A model generated the notes under the pieces. That model was not told the DNA's origin and did no database searches. It was given only the letters and a program-made list of their open reading frames with translations. Shown here piece by piece: positions 1 through 64,000 of a stretch of 64,000 nt of DNA. The DNA is from Malacoraja senta (lineage: Eukaryota), in assembly GCA_038087875.1 (NCBI GenBank), contig CM075988.1, positions 27,282,001 to 27,346,000 of the forward strand, given 5' to 3'. Position 1 is the first letter of the stretch. Each line of letters begins with the position of its first letter. Both the position numbers and the translations under genes were made by a program.

Positions 1-351
1 TTTACGAGGAAATTAATTTGTACTGATATCTGCAATGCACAGACTTAGCCTCAGATGACATTTTGCTCCCTTTCAGAATCCGTGGATAGCTGCAATCCAA
101 GCATTTCTATTTGCACCGCAGGCCACATTGTGATTGAATTTCTTGCAGACAGAACTTCATTCCTAAACTGCTGGAAATGATCTCTGAGAATGCTTAAACT
201 CTGATTGAAATATTCCATGACACAAATATGAGTTAGTATTGACTGACAATGAGCAACAAGCTGTAATCTTGCCTTTCCAGCTGTGCATTCTCCAGTTGCA
301 GTTTCAGACGAATGATGTGTGTAATGCAGATTGGTGTCTTGATAGTTGCAT

Positions 352-665
352 CCTAGTTTAGTTGTTTAGTTTTGAGATACAGGCCCTTCGGCCCACCTTG
401 TCCGCACCAACCAGTGATCCCCGCATATTAACACTATCCTACACACACGAGGGACAATTCTTACATTTACCACGCCAATTAACCTACATACCTGTACTTC
501 TTTGGAGTGTGGGAGGAAACCGAAGATCTCGTAGAAAACCCACACAGGTCACAGGGTGAATGTACAAACTATGCACAGAGGGCACCTGTAGTCGTGATTG
601 AACCTGGGTCTCCGGCGCTGCATTCGCTGAGGCAGCAACTCTACCGCTGTGCCACCGTGCCACCC
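352..665 (-). mobile_element. tRNA-derived V-SINE (HE1-like)
   Basis: Minus strand has a tRNA-like head (GGTGGCACAGCGGTAGAGTTG...GGTTCAATC), a V-domain (GGTTTCCTCCCACACTCCAAAG) and a CR1-like tail ending in (AACTA)n. Confidence 0.85.
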
Positions 666-1065
666 TGTTGCATTGATATTTTCCCAGCCCATAACCACTG
701 ACTGTGATATGCCAAGGAGATGATGCATTTGATCTCATCTCCTGCAGCAGCAAGGGATTACCAAGTGGAGAGGGGGCAGTGCAGGAATGTTCCTGAGTTC
801 TCCTTGGAAAGCTGTAAAGTTCCTACTGTCTCATGGTAATCCTCCTTGTATTTGGAATGGAAAGAAGGCATTCAGAATGGTACTGAGGATCCAGTAACCC
901 TTCCCTGGGACTGCACAGGAGCCCAATGTCATACGTGGAGCGGCCACAACACCTCTCAGTCTGCTTGCCTGCCCCCTGAAGCATCTTCTGTCCTTCTGTA
1001 GTAAACTTTAGGGAACCCACATTACACCTCATTGACCCACAGGTCGAGTGGAAGCACTGAAGCAC

Positions 1066-2570
1066 AACTTCAAATTCCTCAGAATTAATGTCACCAACAA
1101 CCTCTCCGGGACCACCTATACTGAAGCAATGACCAAGACGTGTGCGGACGCGGCGCTGACAGACAAGAGGCCGAAGCAAAGAAGCCGAAGCCAAAGAACC
1201 GAATAGAAATGAGGCCGAAACGCCAATGAACCGAAAGAGTCCGAAGACGAAACGCCTACTAACCGAAAGGATGGGACGCCTAAATGCGAACTAACCGAAA
1301 GGGCTGGACGTCTAAACGCCAACGAACCGAAAGGTTGCGTCGCCTAAAAGCAAACTTACTGAATGGCCGCTCAGTCGAAACGCCACCTACCTGAAAGGCG
1401 GCGTCGCCTACAGGCCAAAGGACCGACTGCCGCTCAACAGAAAAGTCCAATAACGGACTTGACGTTGCCAGGGGGCGGGACTCGTCAGCGATTGGTCCAG
1501 ACCCCCGCATCCATCATATCACTGTGAAGGCATGAACATTGTCCCAAACCTCCGCTCCACCCGACCCGCAGCCCGCGGAGGGTGGCCGTGGGAGAGTAGG
1601 GGCTGTCCCGAGGGATGCACACCTTCGGCCACTTTCAACTTGGTGCTTGGGTTCAGATTGCCCAGGCACCTATGGCTTGTGTGGGAAAATGAACCCCATG
1701 CTCCCGTCTCCCCCTTCTCTCTCCCCTCTTCTCTCTCTCTCCTCCTCTCTGGGGAGAGAAGGGGGAGAGAGAGGAGGGAGAGAGAAAAGAGGGGGAGAGA
1801 GAAAAGAGGGGGAGAGAGAAAAGAGGGGGAGAGAGAAAAGAGGGGGAGAGAGAGGAGAAGGGGGAGAGAGAGGAGAAGGGGGAGAGAGAGGAGAAGGGGG
1901 AGAGAGAGGAGAAGGGGGAGAGAGAGGAGAAGGGGGAGAGAAGGGGGAGACGGGAGCATGGGGTTCATTTTCCCACACAAGCCATAGATAACTGGGCAAT
2001 CTGAATCCAAGCACCAAGATGAAAGCGTCCGAAGGTGTGCATTCCTACTTCCTTAGAAGGCTTAGGAAGTTTGGCATGTCCCCTACAACTCTCACCAATT
2101 TCTACAGATGCACCATAGAAAGCATTTCATCCGGATGCATCACAGCTTGGTTTGGGAACAGCTCCATCCAAGACTGTAAGAAATTGCAGTGAATTGTGGA
2201 CGCAGCCTAGGCCATTACACAAACCAACATCCCCTCTATCGATTCCATTTATACCTCATGCTGCCTCAATGCCAGCAGCATAATCAAGGACGTCGCACCC
2301 TGGCTACTCCCTCTCCTATCAGGCAAAAGGTATAGAAGTGTGAAAACGCACACCACCAGATTCGGGGCGTTTCTTCCCAGCTGTTATCAGGCAACTGAAT
2401 CATCCCACCACAACCACAGAGCAGGGCTGAACTACTATCTGCCCCTTTGATGTCCCTTGGATCATCCTTGAACGGACTTTGCTGGCTTTACCTTGCACTA
2501 AATGTTATTCTCTTATCATGTACATATACACTGTAAATGAACTGATTGTAATCATGTTTTGTCTTTCTGG
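1066..2570 (+). mobile_element. Degenerate Rex1/Babar-type LINE 3' fragment, interrupted by an insertion at ~1139-2045
   Basis: NFKFLRINVTNNLS...; resumes FLRRLRKFGMSPTTLTNFYRCTIESISSGCITAWFGN...KRYRSVKTHTTRF. Confidence 0.75.
1612..2045. repeat. Fold-back inverted repeat (~130-bp arms) around a purine-rich 18-nt tandem array
   Basis: tatggcttgtgtgggaaaatgaaccccatgctcccgtctccccc is mirrored by gggggagacgggagcatggggttcattttcccacacaagccata; the centre is (ggagaagggggagagaga)n. Confidence 0.9.
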
Positions 2571-2954
2571 ATCAATTTTCCAGAAAAATCACAGTATTAA
2601 GATTCATACAAAATTGCTTCTGCCAATGCTTGATGTCTGCCAATGACTGAGATGACTTTGTTCGAAAATTGTTAAGAGTCTTCAGTATTCAAAGCAGAAA
2701 TATAATTGCAGGGCTTTAATTTTTAATCGTAAGTTAAAAAAAAAAAGGAATTTAAAGATACCATTTGAAAGATATTACAACAGAATCCTCTTATGGGCCT
2801 TTTTTTGATATCAAGCTTTTTGCAGAGTTTCTCTGCAGAATTCGCTTTGTTACGCCAGTTACAAACAGTTCTTGGAATAACAATTTTCCTTTCCTGACCT
2901 CCATTCTTTGATCAGACTTTATTTTGCACCAAATGTTATGCCCTTTATCATATC

Positions 2955-5510
2955 GTGGGAACTATAGGCTGGTTAGTCTGACTTCCGTGGTTGGTAAGAG
3001 TCCATTATAAAGGAAGAGGTTACAGAGTAATATGAAATTCACGATAAAATAGGCCAAAGTCTTTGAAGAAGTAAATAGCAGGACAAAGGAGTCAGTAGAT
3101 GTTGTTTACTTACATTTTCAGAAAGCCTTTGATAAGCACCACACGTTAAGCTGTTAAGGAAGATGAGAGCTCAGGGTATCAAAGGGCAGGTACTAGCATG
3201 GATAGCAGGTTGGCTGGATGGCAGAAGACAAAGAGTGGCATAAAAGGGGGCTTTTTCTGGTTGGCTGCCAGTGACTAGTGAAGTTTCGCAAGGGTCGGTG
3301 CTGGGGCTGCTACTCTTCACGTTGTATATTAGTTATTAACTATTTTCTAAATAGGGAGAGAATCCAGAAATCGGAGGTGTAAAGGGACTTGGGAGTGCTG
3401 GTGCAGGATTCCCAAAAGGTTCATCTGCAAGTCGAATCAGTAGTAAAGAAAGCTAACTCAATGCCAGCATTTATTTCAAGAGGGCTTATATACAAAAACA
3501 AGGATGTAATGTTGAGATGCTATAATGCGTTGGTAAGGTCGCATTTGGAATATTGTGAGCAATTTTGGGCATCATATCTGAGGAAGGATGTGTTGGTTCT
3601 GGAAAGGGTCCAGAGGAGGTTTACAAGAATGATCCCAGGAAGAGTAGGTTAACCAATGATGAGCATTTGTCAGCACTGGGCCTGTACTTGCTGGAGTTTA
3701 GAAGAGCGTGGGGGAACCTCATCCTTCTTCTTTCGTGTGGCGTGCACAGCCAAAAGTTGTTGGACAACTTGTTCTATTTGATCTTCCGTTTGTGCATGTC
3801 GAGTTGATTGCATTAGTCGAAACAAGGCGGACCACGTGAAGGTTGCAAAATTCTTATGGGGTTGGACAGGCTAGATGCAGGAAGATTGTTTCCGATGTTG
3901 GGGAAGTCCAGGACAAGGGGTCACAGCTTAAGGATAAGGGGGAAATCCTTTAAGACCGAGATGAGGAAAAACTTTTTCACAGAGAGTGGTGAATCTCTGG
4001 AACTCTCTGCCACAGAGGGTAGTTGAGGCCAGTTCATTGGCTATATTTAAGAGGGAGTTAGATGTGGCCCTTGTGGCTAAAGGGATCAGGGGGTATGGAG
4101 AGAAGGCAGGTACGGGATACTGAGTTGGATGATCAGCCATGATCATATTGAATGGCGGTGCAGGCTCGAAGGGCCGAATGGCCTACTCCTGCACCTATTT
4201 TCTATGTATCTATGTAATATTCCACCCCAGGGGAACCTCATTGAAACATACAGAATAGTGAAAAGCTTGGATAGAGGATGTTTCCACTAGTGGGAGAGTC
4301 TAGGACCAGAGGTCATAGCTTTAGAATTAAAGGATGTTCTTTCAGGAAGGAGATAGTCATAGAGTGATACAGTGTAGAAACAGGCCCTTCGGCCCAACTT
4401 GCCCACACCAGCCAACATTGTCCCAGCTACACTAGTCCCACTTGCCTGCGCTTGGTCCATATCCCTCCAAACTTGTCATATCCATGTACCTGTCTAACTG
4501 TTTTTTAAACAATGGGATAGTCCCAGCTTCAACTACCTCCTCTAGCAGCTTGTTCCATACACCCACCACCCTTTGTGTGAAAAAGTTATCCCTCGGATTC
4601 CTATTAAATCGTTTTCCCTTCACCTTGAACCTATGTCCTCTGGTCCTCGATTCCCCTACTCTGGGCAAAAGATTGTGCATTTACCCGATCGATTCCTCTC
4701 ATGATCTTATACACCTCTATAAGAACCCCGCTTATCATCCTGCGCTCCATGGATTAGAGACCCAGCCTACTCAACCTCTCCCTATAGATCACACTCTAGT
4801 CCTGGCAACATCCTTGTAAATCTTTTCTGAACCCTTTCAAGCTTGACAATATCTTTCCTGTAAACATGGTGCCCAGAACAAAAAACAATATTCTAAATGC
4901 GGTCTCACCAATGTCTTATACAACTGCAACATGACCTCCCAACTTCTATACTCAATACTCTGACTGATGAAGGCCAAATTGCCAAAGCCTTTTTGACCAC
5001 CTTATCTACCTGCGACTCGACCTTCAAGGAGCCATGCACCTGTACTCCCCGATCCCTTGGTTCTACACCATTACCCAGAGGCCTACCATTAACTGTATAG
5101 GTCCTGCCCTTCTTCAATGTCCCTAAATGTTACACCTCACACTTCTCTGTATTAAATTTCATCAACCATTCTTCCGCCCACCTGGCCAATCGATCCAGAT
5201 CCTGCTGCAATCGTTCACAACTATCTTCACTATCTGCAAAACCACCCACTTTTGTATCATCAGCAAACTTGCTCATCTTTCCCTGTATGTTCTCATCCAA
5301 ATCATTGCTGAGAAATTAATTCTGTCAGAGGGTGGTGAATCTGCGGAATTCTTTGCCACAGAAGGCTGTGGAGGCCGTCAGTGGATATTTTAAAGGCAGA
5401 GATACATAGATTCTTGATTTGTACGGGTGTCAGAGGTTATGGGGAGACAGCAGGAGAATGGGCTTAGGAGGGATAGATCAACCATGATTGAATGGCGGAG
5501 TAGACTTGAT
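2955..5510. mobile_element. Cluster of nested CR1 (HER1-like) LINE fragments on both strands
   Basis: RT/C-terminal motifs ([41 protein letters not shown]); + pieces ~2955-3720, 3849-4215, 4230-4355, 5310-5510; minus piece ~4355-5305. Confidence 0.88.
3723..4228 (-). mobile_element. Ribozyme-headed short retroposon, copy 1, split by a later CR1 3' fragment (3849-4215)
   Basis: Body at 3723-3848, 5' tip aatattccacccc at 4216-4228; TSD ggggaacctcat (3711-3722 / 4230-4241) within a CR1 host. Confidence 0.85.
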
Positions 5511-5700
5511 GGCGGTCTGTTACCAGCGACAGTTCAACCCACAGATATATCACCGATACCACCACAGCAACGAACGAACATGTTGACTCCAACCCAGAGG
5601 TCATGTGTTCAAGGCATGCTCCAGAGACTCTGATTGAATTTTCCATTGAATTTTATTGTTGAGGTTTGTGTTGTGTGGTGTTCAAGTCTTAACTGTAGCT

Positions 5701-5754
5701 GGGGTGGAAGATTGCAACCTTCACGTGGTCCGCCCTGTTTCGACAAATGCAATC
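5701..5754 (+). ncRNA. Minimal HDV-like self-cleaving ribozyme
   Basis: P1 GGGGTGG/CCGCCCT with G1-U wobble, P2 GATTGCA/TGCAATC, P3 ACC/GGT, L3 TTCACGT, one-pair P1.1, P4 reduced to TTTCGA, J4/2 CAAA with the catalytic-C position at 5744. Confidence 0.85.
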
Positions 5755-5835
5755 AACCCGCCGTGCACAATCAAATAAGATCAAATAGAACAAGTTGTCC
5801 TACAACTTTAGGCTGTGCACGCCATACACAAGTAG
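5701..5835 (+). mobile_element. Ribozyme-headed short retroposon, copy 2 (135 bp)
   Basis: 8-bp TSD ctgtagct (5693-5700 / 5836-5843); homologous to the copies at 6881-7012 and 3723-4228; begins with an HDV-like ribozyme fold. Confidence 0.88.
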
Positions 5836-6739
5836 CTGTAGCTATTGGGAAGAAGCTGTTGTTGAACCTGGGGGGTCATTGTTTTACCTTCTTCCTGATG
5901 GTAGGAATGAAATGAGAGCATGGTCAGGCTAATGTCAGTCATTTTCAGTTGAATGAAACAATGAATATTTTAGAGAAGGGCCAGAGAATCCAGACCAATA
6001 TTCATACCTTAAATATCCCTAAGAGATATAATCAAGCCGTTGGCCTTTGTCATTTGTGGTTCAGATTTACATAAATAAATTTCCACCTGACATACCACTG
6101 TGAATACATTCAAATGCTTTTCATTGGGTATAAAGCGATTCGGAATGAACTGACGCCATGAAAGACACTATGTAAATACCTTCTTCCATGTGCTTTGCCC
6201 ATTTGATCTTGCTACAATCCATTAATATATTAGCTTTGTTCAGCAAAGCAATGCATCCATGCTGACATTAGCATGGCAACATTTGAAAGAATTTAAAGTG
6301 TTGCCAGCGAGATTCCATCAGTTTATTCAAATCTATAAGCAAATATTCTCATTAAGTGTTTGAATGGAGTTAGCCTGGGCTGCTAATCCATTCCATCATT
6401 AATATTTAATTCTGCAGTACCATTCATCCATCACCAACAGCAGCACTCATCATCCACCATGACCCGTTTCCTCTTTGCATTGTTTACCGTAACCGATTAT
6501 TTAATAGATTCCATAAATCATTCATGGCAACGTAGCTCCTGACATGCATAACGACCAAGGTGAACTACTGTGTGGACAATCACAAAGTACATCATTAAAA
6601 AACTAGGTAAAGTTATGTTCCCTCAAACCATGCACATGGTTGCATTCTTTTTCAGCTTCACCTGCAGAGGCATGCCTGAGATCACAAGTTTCTCTTCTGA
6701 GTTTGCTTCAGAGGAAAAGTTGTCAGCCACATAATCACA

Positions 6740-7187
6740 AGTTTTAGTTTAAGAGATACAGCGCGGAAACGGGCCCCTCGGATCACCGAGTCTGCGACGG
6801 CCAGCGATCCCTGCACATAACACTTTCTTATCCACACTAGGGACAATTTACATACACCAAGCCAATTTACCTACAAACCTTCTTCTTTCGTGTGGCGTGT
6901 AGACTAATGGTCTTGGACAACTTGTTCTATTTGATCTTCCGTTTGTGGACGTCGAGTTGATTGCATTAGTCGAAACAGGGTGGACCACGTGCAGGTTGCA
7001 ATCTTCCACCCCACCTACAAACCTGTACATCTTTGGAGTGTGGGAGGAACCGAAAATCTCGGAGAAAACCCATGCGGTCACAGGGAGAACGTACAAACTT
7101 CATAGACAGCACCCATAGTCGGGATTGAACCCAGGTCTCCTGCGCTGCAAGCACTGTAAGGCAGCAGCTCTACTGCTGCGCCACCAC
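6740..7187 (-). mobile_element. V-SINE (HE1-like) hosting ribozyme retroposon copy 3
   Basis: Same family as 352-665; head GTGGTGGCGCAGCAGTAGAGCTG...GGTTCAATCCC. Confidence 0.85.
6881..7012 (-). mobile_element. Ribozyme-headed short retroposon, copy 3 (132 bp), inserted in a V-SINE
   Basis: 12-bp TSD acctacaaacct (6869-6880 / 7013-7024); minus strand starts GGGGTGGAAGATTGCAACCTGCACGTGGTCCACCCTGTTTCGACTAATGCAATC and ends CACACGAAAGAAGA. Confidence 0.9.
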
Positions 7188-8496
7188 AATAAAGGCGTAG
7201 ACTATTTTCTAAATGGGGAGAATCCAGAAATCGGAGCTGCAAAGGGACTTGGTGGTGCAGGTGCAGGATTCCCAAAAAGTTAATCTGCAAGTTGAATCGG
7301 TAGTAAAGAAAACAAATGTAATCCTAGCATTTATTTCAAGAGGGCTTGTATACAAAAACAGGGATGTAATGCTGAGGTTCTAAGGCACCGACCGGTCAGG
7401 CTGCATTTGGAGCAATTGTGGGCACCATATGAGGATGTGCTGGCCCTGGAGAGGTTATGGGGAGAAGGCAGAAGAATGGGGTTAGGAGGGATAGATAGAT
7501 CAGCTTTGATTGAATGGTGGAGTAGACTCGGGTCGAATGGCCTAATTCTGCTCCTCACTTATGACAAAGGGACAGGGCTTTGGCTCCTCGTCCGGACCAC
7601 AATCCCTCTAATGCAATCTTGTGCTGCAGGAATACGGGTTGCTGATACGCATTGCACGAATGATCAGTGAATATTTTAAACAACTATCCACTATCTTTCC
7701 TTCACATCTGAAAAAGGGTCACCAGAAATGTTGTCTGTCTATTCCCCACACAGATGCAGTTCCTCCAAAGCTGTTTTGTTCATCCATCCTTCATTTAAAG
7801 TCAACAAGTAAGCACCCTTGATGCTGTTTTACAATATACATTACTTAAACTTAACCAATAGGCCCAGTAATAATCCCGCAAGTCGAGTAGAAATTCAGTT
7901 TTGGTGAAGACTCTGCAGCCGAAACATGAATGGCTTCTCTTTCCACAGCAGTTGCCAGACTAAGTGCTTCTGGCATTTTCTGCTTTGATTTCAGATTTCC
8001 AGCATCCGCAGTGTTTTGATTTGCAGTAATTCTGCTGGTCATTAACTACGCCTGCCTTCCCCATATTCACCAGTCTCCTCTCTGACTCTTTCCTCCACCT
8101 CTCGCACACTACACCATCAACCCCATCACCACTCATTACCTGCACTCGATTACAGGTGCTGTCTAAACAGAGTTTGTACATTCTCCCTTTCTCCAGGTGC
8201 TCTGGTTTCCTCTCACATTCTAAACACACGCAGGTTTGTTTGTTAATTGACGTCTGTAAATTCTCCCCAGTCTGCAGGATAAAACTAGAGTTCAGGTGAC
8301 TGGGCACCACGGCCTTGGTGGACCGAAAGGCCTGTTTTCACACCATGTCCTCAAATTAAACTGACATTCTTACCTCAAAAAAATCTCCTCAGATGAATTA
8401 GTTGAACCAAATACTTTTGCAGATTATTTAGCAGTCTTCTCATTAATGTTTGCTCCTGAATATCAATATTAGCACCGGTGGTGAACCTTCCTCAGT

Positions 8497-8728
8497 AACA
8501 TGGTGGTGCAGCAGTAGAGTTGCTGCTTTACAGCGCCAGAGACCTGGGTTCGATCCCGACTACAGTGCTGTCTGTGCGGAGTTTGTACGTTTTGCGTGGG
8601 TTTGGTGTATGTATAAAATTGTCCACAGTGCGTGTGGGATAGTGTTAATCTGGGGGGATTGCTGGTCGGTGCGGACAAGGTGGGCCGAAGGGCCTGTTTC
8701 CGCACTGTATCTCTAAACTAAATTAAAT
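8497..8728 (+). mobile_element. V-SINE (HE1-like), internally deleted; further copies near 8155-8362 (+) and 9130-9410 (-)
   Basis: A-box-like TGGTGCAGCAGTAG, B-box-like GGTTCGATCCC, tail gggccgaagggcctgtttccgcactgtatctctaaactaaa. Confidence 0.85.
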
Positions 8729-11249
8729 TCCAGTGATCAACATTGAGGATTTCCAGTATCAGGCAGTGGCCAAAGAAGGTGGAGAGCATTATTTGGCTAA
8801 CACAATGACACAGGAGTGCCATCTGAGACACAAGAGACTAGATGTGATGTGAATCTTGAGCAAAAAACAAGCAACTGGAGGAACTCAGCGGGCTAGGCAA
8901 CATCTGTGGCAATGGACATTTGATGTTTTGGGTTAAAACCCCTTTAGACTGTAGGGAACTTTTTATATTCTTCGCACAGATGCTGCCTGACCTGCTATTT
9001 CCAAAATAGTATTTTCAATTTTAGTTTTCTAGCATCTGCATTTTTTGTGTTCTACAGAGCTGCTTAATTTATTTGCTCAGAAGATGCAGACATCAATAGT
9101 ATACCTTAGAAGTTAAATCTGAAGGCAATAGTTTAGTTTAACATCATGGGAATAGACCCTTCCGTCACCGAGACCATTGATCACACACTCACACTAGTTC
9201 TATATTATCCAACTTTCACATCAACTCACCACAGTTTATAGCTGCCAATTAACTTACAAACTTGCTCAACTTGGTATATGGGAGGAAACCAGAGCACCTG
9301 GAGGAAACCCATGTGGTCACAGGGAGAACATGAAAATGCCACAGGTCACGATTGAACCCGTGTCTCTGGTACCGTGAAGCAGTAGCTCTACCAGATGTGT
9401 CACCGTGCCATCAATATAATGATTTTTTTTATTTTTCCCCCTGAACGTTGGTGAGGCCTTTTTGACCACCCTATCTACATGACGCCACTTTCAACGAACT
9501 TTGCACCTGTGCTCCTAGATTCCTCGGCTCTACAACATTCCCAGAGCCCTACCGTTCACTCTGCAGGTTCTGCCCATGTTAGTGCTCCCAAAATGCAGCA
9601 CCTCACATTTCTCTGCATTAAATTCCATCAACCATTCCTCAGCCCACCTGCCCAATCGATCAAGATCCTGCTACAATTTGTGACAACCACCATCACTATC
9701 TACAATACCACCCATTTTTGTGTCATATGCAAACTTGACCTATTCTTAAGCAGTTCAGTGGTGGATGGGTCTTTCATGGCTAAAGCTCAAGTTTGGATGA
9801 GATGCTGGTAAGATTTGAACCCTGCCCCCTAACCACACACCAATGAAGGACACAATTGTGCTGTAAATGGGATAACAGTGTACAGAAAAATGAAGCATCC
9901 CAAGTCCACTTGGAAATCTTGGAGATATAAGGAACTGCAGATGCTAGATTCTTGAGCAAAACACAAAATGCAGAGGAACTTCGTGGACCAGGCACCATCT
10001 CGGGAGGGAATGAACAGGCAATATTTTAGGTTGACACCCTAATCCAGTCTTAAATAGCTTGGTTGTTAGTGCAATAATACACCAATTTATGTTACAATAT
10101 ATGCCAATTTTGATTTATAACTGGAATGTACAGAGATCTTGTATTTTACTCCCATTTAAATGAATGTGCTCCTTTACATCCTGATTTATCCACATACTGA
10201 TGAGGGCAAAGGTTCATTTCAGATACCTGTAAAATGAGTTTGGCTGTTGAAACATTTGCTGGTGATCAATAATCATCATGTGAAAGCAGTACAAAACTTG
10301 CCTTAATTTACATCATAGAAAAAAACTAATGGAATATAAATATTCCACTTTGCCAGCTGTATTTGAAGCTGAGCTAAAGACAGCACAGTGTTAACACTCA
10401 ACAAAACTGAAATGTTAAATTCTCATTCCAAAGCAATACTTTCAACTAAACAATTTAAATTCAAATTGCCTTTCAAGGGACAACATCAAGCAGTACAATA
10501 CGTTAAGATTTGATAGACATAGGCAAGATTATTCGTGGGCTGAAATAGGTTAGTGATAATTTTTTTCCATTAGCAAGCGTTTCAAATACCAGTGGGCACA
10601 GATGTGAACAGCAAGAAATATAGGGAATACAAGAAGGGATAAATATTTTTAAAGAACATCAAGAGTGCAACTCTGGTCCAAAACAGTGCCTGCCAATGTG
10701 ATGGAAAAGATCAGGATAAATTGGATACGTTTTCCAGAAATAAGTTTTCTGGGAAAGAAATTGGGAACAATTTGAATGAGTTTGCCCTGCAGACAGTGGG
10801 AATAGACTTGATGGCTGAATGGCTTCCTTCTGTACAACAATGATTTATGGCTTAAATATTTAAATCCATCACCAATGGGTGTTTTAAGCAGCTGTTACTG
10901 CAGTCATTAGCAATAATGAAAAATTAAATAGGATCACTGACCTGCATCAGTGGAATGATTACTAGCTTATCACACAAAATAATCTACCCAGAGGTTAAAA
11001 GCAGAGTTTCCAGGAAATAGTAGCTTTATTCACAATTAAATCCTTTAAAACCAAATTTGTAGTTGATTCTGATCAAGCAAATAGATAGATGGTCCTTAAT
11101 AAGCAAGAACCTTTCCTTCAAATCCCATTATTATTAAACACTGCATAATTTATTTAAATGCCCTTTTCTGGCAATTAGTTCTATTTCACAGCGAGCACAA
11201 AATTTTACCATGGAAAAAATGTTATGTAAAGAATCGGATCATTGTGTAA

Positions 11250-11750
11250 TGAACAGAATTTGATAAGGAAACTCAAGGTAAAGGAATCATTAGGAGGTAG
11301 TGACCATAATATGATAAGTTTTAATGTACAATATGAGGGGAGAAGTTAAAATCGGAAGCATCAGTATTGCAGTTGAGCAAAGGGGACTATGGAGGCATGA
11401 GGAAGGAGCTGGCCAAAGTTGACTGGAAAGGGACCCTAGCAGGGATGACAGTGGAACAGCAATGGCAGGTATTTCTGGGAATAATACAGAAGATGCAGGA
11501 TCATTTCATTCCAGAGGAAGAAAAATTCTAAGGGGAGTAAGAGGCGACCGTGGCTACAAGTGAAGTCAAGGACAGTTATAAAATGAAAAGAGAAGACGTA
11601 AAACATAGCAAAGATGAGCGGGAAACTAGAGGATTGGGAAACTTTTAAAGATCAACAGAAAGTAACTAAAAAGGCAATATGGGGAGAAATGATGAAGTGC
11701 AAAGGTATATGAAGAAGGATAGTAAAAGCTTCTTTAGGTACGTGAAGAGG
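11250..11750 (+). mobile_element. CR1 ORF2 internal fragment
   Basis: Closely similar to 33470-33900 (KGDYEGMREELAKVDWKG region). Confidence 0.8.
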
Positions 11751-13183
11751 AAAAAAGGGAAGAGATTGAACTTTTTTTTCCACCTTCCATCAGTGAGGAA
11801 TGTGGAGGAGTCACTGTGGTGGATGTTTATGTTAAAATGTATTTTGTGTGTTCTGTTACTTTTTATTGGTAAATGAAATTCCTCGTATGTTGCAAAACAT
11901 ATTTGGCTAATAAAGATGATTATGATCCCAACTACAGGTGCTGAAGGGTCTGTTTCCACGCTGTATCTCTAAACTATAATAAAATGCCTTCTGAAATGCT
12001 CAGGACAGCCACGGTGGTCTGAATCTATTGACAGTTTTGAAACATTCACCAATATCCTCACATTCTTTCAAGTCTCTTCATAATGACTGCACTTTTGCCC
12101 AGATCATCAAACTCAGGGGCATGTACTGATGATTCTGATCTAACTACACAGTTAATCCACTTTGCTGACAGTTAACTCTGCCCTTAATATCACTAAATAT
12201 ATTTCCAGTGGTACCATTCTGGGTAGGAATCTTTGTTGTGCCCGTATAACTCAGGCTTGTTGATGCTGCAGGATTTAACGCGCAGCAAACACTCAACTTT
12301 TGCTTCAAAACAATTACTCTCAGCTTAATATTAATGCTTAGAGCTTGTCATGATTTCTTTGCACAGGAGCAATCCTCATACGTACTGGAGCTTTTTAAAT
12401 GCCAGTATGCACAAAATTATTTCTGATGTGTTCCAAATACAAATGGAACACTGCGATCTCAATCCATGTGGTATGGGAGGGAGTAAACCATTCATAGACA
12501 GAGATTGGCATTCTTTACATTATAGTAAAAAAACTTAGCATAGAAAAGGTAAAGAGACAATGGTCCCCCCCCCCCCCCCCCGTCCCCGTCCCCCCCGAGG
12601 GTGGAAATATCAAAAGCTACAGGGCAGGGATTTAAAGTGAGAGGGCAAAAGTTTCAAGGAGCTGTGCAGGTTTTTAAAAAAATATAATGGTTGCTGCCTG
12701 GAATGAGGTGTCAGGGGTAGAGGTGGAGGCAGATACAATAGTAGCATTTCAGAAGCTTTTGGATAGTCACATTAATGTGCAAGGAATGGGGGGATATGAA
12801 TCATGTGTAGGCAAAAGTGATTAGTATAATTTGGCATCATGTTTGGCTCATATCATGGGCCGAAGGACCTGTGTTCCTATGTGTACTGTTCCATGTTTTA
12901 TGCATTAATTATTGCTTAGAACAAAAAGTATCAATTAAGGAAGAGCCGTAGGAAGCAACAGACAGGAGGTAGAATAAAAATTGGCACTTCAGAACAAGAG
13001 ACAAAAAGGTTTCAGCAAGATAGATGTGTTTCTGGAATGCGAGAATAAATCCCACCAATCTAATTATACAAAGAAATCCCCAAAAGTTAAAATAAAAGTC
13101 AACTAATGGTAAACCTCTTGTTGCAATAAATTACTTGTTCTGATAACTATCGGATACCTACGTGGAGTATGATTTGAAAAGTA

Positions 13184-13196
13184 TTTAATTTTTAAT
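13184..13196 (-). terminator. Candidate ZW10 polyadenylation signals (two ATTAAA)
   Basis: tttaat on + at 13184-13189 and 13191-13196, about 125-135 nt past the stop, with T-rich sequence further downstream on the minus strand. Not verified. Confidence 0.3.
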
Positions 13197-13319
13197 TCCA
13201 TAAAATAAGGTTTTCTGAACATATTGCTGCAATATTCTACAAATGTAATCAACATCAGTAGATCAAAAAGGTATTGCCTACAAGATAAATATATATTTCT
13301 TGAATGCATGAGACATTAA

Positions 13320-13440
13320 TCATTTAATTTCAGCCAGCGCTGCTGCTCTTCGCTCTGTGTTCTGAAACAAAGCTCGGATCAAATTCTTTGCCTCAATTGG
13401 AGAAAATTCTGCTGCAAATGGTCCTTTCCCATCGGTCCAC
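13320..13440 (-). CDS. ZW10: ZW10 last coding exon 16 (121 nt including TGA)
   Basis: [39 protein letters not shown], matching the conserved ZW10 C-terminus [20 protein letters not shown]; acceptor gagtttag. Confidence 0.97.
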
Positions 13441-14303
13441 CTAAACTCAAGATTAAAGAGAGTTAAAACATTTATGAACTTCAAATGTGCTACAAGCTTA
13501 AAATGTCATCAAATTGGCTTTAAATGTAATTGCAGTTGCTGTATTTTTAACCTGGATGCCAGATAATTGAAAGTTAAAATAAAGTTCTGTTACAACCTGG
13601 CATATCAATATTTCAAAGATAGACACAAAAAGCTGGAGTAAGTCAGCGAAACTGGTAGCATCTCTGGAGAGATGGAATGGGGACCCGAAGTCACCCATTC
13701 CTTCTCTCCAAAGATGTTGCCTGTCTCGCTGAGGTACTCCAGCTTTTTGTGCCTATCTTCAGTTTAAACCATCATCTGCAGTTCCTTCTCACACATATCA
13801 ATATTTCATCAGTTACAAAATATTAAACCAAGATCCCATCTAACTTTCACATACAGAAGCCAAAATCCCCACGGCAATGTTAAGGACATGAGCCCAATTC
13901 TTCATGAACCTTGCCTGGTGTCAATATTAATATCCAAGAGGACCAATGTCATACTTGAGCCTTTGTCCAACAACCTTCCTATCAAAAATGCCCTTCACCT
14001 GTATCCACTTATTACCATACACACACACACACAAAGCAGGGTCCCAACCCAAAACATCACCCATCCATGTTCTCAAGAGATGCTGCCTGTGTATTTTTTA
14101 TTAATGCTGCCAAGGAGAAAATGACCAATTGCTAATTTGGCAAATTCAACTAATCTAAAGAACCAACTTTTATTTAGGAGTTCGGGAAGAATAATCTCAG
14201 GAGAATATTGATTTAATGAGACTCAACAAATCTAATTCCATATCCTTTACTAAAAGAATGATTTGATTTTATCCTGTAGCCTGCTTGTAGTCGAGGATCA
14301 TAC

Positions 14304-14506
14304 CTGTCCACCAGCTCCTGCAGATTAGCCTGAAGAACTATCATCAGCTCTTTGAATTTCAGCCACTTTGGCACATAAATTGGTATCTCTTCCTGAAATT
14401 TTTTGTTTCTTGCTTTCTTCAAGTAATGTTGAAAAATTCCAGGCCCCTCTTCAAGTATTGTTCTACATAATGCATAAAGGCCATCAGCACTTTCTGAGGT
14501 GATGTC
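14304..14506 (-). CDS. ZW10: ZW10 exon 15 (203 nt)
   Basis: DITSESADGLYALCRTILEEGPGIFQHYLKKARNKKFQEEIPIYVPKWLKFKELMIVLQANLQELVD(R); acceptor tcttgtag, donor CAG|gtatga; phase 0/2. Confidence 0.96.
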
Positions 14507-14749
14507 CTACAAGACACAAGGGACAGACTATTAAGAAAAGCAGTCAATAGAAAACTAATTGTAGAAAATCGGTGTTCACATAACATTCAGATCAAAATCT
14601 CTTTACGAGTACGATATTATTTTTGCAATCATAAAACACCAATTTGTCAAGACCATGATTTGTATCTATTCTAAAGGCACACAAAGTGACATGTCCACAC
14701 TAAGGTTGCACAAAACGTGGTGAATTTAAATTCTATACGATTTAAATTC

Positions 14750-14970
14750 CAACCGCAAAGAGTGGGTTGCCCTGAACAGGCTCCGTACAGTGGTCGGCTG
14801 GTTCAACGCCAACATGCATTGCTGGGGGCTGCGTTCATCAGCGCAGCATGTCATTTTCGACTGCGCTGTCCTCCGACTGGGTAGACCTCACGGCCCTCGA
14901 CAATAGCACATTGAACTGGCTACAGCACCTAGAGGGAATTACATAATTTCTGCTGCCTCAAACGCAAGAC
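14750..14970 (+). mobile_element. RTE-X-type LINE 3' end fragment
   Basis: EWVALNRLRTVVGWFNANMHCWGLRSS...QHVIFDC, then a short 3' UTR ending gcctcaaacgcaaga. Confidence 0.7.
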
Positions 14971-15226
14971 ATCAATCTGGAATTTAAATACCAGTAAGAA
15001 CAATGATAAGCACTGAAGTATTAGAATTGGAAACGACCATCTAGTTTGTTTATGTCCTTCATGGAAGGAAATCTGCCTTGCTGTCCCAATTTGGCCTTGA
15101 GTAACTCAACCAACCAACATGATAATTCTTAATGAAAATTAGAGAGGCAATAAATGCCACTATTCCAGCAACATCCAGTCTTTGATTGGTATTACAAAAA
15201 ACTCTCCCCATTTCATTTTCCATTAC

Positions 15227-15358
15227 CTCCAGCATTGTGATTTTGTTCACAATATCTGTAATTGCTGTATTAAGCAAAGTTCCCAAAGCTTTGCAATATA
15301 TGTGAACTGGAAGTACATCTTGCCAAACTTTGCCCAGCCGCTTCAACTGATGGATCAC
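15227..15358 (-). CDS. ZW10: ZW10 exon 14 (132 nt)
   Basis: [44 protein letters not shown]; acceptor ggacag, donor GAG|gtaatg. Confidence 0.97.
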
Positions 15359-15412
15359 CTGTCCGAACAAAAAACAAATTCTGTTAATGGTTAGAATAGA
15401 ACAATCCCAATC

Positions 15413-15848
15413 AATACAATACAATACAATACAGTTTTATTCTTCACATTGCACATAAAGTGCAAGTGAAATGAATTTGCCAGCAGCGGTACAATAATAA
15501 AGAACACACAATACACAATAAAAAATTTAACACAAACATCCACCACAGCATTCATCACTGTGGTGGAAGGCACAAAATTTGGCCAGTCCTCCTCCATTTC
15601 CCCCCGTGGTCGGGACCTCAACCTCCGCAGCCGTCGCTGCGGGCGTCCAGAAGTTCAGATATGGTAAAAAGTCCAGAGTCGGCTCTTCCCTACCGGAGAT
15701 CGTGGCTTTAGGTTGGTGTAGGACGCAGGCCGGCGGTCGAAGATTTAAAGTCCCTGCCGCGCCGCAGCCAGAAGTACCGCAGACCGCAGGGCCGGCGGTC
15801 GAAGCTCCCCTCAAGGGGTGATGGTAAGTCCCCGCCGGGCCCGCAGTA
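15413..15848 (-). mobile_element. Non-autonomous repeat with (TATTG)n tail, related to 51600-52378 and 11755-11925
   Basis: Shared gccttcca.cacagtga...gtggatgtt...tgtgtattgtgtg segment and microsatellite tail; family not identified. Confidence 0.55.
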
Positions 15849-15939
15849 GAACCAATTATCAGGTTATATTAATGGAACAGTGTTAATAATGACATCACAA
15901 TAGCATCTAATTAACAAAAACTGCCAGTTTCATGTGGGG

Positions 15940-16837
15940 GAGGCGGAAGGGAGAGGCACAGGTGGAGGGAGAGGGAGAGGCAGAGGGAGAGGGAGAGAGG
16001 CAGAGGCAGAGGCAGAGGGAGAGGCAGAGGGAGAGGCAGAGGGAGAGGGCAGAGGAGAGGCGGGCGGGGGGGCAGAGGGAGCGGCGGGGGCAGAGGAGAG
16101 GCGGGGGGCAGAGGGAGAGGCGGGGGGCAGAGGGAGAGGCGGGGGGCAGAGGAGAGGCGGGGGGCAGAGGGAGAGGCGGGGGGCAGAGGGAGAGGCGGGG
16201 GGCAGAGGGAGAGGCGGGGGGCAGAGGGAGAGGCGGGGGGCAGAGGGAGAGGCGGGGGGCAGAGGGAGAGGCGGGGGGGCAGAGGGAGAGGCGGGGGGGC
16301 AGAGGGAGAGGCGGGGGGCAGAGGGAGAGGCGGGGGGCAGAGGGAGAGGCGGGGGGCAGAGGGAGAGGCGGGGGGCAGAGGGAGAGGCGGGGGGCAGAGG
16401 GAGAGGCGGGGGGCAGAGGGAGAGGCGGGGGGCAGAGGGAGAGGCGGGGGGCAGAGGGAGAGGCGGGGGGCAGAGGGAGAGGCGGGGGGCAGAGGGAGAG
16501 GCGGGGGGCAGAGGGAGAGGCGGGGGGCAGAGGGAGAGGCGGGGGGCAGAGGGAGAGGCGGGGGGGCAGAGGGAGAGGCGGGGGGCAGAGGGAGAGGCGG
16601 GGGGCAGAGGGAGAGGGCGGGGGGCAGAGGGAGAGGCGGGGGGCGAGGAGGCGGGGAGAGGGGGAGGGGGGGGCAGGGCAGAGGAGAGAGGCGGGGGGCA
16701 CAGAGGGAGAGGCGGGGGGGCAGAGGGAGAGGCGAGGGGGGGGGGCAGAGGGAGAGGCGGGGGGCAGAGGGAGAGGCGGGGGGGGCAGAGGGGAGAGGCG
16801 GGGGGCAGAGGGAGAGGCGGGCGGGCCAGAGCGGAAG
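15940..16837 (+). repeat. G-rich 19-nt minisatellite (gagggagaggcggggggca)n abutting the assembly gap
   Basis: Directly visible tandem array; explains the spurious low-complexity ORFs. Confidence 0.95.
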
Positions 16838-17037
16838 NNNNNNNNNNNNNNNNNNNNNNNNNNNNNNNNNNNNNNNNNNNNNNNNNNNNNNNNNNNNNNN
16901 NNNNNNNNNNNNNNNNNNNNNNNNNNNNNNNNNNNNNNNNNNNNNNNNNNNNNNNNNNNNNNNNNNNNNNNNNNNNNNNNNNNNNNNNNNNNNNNNNNNN
17001 NNNNNNNNNNNNNNNNNNNNNNNNNNNNNNNNNNNNN
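16838..17037. other. Assembly gap (200 N)
   Basis: Run of N. Confidence 1.
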
Positions 17038-17418
17038 CTCACCAGCGGCGGCTGTGACGGCGGCCGTCCTGATCACGACGCTGTAGCGGTGGCTGTGCCT
17101 GCGGCCGGGCCGCACACGTGCCTCACTGGCGGAGGCACGTGCCTCACTGGCGGAAGCTGGCAGTGGAGGTTTGACGCACGGCGCTCGAGCCACTGGCGGC
17201 GGCCCGTGCGGGCGGCCGTGCCGCACTCGTGCATCACTGGTGGAGGTTGTGTGGTGAGTATATAGTTTTCAATATTGTCGGTTTTATTTTAGCACCGTGC
17301 GGTGTTGGGAACACCGCCGCACGGCCCCGGAATTGTACGTTCTCACGAGTGCGCGGTCTATGGCGGCAGATTCTTCCCGTTTCGCCGACAATGACCACAG
17401 ACTCGTGAGACAGGCCTT
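17038..17418 (-). mobile_element. GC-rich Harbinger-like element end; inverted homolog at 18932-19500
   Basis: Terminus GTGAGACAGGCCTT mirrors AAGGCCTGTCTCAC at 18932; shared gccgccagtgaggcacg subterminal repeats. Confidence 0.55.
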
Positions 17419-17569
17419 TGAGGCTGAACAGGAGGGTGAGGGGGCATAGTGAGGCTGAACAGGAAGGGGAGGAGGCAGAGTGAGGCTGAACAGGAAGGGG
17501 AGGGGGCAGAGTGAGGCTGAACAGGAGGGGGAGGGAGTGCTGGTGGAGGCAAGGGAAGTGGAATTGCAA

Positions 17570-18900
17570 TTTTTTTTAAAGTCCTGGCAGCAAGTGCTTG
17601 CAATTTATTTTTAAAGTTTAAAAAGAGGGAGAATGAGGGGCTATGGTGAGTGGTGGAATATTACATTGGGAGAACGGGCTGCGTTGGGGGAAACAGGTGA
17701 GTGGTGGAATATTGTGTTCGGAGAACGGGTTGCGTTGGGGGACCAGGACTCCCGTGGAGGCTATGGGTGAGTGGTCGAATATTGCGTTAGGGAATGGGTT
17801 GCATTGGGGAACCAGGCCTCCCATGTGACAGGGACACAACGGGTCCCACATGGTCTAATATATATATATATATACACACACACACAAATGTTTTATATAT
17901 ATATATATATGTGTGTGTATGTATGTATGTATGTATATATGTGTATGTATATATATGTATATGTATGTATATATGTATGCACATATATGTATGTGTATGT
18001 ATGTGTGTGTATGTATGTATGTATATATGTGTATATATATATATTTATATATGTATGTATATATAGAGATGTGTGTGTATATTTATATTTATATACAATT
18101 ATTTATTTATATATATCTATGTGTGTGTGTATATATATATTGTCCTGTGGTGTGGTGTATGAACTTTTGTTTAGATTGATGGTATATTTTACAATTTATT
18201 CACATTTTAAACTTTACAAAAAACAATTTGACAAAAATCTATTCCATCTGGACTGGCAGTTAGCAGCGTATGACGTCGTAATGGGATCTCATTTACATAA
18301 ACTGCCCTTCAGCAGTGTTCTATAAACTGCCCCTCAGCAACGATCACAATGGTATCTCATTGACATGAAAAAAAACTCCCTTTTAAAAAACGCGGCAGCG
18401 TTCCACCATTACATCAGTTTTCAAAAACACATCAGCTTCCACCTCAATGACATCAAGGGGGGTAGGGAGGGTAGAGGGATTATGGAGGGAGGCGCTGAGG
18501 GTAGGGGAAAGGAGAGGGAGGGAGAGTTGAGGGAGTGGGGGAGAGGAGTAGAGGGGAAAGATTTTTGCAGAATCTTACTCAGCTTTCATATCAAGTTTCT
18601 TCACATTTAATGTTATATTTCACGTTATTGATATTTAAAGCCAACATTGAAAGTAATAACTGAGTCTGCAGTGAGAGATTTCTAGCAGTTTCCAGTGATG
18701 ATGTCATAATGGCATCTCACATTCGTGCAATCACAATGGGATCTCATTTACACAATCTGCCGTGAAGATTCCGAAAACCAAAAATGACATCACAATGTGA
18801 TCTCTGCTGCCAATACACAAGCTATGAGAGTGTTTTACATTGTTGTAAGGAGAGAGACGTAGTGGGGGAGATTTAAAAGTTTTAAAGTGACATTTAAAAG
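17570..18900 (+). mobile_element. Helitron-like non-autonomous repeat units with a TA/TG microsatellite (17857-18140)
   Basis: Hairpin gggacacaacgggtccc followed by tggtctaa at 17858; inverted homology to 45064-45560. Confidence 0.55.
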
Positions 18901-20108
18901 TTGGATTTCTTCACATCTGCACTGGCAGTTAAAGGCCTGTCTCACGAGTCTGCGGTCATTGGCGGTGATACAGGAAGTACCTACCGCACGTGGACCGCCA
19001 GAGACTGCGGGTTCGGTCAAACGCACACTGCCGAGGCCGTGCGGCGTTGGTCCCAACACCGCACGGTGCTCACAAAAAGTCAACACTGTCTAAAAATAAT
19101 TTCTTACCGCACAGCCGCCGCCAGTGAGGCACGAGTGCGGCACGGTCACCGCTCCAGCCGCCGCCAGTGCTGCACGAGCGCCGTGAGTCGAACTTTCACC
19201 GCCACAGCCGCCGCCAGTGAGGCACGTGTTCGGCACGGCTGCCGCCACAGCCGCCGCCAGTGAGGCACGTGTGCGGCACGGCCGCCGCCATAGCCCCGCG
19301 ATCCGAAAGACATCATCGTGTAGCGCGTCGCGCGATGTCATCGCGTAGCACGTCGCGTTGCGCGATGACGTCATCACCCGACGCCGCAAGCTCGTGGAAC
19401 CGGCCGTACGGAGATCACTCGGCCCCCGCGCAGCATCCGTGCGGCGCTCTCGTGGTTGCCGTGCGGTCCCCTCTTCCGGCGAACTTCAAGTACTTGCTCA
19501 AATGAACATTCACTTAAAAATGGTGACATTATAAACAGGAAATGCTGATGTCAAATAAGCAGCTTTCTTTTTATTAGATCAATCAACTGATTTGACCATG
19601 AAATGCAGATGGACCTACATTGTAAGCCCAGAATTTCCTGATATTACTTTACACTTTTACATTATCCTCACCCTTTGCCCATTGACCACAGTAGAATAAT
19701 AGTAAAACTCAGTAAAAATAAATTAAATCAAAATATAATTAAATATGATGCGTCATTTATTTGTAAAAATAGCATATTCCTCAAAAATCACAATTTAAGC
19801 CAAATTATGTATTTCAAACATGTGTTTTCAGGTGCAGTCAGATTTGCAGTTTTTCCACATAGAATTTGCAGCACATGGAGGCCATTTGGCCCAAATGATC
19901 CATGTCATTGTTATGTTGACATGAAACTCCCTTCCACCTCCCTCATCCTCAAATATCGTTATCTCATTTCTCGTTAGATGTAGCTAAATTGACATCCTTC
20001 AAAACTCTTTGTGGTAGAATATTTATTGGTGCTAACTTTACGTGTGTTTTGATAAAGGATGCACGAAAATCGCTGGAAAGTGAAGAAACTGCTTACACTG
20101 TTCCATTA

Positions 20109-20701
20109 TGGCCTGTCCCACATAGGCAATTTTTTTAGGGGACTGTCATAGTCGTAGCTGGTCGCCGAAAACCGGCAACTGGACCCCCCCTACGACAATG
20201 TCTACGATAATGTCTACAACAACCTACCACCTGGTCAATGTCAAGCTACCAACAACCGGCGACCCATTAGGACATCCACCTACAACCACACTTAAGACAA
20301 ACTACGACCACCCGCAACAAGCTACGACAAGGTACGACTCTGTCGGCGACATCAGAAGACAACTTAAGACCACTCAGTCGCCGGTACCTGTCGCTGATTG
20401 ACATAGGTTGACGTAGGTAGTCACCAATGGAATTCACCAAAGTCAGCACCGGCGACAACCAACGTCATCCTGGCGACAACCTACGACGGCACCTACATCA
20501 GGAGAAGTCAAGCTATGCTCATTGGTGTCAAGGCAACTGTCGACAAAAATTTTTGAACATTTCAAAATTCAGCGGCGACCAGAAAAACGCTCTGATTCAT
20601 TGTGGCGAATGAGGAGACTACTCATGACCATTCAGGCGACACCCCAGCGACCATGTGGCGAAAGCCTAGTCGCCTGTAGTCGCCTAAATGGGACAAGCCC
20701 A
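20109..20701. mobile_element. PIF/Harbinger-type MITE
   Basis: TIRs tggcctgtcccac / tgggacaagccca, 3-bp TSD tta, internal cgacaa repeats. Confidence 0.8.
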
Positions 20702-21249
20702 TTAGTCAAGGGCAAATTAACTCAGATTTAATGGAATTGTTAAAAGCATAGGATATAGGAGGAAATCGTTTTTCAAGCAAGCAGTGACAATATGGAATTT
20801 GCTGCCTGAAATGTGGGTGGAACCAGATTCAAGCATGCCTTTTAAAAAGAGATGGACAAGAAAAAAGTGACTGCAGGAATAGAGCCATGGAACAGAAGTA
20901 ATTAGATTGCTATTTACCAGACGTCAGCTCAGGTTCCAAAAAACAAATGGCGACCACCAATCCCCACTCTAATATTAAACAATTAAAATCTCAATTTACA
21001 TTTCGATCACATCTTGTACATTTGTTTTCTGGAGTAAAAGAACACCCATTTTCATAGCCCGTTCTGGTTAGTAACCCCTTAAGATTCTCTTTTCTTTGCA
21101 CCAAATCTGTTTTTATGTAGCCGATGGACTAAAACCTTCCTTGGTATTTAAGTACTTGTAATTGCAATTGTAATTAAGACTTGTAATTGCAATTATGTCA
21201 GTAAACTCTCTAGCAACTTGCAAATAGAGAAAAAAAAGTTATGTCTAAC

Positions 21250-21380
21250 CTGTCGGACAGCTTTGTTTGCAGCTGAGTAATTATCTGCATCCTCCAGACT
21301 TGAAAGATTTCTCGCAGTTGATAACCTTTCCAATAACTCGTCTCTCTGCGTACGCAACTGTGCCAAAAAACATTCAGTTC
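21250..21380 (-). CDS. ZW10: ZW10 exon 13 (131 nt)
   Basis: [43 protein letters not shown]; acceptor ctctgccag, donor CAG|gttaga; phase 1/0. Confidence 0.96.
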
Positions 21381-22049
21381 CTGGCAGAGAAAAGTAATGC
21401 TGTTTTAAATGCAGGTTTAAAAAAATGTTTTATAAAGTTGGTCAGATTTTAAACAACACAACACTGTTCTTTAATTTATATGCATTTCATAGACTGTTAC
21501 AATATGCCAGCTTTTAATTTATAACACTAATTCCAAATTGATTTAATTTTGATATCACACCCTAAATTCATCGTGCCAATTGGCATGTTTTTTCACACGA
21601 TGAAAGGAGATTCATTCAACCAGTGCACAGGTTACTTTGCAATTTTAAAAAATTCCGATCTTTATACAATAATAGAAGTCTAATTACATTCCAAAAAAAT
21701 GAGCAGGACTAATATTAATCAGTATTTACAACATGCAGCAATTCAATTCCTCGGCTTCCATTTATCGCCTCATACTCATAACATAGAATCTTCCACAAAA
21801 AATTATCCGCTAGAGCACTGCATCTACACTCGGCAATGTCACAAATACGAGTTAGGCCAAGTAGAAAAAATGAAAGATTTCAAAGGAGGCAGCAAAAACA
21901 TACCAAACCAGGCAACTGTTACCCATCTACCAATATTTGGTGTGCAGAACTGTACGCTGAGAGCTCCAGTCTTAAAGAATGGATGAATGAATATGCAGTT
22001 GCATGTCACTTCTGATAGCTAGGGTCAATTTGTTGTACAACCACTCAAT

Positions 22050-23030
22050 TACCTCCTCTGGCAGCTTGTTCCATACACCAACCACCCCTTATGTGAAAAA
22101 GTTACCATTCAGATTCCTATTAAATCTTTTCCCCTTCACCTTAAATCTACGTCCTCTGGCTCTTGATTCCCCGAATTTGGGCAAGACTGTGCGATCACCT
22201 GATCTATTCCTCTCATGATTTTATACACTTCTAAGATCACCCCTCATCCCCAGCCTGCTCAACCTCTCCCTGTAGCTCAGACCCTCAACCACTGGCAACA
22301 TCCTCATAAATCGTCTCTGCACCCTTTCCAACTTGGCATCTCTCCTATAACATGGTTCCCAGAACTGAACACAATACTCTAAATGTGGAATCACAAACGT
22401 CTTGCATAACTGCAACATGACCTCCCAACTTCTATACTTAATACTCTGACCGATGACGGTCAATGTGCCAAAAGCCTTTTTGACCAACCCTATCTACCTT
22501 TGATGCCACCTTCATGTAAATATGTACCTGCACTCCTAGATCCCTCTGCTCTACAACACTTCCCCAAGCCCTACCATTCACTGTGTAGGCTATATTGCTT
22601 GTACGGCAGTGCAAGAATTGCTGATTAGTAATAATATAGTTAACTTACCAAAATGCAACACCACACATTTCTCTTTTTTAAATTCCATCAACCACTCCAC
22701 AGCTCACATAGCCAACCATCTTCACTAACTACAATACCACCCATTTTTGTGTCATCTGCAAACTTGCTAATCATGCCCAGCACTGAACCCTGAGGCACAG
22801 CACTAGTCACAGGCCTCCAGTCCAAGAAGCAACCTTCCACCATCATCCACTGCTTCCTTCCATGAAGTTAATTTTCTATCCATTTAACTATCTCTCCTTG
22901 GATCCCATGCAATCTAACCTTCCAGAGTAGCCTACCCTGTGGAACCTTGTCGAATGCTTTGCTATAGTCAATATATGCAACATCTACAGCTGTGCCCTCA
23001 ACCTTTCTGATCACATCTTCAAAAAACTCA
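22050..23030 (-). mobile_element. CR1 LINE RT fragment
   Basis: [32 protein letters not shown] motifs; degenerate. Confidence 0.85.
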
Positions 23031-24192
23031 ATTAGGATGGACTCTGAGCAGAACATTTATACCTTAAACCAGCAATGCTTTAACCAACAGCAGTACATAA
23101 TAACAATTCAAGACACAGCTAAACATCAGACAGTGCCCTCCATAATGTTTGGGACAAAGACCCATCATTTATTTATTTGCGTCTGTACACAATTTGAGAT
23201 TTGTAATAGAAAAAAAAATCACATGTGGTTAAAGTGCATATTGTCAGATTTTATTACAAGCCCTTTTTATACATATTGGTTTCACCAAGTAGAAATTACA
23301 GCTGTGTTTCTACATTGCTCCCCCATTTCAGGGCACCATAATGTTTGGGACATGTGGCTTAACAGGTAATTGCTCAAGTGTGTTTAATTGCCTCCTTAAG
23401 GCAGGTATAAGAGAGTTCTCAGCACAAAGTTTTTCCTCCAGTCTTTCCATCAACTTTGAAAACTTTTATTGCTGTTTATCAACATGACCAAATTTGTGCC
23501 AATGAGAGTCAAAGAAGCCATTATGAGACTGAGAAACAAGAATAAAACTGTTGGAGACATCAGCCAAACCGGAGACATCAGCCAAACCTTAGGCTTGCCA
23601 AAATCAAGTGTTTGGAACATCATTAAGAAGAAAGAGAGCACTGGTGAACTTACTAATCGCAAAAGGCCTGGCAGGACAAGGAAGACCTCCACAGCTGATG
23701 ACAGAAGAATTCACTCTATAATAAAGAAAAATCCCCAAACACCTGTCCGACAGATCAGAAACACTCTTCAGGTGTGGATTTGTCAATGACTACTGCCCGC
23801 AGAAGACTTCATGAACAGAAATACAGAGGCTACACTGCAAGATGCAAACCACTGGTTAGCCACAAAAATAGGATGACAAGGTTACAGTTTGCCAAGTACT
23901 TAAAAGAGCAACCACAGTTCTGGAAAAAGGTCTAGTGGACAGATGAGACGAAGATTAACATATCAGAGTGATGGCAAGAGCAAAGTATGGAGGAGAGAAG
24001 GAACTACCCAAGATCCAAAGCATATCATCTCATCTGTGAAACACTGTGGTGAGGATGTTATGGCCTGGGCATGTATGGCTGCTGAAGCTACTGGCTCACT
24101 TATCTTCATCTCCTATCTGTTCAAGTTCAAACAAATGTCACAAAAGTCATTGGACGGTGGTTCATTCTACAGCAAGACAATGATCCCAAACA

Positions 24193-24639
24193 GTTTGTTT
24201 AAGAAGGAACTGCAGATGCTGGAAAATCGAAGGTAGACAAAAGTGCTGGAGAAACTCAGCGGGTGCAGCAGCATCTATGGAGTGAAGGAACTAGGCAACG
24301 TTTCGGGCCAAAACCCTTCAGACTGATGTAGGGTGGGGGGGTGGGCGGGGGAGGAGAAAGGAAGAGGAGGAGCCTGAGGGCTGAGGGAGAGCTGAGAAGG
24401 GGAGGAGACAGCAAGGGCTACCGGAAATTGGAGAAGTCAATGTTTATGCCGCTAGGGTGCAAACTGCCCAAGTTTGAGGTGCTGCTCCTCCAATTACGGG
24501 TGGTGCTCACTCTGGCCATGGAGGAGGCCGAGGACAGAAAGGTCGGATTCGGAATGGGAGGGGGAGTTGGAAGTGCTGAGCCACTGGGAGATCAGGTTGG
24601 TTAATGCGGACCGAGCGTTTCTCCAGCACTTTTGTCTAC
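24193..24639 (-). mobile_element. Penelope-like element 3' fragment with inverted terminal piece
   Basis: 15-bp duplication caatgatcccaaaca (24178-24192 / 24640-24654); GIY-YIG C-terminal remnant; ctccagcacttttgtctacc is an inverted copy of the terminal repeat. Confidence 0.85.
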
Positions 24640-24860
24640 CAATGATCCCAAACATACTGTTAAAGCAACAAAGGAGTTTTACAAAGCTAAAAAATGGTCA
24701 ATTCTTGAGTGGCCAAATCAATCACTCGATCTGAACCCAATTGAGCATGCCTTTTATACACGTAAGAGAAAACTGGACTAGCTTCCAAAACAAACATAAG
24801 CTAAAGATGGCTGCAATACAGGCCTGGGAGAGCATCACCAGAGAAGACACCCAGCAACTG

Positions 24861-27766
24861 TCTACTTCTATGTCATGTCGCTACACTTTTCCAAGCCACT
24901 GCATAACACAGGCTCTGGCACGTGGGTTGAAGACCTTGAGATCCTCTGGTTTGCGGGGCTCTGGGAGGAGGGGGCAGGTAAGTAGGTGCTTCATAGTTTG
25001 GGTCGTCTCCCCGCAGTCACATTCAGTTGGTCAATCGTTGTTGTACCCCCACTTCTGCATGAGGGCTTTGCACCGTCCGACCCGTGTTCTGAGGCGTTTG
25101 AGGCAGAGCCAGACTGACCATATCTCTTTCTCTCCCAATGGAAGGGAATTCTCAGGGTATAGTGTCAATGCGTGGGGTTTTGATTGTAGCGGTGTCACCC
25201 AAGGTGTGGGGGTTATCATCCAGGGGTTGAACTGCATGTAGGAAGCTATTTCTGGATTTTAACCTCTGGATGTGTTGGAAGAGTGGGTGACAAGGGTCAT
25301 CCTCCTGCTTGCTGCGTTCCACTAGGCAAGGTAGGCACTGCGTACCCCGACTAAAATTATGAAATGGCAATTATTAAATATAAATAGTTAAAGCATGGGA
25401 GAATTATGCCTATCTAAGAGATCGATCGGTTTTTCAAATATGGATTGTCATCATTTTAAGAGTATCTTTGGAAACAAAGAGTGAAGAATGGAGTTCGTGT
25501 ACCAATAATGTGGTAAGTACATTTCTTGGTGCTTTATGTTTTTAAATACAGTATTTCCCGGGGGGGGGGGGAAGAGAGCTCCTTTCACAGCGTTTGGGGA
25601 GTCTGGCCCGGGGTAAAGTTGCGGGGAGGGCAGGAGCGTTGTGAAGGAGGGGATCGGGGCCAGTAACCCACTTGCAATGCTCCGGGCATGAAGCCAACAC
25701 ATTGTGGCCGGGGAGTGAATTAGCTCGGGTGGCTGCGAGTGGCCACCGGGACTGGACAGCCCCTTCTGCCGGTCCCCACTCACTTCAGGCAGTGCTCTCA
25801 GCCTGAAAACCTTTCTCCTGCCGCTCGCCGGCCTCACTCATGTCAGCCGTTTCCCGCAAATCCTTAACTTCCGACTGCACGCTCAGGGGACCAGTTGAAG
25901 TTACTTGGCTGTCGGAATTTAAGGATTTGCGGGAAGCGGCTGACATGAGCGAAGCCGGCGAGCGGCAGGTGAGAGATGTTCAGACGGAGAGCACTGCCAG
26001 AGGTGAGCCGTCCGGCAGAAGGCGCTGAAGTGGCAGCCGGTTCTGCTGTCGGGTCCTGGCGGCCCTTCGCAGTCACCCGAGCTGCTTCCTTCCCCGGAAG
26101 TGGTGGCCAGTTCTGCTGTCCGTGCCCGGAGCGCTGCGGCGAGTGAGTGACATGATCTCCGACCCCCTCCTTCTCATCACTCCTGCCCTCCCCGTATCTT
26201 TAACTCCTGGCACAGACTCTCCACACGCTGTGAAAGGAACTCTCCCTCCAATTGGTCCCTTGAATTAGTATTGTCATTCAATAAGATGACTACTGATTCA
26301 ACGTCCCGGTGTGCTCCCGTTTTTCCCTCCATCTCTCCACCTGCCTGCATCCTCCGTCCACGGCACATTCAGTAATTACAAAATGAAGGAGATTTAGAAG
26401 CCTTGGAAAAATTGAATTGTTACTTATTTTTAATTTTTACGGAGAGAACAATCTGCGCTTGCACGGTTTAAGATTTTTTTTCAAGCCGACTGACTGCCTA
26501 CCTTGAGTAATTACTCACGGCACGTGCCTGCACAGCAGGTACAGGTCGTCAACTTGTGTGGGCTTGAGGCAGCCAAAGATGGTTATGCATGCTGCTTTTA
26601 GCACCGGATCCAACTTCTTGGCACGTGCAGAACATCCCCAGACTGTCCCCAGGCATATTCGGCTGCTGATTAACATAGTGCAAGGGCTACAGATTCCTGG
26701 ATTCTGTTCCTGCAGGTTCCTGGATTTGATCCCCATTTAAAGTTTGCCAGCTTTCTCAGTATGTTATCTTTGCTTTTGTCTTGCTGACATGGTCTTTGTA
26801 GCTCCTGGGTAACTCCTAGGTATATGGGTTTGGCCGAGTAGGCTAGACTCTTCCCATACCAGTGAACAGTTAATTTGTGGTTTGCAGCATGGTTCCTGAG
26901 GTGGATGGCGCTAATTTTTGTTTTGTCTGCGTTTGCCCGTAAATGATTTAGGGCGTAGTAGTTGGTAAGGCCATCTAACACTTCAGTGAGGGACTTCTCA
27001 AGTTCTGCGAAGGACTGACACTGAGATGCAATACAGAGGTCATCAGCATACAGGAAGCTCCTGGTACTTGGGTGGATGGGTTGGTCGTTGGTGTAAATGT
27101 TGAAAAGCAGAGGGGCAAGACACTGCTTTGAGGAAGCCCATTCTTTTGTCTGCACCATCTGCTGCGATCACCCCTGAGGTCCACAAAGAAGCATCTGTTC
27201 TCCAGCATGTTTTGGATCAGAGCTGTCAGACTTGCATCCTTTATGTTCTTGGATAGGTTTTGCACCAATGGTTGACTGTGTCAAAGGCCGCTGACAGGTC
27301 TACAAAAGCGGCACCAGTGATAAGTTCTTTCTCGTATGCATCCTCAATTAATTGGGTCAGATTCAGGAGCTGGCTTGTGCAGGACTTTCCAGGTCTGAAG
27401 CCTGCTTGTTCTGGAACTTGTTCACTGCTGGTCCGTGATGGGGCCCAGGCAATTCAAGAGTAGCCTCTCAAATAATTTATGGATCAGGGCAGGGAGGTGG
27501 GTCGGAAGTTCTTGGGGTCGGCTGGATCTTTTCCAGGCTTCAGTATAGCCACTATCTTTGCTCGTCTCCACATCTTTGGTAGCTTGTTGATTCTGAGACA
27601 ACTGTTTGATTAGGTCAAGAAACCATTGCTTGGTCTGGTCCTAGGTGTTTGACTTGTTCACATAGAATGTCATCGAGTCCAGCTGCTTTGTTGTTCTTCA
27701 TTACTTAGATGCCAAGGAGGAGTTCACCCATGGTGAAGGGTCTGGTAAGGTTAGTATCCCCTGGTT
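24861..27766 (-). mobile_element. RTE-X clade LINE, 5'-truncated and degenerate
   Basis: 8-bp TSD agcaactg (24853-24860 / 27767-27774); RT motifs QAGFRPGKSC, AFVDLSAAFDTV, PLLFNIYTND, FLYADDL; C-terminal WLCLKRLRTRVGRCKALMQKWGY; tail ...ATAGAAGTAGA. Confidence 0.88.
25321..26530 (+). mobile_element. hAT-type non-autonomous element (left end truncated) inside the RTE-X
   Basis: Right terminus cggcacgtgcctg; left part matches the element starting caggcacgtgccg at 35818. Confidence 0.7.
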
Positions 27767-28997
27767 AGCAACTGGTGATGTCCATGAATCGCAGACTTCA
27801 AGCAGTCGTTGCATGCAAAGGATATGCAACAAAATACTAAACATGACTACATTCATTTACATGACATTGCTGTGTCCCAAACATAATGGTGCCCTGAAAT
27901 AGGGGGACTATGTATAAACACTGATGTAATTTCTGCATGATGAAACCAAAATAAAAATGGCCTTTATTAAAATCTGACAATGTGCACTTTATAGACAATA
28001 GGTGCAGGAGTAGGCCATTCGGCCCTTCAAACTGGCACCGCCATTCAATGTGATCATGGCTGATCATCCCCAATCAGTACCCCGTTCCTGCCTTCTCCCC
28101 ATATCCCCTGATTCTGCTATCTTTAAGAGTCCTATCTAGCTCTCTCTTGAAAGTATCCAGAGAACCTGCCTCCACCGCCCTCTGAGGCAGAGAATTACAG
28201 ACTCATAATTCTCTGTGTGAAAAAGTGTTTCCTCATCTCCGTTCTAAATAGCTTACCCCTTATTCTTAAACTGTGGCCCCAACATCGGGAACCACATCAT
28301 TTTTTTCTATTACAAATTCAAATTGCGGAGTACAGAGGCAAATAAATAAATGATGGCTCTTTATCCCAAACATTATGGAGGGCACTGTAAATCCATACAA
28401 CCACCACACTATGTTAATAAGATTTCTAGGGGTTATTTTTTAAAATATACAAAATACCCTCCAAATGCAGAATAATACTATGTTCACTACTCAGTTACAG
28501 AAATATGCATAAAACCACCATCCACAACTAAGTGAATTTGGCGAGACCCTGTGAATAATCAAATCAAAGTAGGAATACAGGTTAAATTGATGCCACCTAC
28601 TGTTCAGAATGTGCTCAGTTCACATGAGTTTCTTCCAGATCTTTTAAGCACATTAGAAACCCAAACATGTTGGTGCAGTTAAAGATTACATTACTTTATC
28701 CTCCTCTGCATCAAAAGTAACTACTTCAGAATTAGAATCAATTGAAATTCCCAATAAGCAAGGCAAGAAAATTCAACCCATGTCACAGAAACAGCTGTGA
28801 TTTCAAAATATGGTTCTAATCCTCGTTAACACAATTAAGTCACCAATTCAAATTATATCAAAGGCTGGAGATATGGAACAGTCTCCAATTGTTTTAAACA
28901 TAGTAGAAAATTGATCATAATTGCTGGATAAGCAAATGTTTTACAAATCTTTGACATGCTATTCAAATAATAAGTGAAGCAACATCTAGTTACACAC

Positions 28998-29167
28998 CTA
29001 GTCGCCTAAAACTTGGCACAAAGTCTACGAAGGTTGCAGCTCCATTGCACAAAGGACTTGGAAGCCGATACTGGAATTGGTGTCCAAGCGTGATCAAATG
29101 GTGAGCAATGTACATGCAATTGTTGTGGTGTATAGCAGCTAGCTGGGGCAACTTCTGCAGAGTCTCC
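28998..29167 (-). CDS. ZW10: ZW10 exon 12 (170 nt)
   Basis: [56 protein letters not shown]; hallmark [12 protein letters not shown] motif; acceptor caaatag, donor CTAG|gtgtgt. Confidence 0.97.
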
Positions 29168-29634
29168 CTATTTGAAAATAAGAATGGATGAATTAGAATC
29201 TACTATAATGTAGTATCTTCCTGAAACTACACAACAATGTAGGTATTTAATAAATATACAAAGCCATTTTAAAATAACAGTGAAGGATACAAAGATCAAG
29301 TGCAGTTCCGATCCGAAACATCACCTATCCATGTTCTGCAGGGATGCTACCTGACCCACTGAGTTGTCAATCTTAGTGGAAATCAGGTTTTGTTACTGCT
29401 GACATTAACACAACAGTAAGAAGCAGCAAGAAAATACATGCTTTACCCAACTAATTGCCAGTTGGGAACATAAATCCAACCCATAAGAGAACTGTCCTCG
29501 AGTTTAGAAAGTGACTTCATGAAAGCTCAATAATTGACTGGATACATGCATGCAGATCATTTCTCCTCTCTGCCATGTCTGGGGTTGGAACTGTAATTAG
29601 GTCAATATGTGTGGGTATTTGGTCATTACGCAGA

Positions 29635-32600
29635 TATAACCATATAACCATTACAGCACGGAAACAGGCCATCTCGGCCCTTCAAGTCCGTGCCGAATAT
29701 TATTATTATTTTTTTATAATAAATACTTCCCCCTAGTCCCATCTACCTGCACTCAGACCATAACCCTCCATTCCTTTCCCGTCCATATACCCATCCAATC
29801 TATTTTTAAAGGATAAAATCGAACCAGCCTCCACCACTTCCACTGGAAGCTCATTCCACACAGCTACCACTCTCTGAGTAAAGAAGTTCCCCCTAATGTT
29901 ACCCCTAAACTTCTTAATTCTCAAGTCATGTCCCCTTGTTTGAATCTTCCCTACTCTCAATGGAAAAAGCTTATCCACGTCAACTCTGTCTAACCCGCTC
30001 ATAATTTTAAAGACCTCTATCAAGTCCCCTCTTAACCTTCTGCGCTCCAAAGAATAAAGACCTAACTTGTTCAACCTTTCTCTGTAATTTAGTTGCTGAA
30101 ACCCAGGCAACATTCTAGTAAATCTCCTCTGTACTCTCTCTATTTTGTTGACATCCTTCCTATAATTAGGCGACCAAAATTGTACTCCATACTCCAGAAT
30201 TGGTCTCACCAATGCCTTGCACAATTTTAACATTACATCCCAACTTCTATATTCAATGCTCTGATTTATAAAGGCCAGCACACCAAAAGCTTTCTTTACC
30301 ACCCTATCTACATGAGATTCCACCTTCAGGAAACTATGCACAGTTATTCCTAGATCCCTCTGTTCAACTGCATTCCTCAATTCTCTACCATTTACCATGT
30401 ATGTCCTATTTTGATTTGTCCGGCTGAGATGTAGTACCTCACATTTATCAGCATTAAACTCCATCTGCCATCTTTCAGCCCACTCTTCCAAATGGCCTAA
30501 ATCTCTCTGTAGACTTTGAAAATCTACTTCATTATCCACCACACCACCTATCTTAGCATCATCTGCATACTTACTAATCCAATTTTCCACACCATCATCC
30601 AGATCATTGATGTACATGACGAACAACAGTGGACCCAACACAGACCCCTGAGGCACCCCACTCGTCACCGGCCTCCAACCTGACAAACAGCCATCCACCA
30701 TTACTCTCTGCCATCTCCCATTCAGCCACTGTTGAATCTTGCTACTCCACCATTAATACCCAACAATTTAATCTTCTTAACCAACCTTCCATGAGGAACT
30801 TTGTCAAAGGCCTTACTGAAGTCCATATAGACAACATCCACTGGTTTACCCTCATCAATTTCCCTAGTAACCTCTTCGAACAATTCTAGAAGATTAGTCA
30901 AACATGACCTTCCAGGCACAAATCCATGTTGACTGTTCCTAATCAGACCCTGCTTATCCAGATGCTTATATATATTATCTCTAAGTATCCTTTCCATTAA
31001 TTTGCCCACAACTGACATCAAACTAACAGGTCTATAATTGCTAGGTTTACTCTTAGAACCCTTTTTAAACAACGGAACAACATGCGCAGTACGCCAATCC
31101 TCCGGCACTATTCCCGTTTCTAATGACATTTGAAATATTTCTGTCATAGCCCCTGCTATTTCTACACTAACTTCCCTCAATGTCCTCGGGAATATCCTGT
31201 CAGGACCTGGAGACTTATCCGTTTTCATATTTTTCAAAAGTGTCCGCACCTATTCATTGAATCTCATAGTTTCCATTGCTACTCTGCTTGTTTCCCTTAC
31301 CTCACATAATTCCATATCCTTCTCCCTGGTGAATACCGAAGAAAAGAAATTGTTCAATATCTCCCCCATCTCTTTTGGCTCTGCAGATAGCTGTCCACTC
31401 TGACTCTCTAATGGATCAATTGTATTCCTTGTTATCCTTTTGCTATTAATATAGCTGTAGAAACCCTTTGGATTTACTTTCACCTTACTTGCTAAAGCAA
31501 CATCATATCTTCTTTTAGCTTTTCTAATTTCTTTCTTAATTTTTTTTTAACATTCTTTATACTCCTCAAGCACCTCATTTACTCCATGCTGCCTATAATT
31601 ATTGTAGATCTCTCTCTTTTTCCGAACCAAGTGTCCAATTTCCCTTGAAAACCATGGCTCTTTCCAATTTTTACTATTTCCTTTCAACCGAACAGGGACA
31701 TAAAGATTCTGTACTCTTAAAATTTCACCTTTAAATGTCCTCCATTTCTCTTCTACATCCTTCCCATACAACAACATGTCCCAATTCACTCCTTTTAAAT
31801 CCTTTCGCATCTCCTCAAAGTTAGCCTTTCTCCAATCAAAAATCTCAACCCTAGGTCCAGTTCTGACCCTCTCCATAATTATATTGAAACTAATGGCATT
31901 GTGATCACTGGACCCGAAGTGCTCCCCAACGCTTACCTCCGCCACCTGCCCTGTCTCATTTCCTAACAGGAGGTCCAGCACTGCCCCTTCTCTAGTAGGT
32001 ACCTCTATGTATTGTTGCAAAAAACTATCCTGCACACATTTTACAAACTCCAAACCATCCAGCCCTTTTACAGAATGTGTTTCGCAGTCTATGTGGAAAA
32101 TTGAAATCTCCCACAATCACTACTTTGTGCTTACTACTAATATCTGCTATCTCCTTACATATTTGCTCTTCCAATTCTCGCTCCCCATTTGGCGGTCTAT
32201 AATACACCCCTATAAGTGTTGCTACACCTTTCCCATTTCTCAGCTCCACCCAAATAGCCTCCCTAGACGAGCCCTCTAATCTATCCTGCCAAAGCACTGC
32301 TGTAATATCTTCCTTGACAAGCAATGCAACACCCCCACCTCTTGCCCCTCCAATTCTATCACCCCTGAAGCAACAAAATCCTGTAATATTTAGTTTCCAA
32401 TCACAGCCCTCCTGCAACCATGTTTCACTGATCGCCACATCATACTTCCAGGTGTCAATCCAAGCTCATCCACCTTTCTTACAATGCTCCTAGCATTAAA
32501 ATACACATTTATGAAACCCACCACCGCTTATTCTCTGTTTATTATCTTTTTCTTCTTTCTCCCCTACATTTTGGGTCCGAGTGCTTCCCTTCTCTGCCTC

Positions 32601-32795
32601 CTGCCTCCCACATTTTCTACTATCTTTCTCTATTTGAGTCCCTCCCCCCAACCGTTCTAGTTTAAAGTCTCCCCAGTAGCCTTTGCAAATCTCCCCGCCA
32701 GGATATTGGTTCCCCTCGGGTTCAAGTGCAACCCGTCCTTTCTGTACAGGTCACACCTTCCCCAAAAGAGGTCCCAATGATCCAGAAATTTGAAT
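29635..32795 (-). mobile_element. CR1 LINE: most of ORF2 (APE endonuclease + RT) and end of ORF1, frameshifted
   Basis: [55 protein letters not shown]; 322-aa ORF at 29733-30701; (ATGGTTAT)-type tail. Confidence 0.95.
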
Positions 32796-33078
32796 CGAAG
32801 AGATACAAGGAAGAGACTGGCAGATTTCTGGGCACTAAAGGCATCAGTAATACAGGTAGATGGAGTTGAGGTAAATTGGCCACAATCTTACTGTGGTTGT
32901 ACAGAACACATTAAATTCTTTATTATTTCTTACATTCAACAGTGAATGATTTGATGACCTTGCCAAATAGGTGGAATATGTTAATCAGCAACTCTTGCAC
33001 TACCGTACAAGCAAATGTAATGAATCGATTAAAAAACGGTAATGGAATTAAAAACAAACTTAAAAATGTCAAACTTAC

Positions 33079-33150
33079 TTGTGATATGTCGGAACAACAT
33101 CATAGAACAAGTGGAACATGTTTCTAACAGTGTAGAACAACTGCACAGCG
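33079..33150 (-). CDS. ZW10: ZW10 exon 11 (72 nt)
   Basis: (C)[23 protein letters not shown](K); acceptor gctttttcag, donor CAA|gtaagt; phase 2/2. Missed by the ORF track. Confidence 0.96.
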
Positions 33151-33469
33151 CTGAAAAAGCAAATAAAGTATAAATCAGCTGCTCAAAGATGCAATTCAAA
33201 AGGTTATTGAAACAGTGCATTGGCTGCCTAAATCATCCTGATATTTCCTTGAGTGAACAAAATTGAAGAGTAAACTTGAGCCTGGCTGCTTAGTCAGAGC
33301 CCAAGTCTGACCATGCTTAAGTTTCAGATTGGCTATCAAAAAAATCTTAAACTCAGATCAGATTCCACTGAGCCAGAACTTTAAACAAAATCACTTCATT
33401 GTTCGGTGTTACCATAGAAAATTTACAACACACAGGGCCATTTAACCCATCATGAGTAGGAGAAGGATG

Positions 33470-35643
33470 CAATTTGAGAAGAAGGTTAAATCGGAAATGT
33501 CAGTGATGCAGTTGAACAAAGGGGACTATGAAGGCATGAGAGAGGAGCTAGCCAAGGTAGACTGGAAAGGGATCGTAGCAGGAATGACGGTGGAACAGCA
33601 ATGGCAGGAATTTCTGGGCATAATCCGGAAGACACAGGATCACTTCATTCCAAAAAGGAAGAAAGATTCTAAGGGGAGTAGGAGGCAACCGTGGCTGACA
33701 AGAGAAGCTAGAGATAGAATAAAACTAAAAGATAAGATGTATAACACAGCAAAGAGTAGCCGGAAGCCAGAGGATCGGGAAACTTTCATAGGACAACAGA
33801 AGGGAACAAAACGGGCAATACGGGCTGAAAAGATGAAGTATGAAGGAAAGCTGGCCAGGAATATAACGAAGGACAGTAAAAGCTTCTTTAGATAACTTAA
33901 GGGAAGAAGAGTAGCAAAGTCAAATGTGGGTCCGTTGAAGGCAGACAAGGGTGAAATTATTATGGGTAACAAGGAAATGGCAGAAGAGTTGAACAGGTAC
34001 TTTGGATCTGTCTTCACTAAGGAAGACACAAATAATCTCCCAGATGTACTGGAGGACAGAGGATCTAACACGGTAGAGGAACTGAAAGTAATTTTCAGTA
34101 GACGAGAAATAGTATTGGGTAGGCTAATGGGACTGAGGGATGATAAATCCCCTGGGCCTGATGGTCTGCATCCCAGGGTCCTCAGGCAGGTGGCTCTAGA
34201 AATAGTGGACGCATTGGTGATTATTTTCCAATGTTCGATCGATTCAGGATCAGTTCCTGTGGATTGGAGGATAGCTAACGTTATCCCACTTTTCAAGAAA
34301 GGCGCGAGAGAAAACGGGGAATTACAGAGGTAATAATGGGGCATTTGGATAGCAGTAAAAGGATTAGTCCAAGTCAACATGGATTTACGAAAAGGAAATC
34401 ATGCTTGACTAATCATCTGGAATTTTTTGACAAGTAAAATGCATGAAGGGGTGCCAATGGATGTAGTGTATCTAGACTTTCAGAAAGCCTTTGATAAGGT
34501 CCCGCACGGGATACTGGTGACTAAAATTATAGCATATGGTATTGGGGGTAGGGTGTTGACATGGATAGAAAATTGGTTGACAGACCGGAAGCAAAGAGTC
34601 GGAGTGAACGGGTCCTTTTCAGAATGGCAGGCAGTGGTGAGTGGAGTGCCACAAGGCTCGGTGTTGGGGCCGCAACTGTTTACCATATATATTAATGATT
34701 TGGAAGAGGGAATTAGGAACAACACTAGCAAGTTTGCGGGTGACACAAGGCTGGGTGGCAGTGTTGAACTGTGAAGAGGATGTTAGGAGGTTGCAGGGTG
34801 ACCTGGACAGGTTGAGTGAGTGGGTAGATGCAGTATAATATAGATAAATGTGAGGTTATCCACTTTGGCAGCAAAAATAAGGGGGCAGATTATTATCTCA
34901 ATGGGGTTAGGTTAGGCAAGGGGGGGGGGGGGGTGCAGCGAGACCTGGCGTCCTTGTACACCAGCCACTGAAAGTTGGCGTGCAGGTACAGCAGGCAGTG
35001 AAGAAAGCTAATGGAATGTTGGCCTTCATAACAAGAGGATTTCAGTATAGGAGTAAAGTGGTTCTTCTGCAGTTGTATTAGGCTCTGGTGTATTGTGTCC
35101 AGTTTTGGTCTCCGAATTTGAGGAAGGACATTCTTGTGATTGAGGCAGTGCAGCGTAGGTTCACGAGATTGATTCCTGGGATGGCGGGACTGTCATATGA
35201 GGAAAGAGTGAAAAGACTAGGCTTGTATTCACTGGTGTTTAGAAGGATGAGGGGGATCTTATAGAAACATATAAAATTATAAAAGGACTGGACAAGCTAG
35301 ATGCTGGAAATTTTTTCCCAATGTTGGGCGGGTCCAGAACCGGGGGCCACAGCCGTAGAATAAAGGGGAAGCCATTTAAGACCGAGGTGAGAAAAAACGT
35401 TTTCACCCAGACAGTTGTGAATTTGTGGAATTCCCTGCCACAGAGGGCAGTGGAGGCCAAAGCACTGGATGGATTTAAGAGAGAGTTAGATAGAGCTCTA
35501 GGGGCTAGTGGAATCAAGGGATATGGGGAGAAGGCAGGCACGGGTTATTGATTGGGGACGATCAGCCATGATCACAATGAATGGCGGTGCTGGCTCGGAG
35601 GGCCGAATGGCCTCCTCCTGCACCAATTTTCTATGTTTCTATG
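33470..35643 (+). mobile_element. CR1 LINE ORF2 fragment to 3' tail
   Basis: [34 protein letters not shown]; tail ttctatgtttctatg. Confidence 0.93.
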
Positions 35644-35817
35644 ATAGTCAAACAAAACTAATCCAACCTAATCTCATCTTCCAGTAGCCTTGCTGATCAT
35701 TGTTCAAGTACTATAAAGATCAAATAGTGTAAATATGAATATTAACCTACTTCTCAGAGCAAGTTTCAGACATCTACTAATCTCTGGGTTAACAATTTTC
35801 TGCACCTCCCCTTTAAT

Positions 35818-36632
35818 CAGGCACGTGCCGTCAGGGTAGGCAAGGTAGGCAGTGCCTACCCGGACTAAAATTATAAAATGGTCATATGTAAAACATATAT
35901 AAAATGGTCATAAATAGTAAAGGCACGAGAGAATTAGGCATAATTCTCCCGTGCCTTTCATCCGCAGTACATTTAAAACGCGGACGTATGTGCTACTCAC
36001 GTGCCGTCGACGCTGCTTCAAGCCATCAGTGGGAACGGTCTGTAAAGGCAGCTGAAATTCTGCCTTTACACCATGGACTGCGTGCACGTGCTGCGCACTG
36101 CGCACTGCGCATGCGCAACAGCCTACTGCGCATGCGCAAGTTTCTTGGCGGGTTTTTCAAAGATGGATAGTGATTACCTGAATAGTTTCTCAAAGCAAAC
36201 TTACGATGAAAAGACCAAAATACTTAAAAATGGCAGACCAACGCCGGAACTTAAAGAACTTCAACAGCGCAAAGGAACAAAAATGAGAACATTTAAAACA
36301 GCTTGGTACAACAGGAAACAAAGAGAGAAGAATGGATTTTGTGTACAAATAATATGGTAAGTAAATTTCTTTGACTATATGTTTTTAAATACTTCATTAA
36401 GAGATAGGACCTGTTGAAGACAAATTACTTGATAAAAGTCGAGAAAACAATCTGCGCATGTGCGGTTTCCACGATTTTAAAAGAAAAGCCGACTGACAGC
36501 TCACCGGGAAGAACAATCTGCGCTTGCGCGGATTTCAAGATTTTTTTAAGCCGACTGACAGCTCGCCGGGGAGAGAACAATCTTTCGCATGCACGGTTTC
36601 CACGATTTTTTTTAAAAAGCCACATTATTAGG
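35818..36632 (+). mobile_element. hAT (Tip100/ZMYM1-like) element left end with transposase N-terminal remnant
   Basis: Terminus caggcacgtgccg; from ATG 36163, MDSDYLNSFSKQTYDEKTKILKNGRPTPELK...RTFKTAWYNRK resembles the lead-in to a TTF-type zinc finger. Confidence 0.6.
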
Positions 36633-39600
36633 CAGGGCTCGAAATTAACGGTTGCCCGGTTGCCAATGGCCACCTAAAGTCCTGCCGGGCAACCTAAAAG
36701 CCGTGTCATTTTGCCCGGCTCGGCCACCCTCTCTGTCACTCTCCGTCTCCGCCCGCCATCCGTGTCCGGGTGCCCGCTTTCTGGCCGCTCCTCATCCGCC
36801 AGCACGGCCGGCAGCCTTGCACATGCGAACTGCCATGGCCAGCACATCATCGGCCGTCCTGCACATGTGCACTGCCACTGGTCGCCGCCCTCCCACTTTC
36901 TCCCTCCCATTGCATTGTGGGAAATCGGGCTGCCATTGCTATCCGGTCGCCGCGACCGCTGAAACCCAACGCCGAATCACTCCCTGGAGCTGGTAGGCAA
37001 AATACTGGAGAAACTCAGCGGGTGAGGCAGCATCTATGGAGCGAAGGAAATATGCGACGTTTTGGGTCGAGACCCTTCTTCAGACTGATGTGGGGGTGGG
37101 AGGGCGGGAAGAAGAAAGGAAAAGAGGCGGGGACAGTAGGCTGTGGGAGAGCTGGGGAGGGGAAAGAAGGAGAAAGCAAGGCTACCTGAAATTGGAGAAG
37201 TCAATGTTCATATCACTGGGGTGTAAACTACCCAAGCGAAATATGAGGGGATGCTCCTCCAATTTACGGTGGCCATGGAGGAGGCCCAGGACAGAAAAGA
37301 GTTGGGGCTGGACTACTCACTGGAGTAACTCTTGCTTCTTGGTTTCCTGGTCCTCCAAAAATATTCCAAATGGAATTTAAACTGGAGGTGGTGGAGGGTG
37401 GACTTAAGCAAAAAAAGGTTCTTGGGGAAAAAAGAGCTACCTTAAATTTAGTTGCGTCTGGTTGTGTAACTATGGCAGGGTGAAGACTATTCCATGCTTT
37501 AATTGTGCGGGGGAACTCCATGGTGCAGCCAGCATCTCTGGATAGAAGAAATTGGGTGACTTTTTGAGTAGAGACCCTTCTTTAGACTCCCTCTGGTTTT
37601 AGTGTTTTTAGTTTAATTTAAAGATACAGCGTGGAAACAGGCCCTTCAGCCCACCGAGTCCACGCCGACCACCGATCACCCGCACGCTAGTTCTATCCCA
37701 CACATTAATTACGTAATTCAAGAGTCAAGAGTGTTTTAATCTCTCACGTCCCAGTTAGAACAATGAAATCCTTACTTGCAGCAGCACAACAGAATATGTA
37801 AACATAGTAGTGTGTGTGTTTCCCTCCTGGGATTAATAAAGTTCTATCGTATAGTATCGTGTGCGTAGGAAGAAACTGCAGATGCTGGTTTAAACCAAAG
37901 ATAGAAACAAAAAGCTGGAGTAACTCAACAGGTCAGACAGAATCTCTGGACAAAAGGAAAATATTATGTTTTGGATTGGGTCTGAAAAAGGTTCCTACAT
38001 ACCTTTGGAACGTGGAAGGAAACAAGAGCACCCGGAGAAAACCCATGCAATTGAAAGGGAAAAGGAGCAAAATCCATATAGACAGCACCCATATTCAAGA
38101 TCAATTCCGGGTCTCTGGCACTTTTAGGCAGCAACTTTATGTCCAATGTACTGCCCCATAGTCTTGAACTGAATTAAAACATACAGTAGTTGTAAAGGGG
38201 GACATAGCGTGACTTAAGAGATTTAAGACTGAAAACCGATAGTTTATTTTTTTTAGTAACCAAAGTTATCAACGTATAATTCTTTGTGTGTTGGAAAACA
38301 AAACATAGTGGCAGAGCTGGTAGACTTGCTGCCTCACACGCCAGAGAACTGTGTTCGATCCTGTCCTCGGGCACTGTCTGTGTTGAATTTTCATTCTCCC
38401 TGCAAGCATGTGGGTTTCCTCCCACAATCCAAAGAGGCATTGGCTTTGTAGGTTAACTTGTCTCTGTAAAATTGCCCCTAATGTGTAGGGAGTGGGTGAG
38501 GAAAGTGGGGTAACAGAACTTGTGTGAATGGGTGGTAAACAACAAAGCTGGAGAAAATCAGTAGGTTAGGCAGCATCTATGGAGCGAAGGAATAGGCGAC
38601 GTTTCGGGTTGAGACACTTCTTCAGACTGATGTCGGGGGGTGGGGGGAAAGAAAGAAAGAGGCGGAGACAGTAGGCTGTTGGAGAGCTGGAAAGGGAAGG
38701 AGGGAGAAAGCAAGGATTACCTGAAATTGGAGAAGTCAATGTTCATACCGCTTGGGTGTAAACTACCCAAGCAAAATATGAGGTGCTGCTCCTCCAATTT
38801 GCGGTGGGCCTCACTCTGGCCATGGAGGAGGCCCAGGACAGAAAGGTCGGATTCGGAATGGGAGGGGGAGTTGAAGTGCTGAGCCACTGGGAGATCAGGT
38901 TGGTTATTGCGAACTGAGTGGACGTGTTGTGCAAAGCGATCACCAAGCCAGCGCTTGGTCTCACCGAGGTTGATCATACGCTGAATAATAGAAACATAGA
39001 CATAGAAACGTAGAAAATAGGTGCAGGAGGAGGCCATTCGGTCCTTCGAGCCAGCACCGCCATTCATTGCAATCATGGCTGATCGTCCCCAGTCAATAAC
39101 CCATGCCTGCCTTCTCCCCATATCCCTTGATTCCACTAGCCCCTAGAGCACGATCTAACTCTCTCTTAAATCCATCCAGTGATTTGGCCTCCACTGCTCT
39201 CTGTGGCAGGGAATTCCACAAATTCACAACTCTCTGGGTGAAAAAGTTTCTCACCTCAGTCTTAAATGACCTCCCCTTTATTCTAAGACTGTGGTCCCTG
39301 GTTCTGGGCTCGCCCAACAGTGGGAACATTTTTCCTGCATCTAGCTTGTTCAGTCCTTTTATAATTTTATGTTTCTATAAGATGCCCCCTCATCCTTCTA
39401 AACTCCAGTGAATACAAGCCTAGTCTTTTCAATCTTTCCTCAAATGACCGTCCCGCCTTCCCAGGGATCAATCTCGTGAACTTGCGCTGCACTGCCTCAA
39501 TCACAAGGATGTCCTTCCTCCAATTAGGAGACCAAAACTGTACGCAATACTCCAGATGTGGTCTCACCAGAGCCCTATACAACTGCAGAAGAACCTCTCT

Positions 39601-40964
39601 ACTCCTATACTGAAATCCTCGTTATGAAGGCAATCATTCCATTAGCTTTCTTCATTGCCTGCTGTACCTGCACACCAACTTTCTGGTGTACAAGGACACC
39701 CAGGTCTCGCTGTATCTCCCCCTTACCGAACCTAACCCCATTGAGATAATAATCTGCCCCCTTGTTTTTGCCACCAAAGTGGATAACCTCACATTTATCT
39801 ATATAATACTGCATCTGCCACACATCTGCCCACTCACTCAACCTGTCCAGGTCACCCTGCAACCTCCTAACATCCTCTTCACAGTTCACACTGCCACCCA
39901 GCTTTGTGTCATCCGCAAACTTGCTAATGTTGCTCCTAATTCCCTCTTCCAAATCATTAATATATATGGTAAACATTTGCGGCCCCAACACCGAGCCTTG
40001 CGGCACTCCACTCGCCACTGCCTCCCATTCTGAAAAGGACCCGTTCACTCCTACTCTTTGCTTCCTGTCTGCCAACCAATTATCTATCCACGTCACTCCC
40101 TACCTCCAATACAATGTGCTCTAATTTTAGTCACCAGTCTCCCGTGCGGGACCTTATCAAAGGATTTCTGAAACTCTAGATGCACTGCATCCACTGGCTC
40201 CCCTTCATCCATTTTACTTGTCACATCCTCAAAAAATTCCAGAAGATTAGTCAAGCATGATTTTCCTTTCATAAATCCATGCTGACTTGGACTAATCCTT
40301 TTAATGCTATCCAAATGCACCATTACTACCTCTTTAATAATTGACTCCAGCATCTTTCCCACCACCGAAGTCAGGCCAACTGGTCTGTAATTCCCCGTTT
40401 TCTCTCTCGCTCCTTTCTTGAAGAATAGGATAACATTAGCTATCCTCCAATCCACAGGAACTGATCCTGAATCTATTGAACAATGGAAAATGATCACCAA
40501 TGCGTCCACTATTTCTAGAGCCACCTCTCAGAGGACCCTGGGATGCAATCCATCAGGCCCCGGGGATTTATCATCCTTCAGTCCCATTAGCCTACCCAAT
40601 ATTATTTCTCGCCTAATGATGATTTCTTTCAGTTCCTCGACCCACAACCACATTTTTGTTTGGAAGTGGAATGAAATAATAGAAATTGCATTCATTGCAA
40701 CGCGTAAAAATAGTTGAGATACTGCATTGTAATTTTGCTGCAGGTCATTGTGGTATATATTATGTCTTGATTGGTGAATATGTTTAGTTTGTGACTTTAT
40801 TTGAAGCAGAAATAATATGTGAATGCTTCATTGAGCATAATTCCGACTGGTAACTACGCACTTCGTCCGAGCACATTATCGCACGCCGTAAACTGTCATT
40901 TGGCAACCTAAAAAGCTACCTAGGTTGCCCGGCTAGCAACAGAGAAAAAAAGTTGAGAGCCCTG
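36633..40964 (+). mobile_element. hAT5-like non-autonomous DNA transposon, copy A, with SINE/Penelope cargo and a later CR1 insertion (38988-40640)
   Basis: Termini cagggctcgaaatta / gagagccctg; 5-bp flanks ttagg / ttggg (one mismatch). Confidence 0.8.
38988..40640 (-). mobile_element. CR1 LINE RT fragment inserted in hAT5-like copy A
   Basis: RT motifs; the uninterrupted site gaataaccatatttttg is seen in copy B (reverse complement at ~48435-48456). Confidence 0.92.
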
Positions 40965-42334
40965 TTGGGTTATGTTTTTTGATATTATAAAAAGCAGCTA
41001 TTTTACATTTTTCCCCTACAACAAAATGACAAGGAATAATCATACGATCAGGGCTGTATCATGTAGGAGTGACATCAGAAAATACTATTCCCCCAAAGAG
41101 AGTAACAAAAACCTGAACTTTTTCCCATGAAGCCACGAGTTTGAAGATCAGTTGAAATATTAAAATGCAACATAATCAGATATTTTGCTAACCAATCAGT
41201 TCCATCCTAAACATGTTGCCCAGTCCACTGCGAAATCTCCTCAAGGTATGACTATTTTTAAGAAATTCTCTTCCCCTCTCCAACGAGAGGTCCTCATCTC
41301 AATACATCAGTGTCTATATCTCGTTTCCCTTTCCCAGACTAGTCTGAAGAAGGGTCTCGAGCCGAAACGTCACCCATCCTTATCTCCAGAGATGCTGCCT
41401 GTCCCGCTGAGTTATTCCAGCATTTTATGTCTATCAAAAACTGGGGAAAGGATTTGAAATGTAGAGCATTAATGACCTAACAAAATGCTGGAAGATCCTT
41501 GACAAACTCAAATCCTACAACATTTACTGGATGCGATGAAGTTGACCATAAATTTCATGCTCGCATCAATTTCATTGACTACTTGATCACACTACTTTTG
41601 AAGTCTGAAAAACAGATTTCCTTAGATTAATTTTACCCAATTTTTATGCTGCAACAATCCCCCGGCATCTTATGAATAGAATTTTGAATGAAGCATCTTG
41701 GCTCCAAATGGTAAGAATTTATTGGAAAACACCACAGTACTCTAGACTGGAGCTTGGTACCTCCTTGTTACCAACAATGTAGCAGGTGTACCAATTTTCC
41801 AAGAGATCAAAATCTCTAATTGTCATTCTGAACCACAGGTTTAAGACTCCAAACAAAGATACGTTCACTGGTAACATTTTCCAAGGCCACGAATGGTTAA
41901 TATTTAAGTAATCTATCCTTTGAAGTGATATTAACTAGTTTAATTGAATTAATATCACAATCCTCCTTGGTGCCATTTTGCCATCCACTTTTATTTTGTG
42001 GTCTATCAAATATTCATCCACGATCCGTTAAATAGCTTTGTTTGATTCATGAGCAAGAACATCCCTCTTTACTTCACCCACTTGCAGTCTCTCCATTTGG
42101 CAAACCGGCTTTTTGATTTCTCCTCATGAAGTGTATGACCTCACACTTCCCTAGATTAAACTCCACTTGCCAGTCCTTTGCCCACTCATTCTTCAATAAC
42201 CCCATGGCCAATTTACGATATCATTACATGCCCTTCTACTTATTTTCCTTTCATCAGCAAATTTGAAAACCTTACATACTGTTCCTGCCTGCAGGTCATT
42301 AATCCTATCGCCGATGAGCATTTCTGACTTATTA

Positions 42335-43220
42335 ATGAACAAATTTGCAGATGACACAAAGTTGGGTGGCAGTGTGAACTGTGAGGAGGATGCTATGAGA
42401 ATGCAGGGTGACTTGGACAGTTTGGGTGAGTGGGCAGATGCAGTTTAATGTGGATAAATGTGAGGTTATCCACTTTGGTAGCAAAAACAGGAAGGCAGAT
42501 TATTATCTAAATGGTGTCAAGTTGGGAAAAGGGGAAGTACAACAGGATCTGGGAGTTCTTGTTCATCAGTCAATGAAAGTAAGCATGCAGGTACAGCAGG
42601 CAGTGAAGAAAGCGAAGGGCGTGTTGGCCTTCATAACAAGAGTTGAGTATAGGAGCAAAGAGGTCCTTCTGCAGTTGTACAGGGCCCTAGTGAGACCACA
42701 CCTGCAGTATTGTGTGCAGTTTTGAGGAAGGACATTCTTGCTATTGAGGGAGTGCAGCATAGGTTTACAAGGTTAATTCCCAGGATGGCAGGACTGTCAT
42801 ATGCTGAGAGAATGGAGCGGCTGGGCTTGTACACTCTGAAATTTAGAAGGAGAGAGGATCTTATTGAAACATGTAAGATTATTAAGGGTTTGGACATGCT
42901 AGAGGCAGGAAACATGTTCCCGATGTTGGGGGAGTCCAGAACCAGGGGCCACAGTTTAAGAATAAGGGGTAAGCCATTTAGAACAGAGATGAGGAAACAC
43001 TTTTTCACACAGTTGTGAGCCTATGGAATTCTCTGCCTCAGAAGGCGGTTGGAGGCCGGTTCTCTGGGTGCTTTCAAGAGAGCTAGATACGGCTCTTAAA
43101 GATAGCAGTCAGGGGATAAGGCGGGAATGTGGTACTGATTGGGGATGATCAGCCATGATTACATTGAATGGTGGTGCTGGCTCGAAGGGCCGAATGGCCT
43201 ACTCCTGCACCTATTGTCTA
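42335..43220 (+). mobile_element. CR1 LINE 3' fragment
   Basis: KFADDTKLGG...[10 protein letters not shown]...; tail ctattgtctattg. Confidence 0.92.
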
Positions 43221-43306
43221 TTGAACGTAACCAGGAAATGGTAATGTGCAACAAGAGCTCCATTCACTCCAGAATCTATCATGCAACAAAACACAGAATT
43301 ACTTGC

Positions 43307-43545
43307 CATTCAGGTGTAGCACCTGTAGCCTCTGAAAGTGTCTGATAAGCCAGTTCCATCAGTGTCTGAACAGATTGACTGATGCGGCAGGTAGGCAAAC
43401 ACATTGTTCGACTGCCGAGTTGCTTCCCGCTCCCCAGGGTCACCATGTCGCTCGGAATAATGTTGGAAATCATGGGCACTTTTACTTTACTGACTAATCC
43501 TAGACTGGGAAGCTTTGGAATGGTGATCTTGGAATCAGCTGAAAT
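43307..43545 (-). CDS. ZW10: ZW10 exon 10 (239 nt), ends in a non-canonical GC donor
   Basis: ISADSKITIPKLPSLG...MCLPTCRISQSVQTLMELAYQTLSEATGATPE(C); acceptor cctttag; the frame into exon 11 requires donor GAATG|gcaagt (phase 2). Confidence 0.92.
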
Positions 43546-44216
43546 CTAAAGGTAGAGCAAGCAGTTAGGAGATTTTTTTTTAAAACCTTTTCACAAAACT
43601 TGGTTACAATTAAAAATGTAGGCAAGAAAAAACTGGAACAACAAGGGCACATCCACAGGACAAAGCACTTTATTCAGTTAAATTTACAAGTTGGGAACTT
43701 CCTGGTGGATCCATAAATTGTTCCCAAGAATTGTCCCTTATTGTCCACTTGTCATCTATTAATATACGCTGTTCTAAAATAATAACAACATTATTAGTAG
43801 CCCATTCTTTCCCAATGTCACCAGACCCCTAAACCAATCAATTGGTACATGGATAGGAAAGGTTTGGACAGATATGGGGGGGCAAACGTAGGCAGGTGGG
43901 ACACGGGGCATCCTGGCCAGCATGGACAATGACCACTTTTGCACCGCCTCCCACAGAGTGCTACTGCATATTCTTAACACTACCACATTTGGTAATTCCA
44001 TTACTGTACTTTAATCTTTTTTACTACTACTTTGGATTGCACTACAATCTTGCACCATTCTGCTGTCTTGCATTCGTATTTATGAATCATTACTGTATGA
44101 ATAATGTTCATCTGTGAACAAGGAATTTCTTTGAACCCTCATCCTGGTGTATTTGACAATAAACCGATTTGATCCCTCCCACGTGTGCTGGGGCTGTGCA
44201 AGCATTACTAATTCAC

Positions 44217-44399
44217 CTGAACGGTGTTGTGGATTTCAGATGTCATCAGGTTTCTGGCAGTCACAATCACATCTTGACACTTCTTACTGGCAAAATGAAC
44301 ATTAATATTTCTTGCATATTTCAATAGGTCCGTGGAATGGCTCTGCAAAAACTGCATCTTTTTGAGTTTTTCCTCAAATTCATCTGTGGCTTTTATCAC
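44217..44399 (-). CDS. ZW10: ZW10 exon 9 (183 nt)
   Basis: [61 protein letters not shown], strongly conserved ZW10 segment; acceptor cccttccag, donor CAG|gtgaat. Confidence 0.97.
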
Positions 44400-44519
44400 C
44401 TGGAAGGGAAAACCAAAAACAGAACGTTAGTTTTGATCTGCAAAACAAAATTACCGTCCTCATTTGCATCCCTGTAAACAATCACCATTCAATCACCAAC
44501 TCAATTTTTGTAAGAAACC

Positions 44520-45979
44520 CGAAAACCCGTGGACGTGTTGGGTCCCCGTTGTGACGCCAGTCAAGTACACACAGAAGTACTAGATCAAAATGGTGATCTG
44601 AAAATGGCGCCGGGCCCAGCAACCCCTCCTCAACTGCGCACGCACGGATACCGGGCCCGGCAACCATCCCCCAACTGTGTAGGCGCAGCTGACGGGGCAG
44701 GCAAGTGGGAGCGCACTGCGCAGGCGCGCCACCGCCAGGCCCGCAACCCTCCCCCACTGCGCACGCGTGGATACCGGGCTCGGCAACCATCCCCCAACAA
44801 CGTAGGCGCAGCTGGCGGGGCAGGCAAGTGGGTGCGCACTGCGCAGGCGCGACTTCCGCATTCAAATTTGTCCCGGTCACAGTATAAAGTAAAGTTTATT
44901 AAAGTGAAATACTTTGTAATAGAACAAAACTTGATACTGCACACTGCACGCAAATGGTGAGTAAGGCGCCGCTAAAATTGTTGCACTATCGTGTATCGTT
45001 GTGGATGTATTTCAGGAACATACATACAAGATATATACATACATATACATACACATATATATACTAGACCAAGTAGAACCCGTTGGGCCCCGTTCCCCCA
45101 ATGCAATAATCCACCACTCACCCATTTTCCACCAATGCAATATTCCACCACTCGCCCATAGCCCCGACAGGAGGCCTGGTCCCCAACGTAACCCTTCCCC
45201 CAACACAGTATACCACCACTCGCCTGCCTCCCCCAGCACTGGACTTTAAAAAGATTCCAAATGTACTTCCTCTGCCTCCCCCAGCACTTCCAATTCCCCT
45301 GGCCCCTCCCCTCCTGTTCAATCACTTGCTGCCAGGACCATGACTAAGTGTCCTATGATGGCAACATTGTTGCAAATGTCAGGTGGAGGACTGAGATCCC
45401 ATTGTGACATCATAGCTGCAACTGCCAGCACTGAAGTGTTGAAGTGTTATCAAAGTGGATTTAGTAAAATAAAAAATGTGATAACATGTGAAATATAACA
45501 TCAATCTGAACTAAACTTGAAACAAACAACCACAGGTCAATGGTGAGTAAGGTGGTGAATCATTTTTAGCAGTATCGTGTACTGTTTTGGCGTAGTTCCT
45601 TTAGATCGCACGCACACAGCCAGACGTCCAAACAAGACGAGTCTTTTAGTAATATACTAGACCAAGTGGGACCCCGTTGGGTCCCGTCCCCTCAACGCGT
45701 GGTTGCGGGGGGGGGCGACATTCGGCGTCACACACACACTAACCACCCCCCACACTCACGCATACCCCCAACTGCGCAGGCGCGGCTAGAGAGGGAGGAG
45801 GGGGTGGAGAGGGAGGGGGAGGGGCTAGGGGAGGCGGGTAGAGATTGAGAGTTGGGGGGGCGCGGCGTCACAGAGGAGGACTGGTTCCCGAACACAATAC
45901 TCCACCACTCAACCATAGGTCCCACCCAATATTCACCACTCCCTAGGAGGGGGTGGGCGGCAGAGAGGGAGGGAGGGCA

Positions 45980-45980
<1 letters not shown>
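44520..45980 (-). mobile_element. Tandem Helitron-like non-autonomous units
   Basis: Minus-strand ends GGGACCC-aacg-GGGTCCC-acttggt-CTAG-t at 45657 and a degenerate equivalent at 45064. Confidence 0.6.
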
Positions 45981-46345
<365 letters not shown>

Positions 46346-47131
46346 GACGCCAATGGCAAGCAAGAGTGCATGATAAGAGACATGGCCATCAATCTAGCAA
46401 GCAGAACCCTGGTCTTTTATTTTACCAATTTTATACAAACTGCACTTTCCCCAATTCAGCTTTTAATCCATGTCAAAGGAAATAGGTCCTTCCCATTTTG
46501 TCTAACTGCCTTATAATCTTCTACACCAAGTAATTTCCCCCTCTGCCTCAAGAAGAAATTAACCCTATCATGGGTAACCTTTCCTCACTGGGCATCTTTT
46601 TCATAAACCTGGGAACAACCATGTACAAATTTCTCCAGTGCAATTACATATTTTCTGCAATGTAATAATCAGAGCCATGACACGGCATACAAGCTGCAAC
46701 CTCATCAGTGTTGCATCAAGCTGCAACATCACCACCCTGTTATTATATTGTATGCTTCAGGTAATAAAGGCCTTTTTAAAGTCACCTTATTGATCTATTC
46801 TGGTACTTTAAGGATGGTTCAACATATACCCTTAGGTGCCTCTTCTTCAGCACCTGACCCATGATGCATACTATTTTCTTTGTGCACCTGACTCTCTGGA
46901 TTAAATTACACTTTACAACCTAACTGTCCAATTCACCCGTTTCCGCCTGCAATCTAAAGCCATCTTCCAAACCGTCATTCACTATCTCAATTTTATGACG
47001 GAAAAGGCCTATGTTCTACAGAGTATACAATTATATTAAAAAGCTAGCAATGAAAACGGAATGCTAATTCGGAATGTGCAATGGCAATTAAAGGTTCTCG
47101 TTCACACACGCATTAAGTAAAGTGTCCATAC

Positions 47132-47295
47132 CTCTTCATACAGCTCTAACTGGCTGCTGTTTGCTGGTATAGAAAACACCAAACAGTTCTTAATAATGCT
47201 TTCTGATAATTCCTCCCAGATCATGCCTCCCAGCAATTCTGCTAGGTTTATATCCTGCTTTTCTTTATGGTCCACAGAGACCCAGAGCGGAATAT
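47132..47295 (-). CDS. ZW10: ZW10 exon 8 (164 nt)
   Basis: IPLWVSVDHKEKQDINLAELLGGMIWEELSESIIKNCLVFSIPANSSQLELYEE; acceptor ggtag, donor GAG|gtatgg, phase 1/0. Confidence 0.94.
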
Positions 47296-47463
47296 CTACC
47301 ATAACACCAAAAAGAAAGACAATTAAATTTTACATACCCAGCAATGTGTCTTTAGCTTAATTATGCTTGGAAGCTAATTTCAGAACAGCATAATTATAAG
47401 ACAAAAATAAAGAACCTACCCACAATGCAGCGAGGGAAAGGGACAAAATAAAAGTCTACATAC

Positions 47464-47655
47464 GAAGCAAATGTTGGTACAGGAACTCCAAGACGGTTGT
47501 GATCTTCAGGTAAACCTTTGCTGGTAACTCATGTTCACATTTGCTTTTAACTGTGCTGAACCTTAAAATGGCATCATTAGCCCGAAGTTCAATCTCAACA
47601 TCAAGGGACGGCTCGACAACCAGTGGTTTCAAAATATATTTCAACAAGATCTGAC
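47464..47655 (-). CDS. ZW10: ZW10 exon 7 (192 nt)
   Basis: QILLKYILKPLVVEPSL...KITTVLEFLYQHLL; acceptor ctcttgcag, donor CTTC|gtatgt, phase 1/1. Confidence 0.93.
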
Positions 47656-48099
47656 CTGCAAGAGTTTGGACATGGCCATTAAGCAGTAAAGAGGACCAAG
47701 AGCAAAACAAGTAAGGACAATCATTTTGTTTCAAAATGTCATTTGTGCACTATCAATTCCTCCCAAACTTGCACTCAGACGAAGACACAAATAATTGATA
47801 AATATGTCAACCTCTTCTTGTAGAAACAGCTCCTGTTAAAACAGTATAAAAACCAATGTCTGTAAATTGATACGCTGAACTTTTTTTACATGCAAATTAA
47901 ACCAAGTTTTAGAATAAAATGTAAAAGTTCAGAAGTCATTAAGGTATTAGCAACTTCATTGGAACATGCTGCATTGACAAAGAAGGCATAGCAGTAAAAT
48001 ACATAATTTACTGTGTTCCAAAATTCAAACTTTCCTGAGAAGAAACTGGGGGGGAGGGGGTGTAACAGGTTAGTGACCAATGCCTCAGAACAAGAGTAG

Positions 48100-50885
48100 C
48101 AGGGCTCTCGCTTAACCTTTTTTCCCTGTTGCCAGCCGGGCGACCTCGGCAGCTTTTTTGGTTGCCAAATGACAGTTTAGGTGGTGATTTAAGATGGCTT
48201 GCATGACGCGTGCGATAATGTGCTCGGACGAAGTGCGTATTTACCAGTCGGAATTATGGTCAATGAAGCATTCACATATTATTTCTGCTTCAAATAAAGT
48301 CACAAACTAAACATATTCACCAATCAAGACATGATATATACCACAATGACATGTGGCAAAATTACAATACAGTATCTCATCTCTTTTTACACATTGCAGT
48401 GAATGCAATTTCTATTATCTCTTTCCACTTCCAAACAAAAATATGGTTATTCAACGTATGATCAACCTCGGTGAGACCAAGCGCAGGCTTGGCGATCACT
48501 TCGCACAACACCTCCACTCAGTAAGCAATAACCAACCTGATCTCCCAGTGGCTCAGCACTTCAACTCCCCCTCCCATTCCGAATCTGATCTTTCTGTCCT
48601 GGGCCTCCTCCATGGCCAGAGCGAGGCCACCCGCAAATTGGAGGAACAGCACCTCATATTTTGCTTGGGTAGTTTACACCACAGCGGTATGAACATTGGC
48701 TTCTCCAATTTCAGGTAGTCCTTGGTTTCTCCCTCCTTCCCCTCCCATTCCCACAGCCTACTGTCTCCGCCTCTTCCTTTCTTTTTCCTGCCCCCCCACC
48801 CCTCCCGACATCAGTCTGAAGAAGGGTCTCGACCTGAAACGTCACCTATTTCCTTCGCTCCATAGATGCTGCCTCACCTGCTGAGTTTCTCCAGCATTTT
48901 TGTCTACCCATTCACGCAAGTTCTGTTATCCCACTTTCCTCACCCACTCCCTGCACTTTAGGGGCAATTTTACAGAGACAAGTTAACCTACAAAGCCAAT
49001 GCGTCGTTGGGATGTGGGAGGAAACCCACATGCTTGCAGGGAGAATGTGCAAATTCAACACAGACAGTGCCCAAGAACAGGATTGAACACAGATCTCTGG
49101 CGTGTGAGGCAGCAAGTCCACCAGCTGTGCCACTATATTATATTTTCCAACACACAAAAAATTGTACGTTGATAACTTGGTTACTAAAAAAAAAGAAACT
49201 ATCCATTTTCAGTCTTAAATCTCCAAGTGACGCTATGTCCTCCTTTACAGCTACTGTATGTTTTAATTCAGTTCAAGGCTATTGGGGCAGTACATTGGCC
49301 ATAAATTTGCTGCCTAAAATTGCCAGAGACCCGGAATTGATCCTGAATATGGGTGCTGTCTGTATGGAGTTTTGTTTTCTCATTTATAACATAGTTTACA
49401 GAGTACTATGTTTACATATTCTGTTGTGCTGCTGGAAGTAAGGATTTCATTGTTCTAACTGGGACGTGAGAGAAAAAAACACTCTTGACTTACGTCGCTG
49501 ATGTGTGGGATAGAACTAGAGTACGGGTGATCGGTGGTCGGCGTGGACTCGGTGGGCTGAAGGGCCTGTTTCCACACTCTATCTTTAAATTAAACTAAAA
49601 ACACTAAAACGAGAGGAAATGTCAAGAAGGGTTTCTACCCGAAACGTCACCCAATTTTTTCTATCCAGAGATGCTGGCTGCTCCATGGAGTTCTCCAACA
49701 CAATTAAAGTATGGAATAGTCTTCACCCTACCATAGGTACCAACCAGACGCAACTAAATTTAAGGTAGCTTTTTTTCCCCCCCAAGAACCCTTTTTTGCT
49801 TAAGTCCAAGTCAAGAGAGTTTTATTGTCATGTGTCCCAGATAGGGCAATGAAATTCTTGCTTGCTGCAGCACAACAGAATATATAAACATAATACAGAA
49901 CAGGAGATAAAAGTTCAGTGTGTTTATATACTATAGACCATATATATACACAATATAAACAGATAATATGCAACAGTCTGTTATTTTTCAGAGTTTGGAG
50001 TTTGGTGGTGGTGGGTCCATCAGTTTAAATTCCATTTCGAATATTTTTGGAGGACCACGAAACCAAGAAGCAAGAGTTACTCCAGGGAGATAGTGCAGCT
50101 CCAGGGAGTGATTCTGCGTTGTTTTTCAGCGGTCGCGGTGAGGCAGCGACCGGACAGCAATGGCGGCCAGAACTCCCACAATGCAAAGGTAGGGAGAAAG
50201 TGGCCGACGCCAACCACTTGCCGTGGCAGTGCGCATGTGCAGGGCCGCACTTGCGCACAACCACAGCCAATGATGTGCCGAGTGGAGACCCAAGAGCTAA
50301 CGCCGAGCGGAGATCCGAGCGGAGACCCAAGAGCCGAGTGGAGACCCTAGAGCTAACGCCGAGCGGAGACCCGAGAGCCTAGTGCCGAGCGGAGAGCTTA
50401 GTGGCGAGCGGAGACCCGAGAGCCGAGCGGAGACCCGAGAGCTAGTGCCGAGCGGAGAGCTTAGTGGCGAGCGGAGACCCGAGAGCCGAGCAGAGACCCT
50501 AGAGCTAACGCCGAGCGGAGACCCGAGAGCTAGCGCCGAGTGGAGAGCCTAGCGGCAAGCGGAGACCCAAGAGCCGAGCGGAGAGCCTAGCGCTGAGCGG
50601 AGACCCGAGAGCTAGCGCCGAGTGGAGAGCCTAGTGCCGAGCGGAGACCTGAGAGCCGAGCAGAGACCCGAGAGCTAGCGCCGAGCCGAGAGCTAGCACC
50701 GAGAGCGAGAGCCGAGATCCGAAAGCTAGCGCTGAGCGCCGAGCAGAGAGCCGAGACCCGGACACGGATGGCGGGCAGGTGTTCCGGTGGCTTGCCAAGC
50801 CGGGCTAAATGGCATGCCTTTTAGGTTGCCCGGCGGGACTGTAAGTTGCCATTGGCACCCGGGCAACCGCTAATTTCGAGCCCTG
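48100..50885 (-). mobile_element. hAT5-like non-autonomous DNA transposon, copy B (inverted relative to A)
   Basis: Termini cagggctctcg / taatttcgagccctg; perfect 5-bp TSD agtag (48095-48099 / 50886-50890); colinear reverse-complement match to 36633-40964. Confidence 0.85.
50275..50760 (+). repeat. GC-rich minisatellite (gccgagcggagacccgagagcta-type variants) inside copy B
   Basis: Directly visible tandem variants; absent from copy A. Confidence 0.9.
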
Positions 50886-50976
50886 AGTAGCCCTTATTTA
50901 TTTCCTGACAATGATTATGTATCTTTGTAAGTTTCTACCCACGGTTTCTACCCATGCATGTCTGCAGTAGAACAAT

Positions 50977-52816
50977 TAGGCTGTGGGCCGAGGAGCTTTA
51001 TTCCAGTGTTTTGTGACCCAAGTCACCAAACTACATGAAATTTTAACATATTGTGTAAAAATATTATATAAATCACCCCTGAATCTCGTCATGATCAAGA
51101 CTTGCACGTTTTTTAAAATTAAATTAGAGAAAAACCGGAAAATTTTCGGGTATTTTAGTCCAATCAAAGCACGTTTAACATTGAGTTGTATGCCAGTTGG
51201 CCAATCACGCACTTTGTTTAAGGCTAGCTAGGCAGGGAGCACTGAGAGGGCTTCACTGATGCCTGTTTTACTGGAGATTCCGATGAAGATTCTTTCTAGT
51301 TCTGTGGAATACATGTCGTGGAAACTTGCAGCAGGGTAATTGAATTTAGTGAGAAAAGCATTAAGAAGTCTGAAGAATGTGCTGCTAAGTGGATGGAAGT
51401 GGAACAAAGCCTTGAAAGCAAAGTCGCTGCTGAGGTGCTGTAACACAAAGGGGACAGCCAGGAATCAACTCTAACGGAAAGGTAAGATCTAAAGTTTGAA
51501 TTTATGAAAATCTATCTGTATGGACTTTAATTAATTTAATTGCACTCTTATAATGTGAAAAAATGAGATTTGGAGGCTGTACATTCACTCATTCACTCAC
51601 TCACTCATTCCCTCCACAGATGGCTTAACAGCTGCGGCCCGCCTGCAGTCCGTGTTTTTCTTTTTTTTTTGTTCCCTTGTCCTGTTTTTAGTTAATTTTG
51701 CTTTATTAGGTTGTGTATGTGTGTGTGTGGGGTGGGAGAAACATGTTTTTGTCTCTTCCTCTGGGGGGGGGGCGACTTTTTTTCTGTCGTAATCCCCGTC
51801 TCCGCCGAGGCCTAATGGCGGAGCTGGCGGCCTCGGAGCTGTGGCAGTGTTCCAGCGGCAGCGGCGACCCGACTCGGCCTCGGAGCTGTGGCTGTGGCGG
51901 CAGCAGCGGCCCGACCTCGGAGGCTCGGCCGCGGGCCCAGTGGACGACATCGTCGGGAGCTCGCGGATCACAGGTTGGTGACCTGTTTTTCCGGAGCTCC
52001 TGCAACAGCTTCGTCCGCTGGTCTGGAGGGCGGCAGCTCCGGCAGCTTCGACCACCCCGGGCCGCGGAGTTTGAACCGGCCCGTTCGCGGAGCACGGTTG
52101 AGCCGCAGGACTGACTTACTTACCATCACCCGGTGGGGTCACAACATCTGAAGCCTGGATCGCCTCGGTGCAGAGGGAAAACAAAGAGGAAGAGACAGAG
52201 ACTTTAAGATTTTGCCTTCCATCACAGTGAGGAGGTGCCTGGTGAACTCACTGAGGTGGATGTTAAATTTGTGTTTATTGTGTGTTTTTGTCATTTTTAT
52301 TATATGTATGACTGCAGGCAACGAAATTTCATTCAGAACGAAAGGTCTGAATGACAAAAATAAAATTCAATTCATTCATAACCCATTAATTAGGCTGGTT
52401 CAGGAGCAGGACCTCTGCGACAGTGTCATTAAAAAAACACTCACAATTATATTCATCATATTATTTTTATATAATATAATTATAATTAATTATATATGAT
52501 TACAGTCATATTTACAAGTTATATATATATATATATATATATAGATGTATAATAATATATAGTTTAAATAGACTGCAACACGGAAATAGGGTGCCCATGG
52601 TGTAATATGGGCATTGGCCACTAGATGGCGGTCACTTTCCCGATCTCATTTTCTAAATAGTATAATTAATTAATGAGCAGCCTTTGGCAATGACGAGTTA
52701 TGACTTCCTTCTCACTTATATTTCATCTAAATCTGTGGAAAATGTCATGTAGTTTGGTGACTTGGGTCACGAAAACTGATTTCTAGACACATTTTTGATG
52801 CTCGGCCCACAGCCTA
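50977..52816. mobile_element. TIR DNA element (superfamily unassigned) with nested repeat at ~51600-52378
   Basis: TIR taggctgtgggccgag / ctcggcccacagccta; subterminal inverted block gtgacccaagtcaccaaactacatga; flanked by aat on both sides. Confidence 0.8.
52615..52633 (+). promoter_or_regulatory. CTCF-motif match
   Basis: TGGCCACTAGATGGCGGTC fits the CCACYAGRKGGC core consensus; binding not shown. Confidence 0.5.
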
Positions 52817-53427
52817 AATTTAAGGCTGTTCATTGGACTTTAAAGGAACTGAGAATTGCAATGCTCTCAAATTAAGCTCTGTGGCCAGCCTCTGTTATTT
52901 GTTGTGATCTTAAGCTGCAGAATTAATAGGTTTTGAATATTGCACAATAAAGTCTTTGAAGATTAGACATGCCAATTGCTAAAGACTCTTCAGAGAGTTG
53001 AAGATTATAATTGCAGGTCCAAGGGCTAATTAAAAGTGGTTAAAATGTGTGGGAAAGAACTGCAGATGCTGGTTTAAATCGAAGGTAGACATAAAATGCT
53101 GGATTAACTCAGCAGGACAGGCAGAATCTCTGGAGAGAAGGAATGAGTGACATTTCCAGTCGAGACCCTTAGGTTAAATATTTAAAATCTGGAGAAAATA
53201 CATTTTAAACTAAGTGAAATTTCAGTTTCTAATTTCCATTTTATTCTTCTCATAGTGCAAGATGCAAAAAACATAAAATCATGTTCTACCAATACAAGCT
53301 GCAGTAACTTGAAAGATGTTCATCCAGTTGATTAAAAAATGCTATAGTGACTTGCTGTAGAAACTTGATGATGCTCACCAAGTCCTGGCAACAGAAAATC
53401 TGTAATAATTAAGTGTAAATTACTTAC

Positions 53428-53577
53428 TAAAGAATTTCAGTTTTCTGTTCAGTTCACCAAGAATAGCGAATCCATGAAGTATTGATATAAGCAGTGTCTC
53501 AAGATCACTCTTCCTCCTTGATGTCATGTTGCATAAGCGTAGCTCAGTTTTCAAAGTCCATCTGAACAAATCCTCAG
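53428..53577 (-). CDS. ZW10: ZW10 exon 6 (150 nt)
   Basis: EDLFRWTLKTELRLCNMTSRRKSDLETLLISILHGFAILGELNRKLKFF; acceptor tttcctgcag, donor TTTA|gtaagt, phase 1/1. Confidence 0.9.
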
Positions 53578-53717
53578 CTGCAGGAAAACAAGTGATTAGT
53601 TCCTGCACCTGTGTCACCTATTCTCTAGTATTCAATACCAGGAATTATTTCTTCAGTGGATACACACAAAAAAAGTAATGGAATTGGTGTACAAGCTCCC
53701 TCGAATGGATTAACTGA

Positions 53718-53912
53718 TGGGCCTGTCCCACTTAGGCAACTCTTTAGACGACTGTCAGGGACTAGTTTTAATGGAATTCACCTACGACACACGGCGACAA
53801 TTTACGACAACACCTGTGTCAGCAAAAATTGTCTCCACTGTTGCCGAAAAATTGTCAACATGTTGGAAATTTTGCGGCAGTCGCCTGTAGTCGCCCAAGT
53901 GGGACAGGCCCA
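53718..53912. mobile_element. PIF/Harbinger-type MITE (same family as 20109-20701)
   Basis: TIRs tgggcctgtcccact / agtgggacaggccca, 3-bp TSD tga. Confidence 0.82.
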
Positions 53913-53934
53913 TGAGTATAATATATTGCAACTT

Positions 53935-54585
53935 TCCCCTGCAACTGCAGGAGATGCAACACCTGTCCCTTTATCTCCCCCCTTCGATTCCACCCGACAG
54001 CCTTTTCAGGTGAGGCAGAGGTTCACTTGCACCTCCTCCAACCTCATCTACTGCATCTGCTGCATCTGCTGTTGCAGGTGTCAATATCTGTACATCGGCG
54101 AGACCAACCGCAGGCTCGGAGATCGTTTCGCTGAACACCTCCGCTCACTGCACCGAAACCTACCTGATCTCCCAGTTGCTCAGCACTTTAACCCCCCCCT
54201 CCTATTCCCATACTGACCTTTCTGTCCTGGGCCTCCTCTATTGTCAGAGTGAGGCCCAGCGCAAATTGAAGGAACAGCACCTCATATTTCGCTTGGGCAG
54301 CTTACACCCCAGCGGTATGAACATTGACTTCTCTAACATCAAATAGCACTTGCTTTCCCTCTCTCTCCATCCCCTCCCCTGCTCAGTTTTCCCACCAGTC
54401 TTACTGTCTCTGACTACATTCTATCTCGGTCCCACCCACTCCCCTGACATCAGTCTGAAGAAGAGTCTCGACCCATAACGTCACCCATTTCTTCTCTCCA
54501 GAGATGCTGCCTCTCCCGCTGAGTTACTCCAGCATTTTGTGTCTACCTTTGATTTAAACCAGCATCTGTGGTTCTTTCCCATACA
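53935..54585 (+). mobile_element. Penelope-like element 3' part (GIY-YIG endonuclease remnant + terminal repeat)
   Basis: FTCTSSNLIYCI...CQYLYIGETNRRLGDRFAEHLRS...PVAQHFN. Confidence 0.9.
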
Positions 54586-54979
54586 CAAATTGCAACCTTC
54601 TGTTTCCCCAGATTCATAAATGGTATTAGAAACATAGAAAATAGGTGCAGGAGGCCATTCGGCCCTTCGAATCAGCACCGCCATTCATTGTGATCATGGC
54701 TGATCGTCCCCTATCAATAACCCGTGCCTGCCTTCTCCCCATACCCCTTGACTCCACTAGCCCCTAGAGCTCTATCTAACTCTCTCTTAAATCCATCCAG
54801 TGACTTGGCCTCCACTGCCTTCCATAAATTCACAACTCTCTGGGTGAAAAAATTTGTTCTCACCTCAGTCTTAAATGACCTCCCCTTTATTCTAAGACTG
54901 TGGCCCCTGGTTCTGGACTCGCCCAACATTGGGAACATTTTTCCTGCATCTAGCTTGTCCAGTCCTTTTTATAATTTTA

Positions 54980-55545
54980 GGTACACAAAAATGCTGGAGA
55001 AACTCAGTGGGTGCAGCAGCATCTATGGAGCGAAGGAGATAGGCAACGTTTCGGGCCGAAAACCTTCTTCAGACTGATAGGGGGTGGGGGGAGGCGGGGA
55101 GAAGAAAGGAAAAAGGAGGAGGAGCCCGGGGCTGAGGGAGACGTAGGAAGGGGAGGAGACAGCAAGGGTTAACTGAATTGTGAGAATTCAATGTTCATGC
55201 CCAGAGGATGCAGACTACCCAAGCGGAATATGAGGTGCTGTTCCTCCAATTTCCGGTGTTGCTCACTCTGGCCATGGAGAAGGCCCAGGACAGAGACGTC
55301 GGATTCGGAATGGGAGGGGGAGTTGAAGTGCTGAGCCACCGGGAGGTCAGGTTGGTTAATGCGGACCGAGCGGAGGTGTTCGGCGAAACGATCGCCAAGC
55401 CTACGCTTGGTCTCACCGTTATAGATCAGCTGACATCTAGAGCAGCGGATGCAATAGATGAGGTTGCAGGAGGTGCAGGTGAACCTCTGTCGCACCTGGA
55501 ACGACTGCTTGGGTCCTTGAATGGAGTGGAGGGGGGTAAAGCGAC
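54980..55545 (-). mobile_element. Penelope-like element 3' part
   Basis: LIYCIRCSRCQLIYNGETKRRLGDRFAEHLRSV...GMNIEFSQF; 9-bp TSD ataatttta (54971-54979 / 55546-55554). Confidence 0.92.
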
Positions 55546-55892
55546 ATAATTTTATATGTTTCTATAACATGCCCCCTCATCCTTCTAAACTCTAGTGAAT
55601 ACAAGCCTAGTCTTTTCAATCTTTCCTCATATGACAGTCCCACCATCCCAGGGATCAATCTCGTGAACCTACGCTGCACTGCCTCAATCACAAGGATGTC
55701 CTTCCTCAAATTAGGAGACAAAAACTGTACACAATACTCCAGATGTGGTCTCACCAGAGCCCAATACAACTGCAGAAGAACCTCTTTACTCCTATACTGA
55801 AATCCTCTTGTTATGAAGGCCAACATTCCATTAGCTTTCTTCACTGCCTGCTGTACCTGTAAGCCAACTTTCAGTGACTGGTGTACAAGGAC

Positions 55893-58800
55893 AGAAACAT
55901 AGAAAATAGGTGCAGGAGTAGGCCATTCGGCCCTTCGAGCCTGCACCCCCATTCAATATGATCATGGCTGATCATCCAACTCAGTATCCTGCACCTGCCT
56001 TCTCTCCATACCCCCTGATCCCTTTAGCCACATCTAACTCCCTCTTAAATATAGCCAATGAACTGGCCTCAACTACCTTCTGTGGCAGAGAATTCCAGAG
56101 ATCCACCACTCTGTGTGAAAAATGTTTTTCTCATCTCGGTCCTAAAAGATTTCCCCCTTATCCTTAAACTGTGACCCCTTGTTCTGGACTTCCCCAACAT
56201 CGGGAACAATCTTCCTGCATCTAGCCTGTCCAACCCCTTAAGAATTTTGTAAGTTTCTATAAGATCCCCCCTCAATCTTCTAAATTCTAGCGAGTACAAC
56301 TGCAGTAGAACCTCCCTGCTCCTATACTCAAATCCTTTTGCTATGAATGCTAACATACCATTTGCTTTCTTCACTGCCTGCTGCACCTGCATGCCTACTT
56401 TCAATGACTGGTGTACAATGACACCCAAGTCTCGTTGCTTCTCCCCTTTTCCTAATCGGCCACCATTCAGATAATAGTCTACTTTCCTGTTTTTGCCACC
56501 AAAGTGGATAACCTCACATTTATCCACATTATACTGCATCTGCCATGCATTTGCCCACTCACCCAGCCTATCCAAGTCACCTTGCAGCCTCCTCGCATCC
56601 TCCTCACAGCTAACACTGTTCCCCAGCTTCGTGTTATCCGCAAACTTGGAGATGTTGCATTCAATTCCCTCGTCCAAATCATTAATATATATTGTAAATA
56701 GCTGGGGTCCCAGCACTGAGCCTTGCGGTACCCCACTAGTCACTGCCTGCCATTCTGAGAAGGACATGTTTACTCCTACTCTTTGCTTCCTGTCTGCCAG
56801 CCAGTGCTCTATCCACATCAATACTGAACCCCCAATACCGTGTGCTTTAAGTTTGTATACTAATCTCTTATGTGGGACCTTGTCGAAAGCCTTCTGAAAG
56901 TCCAGATATAACACATCCACTGGTTCTCCCTTATCCACTCTACCAGTTACATCCTCGAAAAATTCTATAAGATTCGTCAGACATGATTTACCTTTCGTAA
57001 ATCCATGCTGACTTTGTCCAATGATTTCACCACTTTCCAAATGTGCTGCTATCCCATTTTTAATAACTGACTCTAGCAGTTTCCCCACTACCGATGTTAG
57101 ACTAACTGGTCTGTAATTCCCCGTTTTCTCTCTCCCTCCATTTTTAAAAAGTGGGGTTATATTAGCTACCCTCCAATCCTCAGGAACTACTCCAGAATCT
57201 AAAGAGTTTTGAAAAATTATCACTAATGCATCCACTGTTTCTGGGGCTACTTCCTTAAGTACTCTGGCATTCAGCCTATCTGGCCCTGGGGATTTATCGG
57301 CCTTTAATCCATTCAATTTACCTAACACTACTTCCCGGCTAACCTGGATTTCACTCAGTTCCTCCAGCTCATTTGACCCCCGATCCTTGCTATTTCCGGC
57401 AGATTATTTATGTCTTCCTTAGTAAAGACAAAACCAAAGTAGTTATTCAATTGGTCTGCCATGTCCTTGTTCCCCATGATCAATTCACCTGTTTCTGACT
57501 GCAAGGAACCTACATTTGTTTTAACTAATCTTTTTCCCTTCACATATCTATCAAACTTTTGCAGTCAGTTTTTATGTTCCAGTTTTCTTTCATAATCTAT
57601 TTTCCCTTTACAAATTAAGCCCTTTGTCCTCCTCTGCTGGACTCTGAATTTCTCCCAGTCCTCTGGTAGGCTGCTTTTTCTGGCTAATTTGTATGCTTCA
57701 TCTTTTGTTTTGATACTATCCCTGATTTCCCTTGTTATCCACGGATGCACTACCTTCCTCGATTTATTCTTTTGCCAAACTAGGATGAACAATTGTTGTA
57801 GTTCATCCATGCAGTCTTTAAATGCCTTCCATTGCACATCCACCATCAACCCTTTAAGAATCAATTGTCAGTCTATCTTGGCCAACTCACGTCTCATACA
57901 CTCAAAGTTACCTTCCTTTAAGTCCAGAACCCTTATTTCTGAATTAATTATGTCACTCTCCACCCTAATGAAGAACTCAACCATATTATGGTCACTCTTG
58001 CCCAAGGGCCACGCACAACAAGACTGCTAACTAACCCTTCCTCATTACTCAATACCCAGTCTAGAATAGCCTGCTCTCACGTTGGTTCAGAAAACTATCC
58101 CACATACATTCCAAGAAATCCTCTTCCTCAGCACCCCTGCCAATTTGATTCACCCAATCTATATGTAGATTGAAGTCACCCATTATAACTGTTTTACCTT
58201 TGTTGCACGCATTTCTAATTTCCTGTTTGATGCCATCCCCAACTCCACTACTACTGTTAGGTGGCCTGTACACAACTCCCACTAGCATTTTCTGCCCCTT
58301 AGTGTTTCGCAGCTCTACCCATATCGATTCCACATCCTCCAAACTAATGTCCTTCCTTTCTATTGCGTTAATCTCCTCTCTAACCAGCAACGCTACCCCA
58401 CCTCCTTTTCCTTTCTGTCTATCCCTCCTGAATATTGAATATCCCTGGATGTTCAGCTCCCAGCCTTGGTCACCCTGGAGCCATGTCTCCGTGATCCCAA
58501 CTAAATCATAGTCATTAATAGCTATCTGCACATTCAACTCATCCACCTTATTACGAATGTTCCTTGCATTGAGACACAAAGTCTTCAGGCTTGTTTTCAC
58601 AACACTCTTACCCCTTATACAATTATGTTGAAAAGTGGCCCTTTTTGATTTCTGCCCTGGATTTGTCTGCCTGCCACTTTTACTTTTCACCTTGCTACCT
58701 ATTGCTTCTACCCTCATTTTATACCCGTCTCTCTTCTCACACATTTAAGAAACCCACCACCTCTTATTCTCTGTTTATTATTTTGTTCTTCTTTCCCCCC

Positions 58801-60089
58801 CTACATGTTGGGTCTGAGTGCTTCCCTTCTCCGCCTCCTGCCTCACACTGTCTACTAGCTTTCTCCATTTGAGTCCCTCCCCCCAAATGTTCTAGTTTAA
58901 AGTCTCCCCAGTAGCCTTTGCAAATCTCCCCGCCAGGATATTGGTCCCCCTCGGGTTCAAGTGCAACCCGTCCTTTTTGTACAGGTCACACTTTCCACAA
59001 AAGAGGTCCAAATGATCCAGAAACTTGAATCCCTGCCCTCTGCACCAGTCCTTCAGCCACGCATTTATCCTCCACCTCGCTCCATTCCTACTCTCACTGT
59101 CGCGTGGCACAGGCAGTAATTCTGAGATTGTTACCTTTGCGGTCCTTATCTTTAACTCTCCTTCTAACTCCCTAAATTCTCCTTTCAGGACCTCTTCTCT
59201 TTTTCTACCTATGTCATTGGTACCTATATGTACCACGACCTCGGGCTCCCTCCCATTTCAGGATATCTTGGACACGTTCAGACACATCCCAGACCCTGGC
59301 ACCAGGGAGGCAAACTACCATCCGGGTCTCCGTACTGCGTCCACAGAATCGCCTATCTGACCCCCTAACTATAGAGTCCCCTATTACTACTGCCCTCCTC
59401 TTCTTTTCCTTTCCCTTCTGAGCAACAGGGCCGGTCTCTGTACCAGAGGCCCGGCCGCTGTTGCTACCCCCAGGTAGGCTGTCCCCCCCAACAGTACTCA
59501 AACAGGAGTACTTATTGCCAAGGTGTACAAGGGTACTCTCTAGTCCCTGCCTCTGCCCCTTGCCCCTCCTAACCGTGACCCACTTGTCTGTCTCCCGTGG
59601 TCTTGGAGTGACTATCTCTCTGTAACTCCTCTCTATGACCTCCTCGCTCTCCCTGACCAGACGGAGGTCATCGAGCTGCTGCTCCAGGTTCCTAATATGG
59701 TCCATTAGGAGCCCCATCTCGATGCACCTGGCGCAGATGTGGACGTCTGGAGGGCTATCAGACTCCAAGACCTCCCACATCTGACATCCAGAACAGTAAA
59801 CTGCCCTGGGCCTCATACACCCCCCTTACCCAGGATACAATACAAAGTGCTGGAAGAAATCAGCAGGGATCAGACTCCCAATCAGCTGCTTCCTCTAGTC
59901 CGCTTCCACCAATCAGCAGCTTCCTCAAGCCCACTTGTTTTGAACTGTGAACTGCGAATGGAACATTACAGATTTGGGTTCCTCCCACTGCAACCGCTCC
60001 TGGGCCTCTGTGAATCGAAGACCCGCGATCGGGTTTGGTACTCACTGCCCGGATGTTGCTCCTCCCACTGCAACCGCTCCTGGGCCTCT
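55893..60089 (-). mobile_element. Near full-length CR1 LINE: ORF1 (Cys motif + SGNH esterase) and ORF2 (APE + RT), frameshifted
   Basis: ORF1 CSGC...CARC, VIGDSIVRG, HIGTND, DGLHLN; ORF2 LNARNIRNK, GITETWL, GDFN, and the 419-aa RT ORF at 56069-57328. Confidence 0.93.
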
Positions 60090-61532
60090 GTCTCGCTGCA
60101 CCTCCCCCTTACCTCACCTAACCCCATTGAGATAATAATCTGCCCCCTTGTTTTTGCCATCAAAGTGGATAACCTCACATTTATCTATTTTACACTGTAT
60201 CTGCCCACTCACTCAACCTGTCCAGGTCACACTGCAACTTCCTAACATCCTAACATCCTCTTCACAGTTCACACTGCCACCCAGCTTTGTGTCATCCGCA
60301 AACTTGCTAGTGTTGCTCCTAATTCCCTCCTCCAAATCATTAATATATATGGTAAACAGTTGCAGCTCCAACACCGAGCCTTGCGGCACTCCACTCGCCA
60401 CTGCCTGCCGTTCACTCCTACTCTTTGTTTCTGGTCTGCCAACCAATTTTCTATCCATGTCAACACCCTACCCCCAATACCATGTGCTCTAATTTTAGTC
60501 ACCAGTCTCCCATGCGGGACCTTATCAAAGGCTTTCTGAAAGTCTAGATACACTACATCCACTGGCACCATTATACTTGTCACATCCTCAAAAAATTCCA
60601 GATGTCAAGCATGATTTCCCTTTCATAAATCCATGTTGACTTGGACTAATCCTTTTACTGCTATCCAAACGCCCCATTATTACCTCTTTAATAATTGACT
60701 CCAGCATCTTTCCCACCACCGAAGTCAGGCTAACTGGTCTGTAATTCCTCGTTTTCTCTCTCGCTCCTTTCTTGAAAAGTGGGATAACATTAGCTATCCT
60801 CCAATCCACAGGAACTGATCCTGAATCTATTGAACAATGGAAAATGATCACCAATGCGTCCACTATTTCTAGAGCCACCTCCCTGAGGACCCTGGGATGC
60901 AGACCATCAGGTCCAGGGGATTTATCATCCTTCAGTCCCATTAGCCTACCCAATACTATTTCTCATCTAATGAAAATGTCTTTCAGTTCCTCTACCCCCT
61001 TAGATCCTCTGTCCTCCAGTACATCTGGGAGATTGTTTGTGTCTTCCTTAGTGAAGACAGATCCGAAGTACCTATTCAACTCTTCTGCCATTTCCTTGTT
61101 GCCCGTAATAATTTTACCCATGTCTGCCTTCAAGGGACCCATATTTGACTTTGCTACTCTTTTTCCCTTAACATATCTAAAGAAGCTTTTACTGTCATTC
61201 TTTATATTCCTGGCCAGCTTCCCTTCGTACTTCATCTTTTCAGCCCGCATTGCCCGTTCTGTTTCCTTCTGTTGTCCTATGAAAGTTTCCCAATCCTCTG
61301 GCTTCTGGCTACTCTTTGCTGTGTTATACATCTTTTCATTTAGTTTTATTCTATCCCTAACTTTTCTTGTCAGCCCCGGTTGCCTCCTATTGTGACGAAG
61401 GAGAAATAACCATTCCCTTTAATACAAAAAGACTAATGGAACTAGATAATGAATTACTCCCAACTAATCTGGATATTCACATCTTAACGCTTGGCTTCAG
61501 TATTTCACCAGAAGTAAAACATGTTCATTCAC

Positions 61533-61704
61533 CTTTTGTTGGTGCCGGTGAAGGGGGAAGGTTCCATACTGCCAGCTGTTTCCACTCTTCCCCTAAATGA
61601 TACAACAATTTCTCCTTCTGCACAATGAGCTCTGTGCCAAGTACTTGCAACATCTTCAGCTCAACACCCTTCCTTGATTTTAGTAGGGTAAGATTGTGCT
61701 GTGC
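61533..61704 (-). CDS. ZW10: ZW10 exon 5 (172 nt)
   Basis: AQHNLTLLKSRKGVELKMLQVLGTELIVQKEKLLYHLGEEWKQLAVWNLPPSPAPTK; contains the conserved LYHLGEEW motif; acceptor tttgcaag, donor AAAG|gtgaat, phase 0/1. Confidence 0.9.
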
Positions 61705-62440
61705 CTTGCAAATAGAAGCAGAAACGCAAGACACTGTAAGACACTTTGCAAACTGTAATTGAATTTAGCAATCAGGAAATTCATCAAACTCCATATTTTA
61801 AACTTGCCACAAGTGTCAGTAAAAATTGCAGATGCAGAAACAAGCAGCATCTTATCAGAATGTAGAGCATTATCCCTCAAAATATTAAGCTTTTGATCAA
61901 ATACATTGTGGGATATTTCTGAGCACAAAAGCTTGAAATGCGTCTTTGTTAACATTCATCACACGTCAAGGTAACTAGACAAAAATGATTTCAACAGGTT
62001 TGAGAAATGTGATGATCCCATTTGAAAGCAATTTTCTCTTAGTCATCAACCACCCACCCACTCCATCTCCAATTTCCTCCATCCGTTTAAGTTTAAAACA
62101 CATCCTCAATCACATTATCTGTATTTTTGTTCATCACCAGACAAATTAATTCACCATTTGTAGTCTGACCTTCAGCTGCCCAGGCCCTTATACTCTGAAA
62201 TAGCCTCCTTTAAAACACTTCTCCATATTTAACTTAATCAAGAGCTTTGGGGTTGTTTTTTTCCCTTCAGTAATCAATGATAGGACATTGGGTTTGTTAT
62301 ACAAATGCAAGCAGCTTCTGTTGTTTTAACAGAACCAATACAGCGCCACAAGAATTTTTCCTAAATGTTTAATTAACTTTTATAATACCCGAGCAGCAAG
62401 ATTTATGGCTCCAAAGGAAGATGTCGATAGGCATGCTAAC

Positions 62441-62518
62441 CTTATTGAGATGCTCTGCAGATTTGGTATAATTTTTTTCCAACAAGGCTTGCTGATGTGT
62501 TTCTAGGGCTGTATCAAA
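62441..62518 (-). CDS. ZW10: ZW10 exon 4 (78 nt)
   Basis: FDTALETHQQALLEKNYTKSAEHLNK; acceptor ttttttccag, donor AAG|gttagc; phase 0/0. Confidence 0.92.
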
Positions 62519-62613
62519 CTGGAAAAAATAACAAATATTTTTTTTAAAAGTCACACTAATTCTAGCAGTCCCGAATATCTGCAAGTCAAACAAAAATACT
62601 TCAAAGACAAGTA

Positions 62614-63545
62614 CAGTGCCCTCATAATGTTTGGGACAAAGACCCATCGTTTATTTATTGCGTCTGTACTCCACAATTTATAGACAATAGACAATAGGTG
62701 CAGGAGTAGCCCATTTGGCCCTTCGAGCCAGCACCGCCATTCAACGTGATCATGGCTGATCATCCCCAATCAGTACCCCGTTCCTGCTTTCTCCCCATAT
62801 CCCCTGACTCCGCTATTTTTAAGAGCCCTATCTAGCTCTCTCTTGAAAGTATCCAGAGAACCCGTCTCCACTGCCCTCGGAGGCAGAGAATTCCACAGAC
62901 TCACCACTTTCTGTGAGAAAAAGTGTTTCCTCATCTCCGTTCTAAATGGCTTATTCTTAAACTGTGGCCCCTGGTTCTGGACACCCCCAACATCGGGAAC
63001 ATGTTTCCTGCCTCTAGCGTGTCCAAGCCCTTAACAATCTTATATGTTTCAATGAGATCCCCTCTCATCCTTCTAAACTCCAGAGTGTACAAGCCCAGCT
63101 GCTCCATTCTCTCAGCATATGACAGTCCCGCCATCCTGGGAATTAACCTTGTAAACCTACGCTGCACTCCCTCAATAGCAAGAATGTCCTTCCTCAAATT
63201 AGGGGACCAAATCTGCACACAATACTCCAGGTGTGGTCTCATTAGGGCTCTGTACAATTGCAGAAGGACCTCTTTGCTATATTCGATTCCTCTTGTTATA
63301 AAGGCCAACAAGCCATTTGCTTTCTTCACTGCCTGCTGTACCTGCATGCTTACTTTCAGAGACTGATGTACAAGGACCCCCAGATCCCGTTGTACTGCCC
63401 CTTTTCCCAAAAAATTTTGAGATTTGTAATAGAGAAAAAAAAAATCACATGTTGTTAAAGTGCACATTGTCAGAATTTATTAAAAAGTATTTTTTATACT
63501 TTTTTGGTTTCACATTGTAGAAATTACAGCTGTGTTTATACATAG
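62614..63545 (+). mobile_element. Tc1 left-end fragment (same family as 23131) interrupted by a minus-strand CR1 fragment (~62680-63410)
   Basis: ta-cagtgccctcataatgtttgggacaaagacccatc; resumes tttgagatttgtaatag at ~63416. Confidence 0.85.
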
Positions 63546-63936
63546 CAAACTATCCAAGCCCTTCCGCATAGTCCCTGCTTTCTCTACCTGCCCCTCCACT
63601 TATTTTCGTATTATCTGCAAACTTGGCCACAAAGCCAATCCCATTATCAAAATCATTAAATCATTATGAAGTTCGTAAGTGATAGGAACAGAATTAGGGC
63701 ATTCAGCCCATCTACTCCGCCATTCAATTATAGTTCATCGCTCTCTCCATCTCAATCCCATCCCTTCCTCCATAACCCCTGACACCCGTACTAATCAATA
63801 ATCTATCTATCTGTGTTTAAAATATCCATTGACTTGGCCTCCACAGCCTTCTGTGGCAATGAATTCAAGGGAAAATTTATAGACAATAAATAAAATTTCA
63901 GAATGGGGAAAATAAGGAATCATCAAATATATTTAC

Positions 63937-64000
63937 CTCATGTAATTGTGTTAACACACTCAATAAAACTGTACTTTTTTCCAACTGTTGTTTCAGTTCA
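63937..64000 (-). CDS. ZW10: ZW10 exon 3 (partial, runs off window end)
   Basis: Minus-strand translation ELKQQLEKSTVLLSVLTQLHE resembles human [21 protein letters not shown]; followed by donor GAG|gtaaat, phase 0. Confidence 0.9.

What the first reader, a model, noticed from the sequence alone, without database searches (positions are those of the whole stretch)
5701..5835. A ~135-nt SINE-like retroposon headed by a minimal HDV-like ribozyme instead of a Pol III promoter
Seen: three homologous copies (5701-5835 +, 6881-7012 -, 3723-4228 - split), each with its own TSD (8, 12, 12 bp). They have no ORF, no tRNA/5S/7SL head, and an (AAG)n-like tail. The first 54 nt form a full nested double pseudoknot: P1 GGGGUGG/CCRCCCU with G1-U wobble, P2 GAUUGCA/UGCAAUC, P3 ACC/GGU, L3 UKCACGU, one-pair P1.1 (C5722-G5737), P4 shrunk to UUUCGA, and J4/2 C-W-A-A. 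One P1 position alternates between U-G and U-A across copies, keeping the pairing. Established: HDV-like ribozymes process the 5' ends of R2, RTE and L1Tc retrotransposons, and P4-less minimal forms exist. Inference: this is a tiny non-autonomous retroposon that frees its 5' end from read-through host transcripts by self-cleavage and borrows LINE machinery. I do not know of a description in cartilaginous fishes but cannot exclude one.
Basis: partly seen in the sequence, partly recalled or inferred. Interest (0 to 1): 0.9.

Follow-up and report, generated by a model that had tools for sequence, protein, structure and literature searches.

The report
Ribozyme-headed short retroposon family
A 135-base mobile element, present in thousands of near-identical copies, begins with a miniature self-cutting RNA of the hepatitis-delta type; the same kind of RNA heads a compact jumping gene in this genome that probably copies the element.

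Summary
Window 5701-5835 (+), 6880-7012 (-) and a split third copy belong to a young family. An exact 22-mer from the head occurs 4,645 times in the 1.94-Gb genome. Of 82 full copies, 75 start at the same GGGGTGG. Duplications are mostly 11-12 bp, and the tail is (AAG)n.

The first 54 nt fit a P4-less HDV-like double pseudoknot. A descriptor for that fold found 0 matches in 9.6 Mb of random sequence. There are no Pol III boxes.

Within the family there is no covariation.

Decisive support came from outside the window:
- A compact APE+RT LINE (about 3.1 kb, open frames up to 1,014 aa, RTE-like) and a second short retroposon end in the same ACACGAAAG(AAG)n terminus.
- Both begin with an HDV-like ribozyme.
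- Across the three lineages, 11 of 18 pairs show compensatory changes, while L3 and J1/2 match exactly between SINE-A and the LINE, and J4/2 matches in one SINE-A variant.
- The LINE head scores 60-61 bits on Rfam's mammalian CPEB3 ribozyme model (threshold 35). The second retroposon scores 37.

Self-cleavage itself is untested.

This is a new variant of a known kind, and it links the CPEB3 ribozyme family to retrotransposons.

The parts
5701..5835 (+). Copy A of the 135-nt retroposon (here called SINE-A, subfamily 1)
   Evidence: Genome copies are 96-100% identical. Flanked by 8-11 bp duplications.
5701..5754 (+). Predicted P4-less HDV-like ribozyme. Cleavage is predicted 5' of G5701.
   Evidence: Descriptor hit. 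Weak end-to-end Rfam alignments to RF02682 and RF00094. Top hit of a covariance model built from the LINE and the second retroposon only. Covariation.
5701..5707 (+). P1 5' strand. Pairs with 5730-5736, with a G5701-U5736 wobble at the cleavage site.
5710..5716 (+). P2 5' strand. Pairs with 5748-5754.
   Evidence: All cells paired; 5 of 7 pairs show double changes across lineages.
5717..5729 (+). P3 (5717-5719 with 5727-5729) enclosing L3 (5720-5726). C5722 pairs with G5737 to form P1.1.
   Evidence: L3 is letter-for-letter the same as in the LINE head.
5738..5747 (+). A 6-nt linker in place of P4 (5738-5743), then J4/2 (5744-5747) with the candidate catalytic C5744.
   Evidence: C44 is kept in 77 of 80 copies. 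The Rfam alignments place it on the catalytic C of their consensus.
5792..5808 (+). Conserved 3' hairpin: a 7-bp stem with a 3-nt loop.
   Evidence: fold. In one search, only the loop base nt 101 varies at subfamily level between nt 78 and nt 124.
5820..5835 (+). 3' terminus and degenerate (AAG)n tail
   Evidence: Subfamily 2 ends in ACACGAAAG(AAG)n, as do the LINE and the second retroposon.
5693..5700 (.). Target-site duplication of copy A, left copy. The right copy is at 5836-5843.
6880..7012 (-). Copy B (subfamily 2). Ribozyme part is 6959-7012.
6869..6879 (.). Target-site duplication of copy B. The other copy is at 7013-7023.
3723..3850 (-). Copy C, from about nt 12 to the tail
4220..4228 (-). 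Copy C, nt 1-9. Separated from the rest by an inserted repeat of about 365 bp.
3711..3722 (.). Target-site duplication of copy C. The other copy is at 4230-4241.

Best explanation
SINE-A is a non-autonomous, LINE-dependent retroposon. It is not a Pol III SINE in the strict sense.

Proposed mechanism, with each step marked:
1. Its RNA is made as part of longer transcripts that read into a copy (inferred).
2. The first 54 nt fold into a P4-less ribozyme of the HDV/CPEB3 type, which cuts just 5' of G1 and frees an RNA that starts at the element's first base. The fold and its conservation are shown. Catalysis is inferred.
3. A compact RTE-like APE+RT LINE of the same genome recognises the 3' terminus ACACGAAAG(AAG)n, probably together with the conserved hairpin (inferred).
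4. The LINE copies the RNA into TY|AG sites by target-primed reverse transcription with an 11-12 bp stagger. The insertion signature is shown. The enzyme is inferred.

The LINE itself begins with a full-size ribozyme of the same lineage. The head was probably acquired from such a LINE and then lost P4.
For: Family and ends
- Head 22-mer: 4,645 places. Tail-side 22-mer: 4,795 places. Reversed controls: 0.
- 75 of 82 full copies start GGGGTGG. A duplication (up to one mismatch) abuts nt 1 in 72 of 82.
- An exact duplication of 6 bp or more is present in 56 of 80 copies; 41 of those 56 are 11-12 bp. Target letters: T at -2 in 31 of 56, C/T at -1 in 45, A at +1 in 42, G at +2 in 31.

Fold
- The descriptor hits only the two intact heads in the window, and 0 times in 9.6 Mb of random sequence.
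- The minimum-energy fold of nt 1-54 is P1+P3.
- The only two of 4,227 Rfam families with E up to 10 are both HDV ribozymes, aligned end to end with P1 starting at 5701.

Constraint
- Among 80 copies, variants shared by 8% or more inside nt 1-54 lie only at nt 8 (J1/2), nt 32 (U-G to U-A) and nt 45 (second base of J4/2).
- By contrast, 11 positions vary in nt 55-77.
- Contigs from runs of four differently coded organisms show the same picture.

Relatives
- A pattern demanding non-SINE sequence upstream of the terminal 14-mer gave 277 places against 12 in the control.
- These include a LINE open-frame end and a retroposon of about 200 nt.
- LINE 5' ends in L104, L105, L102 and L103 carry a complete HDV-like ribozyme 10-29 nt before the first ATG.
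- The LINE fragments match Exo_endo_phos and RVT_1. Open frames reach 1,014 aa.

Covariation across 3 SINE-A, 2 second-retroposon and 3 LINE heads
- 97.8% of cells are paired.
- 11 of 18 pairs show double changes.
- The covariation score is 0.661 against at most 0.117 for slid partners; 0 of 500 shuffles reach it.

Other
- L3 and J1/2 are identical in SINE-A and the LINE.
- A covariance model built without SINE-A ranks 5702-5754 first in the window (18 bits, rough E 0.04).
- P4-less HDV-like ribozymes cleave in vitro (passages read in bioRxiv 10.1101/2023.06.13.544163).
Against: - No cleavage assay or RNA 5'-end data exist. The laid runs are contigs whose RNA nature is only a guess, and contigs running across the 5' junction into unlike flanks are present.
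- SINE-A reaches only 14 bits on RF02682 and RF00094, against gathering scores of 44 and 50. It did not appear for the CPEB3 model at E up to 10.
- P1.1 has one Watson-Crick pair plus a U-U. The same is reported for CPEB3 (PMC4836649, passage read).
- J1/2 is only 2 nt. One study of a larger HDV-like ribozyme found little activity with spacers of 0-1 nt (PMC4908430, passage read).
- No covariation within the family.
- Sequence shared with the LINE at the 3' end is short, about 9 nt plus the repeat.
- The LINE whose tail matches exactly (family a) was seen only as 5'-truncated copies. Its 5' end was not seen. The ribozyme was seen on a related LINE family, about 60% amino-acid identity over a 207-aa query, whose one 3' end seen carries one extra A in the terminus.
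- A precise 5' end would also follow from a fixed transcription start.
Confidence: 0.78

Rival explanations
1. The head is a relic. It descends from a LINE ribozyme but no longer cleaves after losing P4. It is kept because the same 54 nt serve another role, such as an internal promoter at the DNA level (as Pr77 does in L1Tc) or a binding site for the LINE protein. The 5' end would then be set by transcription initiation.
For: - SINE-A falls far below the Rfam thresholds and has no P4.
- In L1Tc and NARTc the same 77 nt act as both promoter and ribozyme (PMC3383444, abstract read).
- The R2 protein binds part of the 5' ribozyme structure (PMC6765202, passage read).
- Junction-spanning contigs exist.
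Against: - All 17 helix pairs, the P1.1 pair, the G-U at the cleavage site, the L3 letters and the J4/2 cytosine are kept in the propagating lineages. A promoter alone would not require that.
- P4-less HDV-like ribozymes are active in vitro (bioRxiv 10.1101/2023.06.13.544163, passages read).
Confidence: 0.13
2. It is an ordinary Pol III SINE whose head is derived from an unrecognised small RNA, and the HDV-like drawing is a chance resemblance.
For: - A precise 5' end and the absence of TTTT inside the element also fit Pol III transcripts.
- Earlier follow-ups in other genomes rejected similar ribozyme claims for SINE heads.
Against: - A and B boxes match no better than in random 135-mers.
- No tRNA, 5S, 7SL or snRNA match.
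- The descriptor gave 0 hits in 9.6 Mb of random sequence.
- Compensatory changes occur in 11 of 18 pairs against two other element heads, and those heads pass Rfam's CPEB3 threshold.
Confidence: 0.03
3. SINE-A is not mobilised by the RTE-like LINE found here. The shared terminus is convergent, and another LINE recognises the (AAG)n repeat.
For: - Only about 9 nt plus the repeat are shared.
- Pattern hunts for a LINE sharing longer head or tail stretches with SINE-A found only SINE variants.
- Subfamily 1 has a slightly different terminus, ACRCAAG.
Against: - The 14-mer occurs 277 times against 12 in the control, in recurrent contexts that belong to the LINE and to a second ribozyme-headed retroposon.
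- Head homology points to the same LINE lineage.
- Near-intact long open frames exist, up to 1,014 aa.
Confidence: 0.1

Closest known systems
R2 SIDEs and R2/R1 hybrid SIDEs of Drosophila (Eickbush & Eickbush 2012, PMC3414825; abstract and passages read)
   Same: Short ORF-less elements made of a 5' HDV-like ribozyme plus a LINE 3' end. They are co-transcribed with host sequence and mobilised in trans. In the hybrids the ribozyme and the tail come from different LINEs.
   Different: - The SIDEs insert only in 28S rDNA, number tens of copies, and carry full-size ribozymes shown to cleave.
- SINE-A is dispersed, has at least 4,600 copies, is 135 nt long and has a P4-less 54-nt head.
- SINE-A shares only the ribozyme core and about 9 nt of the terminus with the LINE.
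NARTc/L1Tc and other Pr77-bearing elements of trypanosomatids (PMC3383444 and PMC4035085, abstracts read)
   Same: Dispersed non-autonomous elements that carry the HDV-like ribozyme of their LINE at nt 1.
   Different: - Protist elements of the ingi/L1Tc clade.
- The head is 77 nt and doubles as a promoter.
- NARTc is a plain truncated L1Tc.
Bipartite non-autonomous RTE derivatives (Kojima 2020, PMC7245038; passages read) and RTE 5' ribozymes (Ruminski et al. 2011; known here only through citing passages in PMC3774820 and PMC6765202)
   Same: RTE-type LINEs often spawn derivatives of the form 5' UTR plus 3' UTR. RTE elements are reported to cleave at their 5' junction with HDV-like ribozymes.
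   Different: - The hagfish paper does not mention ribozymes in the passages read.
- Here the derivative has diverged in every helix and dropped P4.
- The RTE clade assignment of the LINE rests on architecture, not on a tree.
Mammalian CPEB3 ribozyme (Rfam RF00622)
   Same: - The LINE head scores 61.3 and 59.7 bits and the second retroposon 37.4 bits, against a threshold of 35.
- SINE-A shares the 7-nt L3, the one-pair P1.1 with a U-U, and a 4-nt J4/2. These CPEB3 features are taken from PMC4836649 (passages read).
   Different: - CPEB3 is a single intronic copy reported only in mammals (PMC8233481, passage read).
- The elements here are multi-copy heads of mobile elements in a genome whose ZW10 exon is about 74% identical to human.
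- SINE-A itself does not reach the model's threshold.
Minimal (P4-less) HDV-like ribozymes and theta ribozymes (bioRxiv 10.1101/2023.06.13.544163, passages read; Riccitelli et al. 2014 not seen)
   Same: A double pseudoknot of about 50 nt without P4, with a catalytic C at the first J4/2 position.
   Different: Those come from metagenomes and gut phages, often next to tRNAs. This one heads a retroposon in an animal genome.

Membership tests
HDV-like self-cleaving ribozymes | Nested double pseudoknot: P1 crossing P2, with P3 and P1.1 inside | tested here: met
   Descriptor scan. 97.7% of cells paired in 80 copies. 97.8% paired with 11 of 18 covarying pairs across three lineages.
HDV-like self-cleaving ribozymes | Cleavage site at the first base of P1, with a G-U closing pair | tested here: inconclusive
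   G1-U36 is present, and the element's first base is G1 in 75 of 82 copies. Cleavage itself was not observed.
HDV-like self-cleaving ribozymes | Catalytic cytosine at the first position of J4/2, plus the L3 U and G that form the metal-binding wobble | tested here: met
   C44 is kept in 77 of 80 copies. U20, C22 and G25 are invariant or nearly so. The Rfam alignments put them on the consensus positions.
HDV-like self-cleaving ribozymes | Mg2+-dependent self-scission abolished by changing the catalytic C to U | not testable with these tools
   Needs a bench assay.
HDV-like self-cleaving ribozymes | Rfam gathering score of any HDV-like family, for SINE-A itself | tested here: not met
   14.4 bits on RF02682 (threshold 44) and 14.0 bits on RF00094 (threshold 50). 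The models expect P4 and cannot score P2.
CPEB3 ribozyme family (RF00622) | Rfam gathering score of 35 bits | tested here: met
   Met by the LINE head (61.3 and 59.7 bits) and by one of two second-retroposon heads (37.4 bits; the other scored 27.1). Not met by SINE-A, which gave no hit at E up to 10.
SINE in the strict sense (Pol III-transcribed) | Head derived from tRNA, 5S or 7SL, with internal A and B boxes | tested here: not met
LINE-dependent non-autonomous retroposon | Dispersed copies, target-site duplications, no ORF, and a 3' end shared with a LINE | tested here: met
   Terminus shared with LINE 3' ends.
SIDE / bipartite LINE derivative | Both ends derived from the autonomous element by internal deletion | tested here: inconclusive
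   The head is homologous in structure and core letters. No LINE sharing long exact head or tail stretches was found.
RTE clade (for the partner LINE) | About 3.2 kb, a single APE+RT ORF of about 1,000 aa, and very short UTRs (definition recalled, not from a call) | tested here: inconclusive
   One copy spans about 3.2 kb including about 130 nt of extra repeat units. Open frames of 1,014 and 1,008 aa. Exo_endo_phos and RVT_1 matches. Relatives of 900-1,000 aa sit on contigs of 3.0-3.4 kb. No phylogeny was made.

The most novel reading that the evidence does not exclude
The CPEB3 ribozyme family is not a mammalian invention. It is the 5'-processing ribozyme of a widespread RTE-like LINE lineage and of the small retroposons that parasitise it. 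The single intronic CPEB3 copy of mammals would then be a domesticated retrotransposon head. SINE-A shows the same ribozyme stripped to a 54-nt P4-less core that still propagates in thousands of copies.
Probability: 0.4. Interest if true: 0.85.

Novelty: new variant of a known kind. Interest (0 to 1): 0.76.

Why it matters
- It would be a naturally minimised (54 nt, no P4) HDV-like ribozyme that has been kept through thousands of recent retropositions in an animal genome. So far, minimal forms are described from metagenomes and phages.
- It gives a worked trio of LINE, larger retroposon and minimal retroposon, with rich covariation for structure-function work.
- The LINE head passes Rfam's CPEB3 model by a wide margin. 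[quoted passage not shown] These elements could supply outgroups and make the origin of that ribozyme testable.

Tried and rejected
- Covariation inside the family: none.

- Hunts for a LINE sharing long exact stretches with SINE-A, using patterns with 'not-SINE' letters:
  - 100 hits; the 30 fetched were all SINE copies, 3 of them 5'-truncated;
  - 87 hits, SINE indel variants or unique truncations;
  - 9 rearranged SINEs;
  - 23 SINE indel variants.

- Sampling of 154 kb for other (AAG)n-tailed repeats found 2 unrelated sites. Tail-only BLAST hits: none.

- Expression and RNA ends:
  - 24 runs, labelled with 8 different organism codes, hold part of the stretch.
  - The 4 runs laid are contigs whose RNA nature is a guess, so no start, end or cleavage can be read from them. 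No verdict.

- The upstream 3 kb of one LINE tail (L098) held no LINE. That copy is 5'-truncated.

- Pfam on the LINE's C-terminal 340 aa gave no family.

- The own-model hit at window 23288-23322 needs a 44-position deletion and is taken as spurious.

- Earlier-findings look-ups by sequence and by place returned nothing.

- The Webb & Luptak review, Webb et al. 2009 and Ruminski et al. 2011 are not held. What they report is known here only through citing papers. Repbase and Dfam could not be consulted.

- Searches behind the statement that no description is in print.

Full report
**What is in the window.**
- Copy A is 5701-5835 (+).
- Copy B is 6880-7012 (-).
- Copy C is split by a repeat of about 365 bp: nt 1-9 at 4220-4228, the rest at 3723 to about 3850.
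- Each copy has its own duplication: 8-11 bp, 11 bp and 12 bp.
- Rfam at gathering thresholds finds nothing in the 64 kb. ARAGORN finds no tRNA in 3600-7200. The best A-box and B-box matches have 3 mismatches each, as in random 135-mers of the window.

**The family.** The window lies in a 1.94-Gb assembly.
- Copy A as query gave 1,550 first-look candidates; the 40 scored were full-length and 96-100% identical.
- Copy B gave 1,420 candidates.
- An exact 22-mer of the head occurs 4,645 times and a 22-mer of the 3' half 4,795 times. The reversed controls gave 0. Most copies are therefore full length.
- In the fetched loci I found 94 copies. Twelve partial ones were set aside, leaving 82 full copies. 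Two more were later dropped as segmental duplicates (L028, L033). Three loci that overlap others were left out (L001, L031, L087).
- 75 of 82 begin GGGGTGG. A duplication (up to one mismatch) abuts nt 1 in 72 of 82.
- An exact duplication of 6 bp or more is present in 56 of 80; 41 of those 56 are 11-12 bp. The target reads TY|AG. This signature and the (AAG)n tail are those of target-primed reverse transcription by a LINE.

**The fold.**
- Nucleotides 1-54 give a 7-bp P1 with G1-U36, a 2-nt J1/2, a 7-bp P2, a 3-bp P3, a 7-nt L3, one P1.1 pair (C22-G37), a 6-nt linker instead of P4, and J4/2 C-N-A-A.
- I wrote a descriptor with these HDV-like features and generous ranges. It hit only 5701 and 7012 in the window, and nothing in 9.6 Mb of first-order Markov sequence. 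The helices alone hit 60 times. I wrote the descriptor after seeing the sequence, although its letters follow published core positions (PMC4836649 and PMC4908430, passages read).
- The minimum-energy fold of nt 1-54 is P1+P3.
- In a permissive Rfam scan of 65 nt, the only two of 4,227 families with E up to 10 were HDV-F-prausnitzii (14.4 bits) and HDV_ribozyme (14.0 bits). Both aligned end to end with P1 starting at 5701, and both were far below threshold.

**Variation within the family.**
- Among 80 copies, 97.7% of cells pair, but no pair has a double change. The family is too young for that.
- Variants shared by 8% or more of copies are more telling, because they mark lineages that went on copying. 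Inside nt 1-54 they occur only at nt 8 (J1/2), nt 32 (pairing kept) and nt 45 (second base of J4/2). Eleven positions vary in nt 55-77. Only the hairpin loop base nt 101 varies in nt 78-124.
- Contigs from runs of four differently coded organisms show the same pattern. Those runs cannot show RNA ends.

**Finding the relatives.**
- Four pattern hunts for a LINE sharing long exact stretches with the element failed.
- A fifth hunt demanded non-SINE letters upstream of the terminal 14-mer of subfamily 2. It gave 277 places against 12 in the control, in a few recurrent contexts.
- One context is the end of a LINE open frame, followed after about 20 nt by the same terminus (L095, L096).
- The other is a second short retroposon of about 200 nt with its own duplications (L092, L093, L097). 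Its 5' end folds as another HDV-like ribozyme with different helices.
- The LINE's C-terminal peptide gave 1,089 candidates, and an RT-side 207-aa piece gave 4,527.
- Copies of the same family (85-97% identical) have open frames of at most 493 aa among those scored. A related family (about 60% identical) has open frames of 1,014, 1,008 and 940 aa.
- Fragments of the 1,014-aa copy match Exo_endo_phos and RVT_1. That copy spans about 3.2 kb including about 130 nt of extra 5' repeat units.
- Database relatives are proteins of 900-1,000 aa on contigs of 3.0-3.4 kb from many animal groups. By architecture this is RTE-like. I made no tree.

**The LINE head.**
- Five 5' ends of the related family were read (L100, L102, L103, L104, L105). 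Their upstream flanks all differ.
- Three start at the first G of P1, one lacks 1 nt and one lacks 2 nt (see also, 4 exact places).
- The ribozyme has a 7-bp P1 with a G-U closing pair, J1/2 AA, a 7-bp P2, a 3-bp P3, the same L3 as SINE-A, an 8-bp P4 and J4/2 CGAA. It ends 10-29 nt before the first ATG.
- Rfam scores it as CPEB3_ribozyme at 61.3 and 59.7 bits (threshold 35, E about 1e-15). The second retroposon head scores 37.4 and 27.1 bits.

**Covariation.**
- I aligned 3 SINE-A, 2 second-retroposon and 3 LINE heads.
- 97.8% of cells pair. 11 of 18 pairs have double changes: 4 in P1, 5 in P2, 2 in P3.
- The covariation score is 0.661, against at most 0.117 when partners are slid, and 0 of 500 shuffles reach it.
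- Only three lineages are involved, so the count of independent events is small.
- The unpaired letters J1/2, L3 and the G-U after P1 are identical in SINE-A and the LINE. J4/2 is identical in the SINE-A variant that has G at nt 45.
- A covariance model built from the LINE and second-retroposon heads only, with P2 and P3 as pairs, ranks 5702-5754 first in the window (18.0 bits, rough E 0.04) and copy B third.

**Reading.** SINE-A is a LINE-dependent retroposon headed by a P4-less ribozyme of the HDV/CPEB3 type.
- Shown: the fold, its conservation, the coincidence of the element's first base with the predicted cleavage site, the insertion signature, and the presence of a LINE lineage with the same terminus and a homologous head.
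- Inferred: catalysis, read-through transcription, and which LINE does the copying.
- The 5' end of the LINE family whose tail matches exactly was not seen.

**Comparison with what is known.**
- Ribozyme-headed non-autonomous elements are described: R2 SIDEs and R2/R1 hybrids (PMC3414825) and NARTc (PMC3383444).
- Bipartite RTE derivatives are common (PMC7245038), and RTE elements are reported to cleave at their 5' junction (cited in PMC3774820).
- A review states that some SINEs use HDV-like ribozymes (PMC6765202).
- What differs here is the minimal P4-less form, the copy number, and the host. The host is a vertebrate-type genome whose ZW10 exon is about 74% identical to human over 54 aa.
[quoted passage not shown] My searches found no paper linking CPEB3 to RTE-type heads. 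The key older papers and Repbase/Dfam could not be read.

Noticed in passing
L093:539-735 (also L092, L097; a 5'-truncated copy in L094 and L091): A second short retroposon family of about 200 nt, with duplications of about 10-13 bp and the same ACACGAAAG(AAG)n terminus. Its head is an HDV-like ribozyme with a 6-bp P1, a two-pair P1.1 and a short P4. One copy passes Rfam's CPEB3 threshold (37.4 bits). Its 5' ends vary by 0-2 nt.
   Followed up: partly
L100 (C8:937500-938050, minus strand) and L102: Some full-length LINE copies carry 3-5 extra tandem units of about 26 nt at the 5' end. Each unit is a partial ribozyme (end of the P1 5' strand, P2 5' strand, P3 and L3). The repeat boundary falls on a GATC that occurs in both P1 strands. 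The cause and any effect on cleavage are unknown.
   Followed up: no
L104:12-95, L105:45-128: The LINE 5' ribozyme matches the 'mammalian' CPEB3 ribozyme model at about 60 bits, in a genome that does not look mammalian. Protein relatives of this LINE occur in amphioxus, echinoderms, insects, an annelid and a teleost (names given by sources).
   Followed up: partly
window 15203-15364 (-): An exon encoding part of the ZW10 C-terminal helical domain (Pfam PF22766), about 74% identical to human ZW10 residues 627-680. The three SINE-A copies lie 8-11 kb on its downstream side. Copies B and C are in the gene's orientation and copy A is opposite.
   Followed up: partly
window 5686-5833, run X1: One low-depth contig (3.2) joins 5686 to 5833 with 5 other letters between. 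It looks like the site without the insertion, either an allele, a relative, or a paralogous copy of the surrounding repeat.
   Followed up: no
window about 3851-4219; also many insertion sites in L045, L048, L055: Another abundant repeat of about 365 bp is inserted into copy C. Members of this or a similar family are frequent targets of SINE-A insertions.
   Followed up: no
window 56072-57403 (-), 58064-58744 (-), 29736-32465 (-), 39608-40527 (-): Several LINE fragments with RVT_1 and Exo_endo_phos matches. One has a 444-aa open stretch. L099 also holds a 466-aa open RT stretch of a different, CR1/L2-looking LINE. The genome therefore carries several young LINE lineages.
   Followed up: no
genome places listed (for example C1:302236389, C6:2875818): A few SINE-A copies are followed directly after nt 54 by the reverse complement of a SINE-A head. 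They may be head-to-head nested insertions or rearrangements at the ribozyme boundary.
   Followed up: no
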